Below are positions 1 to 11,326 of a DNA stretch of 11,326 nt, piece by piece; positions within the stretch are counted from its first letter, which is position 1, and each line of letters opens with the position of its first letter. Location of the stretch: assembly GCA_020833025.1 (NCBI GenBank), contig JAJHRB010000049.1:1-11326 (forward strand), written 5' to 3'. Made by a program: the position numbers and the translations under genes. The notes beneath the pieces are model-generated. The model was not told the DNA's origin. It did no database searches and saw only the letters and a program-made list of their open reading frames with translations. The DNA comes from Thermoproteaceae archaeon (GTDB lineage Archaea > Thermoproteota > Thermoprotei > Thermoproteales > Thermoproteaceae).

Positions 1-261
1 AGGCTGAACAGGGACGCGTACTTTATGGCGAAGTTCTTCCAGAGGGAGCTCGCAGTGCCAGGCATGATAGACGGCGACGCGTTCATACTGCACGGGGAGA
101 AGTCCCCGAAGGTCCTTGAGGCCGTGTACGAGCGCTTCATCAAGTACTACGTTGTGTGTCCCGTCTGCAACTCCATTGACACCGAGCTCAGGAGAGAGGG
201 CAGGATCTTCATAATGAGGTGCCTCGCCTGCGGCGCGACAACGCCGGTCAAGCCGCCGTGA
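1..261 (+). CDS. eif2b: Translation initiation factor aIF2 beta subunit, 5'-truncated by the window edge
   Basis: Frame +1 is open from base 1 ([21 protein letters not shown]...), so the ATG at 25 is internal. C-terminal zinc ribbon CPVC-x-DT-x-CLACGA and the LNRD...REL motif are typical of aIF2-beta. Confidence 0.9.
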
Positions 262-273
262 GCGCGCTAATCC

Positions 274-281
274 TTTATTAG
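274..281 (+). promoter_or_regulatory. TATA box for leaderless leuS transcript
   Basis: TTTATTAG starts 28 nt before the GTG start at 302, the spacing expected for a leaderless archaeal mRNA. Confidence 0.6.
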
Positions 282-301
282 GCCGGCACGCCCGCCGGCC
301 C

Positions 302-3139
302 GTGAGCGAGCACGCGCAGTTCTTCACCAAGCTGGCGGAGAAGTGGCAGGCGAGGTGGAGGGAGGCCGGGGTCTTCGAGCCCGAGCCGGCTCCAGGGACC
401 CCGAAGTTCTTCATAACGGCGGCGTATCCCTACCCCAACGGCGTGGTGCACATAGGCCACGGCAGGACCTACCTCATTGCCGACATACTGGCCAGGTTCC
501 ACAGGCATCTCGGCCGCGTCACGCTGTTCCCCATGGCGTTTCACTACACGGGAACTCCAATTCTAACAGTCGCCGAGGCAATCGCCGCTGGGGACGGGAG
601 GACAATAGAGGAGTACATGACGCTGTACGACGTGCCCCGCGAGGAGATAGAGAGAATGAGGGACCCGCACTACCTGGCCCGCTACTTCCACGAGCGCTCG
701 AAGCGCGCGATGGAGATGCTCGGCCTCAGCATTGACTGGTCGAGAGAGTTCACCACAATAGACCCGGAGTACCAGCGCTTCATCCAGTGGCAGTTCAAGA
801 AGCTCAGAGACGGGGGGCTGATATCCCGGGGCGCGCACCCGGTCGGCTGGTGCCCGCGCCACTCAATGCCCGTGGGGGCCCACGACACTAAGGACGACAA
901 GGAGCCCGAGATCGTGAAGTGGACGCTTATATACTTCGCCGACCGCGAGGGGCTCGCGCTCCCCGCGGCAACTCTCAGGCCCGAGACAGTGCTCGGCGTC
1001 ACGAACGTCTGGGTCAACCCGGACGCCAAGTACGTCATCGCCGAGTACAACGGGAGGGCCGTTGTCGTGAGCCGCGACGCCGCCCGCCGCCTGTCATTCC
1101 ACGGCGGCATCAAGGTACTGCGCGAGGTCCGCGGCAGCTGGATTCTGGGGCGCGAGGTGCAGAACCCCGTGACTGGCGAGTGGGTGCCTGTCTACGGGGC
1201 CAAGTTCGTGGACCCGGGAGTCGGCACGGGCGTCGTCATGTCCGTGCCCGCCCACGCGCCGTACGACTACGTTGCGCTGCGGGAGCTCGGCAGGCTCAGG
1301 CTCATCCCGCTGATACGGGTTGAGGGCTACGGAGAGTGCCCCGCGAGAGATGTCGTGGAGCGGATGGGCATAAAGAGCCAGACAGACCCGCTCCTCGAGG
1401 ATGCGACGAGGGAGGTCTACCTGGCCGAGCACAGCAGGGGCGTGGTGCGGGAGGACGTGGCAGAGCGCGTCGGCATGCACCTCGGCGAGCCAGCCCGGTC
1501 GATGCTGCGCGCCGCGTTCAGGATATTCTTCGCGGGAAGGCCGGTGAGGGGGGCGCGCGAGTTCATTGCAAGATGGCTTGTCGAGTCGGGCCTCGGCGGC
1601 GTGATGTACGACATAGCTAACAAGCCAGTGTACTGCAGGTGCGGCGCGGAGATTGTCGTCAAGGTGCTGGAAGACCAGTGGTTCATCAATTACGGGGACC
1701 GCAGGTGGAAGGAGGCCGCGCGCGAGCTCGTGAGCGGCATGACGATGGTCCCCGCCGAGGCCAGGGCGCAGATGCTCGCCACAATTGACTGGCTCGACAA
1801 GCGCGCGTGCGCCAGGACTCGCGGGCTCGGCACGCCGCTGCCGTGGGATCGGGGCTGGGTGATAGAGAGCCTTAGCGACTCCACAATCTACATGGCGTTC
1901 TACACAGTGATAAAGAAAATAAGGCGCCTCGGGCTTAGAGCCGAGCAGCTCACCGAGGAGTTCTGGGACTACGTGCTGCTCGGGCGGGGGGACGCTGAGG
2001 AGGTATCACGGAGGACAGGCGTGCCCGCGAGCGCGCTGAGGGCCGTGCGCGAGGAGTTTGAGTACTGGTACCCGCTTGACTCCAGAAATTCGGGCAAGGA
2101 CCTGGTGCCGAACCACCTGACGTTCTTCGTGCTTCACCACGCTGCAATATTCCCGAGGGACAAGTGGCCGAGGCAGATAGTCGCGAACGGCTGGGTGCTT
2201 AGAGAGGGAGAGAAGATGTCCAAGTCTAGGCGGAACGTGCTCCCGCTGGACAAGGCCGTCGAGATGTACGGCCCGGACCCCCTCAGAGCGGCGCTGGCCG
2301 TGTCTGCAGAGGTGGAGCAGGATCTCGACTTCAGGGACGCGGAGGCGAGGAGGATCGCGCAGCACCTCGCGTCAATTTACAGCCTTGCGCAGAGAGTGAT
2401 CCAGACGGCCGAGGACAGAGAGCCGGCGTGGCCTGACTACTGGCTGGTTTCAGAGATCGCGCGCGTAATCGATAGGGCTAGGGACGCGTACGAGAGGGTC
2501 AGAATTAGGCAGGCCGCCGTCGACGTGCTCTACAACGCAAAGTCCGTGTTCGAGCAGTACCTCTCGATGGTGGAGAGGCCGTCGAGGCTCGCGCTAGAGG
2601 CGCTAAGGGCGTGGATCGTGGCCATGGAGCCAATAGTCCCCCACCTGGCGGAAGAGCTCTGGGCGGCGGCCGGCGGCAGGGGCCTCGCCGCGACGGCGCC
2701 CTGGCCGGGGCTCAAGCCGGACCCCGCGGCAGTGCTGGCCAGGAGGTACGTGGACATGCTCGTGGAGGACATCAAGAGCATACCGGCGTTTAAGCGCGGC
2801 GCGAGGAGGGTCGTGATATACGTCAACCGCAATTTCTCGCTGCTCAAGGCGGCGCTGAGCGGTGGCGCGAAGTCCCTGACGGCCTCAGGCGTCAGCACGC
2901 AGGCCGCCGCCCGTCTCGCGGGACTTGCGAGGTCCCTCAGCGAGGAGGTCAAGTCGCTGGTCATGAGCGTCGAGAGCTTTGACGAGCTAGAGGTGCTGAG
3001 GTCCTACAGAGCCTACCTGGAGAGAGCTCTCGGCGCTGCCGTTGAAGTGTACGGCTCGGACGACCCGCAGGCTCCCGATCTCGGCGGCAAGAAGGCCGCG
3101 GCGCTGCCCCTCAAGCCTGGAGTTTACATTGCCTCCTGA
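302..3139 (+). CDS. leuS: Leucyl-tRNA synthetase (archaeal type)
   Basis: 945 aa. Class I HIGH motif (YPYPNGVVHIGH), KMSKS, CP1 editing motifs ATLRPET and GTGVVMSVPAHAPYD, archaeal C-terminal ALPLKPG. Confidence 0.97.
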   Translation: MSEHAQFFTKLAEKWQARWREAGVFEPEPAPGTPKFFITAAYPYPNGVVHIGHGRTYLIADILARFHRHLGRVTLFPMAFHYTGTPILTVAEAIAAGDGRTIEEYMTLYDVPREEIERMRDPHYLARYFHERSKRAMEMLGLSIDWSREFTTIDPEYQRFIQWQFKKLRDGGLISRGAHPVGWCPRHSMPVGAHDTKDDKEPEIVKWTLIYFADREGLALPAATLRPETVLGVTNVWVNPDAKYVIAEYNGRAVVVSRDAARRLSFHGGIKVLREVRGSWILGREVQNPVTGEWVPVYGAKFVDPGVGTGVVMSVPAHAPYDYVALRELGRLRLIPLIRVEGYGECPARDVVERMGIKSQTDPLLEDATREVYLAEHSRGVVREDVAERVGMHLGEPARSMLRAAFRIFFAGRPVRGAREFIARWLVESGLGGVMYDIANKPVYCRCGAEIVVKVLEDQWFINYGDRRWKEAARELVSGMTMVPAEARAQMLATIDWLDKRACARTRGLGTPLPWDRGWVIESLSDSTIYMAFYTVIKKIRRLGLRAEQLTEEFWDYVLLGRGDAEEVSRRTGVPASALRAVREEFEYWYPLDSRNSGKDLVPNHLTFFVLHHAAIFPRDKWPRQIVANGWVLREGEKMSKSRRNVLPLDKAVEMYGPDPLRAALAVSAEVEQDLDFRDAEARRIAQHLASIYSLAQRVIQTAEDREPAWPDYWLVSEIARVIDRARDAYERVRIRQAAVDVLYNAKSVFEQYLSMVERPSRLALEALRAWIVAMEPIVPHLAEELWAAAGGRGLAATAPWPGLKPDPAAVLARRYVDMLVEDIKSIPAFKRGARRVVIYVNRNFSLLKAALSGGAKSLTASGVSTQAAARLAGLARSLSEEVKSLVMSVESFDELEVLRSYRAYLERALGAAVEVYGSDDPQAPDLGGKKAAALPLKPGVYIAS

Positions 3140-3148
3140 CAGCCGAGG

Positions 3149-6100
3149 TCAGGACTGGGGCGGCGCTAGCCGCGGCAGCACTTTCTCTGAAAACTCGCCG
3201 AAGAGCTCGCTCAGGGCGCGCTCGTAGCCGAGCCTCCCTGCCTCCACGGCGTCCATGTACTGCTCGACTACTCTCGTCCTCTCCTCGCTTATCAAGTCGC
3301 CGAAGCTCTCCTCCAGGAAGCGGTAGACCTCTATCCCGCGCCTCGTCGGCACCATTAGCCTCCTGCGCCCGGCGACGTAGACATAGTACCTCCTCGCCAG
3401 CACCTGGAGAATTCTGGCGTACGTGCTGGGCCTGCCTATGCCTCTCTGCCTCATCAGCGCGAGTACCTCCGCCTGTGACAGCAAGCGCCTGACCTTGCGG
3501 CACCTCCTCACCGCCGCGCTCAGCGTGCCGGTGGGAAGCTCGGGCTCGACGCGCGTGACGCGGTACACGGCCTGAAAGCCCTGCTGCTTCACGCCGACAG
3601 CCCTCTCGACCTCCACAACCGCGCCGCCTGCCTCGATTGCATACCTGGCGATCTCAACCACGCCGGGCTCCATCTGGCTGGCCATGAAGCGCCTGAAGAT
3701 AAGGTCGTAGAGCCTGTAGTGGTCTCTCGCGAGGCGTATTGCCAGCTGCAGGGCGCCCGCGCTGACGAGCCCGCGGAGCTCGTCCACATCGAGAGGCCTC
3801 GTCGGCCTTATGGCCTCGTGCGCCCCCTCTGACTCCTCCCCCCACGCTCTCGGCCTGAACGCCGACTCGCCGAACTTTCTCACTATGTACTCCCTGGCAA
3901 TGGATATGCCCGCCGTGGAGACTCTCTTGCTGTCCGTCCTGTGATACGTTATCAGGCCGCTCTCGAAGAGGTCCTGCGCCACTCTCATGGCATGCTCTGC
4001 CGACATTCCGAGCCTCTCCACGGCATCTCTCAGCATCTCGTCCGTCGTGTAGGGCGGCGGCGGGTTTATGACTCTCTCTGACCTCTCCACGAGCCTTATG
4101 GTGACCTGCCTGCTCCTCCTCAGCGCGACGGCGGCCGCCTCCGGGACGCGCAGTCTCAGCACGCTGCCGTCCACCTCGAGCTCGACGCTGTACACAGCAT
4201 TCTTGCGCGACTCCTCGTAGCTCCTCACTATCCAGCCCAGCACTGGCGTCTGCACCCTGCCCGCGGATAGGTTCGGGCTGCCGTACCTTGTCTGCAGTAT
4301 CTTGCTCAGGCCGAAGCCCAGCCACCTGTCCTCGAGCCTCCTCACTATCTGGGCCTCGGCGAGCGAGTAGCTGACTGACCTCGGGCTGGACAGCGCCTTG
4401 AGTATTGCCCTCCTCGTGACTTCGTGGAATTCTATTCTCTCCACGCTAGAGGCGTAAGGCCGGAGGGCTAGGTAGAGGTCGAAGGCTATCTTCTCCCCCT
4501 CGGAGTCGGGATCCGTGCCTATCAGCACCCTGTCCACCTCAGCCGCAACGTCCCTGAGTATGGATATCACATCGAGGGGCCTGCAGCCGGGCGGCACGTC
4601 GGCATCGTCGACATAAGCGCCGCCCCTGCACCTCCATATTTTGTTGTAGACAGGCACGAAGTCGCCGCCCCTGACCGGCACCGCGTACTCCTCGGCGTCG
4701 TAGCCGTCGTGCCTGAATGTGCCGAACCACTTTAAGAGCGTCTCGCGCTCGCCGGGGTCCACCTTCCTCAGCGAGGTGGGCAGCTCGTAAACGTGGCCGA
4801 GCGACGCCACTATTATGAGCACGGCGCTGCCAGTCGAGACCTCGTATGCCGGCAGGCCCCCCACGAGCAGCACGCTGGGCCTGCCGAAAAACCGCGCGAT
4901 TGTCCTCGCCTTGGTCGGCGACTCGACCACAACCAATACCGTCTTCATGAGGTCGGCGCCGGCCTCCGCCGTCACCCTGCCCGACACTAGGTCGCGTATC
5001 AGTCTTCTGTCCCTGTCCACCTCGCTCAGAATGGCGTCGAGGTCGACCTCGCCGATATGCCTGAACTCCGCCTCCTCGAACCTCAGCTTGAGCTCCCTCT
5101 GGAGCGCGCGGAATGCCTTCCAGTCGTCGACCAGCGCAATGCTGAGCCCCTTGGAGAGCCCGCCGGCGTAGAGCCTTGACGTGCGCCCGCTGCCCTGCAC
5201 GTACGTCGTCACGTCGGGCACGAGCACGTAGAGCTCGCCGTCTATCACGGCGAGCCTGACCTCTGCCGATGTCTCAATTGCCCTCCTGACGTCCTCGCTC
5301 TTGAGCAGCTCCCCCGCGAACTCGACGGCAGACCTCGCGACGCTCACGGCGTGTCTCTCGAACTCCGTGAGCCCGGCGCCCTCAACGGCCTTCTTAACGG
5401 CCTCTTGGACGCTCCGGGCGTACGGCGCTAGCCTCCTCAGCTGCCCAATCAGCCTGTCCGCCCTCAGCTTCGCATCCCCCGAGAGAGCCTGCCTGACGTT
5501 GTAGAGGAACGTGAGGTATGCGTGCACGGAGAACTCCTCGAGCCTCACCCTGAACTTGTACTTCGGGATCCCGACGAACACGACATACCTTATCACGTGC
5601 GGGAGGTCTAGCCCCCTGACAAGCGCCGATCTGGCAGACGCCATGCCGACGAGTATCGAGAGCTCGCCCCTCTCGAACTGCTCCAGCACCCTGCGCCTCG
5701 GCCTGAAGAGGTGCTCGGCCGGTATGCCCTCCTCCCTCGCCCTGACCACTATCCTCTCGCCCAGCTCTCTGTCCTGCACGTAAATTATCCCCCCGGGGCC
5801 CAGCCTCCTCACGAGCTGCACCACCTGCGCGACGGCGTCGCTTGACATCTCAACGTATAGATCGGCGACGTTGCGGAGCCCCTCGGCCCTGCCGCCCACG
5901 TCAAATCCCAGGATCTCCCTGAATAGCAGCAGTTTGGCAGTCCGCCGGGCCTTGGCGAGAGCGCCCGATGCCACGAAGGTGCCGATCTTCAGCTCGTCCA
6001 CCCGCCGCCTCAGCGCGTCCCTCATGCTGTCGATCTCGCGCTCTATGCGCTCCGCGTCCTCGGCCCTGCCGGCAATCTCGGCCTCACGCAGCCGCCTCAG

Positions 6101-6841
6101 CCTGTCTATCAGCTCCGCGGCGGCCCTCAGCACCTCGTCGTCAACGCCGAGAAGCTTCAGAATTCTGTCGACGTTCTTGCTCGTTGCCCTGAGAATGCTG
6201 TCGACGTCATCGGCGGCCACGAAGCCGAATTTGTGCCGGCTTAGCAAGTCAAAGCGGCGGGACAGGAGCGCCGAGGTCACGATCAGCACGTCAAAGTCCC
6301 CCCGCTCTACGGCCTCGAGGGCCTCCCTCCTCTCCCTCTCCGTCAGCATGGAGTGGTAGGCAATTGCCCTCACGCGGACGCTTGCCCTCTCGGCGTAGGC
6401 GAGCAGGCGCTTGTGCGCCTGGTGGGCGAGGGCCGACGTCGGGAACACCAGCAGCGTCTTGCGCCACTGCCGCGCGGCGTAGATCGCCGCGACGAGGAGG
6501 AATGTCGTCTTGCCGGATCCGGTCGGCGCGACTATTGCGAAGCTCCTCCCCCTAACGAAGCGCCTGGCCCAGAGTCTCTGGGCTCCCCACATCTCGCAGC
6601 CCACGGCGGACTTGAAGAGAGACGAGAACTCCTCGTACCTCTCGAGATACTCGGCGATCCGGGCGAGGCCCCTGAGCCTCCCGCGCTCCCTCAGCAAGCT
6701 CACGAGCTCTCTCATGGACTTGGCCCCGAGACCCTCTGGAAGGCACTCGTAACAGGGAAGGCCGGCTGCCAGCCTGTCCGACGTGATGGGGCCCCCGCAG
6801 TTGGGGCAGCTGTGCAGATACACGACGGGCGGCGGCCTCAC
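3149..6841 (-). CDS. rgy: Reverse gyrase
   Basis: 1230 aa. N-terminal Zn finger CPNC..CYEC, Walker A APTGSGKT, DDVD, QGSGRTSR helicase motif VI, Toprim VESPTKARTI and TDPDSEGEKI, catalytic GLITYHRTDS, GIGRPSTY. Confidence 0.97.
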   Translation of the reverse strand: MRPPPVVYLHSCPNCGGPITSDRLAAGLPCYECLPEGLGAKSMRELVSLLRERGRLRGLARIAEYLERYEEFSSLFKSAVGCEMWGAQRLWARRFVRGRSFAIVAPTGSGKTTFLLVAAIYAARQWRKTLLVFPTSALAHQAHKRLLAYAERASVRVRAIAYHSMLTERERREALEAVERGDFDVLIVTSALLSRRFDLLSRHKFGFVAADDVDSILRATSKNVDRILKLLGVDDEVLRAAAELIDRLRRLREAEIAGRAEDAERIEREIDSMRDALRRRVDELKIGTFVASGALAKARRTAKLLLFREILGFDVGGRAEGLRNVADLYVEMSSDAVAQVVQLVRRLGPGGIIYVQDRELGERIVVRAREEGIPAEHLFRPRRRVLEQFERGELSILVGMASARSALVRGLDLPHVIRYVVFVGIPKYKFRVRLEEFSVHAYLTFLYNVRQALSGDAKLRADRLIGQLRRLAPYARSVQEAVKKAVEGAGLTEFERHAVSVARSAVEFAGELLKSEDVRRAIETSAEVRLAVIDGELYVLVPDVTTYVQGSGRTSRLYAGGLSKGLSIALVDDWKAFRALQRELKLRFEEAEFRHIGEVDLDAILSEVDRDRRLIRDLVSGRVTAEAGADLMKTVLVVVESPTKARTIARFFGRPSVLLVGGLPAYEVSTGSAVLIIVASLGHVYELPTSLRKVDPGERETLLKWFGTFRHDGYDAEEYAVPVRGGDFVPVYNKIWRCRGGAYVDDADVPPGCRPLDVISILRDVAAEVDRVLIGTDPDSEGEKIAFDLYLALRPYASSVERIEFHEVTRRAILKALSSPRSVSYSLAEAQIVRRLEDRWLGFGLSKILQTRYGSPNLSAGRVQTPVLGWIVRSYEESRKNAVYSVELEVDGSVLRLRVPEAAAVALRRSRQVTIRLVERSERVINPPPPYTTDEMLRDAVERLGMSAEHAMRVAQDLFESGLITYHRTDSKRVSTAGISIAREYIVRKFGESAFRPRAWGEESEGAHEAIRPTRPLDVDELRGLVSAGALQLAIRLARDHYRLYDLIFRRFMASQMEPGVVEIARYAIEAGGAVVEVERAVGVKQQGFQAVYRVTRVEPELPTGTLSAAVRRCRKVRRLLSQAEVLALMRQRGIGRPSTYARILQVLARRYYVYVAGRRRLMVPTRRGIEVYRFLEESFGDLISEERTRVVEQYMDAVEAGRLGYERALSELFGEFSEKVLPRLAPPQS

Positions 6842-6859
6842 GCGGTGCAGAGGCGCCGG

Positions 6860-6867
6860 CTATAAAA
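6860..6867 (-). promoter_or_regulatory. TATA box for rgy (probably leaderless)
   Basis: TTTTATAG on the minus strand, first T 26 nt upstream of the GTG at 6841. Confidence 0.6.
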
Positions 6868-7124
6868 GCCCTAGGCTCACTGCCGGTCGCCCGTGCGGGA
6901 GCCTTTCAGCCCCTTTTAAAGCTCCGGGCCCTCCTGGTTACTCTCCCACGCTTTCTAGCAATCCCTGCTGCGGCTTGCAGGCTCCCGCGGCGCGCCCTCG
7001 ACAGTTACGGGCGCGCGCCTCTGCGATTCGCGCGGGCCCCGCCGGCGTGGCATTAGTGCAGCTGGGCAGCATCCGGTGCCGTGACTGGTCTGGCACGACT
7101 GGCAGGGACAACTGTGCCGAGCTG

Positions 7125-7129
7125 AAAAG
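7125..7129 (-). terminator. Oligo-T terminator after the tRNA-Ile2 half
   Basis: CTTTT directly follows the encoded CCA on the minus strand. Confidence 0.45.
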
Positions 7130-7194
7130 TGGTGGGCCCGCCGGGATTTTTGGGCGGGGCCATCCCCCGAACCCGGGTCCACCCGGTTATGAGC
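7130..7194 (-). tRNA. 3' half (positions 31-76) of tRNA-Ile2(CAU), with a 19-nt intron at 56/57 (7168-7150); candidate split tRNA fragment
   Basis: Minus strand reads G CTCATAA CCGGG TGGAC CCGGG TTC [GGGGGATGGCCCCGCCCAA] AAAT CCCGG CGGGCCC A CCA, giving a perfect T-arm, acceptor 3' strand and encoded CCA. No D-arm or 5' acceptor strand lies upstream. Ile2 rather than Met is inferred from the GGCTCATAACC anticodon arm and the GGGCCC-type acceptor. Confidence 0.88.
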
Positions 7195-7238
7195 CACGCC
7201 GCAGGCGGCGGCCGGTCCCGGCTCACTGTCTCTCCCCT

Positions 7239-7252
7239 CTATTTAAGCCTTT
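7239..7252 (-). promoter_or_regulatory. BRE-TATA promoter of the tRNA-Ile2 3' half
   Basis: AAAGGCTTAAATAG. Predicted start ~7216-7219, leaving a ~22-25 nt leader before G31. Confidence 0.75.
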
Positions 7253-7270
7253 GCTGCGCGGCGCCTGCCG

Positions 7271-7284
7271 GAACGCTTAAATAA
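7271..7284 (+). promoter_or_regulatory. BRE-TATA promoter of the tRNA-Arg 3' half
   Basis: GAACGCTTAAATAA. Predicted start ~7307-7309, leaving a ~19-21 nt leader before C31. Confidence 0.75.
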
Positions 7285-7327
7285 TCGCGCGCGGGTTGCG
7301 GCAATCCCGCGGGCGCGAGCCGCCGAG

Positions 7328-7391
7328 CCTTCTAAGCCGTAGGCCGGGGCGCGGGCGGACGTCGTGGGTTCGAATCCCACCGGGCCCGCCA
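7328..7391 (+). tRNA. 3' half (positions 31-76) of tRNA-Arg(UCU), with an 18-nt intron at 45/46 (7343-7360); candidate split tRNA fragment
   Basis: C CTTCTAA GCCGT AG [GCCGGGGCGCGGGCGGAC] GTC GTGGG TTCGAAT CCCAC CGGGCCC G CCA, giving a perfect T-arm, acceptor 3' strand and CCA. No D-arm or 5' acceptor strand lies between the promoter and the anticodon loop. Confidence 0.88.
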
Positions 7392-7392
7392 A

Positions 7393-7480
7393 GCCTCAGC
7401 TGTTGCCGCGACATATCACTCGTGAGTTAAGGAGGGGCGGGCTCTCCTCACGCCCTCAGTGGTACTCCGGCTCTTCACCG
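7393..7480 (-). ncRNA. Box C/D guide sRNA candidate (three C-guide-D units)
   Basis: Minus strand: GTGAAGA - 12 nt - CTGA - GGGC - GTGAGGA - 13 nt - CTTA - 8 nt - GTGATAT - 13 nt - CTGA. Box-to-box spacing matches archaeal C/D RNAs. Confidence 0.6.
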
Positions 7481-7496
7481 CTCCGATCAATCCCCG

Positions 7497-11326: not shown

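Follow-up and report, generated by a model that had tools for sequence, protein, structure and literature searches.

Can two DNA fragments that lie back to back and each encode only the 3' part of a tRNA be working genes? The window analysed here comprises 11,326 nucleotides and is an entire contig (C13) of a 1.56-Mb genome of 126 contigs, with 62.6% G+C, an estimated completeness of about 94% and no contamination. This genome is grouped with 17 others in one genus, six of which we take to be Pyrobaculum aerophilum, arsenaticum, calidifontis, islandicum, neutrophilum and oguniense. Neither ARAGORN nor Rfam with its gathering thresholds called a tRNA in the window; at a relaxed threshold Rfam gave a weak partial match to a tRNA (T-arm) at 7347-7388. 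Reading by hand reveals two divergent 3' halves at 7130-7391, one of tRNA-Ile2(CAU) (minus strand) and one of tRNA-Arg(UCU) (plus strand), exactly where an earlier note on this DNA had placed them. We consider it very probable that they are parts of two genuine split tRNA genes in an archaeon of the Pyrobaculum lineage, the products of which are trans-spliced by the mechanism proposed below. Direct observations are the anatomy of the genes, the in-register complementarity of their pieces, the uniqueness and orthology of the products, the presence of the enzyme genes and the reproducibility of the assembly.

The nucleotides of both 3' halves were numbered by hand. On the minus strand, the Ile2 half is preceded by a predicted TATA box, CTTAAATA (7240..7247, with TTAAATA at 7246-7240), recognized by its spacing and as a member of the repeat family D1 of promoter boxes. 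The leader (approximately 7195..7217) has a 5' end predicted from promoter spacing alone and pairs with a trailer that starts at position 10515 of contig C100; it is composed of an inner-helix strand (7215-7201), the central-helix bases GGCG (7200-7197) and the bulge TG (7196-7195). The first exon, nt 31-56 (7169..7194), is delimited by hand numbering and the BHB check and contains G31, the CAU anticodon loop, the 3' strand of the anticodon stem, the variable loop, the 5' strand of the T-stem and the first three bases of the T-loop. Between nt 56 and 57 the T-loop is interrupted by a cis intron of 19 nt (7150..7168), in which the formal check finds a mini BHB whose central helix and inner hairpin have 4 bp each and whose bulges have 3 nt. 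The last exon, nt 57-76 (7130..7149), was assigned by hand numbering and gives a spliced product that folds as a cloverleaf; it provides the remaining T-loop, the 3' strand of the T-stem, the acceptor strand CGGGCCC, A73 and an encoded CCA (7132-7130). Introns of the family found here at 56/57 recur in many T-loops of the genome.

The Arg half on the plus strand has the same layout. Its predicted TATA box, TTAAATAA (7277..7284, with TTAAATA at 7277-7283), was likewise recognized by spacing and forms the inverted repeat I4 with the box of the Ile2 half, 29 bp away. The leader (approximately 7305..7327, its 5' end again predicted by promoter spacing alone) pairs with a trailer starting at position 28961 of contig C89 and consists of an inner-helix strand (7305-7321), the central-helix bases GCCG (7322-7325) and the bulge AG (7326-7327). 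Hand numbering and the BHB check assign nt 31-45 to a first exon at 7328..7342, which holds C31, the UCU anticodon loop, the 3' strand of the anticodon stem, A44 and G45. An 18-nt cis intron in the variable loop (45/46, 7343..7360) passes the formal check as a mini BHB, and its excision yields the variable loop AGGTC, as in all relatives. The last exon, nt 46-76 (7361..7391), was identified by the partial Rfam match, a T-arm scan and the cloverleaf fold and contains the T-arm, the 3' acceptor strand CGGGCCC, G73 and an encoded CCA (7389-7391). The earlier note had described both T-arms as intact. This is correct for Arg, whose T-arm lies within the single exon 7361-7391, but not for Ile2, where the 19-nt intron at 56/57 (7168-7150) interrupts it.

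Counted to the first leader base paired with the partner half, the TATA box is 24 nt away for Ile2 and 21 nt away for Arg, whereas 31 ordinary tRNA 5' ends of this genome lie 20-23 nt from their box as a rule. The spacing thus matches that of ordinary tRNA genes and is near-normal in both cases, in keeping with the proposal that each half has a promoter of its own; both promoters are predicted ones. By the same spacing the two leaders measure about 22 nt, within the 20-25 nt anticipated before. A pattern scan of the whole contig C13 detected no 5' acceptor strand with a D-arm; the note had said that the two halves lack both. We also considered a permuted tRNA gene and rejected it: the sequence downstream of the 3' halves was read, and the contig contains no GGGCCCG combined with a D-arm.

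The missing 5' parts are encoded elsewhere in the genome. Using the leaders as blastn-short queries against the genome returned nothing beyond the noise of 10-14-mers. A whole-genome scan for GGGCCCG with U8 and a D-arm behind it uncovered a set of promoter-bearing 5' pieces that end around nt 30, two of which fit the halves of the window. This bears out the expectation that the 5' halves would be separate genes starting with GGGCCCG; they are located on C89 and C100. The Arg 5' half (C89:28993-28962, minus strand) covers nt 1-30, has a TATA box upstream and a trailer from 28961, and matches the 5' part of tRNA-Arg(UCU) of cultured relatives in 32 of 32 bases. The Ile2 5' half (C100:10465-10514, plus strand) also carries a TATA box and encodes nt 1-29 at 10465-10494, followed by a 19-nt BHB cis intron at 29/30 (10495-10513) and an exon of one nucleotide, G30 (10514). 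Together with the introns Arg 45/46 and Ile2 56/57, this makes three cis introns that the earlier note missed, although the one at 29/30 was not visible to it. All four pieces thus have TATA-like boxes that are predicted, from sequence evidence, to be their own promoters. With the 3' halves on C13 and the 5' halves on C89 and C100, no half adjoins its partner or a contig end.

For the junctions, we calibrated a BHB rule on the canonical intron of this genome's tRNA-Ala(CGC), which has a 4-bp central helix and 3-nt bulges, each of them cut between its second and third base. All five motifs submitted to this formal check passed. In the Arg pair, nt 25-28 (CGGC) pair with GCCG at 7322-7325 in all four positions, the bulges are GG|G and AG|C, and nt 24-22 pair with nt 32-34 in an outer helix of 3 bp. 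Past one bulged base, the trailer pairs with 7321-7305 over 16-17 bp including one tandem G.A/A.G; the trailer word predicted in advance is therefore present at the C89 half, albeit with this tandem pair. In the Ile2 pair, nt 25-28 (CGCC) pair with GGCG at 7200-7197, again four out of four, with the bulges CG|T and TG|G, and the 15-bp helix between the trailer (C100:10515 onward) and 7215-7201 contains one mismatch and one wobble. The trailer predicted for Ile2 accordingly pairs over 15 nt with a single mismatch, but it comes into place only when the 19-nt cis intron at 29/30 is gone, and the formal check finds that the 30/31 BHB forms only once this intron has been excised. In both pairs the central helix has 4 bp and the outer helix 3 bp, the two bulges have 3 nt each, and the inner helix is long. 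The pairing of the leader ends GGCG-TG and GCCG-AG with nt 25-28 and of nt 32-34 with nt 24-22, which had been deduced from the 3' halves, thus holds against the real 5' halves, and the 30/31 junction yields a canonical BHB in both.

Two other arrangements were tried for Ile2. A trans junction at 29/30 was rejected, in agreement with the earlier dismissal of that position, as its central helix does not form. A 30/31 junction without prior cis-splicing was also rejected since it would place A30 opposite C40.

In a GC-rich genome such as this one, complementarity alone does not discriminate: sites that match the leaders as loosely as the real partners do, counted by mismatches, occur 111 and 39 times genome-wide. 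Register and context therefore carry the argument. When six orphan 5' halves were compared with six orphan 3' halves and pairs in the central and inner helices were scored, the Arg pair reached 4/4 central and 13/15 inner-helix pairs and the Ile2 pair 4/4 and 14/15, whereas non-cognate combinations involving an Arg or Ile2 half did not exceed 9/15. What excludes chance is the joint condition of a trailer in register directly after nt 30, an orphan 5' half that bears a promoter, and a matching acceptor strand.

Spliced in silico, the exons give products of 78 nt (Arg) and 77 nt (Ile2), which ARAGORN folds into flawless cloverleafs and names Arg(tct) and Met/Ile2(cat). They agree with the contiguous genes of genome G012 in 73 of 76 and 71 of 74 positions, respectively (about 96% identity). 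The CAU product is closer to the genome's own tRNA-Ile(GAU) (70/75) than to its elongator tRNA-Met (64/75), and its acceptor, D-arm and anticodon stem are those of Pyrobaculum Ile2 genes. Initiator tRNA-Met (with A1-U72, on C35/C54) and elongator tRNA-Met (C89:48692) are encoded by separate genes. Judged by these features, the CAU tRNA is tRNA-Ile2 and neither of the two methionine tRNAs. An anticodon census of the 94%-complete assembly counted one TCT gene and three CAT genes, namely initiator Met, elongator Met and Ile2, and no intact Ile2(CAU) or Arg(UCU) gene was present in it. The codons concerned are in heavy use: in three large genes of the window, AUA is the commonest isoleucine codon (63 of 121), and AGA occurs 39 times.

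The genome encodes a catalytic EndA with both Pfam domains, RtcB, whose open reading frame has an insert of intein size, and TiaS (TiaS_FLD match, 89 bits, contig C44). The structural beta subunit of the splicing endonuclease that is typical of Crenarchaeota was not located in the genome. For transcription, cleavage, ligation and the order of events we infer the following course. Each 3' half would use a TATA promoter of its own and yield a transcript made of a short leader and nt 31-76, and each 5' half would be transcribed separately as nt 1-30 plus a trailer (Arg from C89, Ile2 from C100). Trailer and leader would anneal over 15-17 bp so that nt 25-28 face the last four paired bases of the leader, and the annealed halves would adopt a helix-bulge-helix-bulge-helix fold with 3-nt bulges spanning the 30/31 boundary. 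The splicing endonuclease would cut both bulges and RtcB would ligate nt 30 to nt 31, and the same enzymes would excise the cis introns at Arg 45/46 and Ile2 56/57. The Ile2 5' half would first have to lose its 19-nt intron at 29/30, which brings C29 next to G30 and allows the 30/31 motif to form. This splicing should be ordered because the two motifs overlap, the 29/30 motif using nt 24-27 and the 30/31 motif nt 25-28, and the cis step should come first because the 5' bulge of the 30/31 motif needs C29 adjacent to G30. The products would be the cell's only tRNA-Arg(UCU) and its only tRNA-Ile2, the latter predicted to decode AUA after modification by TiaS.

Could the fragments instead be dead relics of rearranged tRNA genes, with intact copies hidden in the unassembled 6% of the genome? 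The incompleteness of the assembly and the abundance of dispersed repeats and rearranged tRNA loci lend this idea some plausibility. Yet both halves of both tRNAs retain well-spaced promoters, flawless exons, boundaries competent for a BHB and mutually complementary flanks, whereas relics would decay and lose complementarity in register; in addition, about ten other tRNAs of this genome follow the same design, and a second copy of either tRNA was not found in the assembly. We therefore regard relics as improbable. Duplication of tRNA parts at the att sites of integrated mobile elements does occur in this genome, where second copies of the 3' parts lie 10.8 kb from the intact Ser(GCU) gene and 10.4 kb from the intact Ser(CGA) gene, and a 17-nt direct repeat (7028-7044 and 7564-7580) flanks the two halves of the window. 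Such an origin needs a surviving intact gene, however, which the assembly lacks for both Arg(UCU) and Ile2. The fragments also possess promoters and leaders that are ready to form a BHB by pairing with 5' halves far away, the tested ORFs of the window yielded no integrase domain, and the true att duplications of the Ser tRNAs look different, so that we assign hardly any probability to att duplication. The earlier note had itself reserved relics or att sites for the case that intact genes existed elsewhere and complementary 5' halves did not; what we find is the reverse, partners without intact genes.

An artefact of assembly or binning, that is, chimeric contigs or halves stemming from different strains, has to be weighed as well since the assembly is of the metagenome type. 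A contig of a different assembly (ENA ERZ27247216) matches window positions 149-7693 at 99.93% and is identical over 7130-7391, which speaks against the misassembly at 7195-7327 that had been raised as a danger. Another contig of ERZ27247216 tracks the window from its right end to 7664 and then diverges. This breakpoint lies outside the feature, at the edge of a dispersed repeat of about 164 bp (window 7664-7827) with at least ten copies; beyond about 7693 on the right, the join of the contig is accordingly uncertain or polymorphic, and this, too, is outside 7130-7391. Three other assemblies (JGI 3300045883, Logan SRR10916987 and ENA ERZ27247216) contain the 111-nt locus of the Arg 5' half without a single difference, Logan SRR25522540 does so for the 136-nt locus of the Ile2 5' half, and all halves are situated inside contigs, away from the ends. 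An artefact hence appears very unlikely to us, and two genuine split genes remain our preferred reading. As a separate observation, copies of two dispersed repeat families lie within 700 nt of tRNA pieces in 3 of 14 and 2 of 12 cases (expected 4.7%). The enrichment is only mild, and we place no weight on this association.

The relatives tell how the split genes may have arisen. The 281-bp region used as a DNA query recovered only conserved T-arms from the relatives, and their tRNA genes were found by anticodon-arm patterns after this search had proved uninformative. Searches of metagenomes gave no match to the exact 25-mer across the Arg leader junction and only unrelated matches, mostly from gut metagenomes, to a promoter-gap-anticodon pattern. 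tRNA-Arg(UCU) is contiguous in all of the approximately 60 Thermoproteales genomes searched. In G007, G016 and three Thermoproteaceae MAGs it contains a short cis intron exactly at 30/31, the central helix of which (CGGC/GCCG) is that of the split Arg gene. A gene of the Ile2 type is contiguous in all relatives, and an intron at 29/30 occurs throughout Pyrobaculum; its central helix, GCGC/GCGC, is common to the Pyrobaculum cis gene and our Ile2 5' half. These cis-spliced orthologues (Arg at 30/31, Pyrobaculum Ile2 at 29/30) thus have the same exon sequences, intron positions and central helices. They are contiguous, whereas here the intervening sequence at 30/31 is cut and the arms of the hairpin belong to different predicted transcripts. 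The genome's own elongator tRNA-Met has introns at 29/30 and 30/31, both in cis, and G30 is again the single-nucleotide exon between them. In place of G, this gene carries A at position 26, and the bases that pair with it in the two central helices have changed accordingly. Moreover, the Arg flanks are homologous to the 40-nt cis intron at 30/31 of the genome's own tRNA-Arg(GCG): trailer and leader each align with one of its arms, the leader with the 3' part.

Gene order points in the same direction for Ile2. The 5' half on C100 has an ATP-synthase-type gene and a neighbour upstream, and the same two genes precede the contiguous Ile2 gene in four relatives (G016, G015, G005 and G002). Downstream of the 3' half lies a reverse gyrase gene, which is also found downstream of Ile2 in G016 and G007. 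Synteny on both sides implies that the break in the ancestral Ile2 locus fell within the gene, at the intervening sequence at 30/31. A corresponding signal for Arg was not found in the relatives compared; its 5' half adjoins genes that relatives have next to elongator Met. We considered whether one inversion between the two tRNA genes could have produced the divergent pair and rejected this: it predicts convergent 5' halves at one locus, but these lie on different contigs beside unrelated genes. As no relative shares the split, there is no covariation of trailer and leader across species. Relative to its contiguous, intron-bearing orthologues, the split as read from these comparisons is the derived state.

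The two genes do not seem to be isolated cases. Further orphan halves with matching partners exist for Trp, for Asn and for Lys(UUU), both halves of which are divergent on C81, as well as for Thr(UGU) and Thr(CGU), which have one 5' half in common, for Leu(UAG), and for Leu(CAG) and Leu(GAG) with a common 5' piece. Taken together, it is rather likely that this genome has the most fragmented tRNA gene set known, with at least about ten trans-spliced tRNAs (Arg(UCU), Ile2, Trp, Asn, Lys(UUU), two Thr and three to four Leu), and that it arose after divergence from the cultured Pyrobaculum species through chromosome breakage inside the 29/30 and 30/31 introns. If this is true, tRNA-Ile2 needs an obligatory order of cis- before trans-splicing around an exon of one nucleotide. 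The Leu cases would then be the first split class II tRNAs, none of which was known according to a 2015 review (PMC4390854).

Split tRNAs are central to the debate on whether tRNA originated as two halves or was split late. To our knowledge, only about seven archaeal genomes with such genes have been described. The present genome would provide unusually direct support for a late origin, as the contiguous genes of sister species, some with cis introns at the same position, can be compared with its own paralogue that bears both introns in cis, with the homologous Arg(GCG) intron and with the broken synteny of Ile2. It would also extend the phenomenon to essential single-copy decoders (AUA, AGA), to Pyrobaculum as an experimentally tractable genus, and to a nested design, with a cis intron whose removal has to precede the formation of the trans junction. 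Since standard tRNA finders miss both genes, an annotation of this genome would wrongly report the tRNAs as absent.

Split tRNA genes were reportedly described in Nanoarchaeum equitans by Randau et al. in 2005, and split and tri-split ones in Caldivirga maquilingensis by Fujishima et al. in 2009. The published lists comprise iMet, His, Lys, Gln and two Glu tRNAs in N. equitans, three Gly, one Glu and two Ala tRNAs in C. maquilingensis, and split Asp and Lys tRNAs in four Desulfurococcales (PMC4390854, PMC4033280, PMC3218864). They include no Arg or Ile2 tRNA, no Pyrobaculum and no member of the Thermoproteaceae (PMC4390854, PMC4033280, PMC3218864); the earlier note, which knew of no split Ile2(CAU) or Arg(UCU), agrees with two of these sources (PMC4390854, PMC4033280). 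Full-text literature searches returned no later report of such split tRNAs. The genes found here are therefore of a known kind, and it is the isoacceptors Arg(UCU) and Ile2(CAU) and the host from the Pyrobaculum lineage that are new. The claim of a new trans-spliced tRNA system stands for isoacceptors and genus but not for the mechanism, which corresponds to known BHB trans-splicing.

The closest parallel is C. maquilingensis, which also belongs to the Thermoproteales and to a free-living hyperthermophile lineage (PMC4390854, PMC4033280). In both organisms the 5' and 3' pieces have their own promoters, predicted ones in our case, complementary flanks give rise to a BHB, these flanks have homologues among the cis introns that related tRNAs carry at the same position, and some pieces are common to several isoacceptors. 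C. maquilingensis differs in family and genus and in its set of Gly, Glu and Ala tRNAs. Here, by comparison, Arg(UCU) and Ile2(CAU) are divided at 30/31, the halves contain additional cis introns, one of which abuts the junction via an exon of one nucleotide, and two 3' halves have a divergent promoter region in common.

N. equitans resembles the present case in separate transcription and trans-splicing of the halves, both predicted here, and in the leader/trailer helix with its BHB. Its cutting enzyme is a heteromeric endonuclease, as may also be the case here. The differences are its reduced parasite genome, junctions mostly at 37/38 and the tRNAs concerned (iMet, His, Lys, Gln and Glu). Moreover, the split tRNAs of N. 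equitans are proven by experiment, with RNA-seq support (PMC3491384), whereas ours are predicted from sequence. Recently split tRNA-Asp(GUC) and tRNA-Lys(CUU) were described in Desulfurococcales by Chan, Cozen and Lowe in 2011 (PMC3218864). These splits, too, are recent and confined to their lineage, with contiguous genes retained in close relatives, and they were interpreted as derived from intron-containing genes (PMC3218864). Each of the Desulfurococcales genomes has a single split tRNA (PMC3218864), whereas the genome studied here has about ten candidates, and its synteny directly reveals an ancestral locus broken in two.

Trailer-leader matching, in which the flank 3' of a 5' half is compared with the flank 5' of a 3' half, yielded more candidate split tRNAs in the genome under study, namely Trp, Asn, Lys(UUU), Thr(UGU) and Thr(CGU). 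The pieces of this set lie at C46:7391(-), C28:19283(-), C20:13302(-), C74:5818(+), C81:627(+), C81:473(-), C34:9003(+), C88:12952(+) and C91:17004(+) (contig and position), and in most of these tRNAs the cut site is 30/31 or 29/30. Both halves of the candidate split Lys(UUU) are found on a single contig in divergent orientation, and one 5' half appears to be common to Thr(UGU) and Thr(CGU). The elongator tRNA-Met (C89:48692-48850(+)) carries two cis introns next to each other, one at 29/30 and the other at 30/31, with a one-nucleotide exon (G30) between them. It also has a T-loop intron and forms the cis equivalent of split Ile2. The RtcB ligase is encoded by an ORF of 961 aa (C60:4614-7331(+)), whose Pfam match is broken by an intein-sized insert of ~450 aa.

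The surroundings of the divergent Ile2(CAU) and Arg(UCU) 3' halves in the window contain a third promoter-like box at 7634-7646(-), which belongs to the same family as the two TATA boxes of these halves. The minus-strand segment 7497-7395(-), which lies downstream of this box, has a weak, below-threshold likeness to the archaeal C/D box sRNAs sR41, sR2 and sR14. A 17-nt direct repeat with one mismatch (7028-7044 and 7564-7580) lies on both sides of the pair, and its 14-nt core has only three exact occurrences in the genome. At 7664-7827 there is a dispersed repeat of ~164 bp with at least 10 copies of 70–88% identity on other contigs, and a contig of another assembly departs from the window contig exactly at the edge of this repeat (7664). 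A TATA-like box, hairpins and T-runs are present within the repeat, so that it could be either a miniature mobile element or a family of small RNA genes.

tRNA-Leu genes, too, seem to be split, with the break in the region of the D-arm; according to a 2015 review (PMC4390854), no class II split tRNA was known. The candidate pieces are located at C89:44350(+), C89:48541(+), C89:55050(-), C89:53522(-), C102:3207(+) and C34:22761(+), and the leaders of Leu(CAG) and Leu(GAG), which are almost the same in sequence, both match the 5' piece at C89:55050. A copy of a second dispersed repeat family (L221:1-343, C89:55420-55650, C40, C55 and C39) lies ~370 nt upstream of this shared piece; the link of the family with tRNA pieces is only mild. 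For tRNA-Ser(GCU) (C12:552 and 11372) and tRNA-Ser(CGA) (C17:10521 and 96), the 3' part is duplicated at a distance of 10.8 and 10.4 kb, respectively, from the intact gene. This arrangement is typical of integrated elements with att repeats at their ends and offers a useful contrast to split tRNA halves. For Lys(CUU) (C31:372(-) and 93(-)) and Thr(GGU) (C74:17519(+) and 17784(+)), the 5' and 3' parts lie on the same strand 250–280 nt apart; each is either a gene with an unusually long intron or a pair of neighbouring split halves, as in the Aeropyrum type.

Follow-up and report, generated by a model that had tools for sequence, protein, structure and literature searches.

Architecture of a partial tRNA gene in the window

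The window, which is the whole 11,326-nt stretch of DNA analysed here, makes up the entire contig C13, one of the 126 contigs of a short-read MAG (assembly G000; 1.56 Mb, 62.6% GC) with an estimated completeness of 93.9% and no contamination. The window encodes, at 302-3139 (plus strand), a class I aminoacyl-tRNA synthetase that has a Leu-type editing domain and, at 3149-6841 (minus strand), a reverse gyrase; the order of these two genes beside the Ile2 tRNA gene is kept in relatives. The nearest named relative of the reverse gyrase belongs to a MAG labelled Pyrobaculum sp. (68% amino-acid identity). Upstream of the reverse gyrase, a promoter-bearing partial tRNA gene with a CAU anticodon, the putative 3′ half of a tRNA-Ile2, is located at 7219-7130 of the minus strand. 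Its elements are as follows.

7240-7246, minus strand: TATA box TTAAATA of the 3′-half unit, read directly; an A-rich, BRE-like stretch precedes it
7195-7217, minus strand: GC-rich leader of about 23 nt; transcription probably starts near G7217
7169-7194, minus strand: 3′ exon part 1, tRNA nt 31-56, in a register identical to that of the contiguous Ile2 genes of relatives
7194, minus strand: G31
7193-7187, minus strand: anticodon loop C32-A38, with CAU at 7191-7189
7186-7182, minus strand: 3′ strand of the anticodon stem
7181-7177, minus strand: variable loop (5 nt)
7176-7172, minus strand: 5′ strand of the T stem
7171-7169, minus strand: U54-C56
7150-7168, minus strand: 19-nt cis intron in the T loop at 56/57; its excision gives the T loop of relatives, UUCAAAU
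7130-7149, minus strand: 3′ exon part 2, nt 57-76, ending in an encoded CCA
7149-7146, minus strand: A57-U60
7145-7141, minus strand: 3′ strand of the T stem
7140-7134, minus strand: 3′ strand of the acceptor stem, CGGGCCC
7133, minus strand: discriminator A73
7132-7130, minus strand: CCA
7125-7128, minus strand: short T run right after CCA, read directly; possibly an archaeal terminator

The preliminary description of this DNA had a leader running directly into G31 and the CAU loop, and our base-by-base reading of 7219-7130 agrees with it exactly. The TTAAATA box at 7246-7240 lies 29 nt upstream of G7217. In this genome, the heptamer YTTWAWW is found 25-35 nt upstream of 23 of 32 tRNA 5′ ends, compared with 0.8% of random positions. 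Neither ARAGORN nor Rfam at its gathering score called a tRNA at 7219-7130, which is expected since the site holds half a gene interrupted by an intron. The 56/57 intron forms a BHB with a central helix between G51-U54 and GCCC, bulges UCG and AAA, and an inner GGGG/CCCC hairpin. Similar T-loop introns of 17-19 nt at 56/57 occur in at least 12 tRNA genes of G000, which belong to unrelated tRNAs, and are absent from the Ile2 and Met genes of relatives. This distribution suggests a recent spread of one T-loop intron type in G000.

A second promoter-bearing tRNA 3′ half, belonging to tRNA-Arg(UCU), occupies 7267-7391 of the plus strand in divergent orientation, with just 20 nt between the TATA boxes of the two halves. 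This Arg half is likewise broken at 30/31, carries in addition an intron in the variable loop, and has a 5′ half with a complementary trailer on contig C89 near 28993 (minus strand). Just downstream of this Arg half, Rfam models of archaeal box C/D sRNAs match 7454-7497 (minus strand) weakly and below threshold (E 0.6-5).

A matching 5′ half on contig C100

The preliminary description had predicted a separate 5′ half with a trailer that pairs with the leader. To find it, all 5′ ends starting with the complement of the acceptor strand (GGGCCCG type) were listed genome-wide. Several orphan 5′ halves were present among them, and a single one, on contig C100, has the CCC(G) strand of the anticodon stem. 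This piece bears a promoter, has the right acceptor and anticodon-stem strands, and ends in a complementary trailer. Its elements, in C100 coordinates, are as follows.

C100:10430-10436: TATA box TTAAATA, at a spacing typical of the tRNA genes of this genome
C100:10465-10533: the 5′ half
C100:10465-10494: exon, nt 1-29
C100:10495-10513: 19-nt intron at 29/30
C100:10514: G30
C100:10515 onwards: trailer

Trailer bases 10516-10517 are complementary to window positions 7202-7201, and 10519-10530 to 7215-7204; the trailer is followed by a TTT run only. No perfect reverse complement of the complete leader was found in the genome, because leader positions 7200-7197 pair with exon nt 25-28 and positions 7196-7195 lie in an unpaired bulge. 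The complementary trailer thus exists as foreseen, but the pairing is shorter than a full-length match, with just about 15 nt of the leader pairing with the trailer. The two halves are at separate loci (C13 and C100), each several kilobases inside its contig, and, judging from sequence, each has a promoter of its own.

The 19 nt that follow C29 can fold into a BHB consisting of a helix between G24-C27 and GCGC, bulges CCA and AGG, and an inner hairpin, and the same structure is recovered in the minimum free energy (MFE) fold of the primary 5′ half. Since these 19 nt match the design of the 29/30 intron of relatives and the MFE fold agrees, the 5′ half keeps an ancestral cis intron, which is followed by G30. 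The preliminary description had proposed that trans- and cis-splicing would both be needed. Both kinds of splicing are predicted here as well, but the count rises from two events to three, because the 5′ half contains its own 29/30 intron.

Predicted geometry of the trans junction and the spliced product

With the 29/30 intron removed, a prerequisite of the trans motif, the two halves form a canonical hBHBh′ structure, which we checked pair by pair. The outer helix h (3 bp) joins G22-G24 to C32-C34, and the central helix H (4 bp) joins C25-C28 to the leader GGCG (7200-7197). Two 3-nt bulges, C29-G30-U and U-G-G31, flank the central helix, the 3′ bulge corresponding to 7196-7194. The abutting inner helix h′ has 2 + 12 bp with a single C·U mismatch, and the leader-trailer duplex also appears in the cofold. 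The energy of this structure is −41.1 kcal/mol, compared with −45.3 kcal/mol for the unconstrained MFE, which favours a slightly different neighbouring register.

In BHB motifs, each strand is cut behind the second base of its bulge. This rule agrees with the intron in the variable loop of this genome's Arg tRNAs, as worked out by hand against a contiguous Arg(CCG) gene. Applied to the hBHBh′ geometry, it places the cuts after G30 and before G31, so the 30/31 breakpoint given in the preliminary description is right. An earlier hand model, in which the junction lay at 29/30 or at 30/31 with an A30·C40 mismatch, was dropped, since comparison with the genes of relatives identifies the nucleotides following C29 as a 29/30 intron that the 5′ half has retained.

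The leader-trailer duplex has an energy of −34.8 kcal/mol, about 2.8 SD beyond that of shuffled leaders (−24 ± 4 kcal/mol). The 12-nt complement is not unique, with 33 twelve-mer matches across this GC-rich genome. Given these matches and the energies of the shuffled leaders, the pairing rests on its context, and the thermodynamics of the duplex would be weak as lone evidence. Exact-pattern scans for the leader-anticodon junction in collections of metagenomes and genomes recovered no independent assembly that has it; two 19-nt matches in these scans were chance hits to unrelated DNA.

When joined in silico, the exons make a 77-nt tRNA, which ARAGORN folds into a perfect cloverleaf in which all four stems are perfect and the anticodon is cat. 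Because a 3′ half and an orphan 5′ half from another contig together give a perfect cloverleaf, the feature is beyond chance. Our reading, to which we assign a probability of about 85%, is that a trans-spliced tRNA-Ile2(CAU) is assembled from a 5′ half encoded on C100 and a 3′ half transcribed independently from 7219-7130 (minus strand). To build its tRNA-Ile2, this hot-spring archaeon would most likely need to ligate two RNAs and excise two further introns.

Contiguous genes in relatives and the ancestral locus

About 25 genes of this tRNA class in relatives were inspected, and all are contiguous. Nearly all of them have a single intron, about 20-35 nt long, at 29/30; an additional intron in the T arm occurs in a few, and two have a D-arm intron instead. 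The 29/30 intron of relatives forms a helix between G24-C27 and GCGY, with two 3-nt bulges and an inner GC hairpin. The Ile2(CAU) genes of Pyrobaculum and Thermoproteus resemble the one in G000 in their near-identical exons, 29/30 intron, BHB design and neighbourhood. They differ from it, however, in being single transcription units with neither a 30/31 interruption nor a 56/57 intron.

The contiguous Ile2 gene of two relatives with complete genomes (G016 and G007) is flanked on one side by homologues of C100:9979-10407 and C100:8501-9904, and on the other by homologues of the reverse gyrase and class I aminoacyl-tRNA synthetase of the window, with one extra gene in between. Two further relatives, G015 and G004, have the C100 side in common. 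In G000, the C100 flanking genes are close upstream of the 5′ half, and the reverse gyrase and synthetase genes close downstream of the 3′ half. The synteny in G016 and G007 therefore indicates that an ancestral locus was broken inside the tRNA gene and that each half kept its old neighbours.

These data bear on the possibility that the 3′ piece is a dead relic (a remnant of integration or rearrangement, for example) and that the unassembled ~6% of the genome contains a functional, contiguous Ile2 gene. The assembly is indeed incomplete, and partial 3′ copies of tRNA-Ser do exist in G000 (C12:11322-11399 and C17:69-143). Unlike the tRNA-Ser fragments, the Ile2 3′ half has a tRNA-type promoter at the right spacing and an intact BHB at its T-loop intron, and its leader is matched to an orphan 5′ half that is equally promoter-bearing. 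Both Ile2 pieces are, moreover, free of mutations relative to the genes of relatives and stand at the ancestral syntenic position. We regard a relic as improbable. The tRNA-Ser fragments themselves are about 10 kb from full genes on the same contigs and look like attachment-site duplications from integrated elements.

Identity of the tRNA and decoding of AUA

Genes with a CAU anticodon are of exactly three kinds in the assembly: initiator tRNA-Met (two identical copies, on C35 and C54), one elongator-type tRNA-Met (C89:48692-48842), and the split piece. This is the set of three that the preliminary description expected, and no others were found. The initiator tRNA has an A1-U72 pair and the GGG/CCC anticodon stem. 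The split tRNA has none of these initiator features, with G1-C72 and an anticodon stem of the CCCGG type. The two initiator genes (C35:8005-8081 and C54:51-127) lie at contig ends with identical upstream and different downstream sequences, and may be either a true duplicate or strain variation within the MAG.

Two elongator-type candidates for Ile2 are left, and the assignments could in principle be reversed, with the split tRNA being elongator tRNA-Met and the C89 gene the real Ile2. Both have CAU and A73, and their anticodon arms are identical. The spliced sequence is, however, about 95% identical to the tRNA-Ile(GAU) of the same genome (C72:22445-22583), from which it departs only at nt 34, at one position of the D loop and at two of the variable loop. 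The two tRNAs agree throughout the acceptor stem, D stem, anticodon stem and T arm, whereas in the C89 tRNA pair 3-70 alone is unchanged and the other six of the seven acceptor-stem pairs differ. The Ile(GAU)-like body recurs in eight relatives, in which tRNA-Ile(GAU) has its acceptor stem, anticodon stem and T arm in common with the split-gene class of CAU tRNA. A Thermoproteales Ile2 has also been reported to score best with an Ile model (PMC8450103). The comparison with paralogues thus supports the assignment of the split tRNA as Ile2 rather than Met, the identity given at the outset, and makes the reversed assignment slightly less probable even than a relic.

Least probable of all is an assembly artefact, in which binning or chimeric contigs give a split look to a gene that is contiguous in the cell: the data do come from a short-read MAG of 126 contigs, and no second assembly with the junction was found in the collections scanned, but both halves lie well away from contig ends, the promoter abuts the leader, the neighbouring tRNA-Arg(UCU) 3′ half has the same design, and leader and trailer are mutually complementary and not continuous, which a misjoin would not create. 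Since the MAG is in 126 contigs and 94% complete, a second copy or a mosaic assembly retains a small probability.

In this 93.9%-complete assembly, we found no contiguous Ile2 gene, which would have contradicted the preliminary description, and neither a tRNA-Ile(UAU) gene nor a tRNA-like UAU stem-loop. A TiaS of 414 aa is encoded on C44; its TCKD, FLD and Zn-ribbon Pfam domains all score above their cut-offs, and the protein scores 193 bits against a strict NCBIfam equivalog cut-off of 600 bits. The use of ATA codons noted for the window is confirmed by 20 and 32 occurrences in its two long ORFs. Across the genome, ATA is the commonest Ile codon, accounting for 43% of Ile codons (19.8 per 1000 codons) and occurring in 555 of 569 long ORFs. 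The split tRNA-Ile2 would be expected to be essential and agmatidine-dependent.

An unbroken paralogue and the origin of the split

The elongator tRNA-Met gene at C89:48692-48842 contains three cis introns, located at 29/30 (20 nt), 30/31 (36 nt, with an 11-bp hairpin) and 56/57, and is missed by ARAGORN. Between the 29/30 and 30/31 introns, G30 is left as a single exon nucleotide. The anticodon arm, the three interruption sites and the BHB registers are as in the split Ile2, and nt 26 covaries with its intron partner (A-U in the C89 tRNA-Met, G-C in the split Ile2). Unlike in the split Ile2, a single gene holds all the interruptions in cis, and its acceptor stem is Met-type. The C89 gene looks like an unbroken counterpart of the state of the Ile2 gene before it was split. 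The intact gene at the same place in relatives and the intron in cis in this paralogue together favour the order "intron first, split later".

A split elongator tRNA-Met is found in a relative of the same genus (locus L036, G011:C6:6870-7220). Its promoter-bearing 3′ half is broken at 29/30, and a few dozen bases separate it from the matching 5′ half, which is on the other strand.

Proposed maturation pathway

Maturation may proceed in four steps. First, the 29/30 intron of the 5′ half would fold into its own BHB and be removed in cis. Second, nt 25-28, freed by this removal, would pair with the leader GGCG (7200-7197) while the trailer anneals to the leader; the splicing endonuclease would then cut the hBHBh′ after G30 and before G31, and RtcB would ligate the exons. 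Third, the 56/57 intron in the T loop would be taken out independently of the other steps. Finally, TiaS would convert C34 into agmatidine, and the Ile-charged tRNA would read AUA. Cis-splicing is placed before trans-splicing because the two BHBs use overlapping exon bases (24-27 and 25-28). Mutually exclusive BHB helices and an exon segment of one nucleotide thus predict an order of splicing that could be tested in vitro. Our literature search on adjacent or nested BHB introns and on one-nucleotide exons returned nothing relevant.

The genome encodes a splicing endonuclease alpha subunit (on C61), together with a weak second, beta-like match, and RtcB. The RtcB gene (C60:4614-7331) is an open frame of 961 aa in which the Pfam match falls into two blocks about 1.3 kb apart, suggesting an intein inside this tRNA ligase.

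We rate it a little better than an even chance that AUA decoding here hangs on obligatorily ordered three-step splicing, in which the cis 29/30 intron leaves first and G30 forms a one-nucleotide exon segment, that the locus is a snapshot of the passage from an intron to a gene split, and that this genome may exceed every one described to date in its number of split tRNAs.

Relation to known split tRNAs

Split tRNAs have been described for iMet, His, Lys(CUU), Gln and Glu in N. equitans, for Gly, Glu and Ala in C. maquilingensis, and for Asp and Lys(CUU) in Desulfurococcales (PMC4390854, PMC3218864, PMC4033280). Split tRNA genes are rare: reviews up to 2015 count some 12 anticodons, spread over seven genomes. 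Split tRNAs were reported to be absent from five sequenced Pyrobaculum species (Chan, Cozen & Lowe 2011, PMC3218864). Ile2 is absent from the published lists, and no later report of a split Ile2 was found in the literature searched.

A close parallel in design is the split tRNA-Lys(CUU) of Staphylothermus marinus, S. hellenicus and Nanoarchaeum equitans (PMC3218864), in which, as here, separate halves are joined at 30/31 through a leader/trailer BHB and relatives suggest a recent break of a contiguous gene. The present case differs in the tRNA, Ile2(CAU), in the host, a Pyrobaculum-like Thermoproteaceae MAG, and in the cis intron that each half carries. [quoted passage not shown] 2009, via PMC4033280 and PMC4390854), also belongs to the Thermoproteales, is free-living and has several tRNAs built from separately transcribed pieces, and its split sites coincide with intron sites of relatives. 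In contrast to its Gly, Glu and Ala tRNAs, the tRNA here is Ile2, no piece is shared, and the break lies one nucleotide (G30) from a retained intron. The split Ile2 fits both the "recently split" view (PMC3218864) and the connection drawn between the positions of splits and of introns (PMC4033280).

For this organism, the commonest Ile codon would be unreadable without the split tRNA-Ile2, for which the 94%-complete assembly offers no back-up gene. Split tRNA genes are central to the debate on whether fragmented tRNA genes are ancestral or derived. The split Ile2 would add a new isoacceptor, from a genus-level group reported to be without split tRNAs, and it comes with unusually clear evidence of the direction of change.
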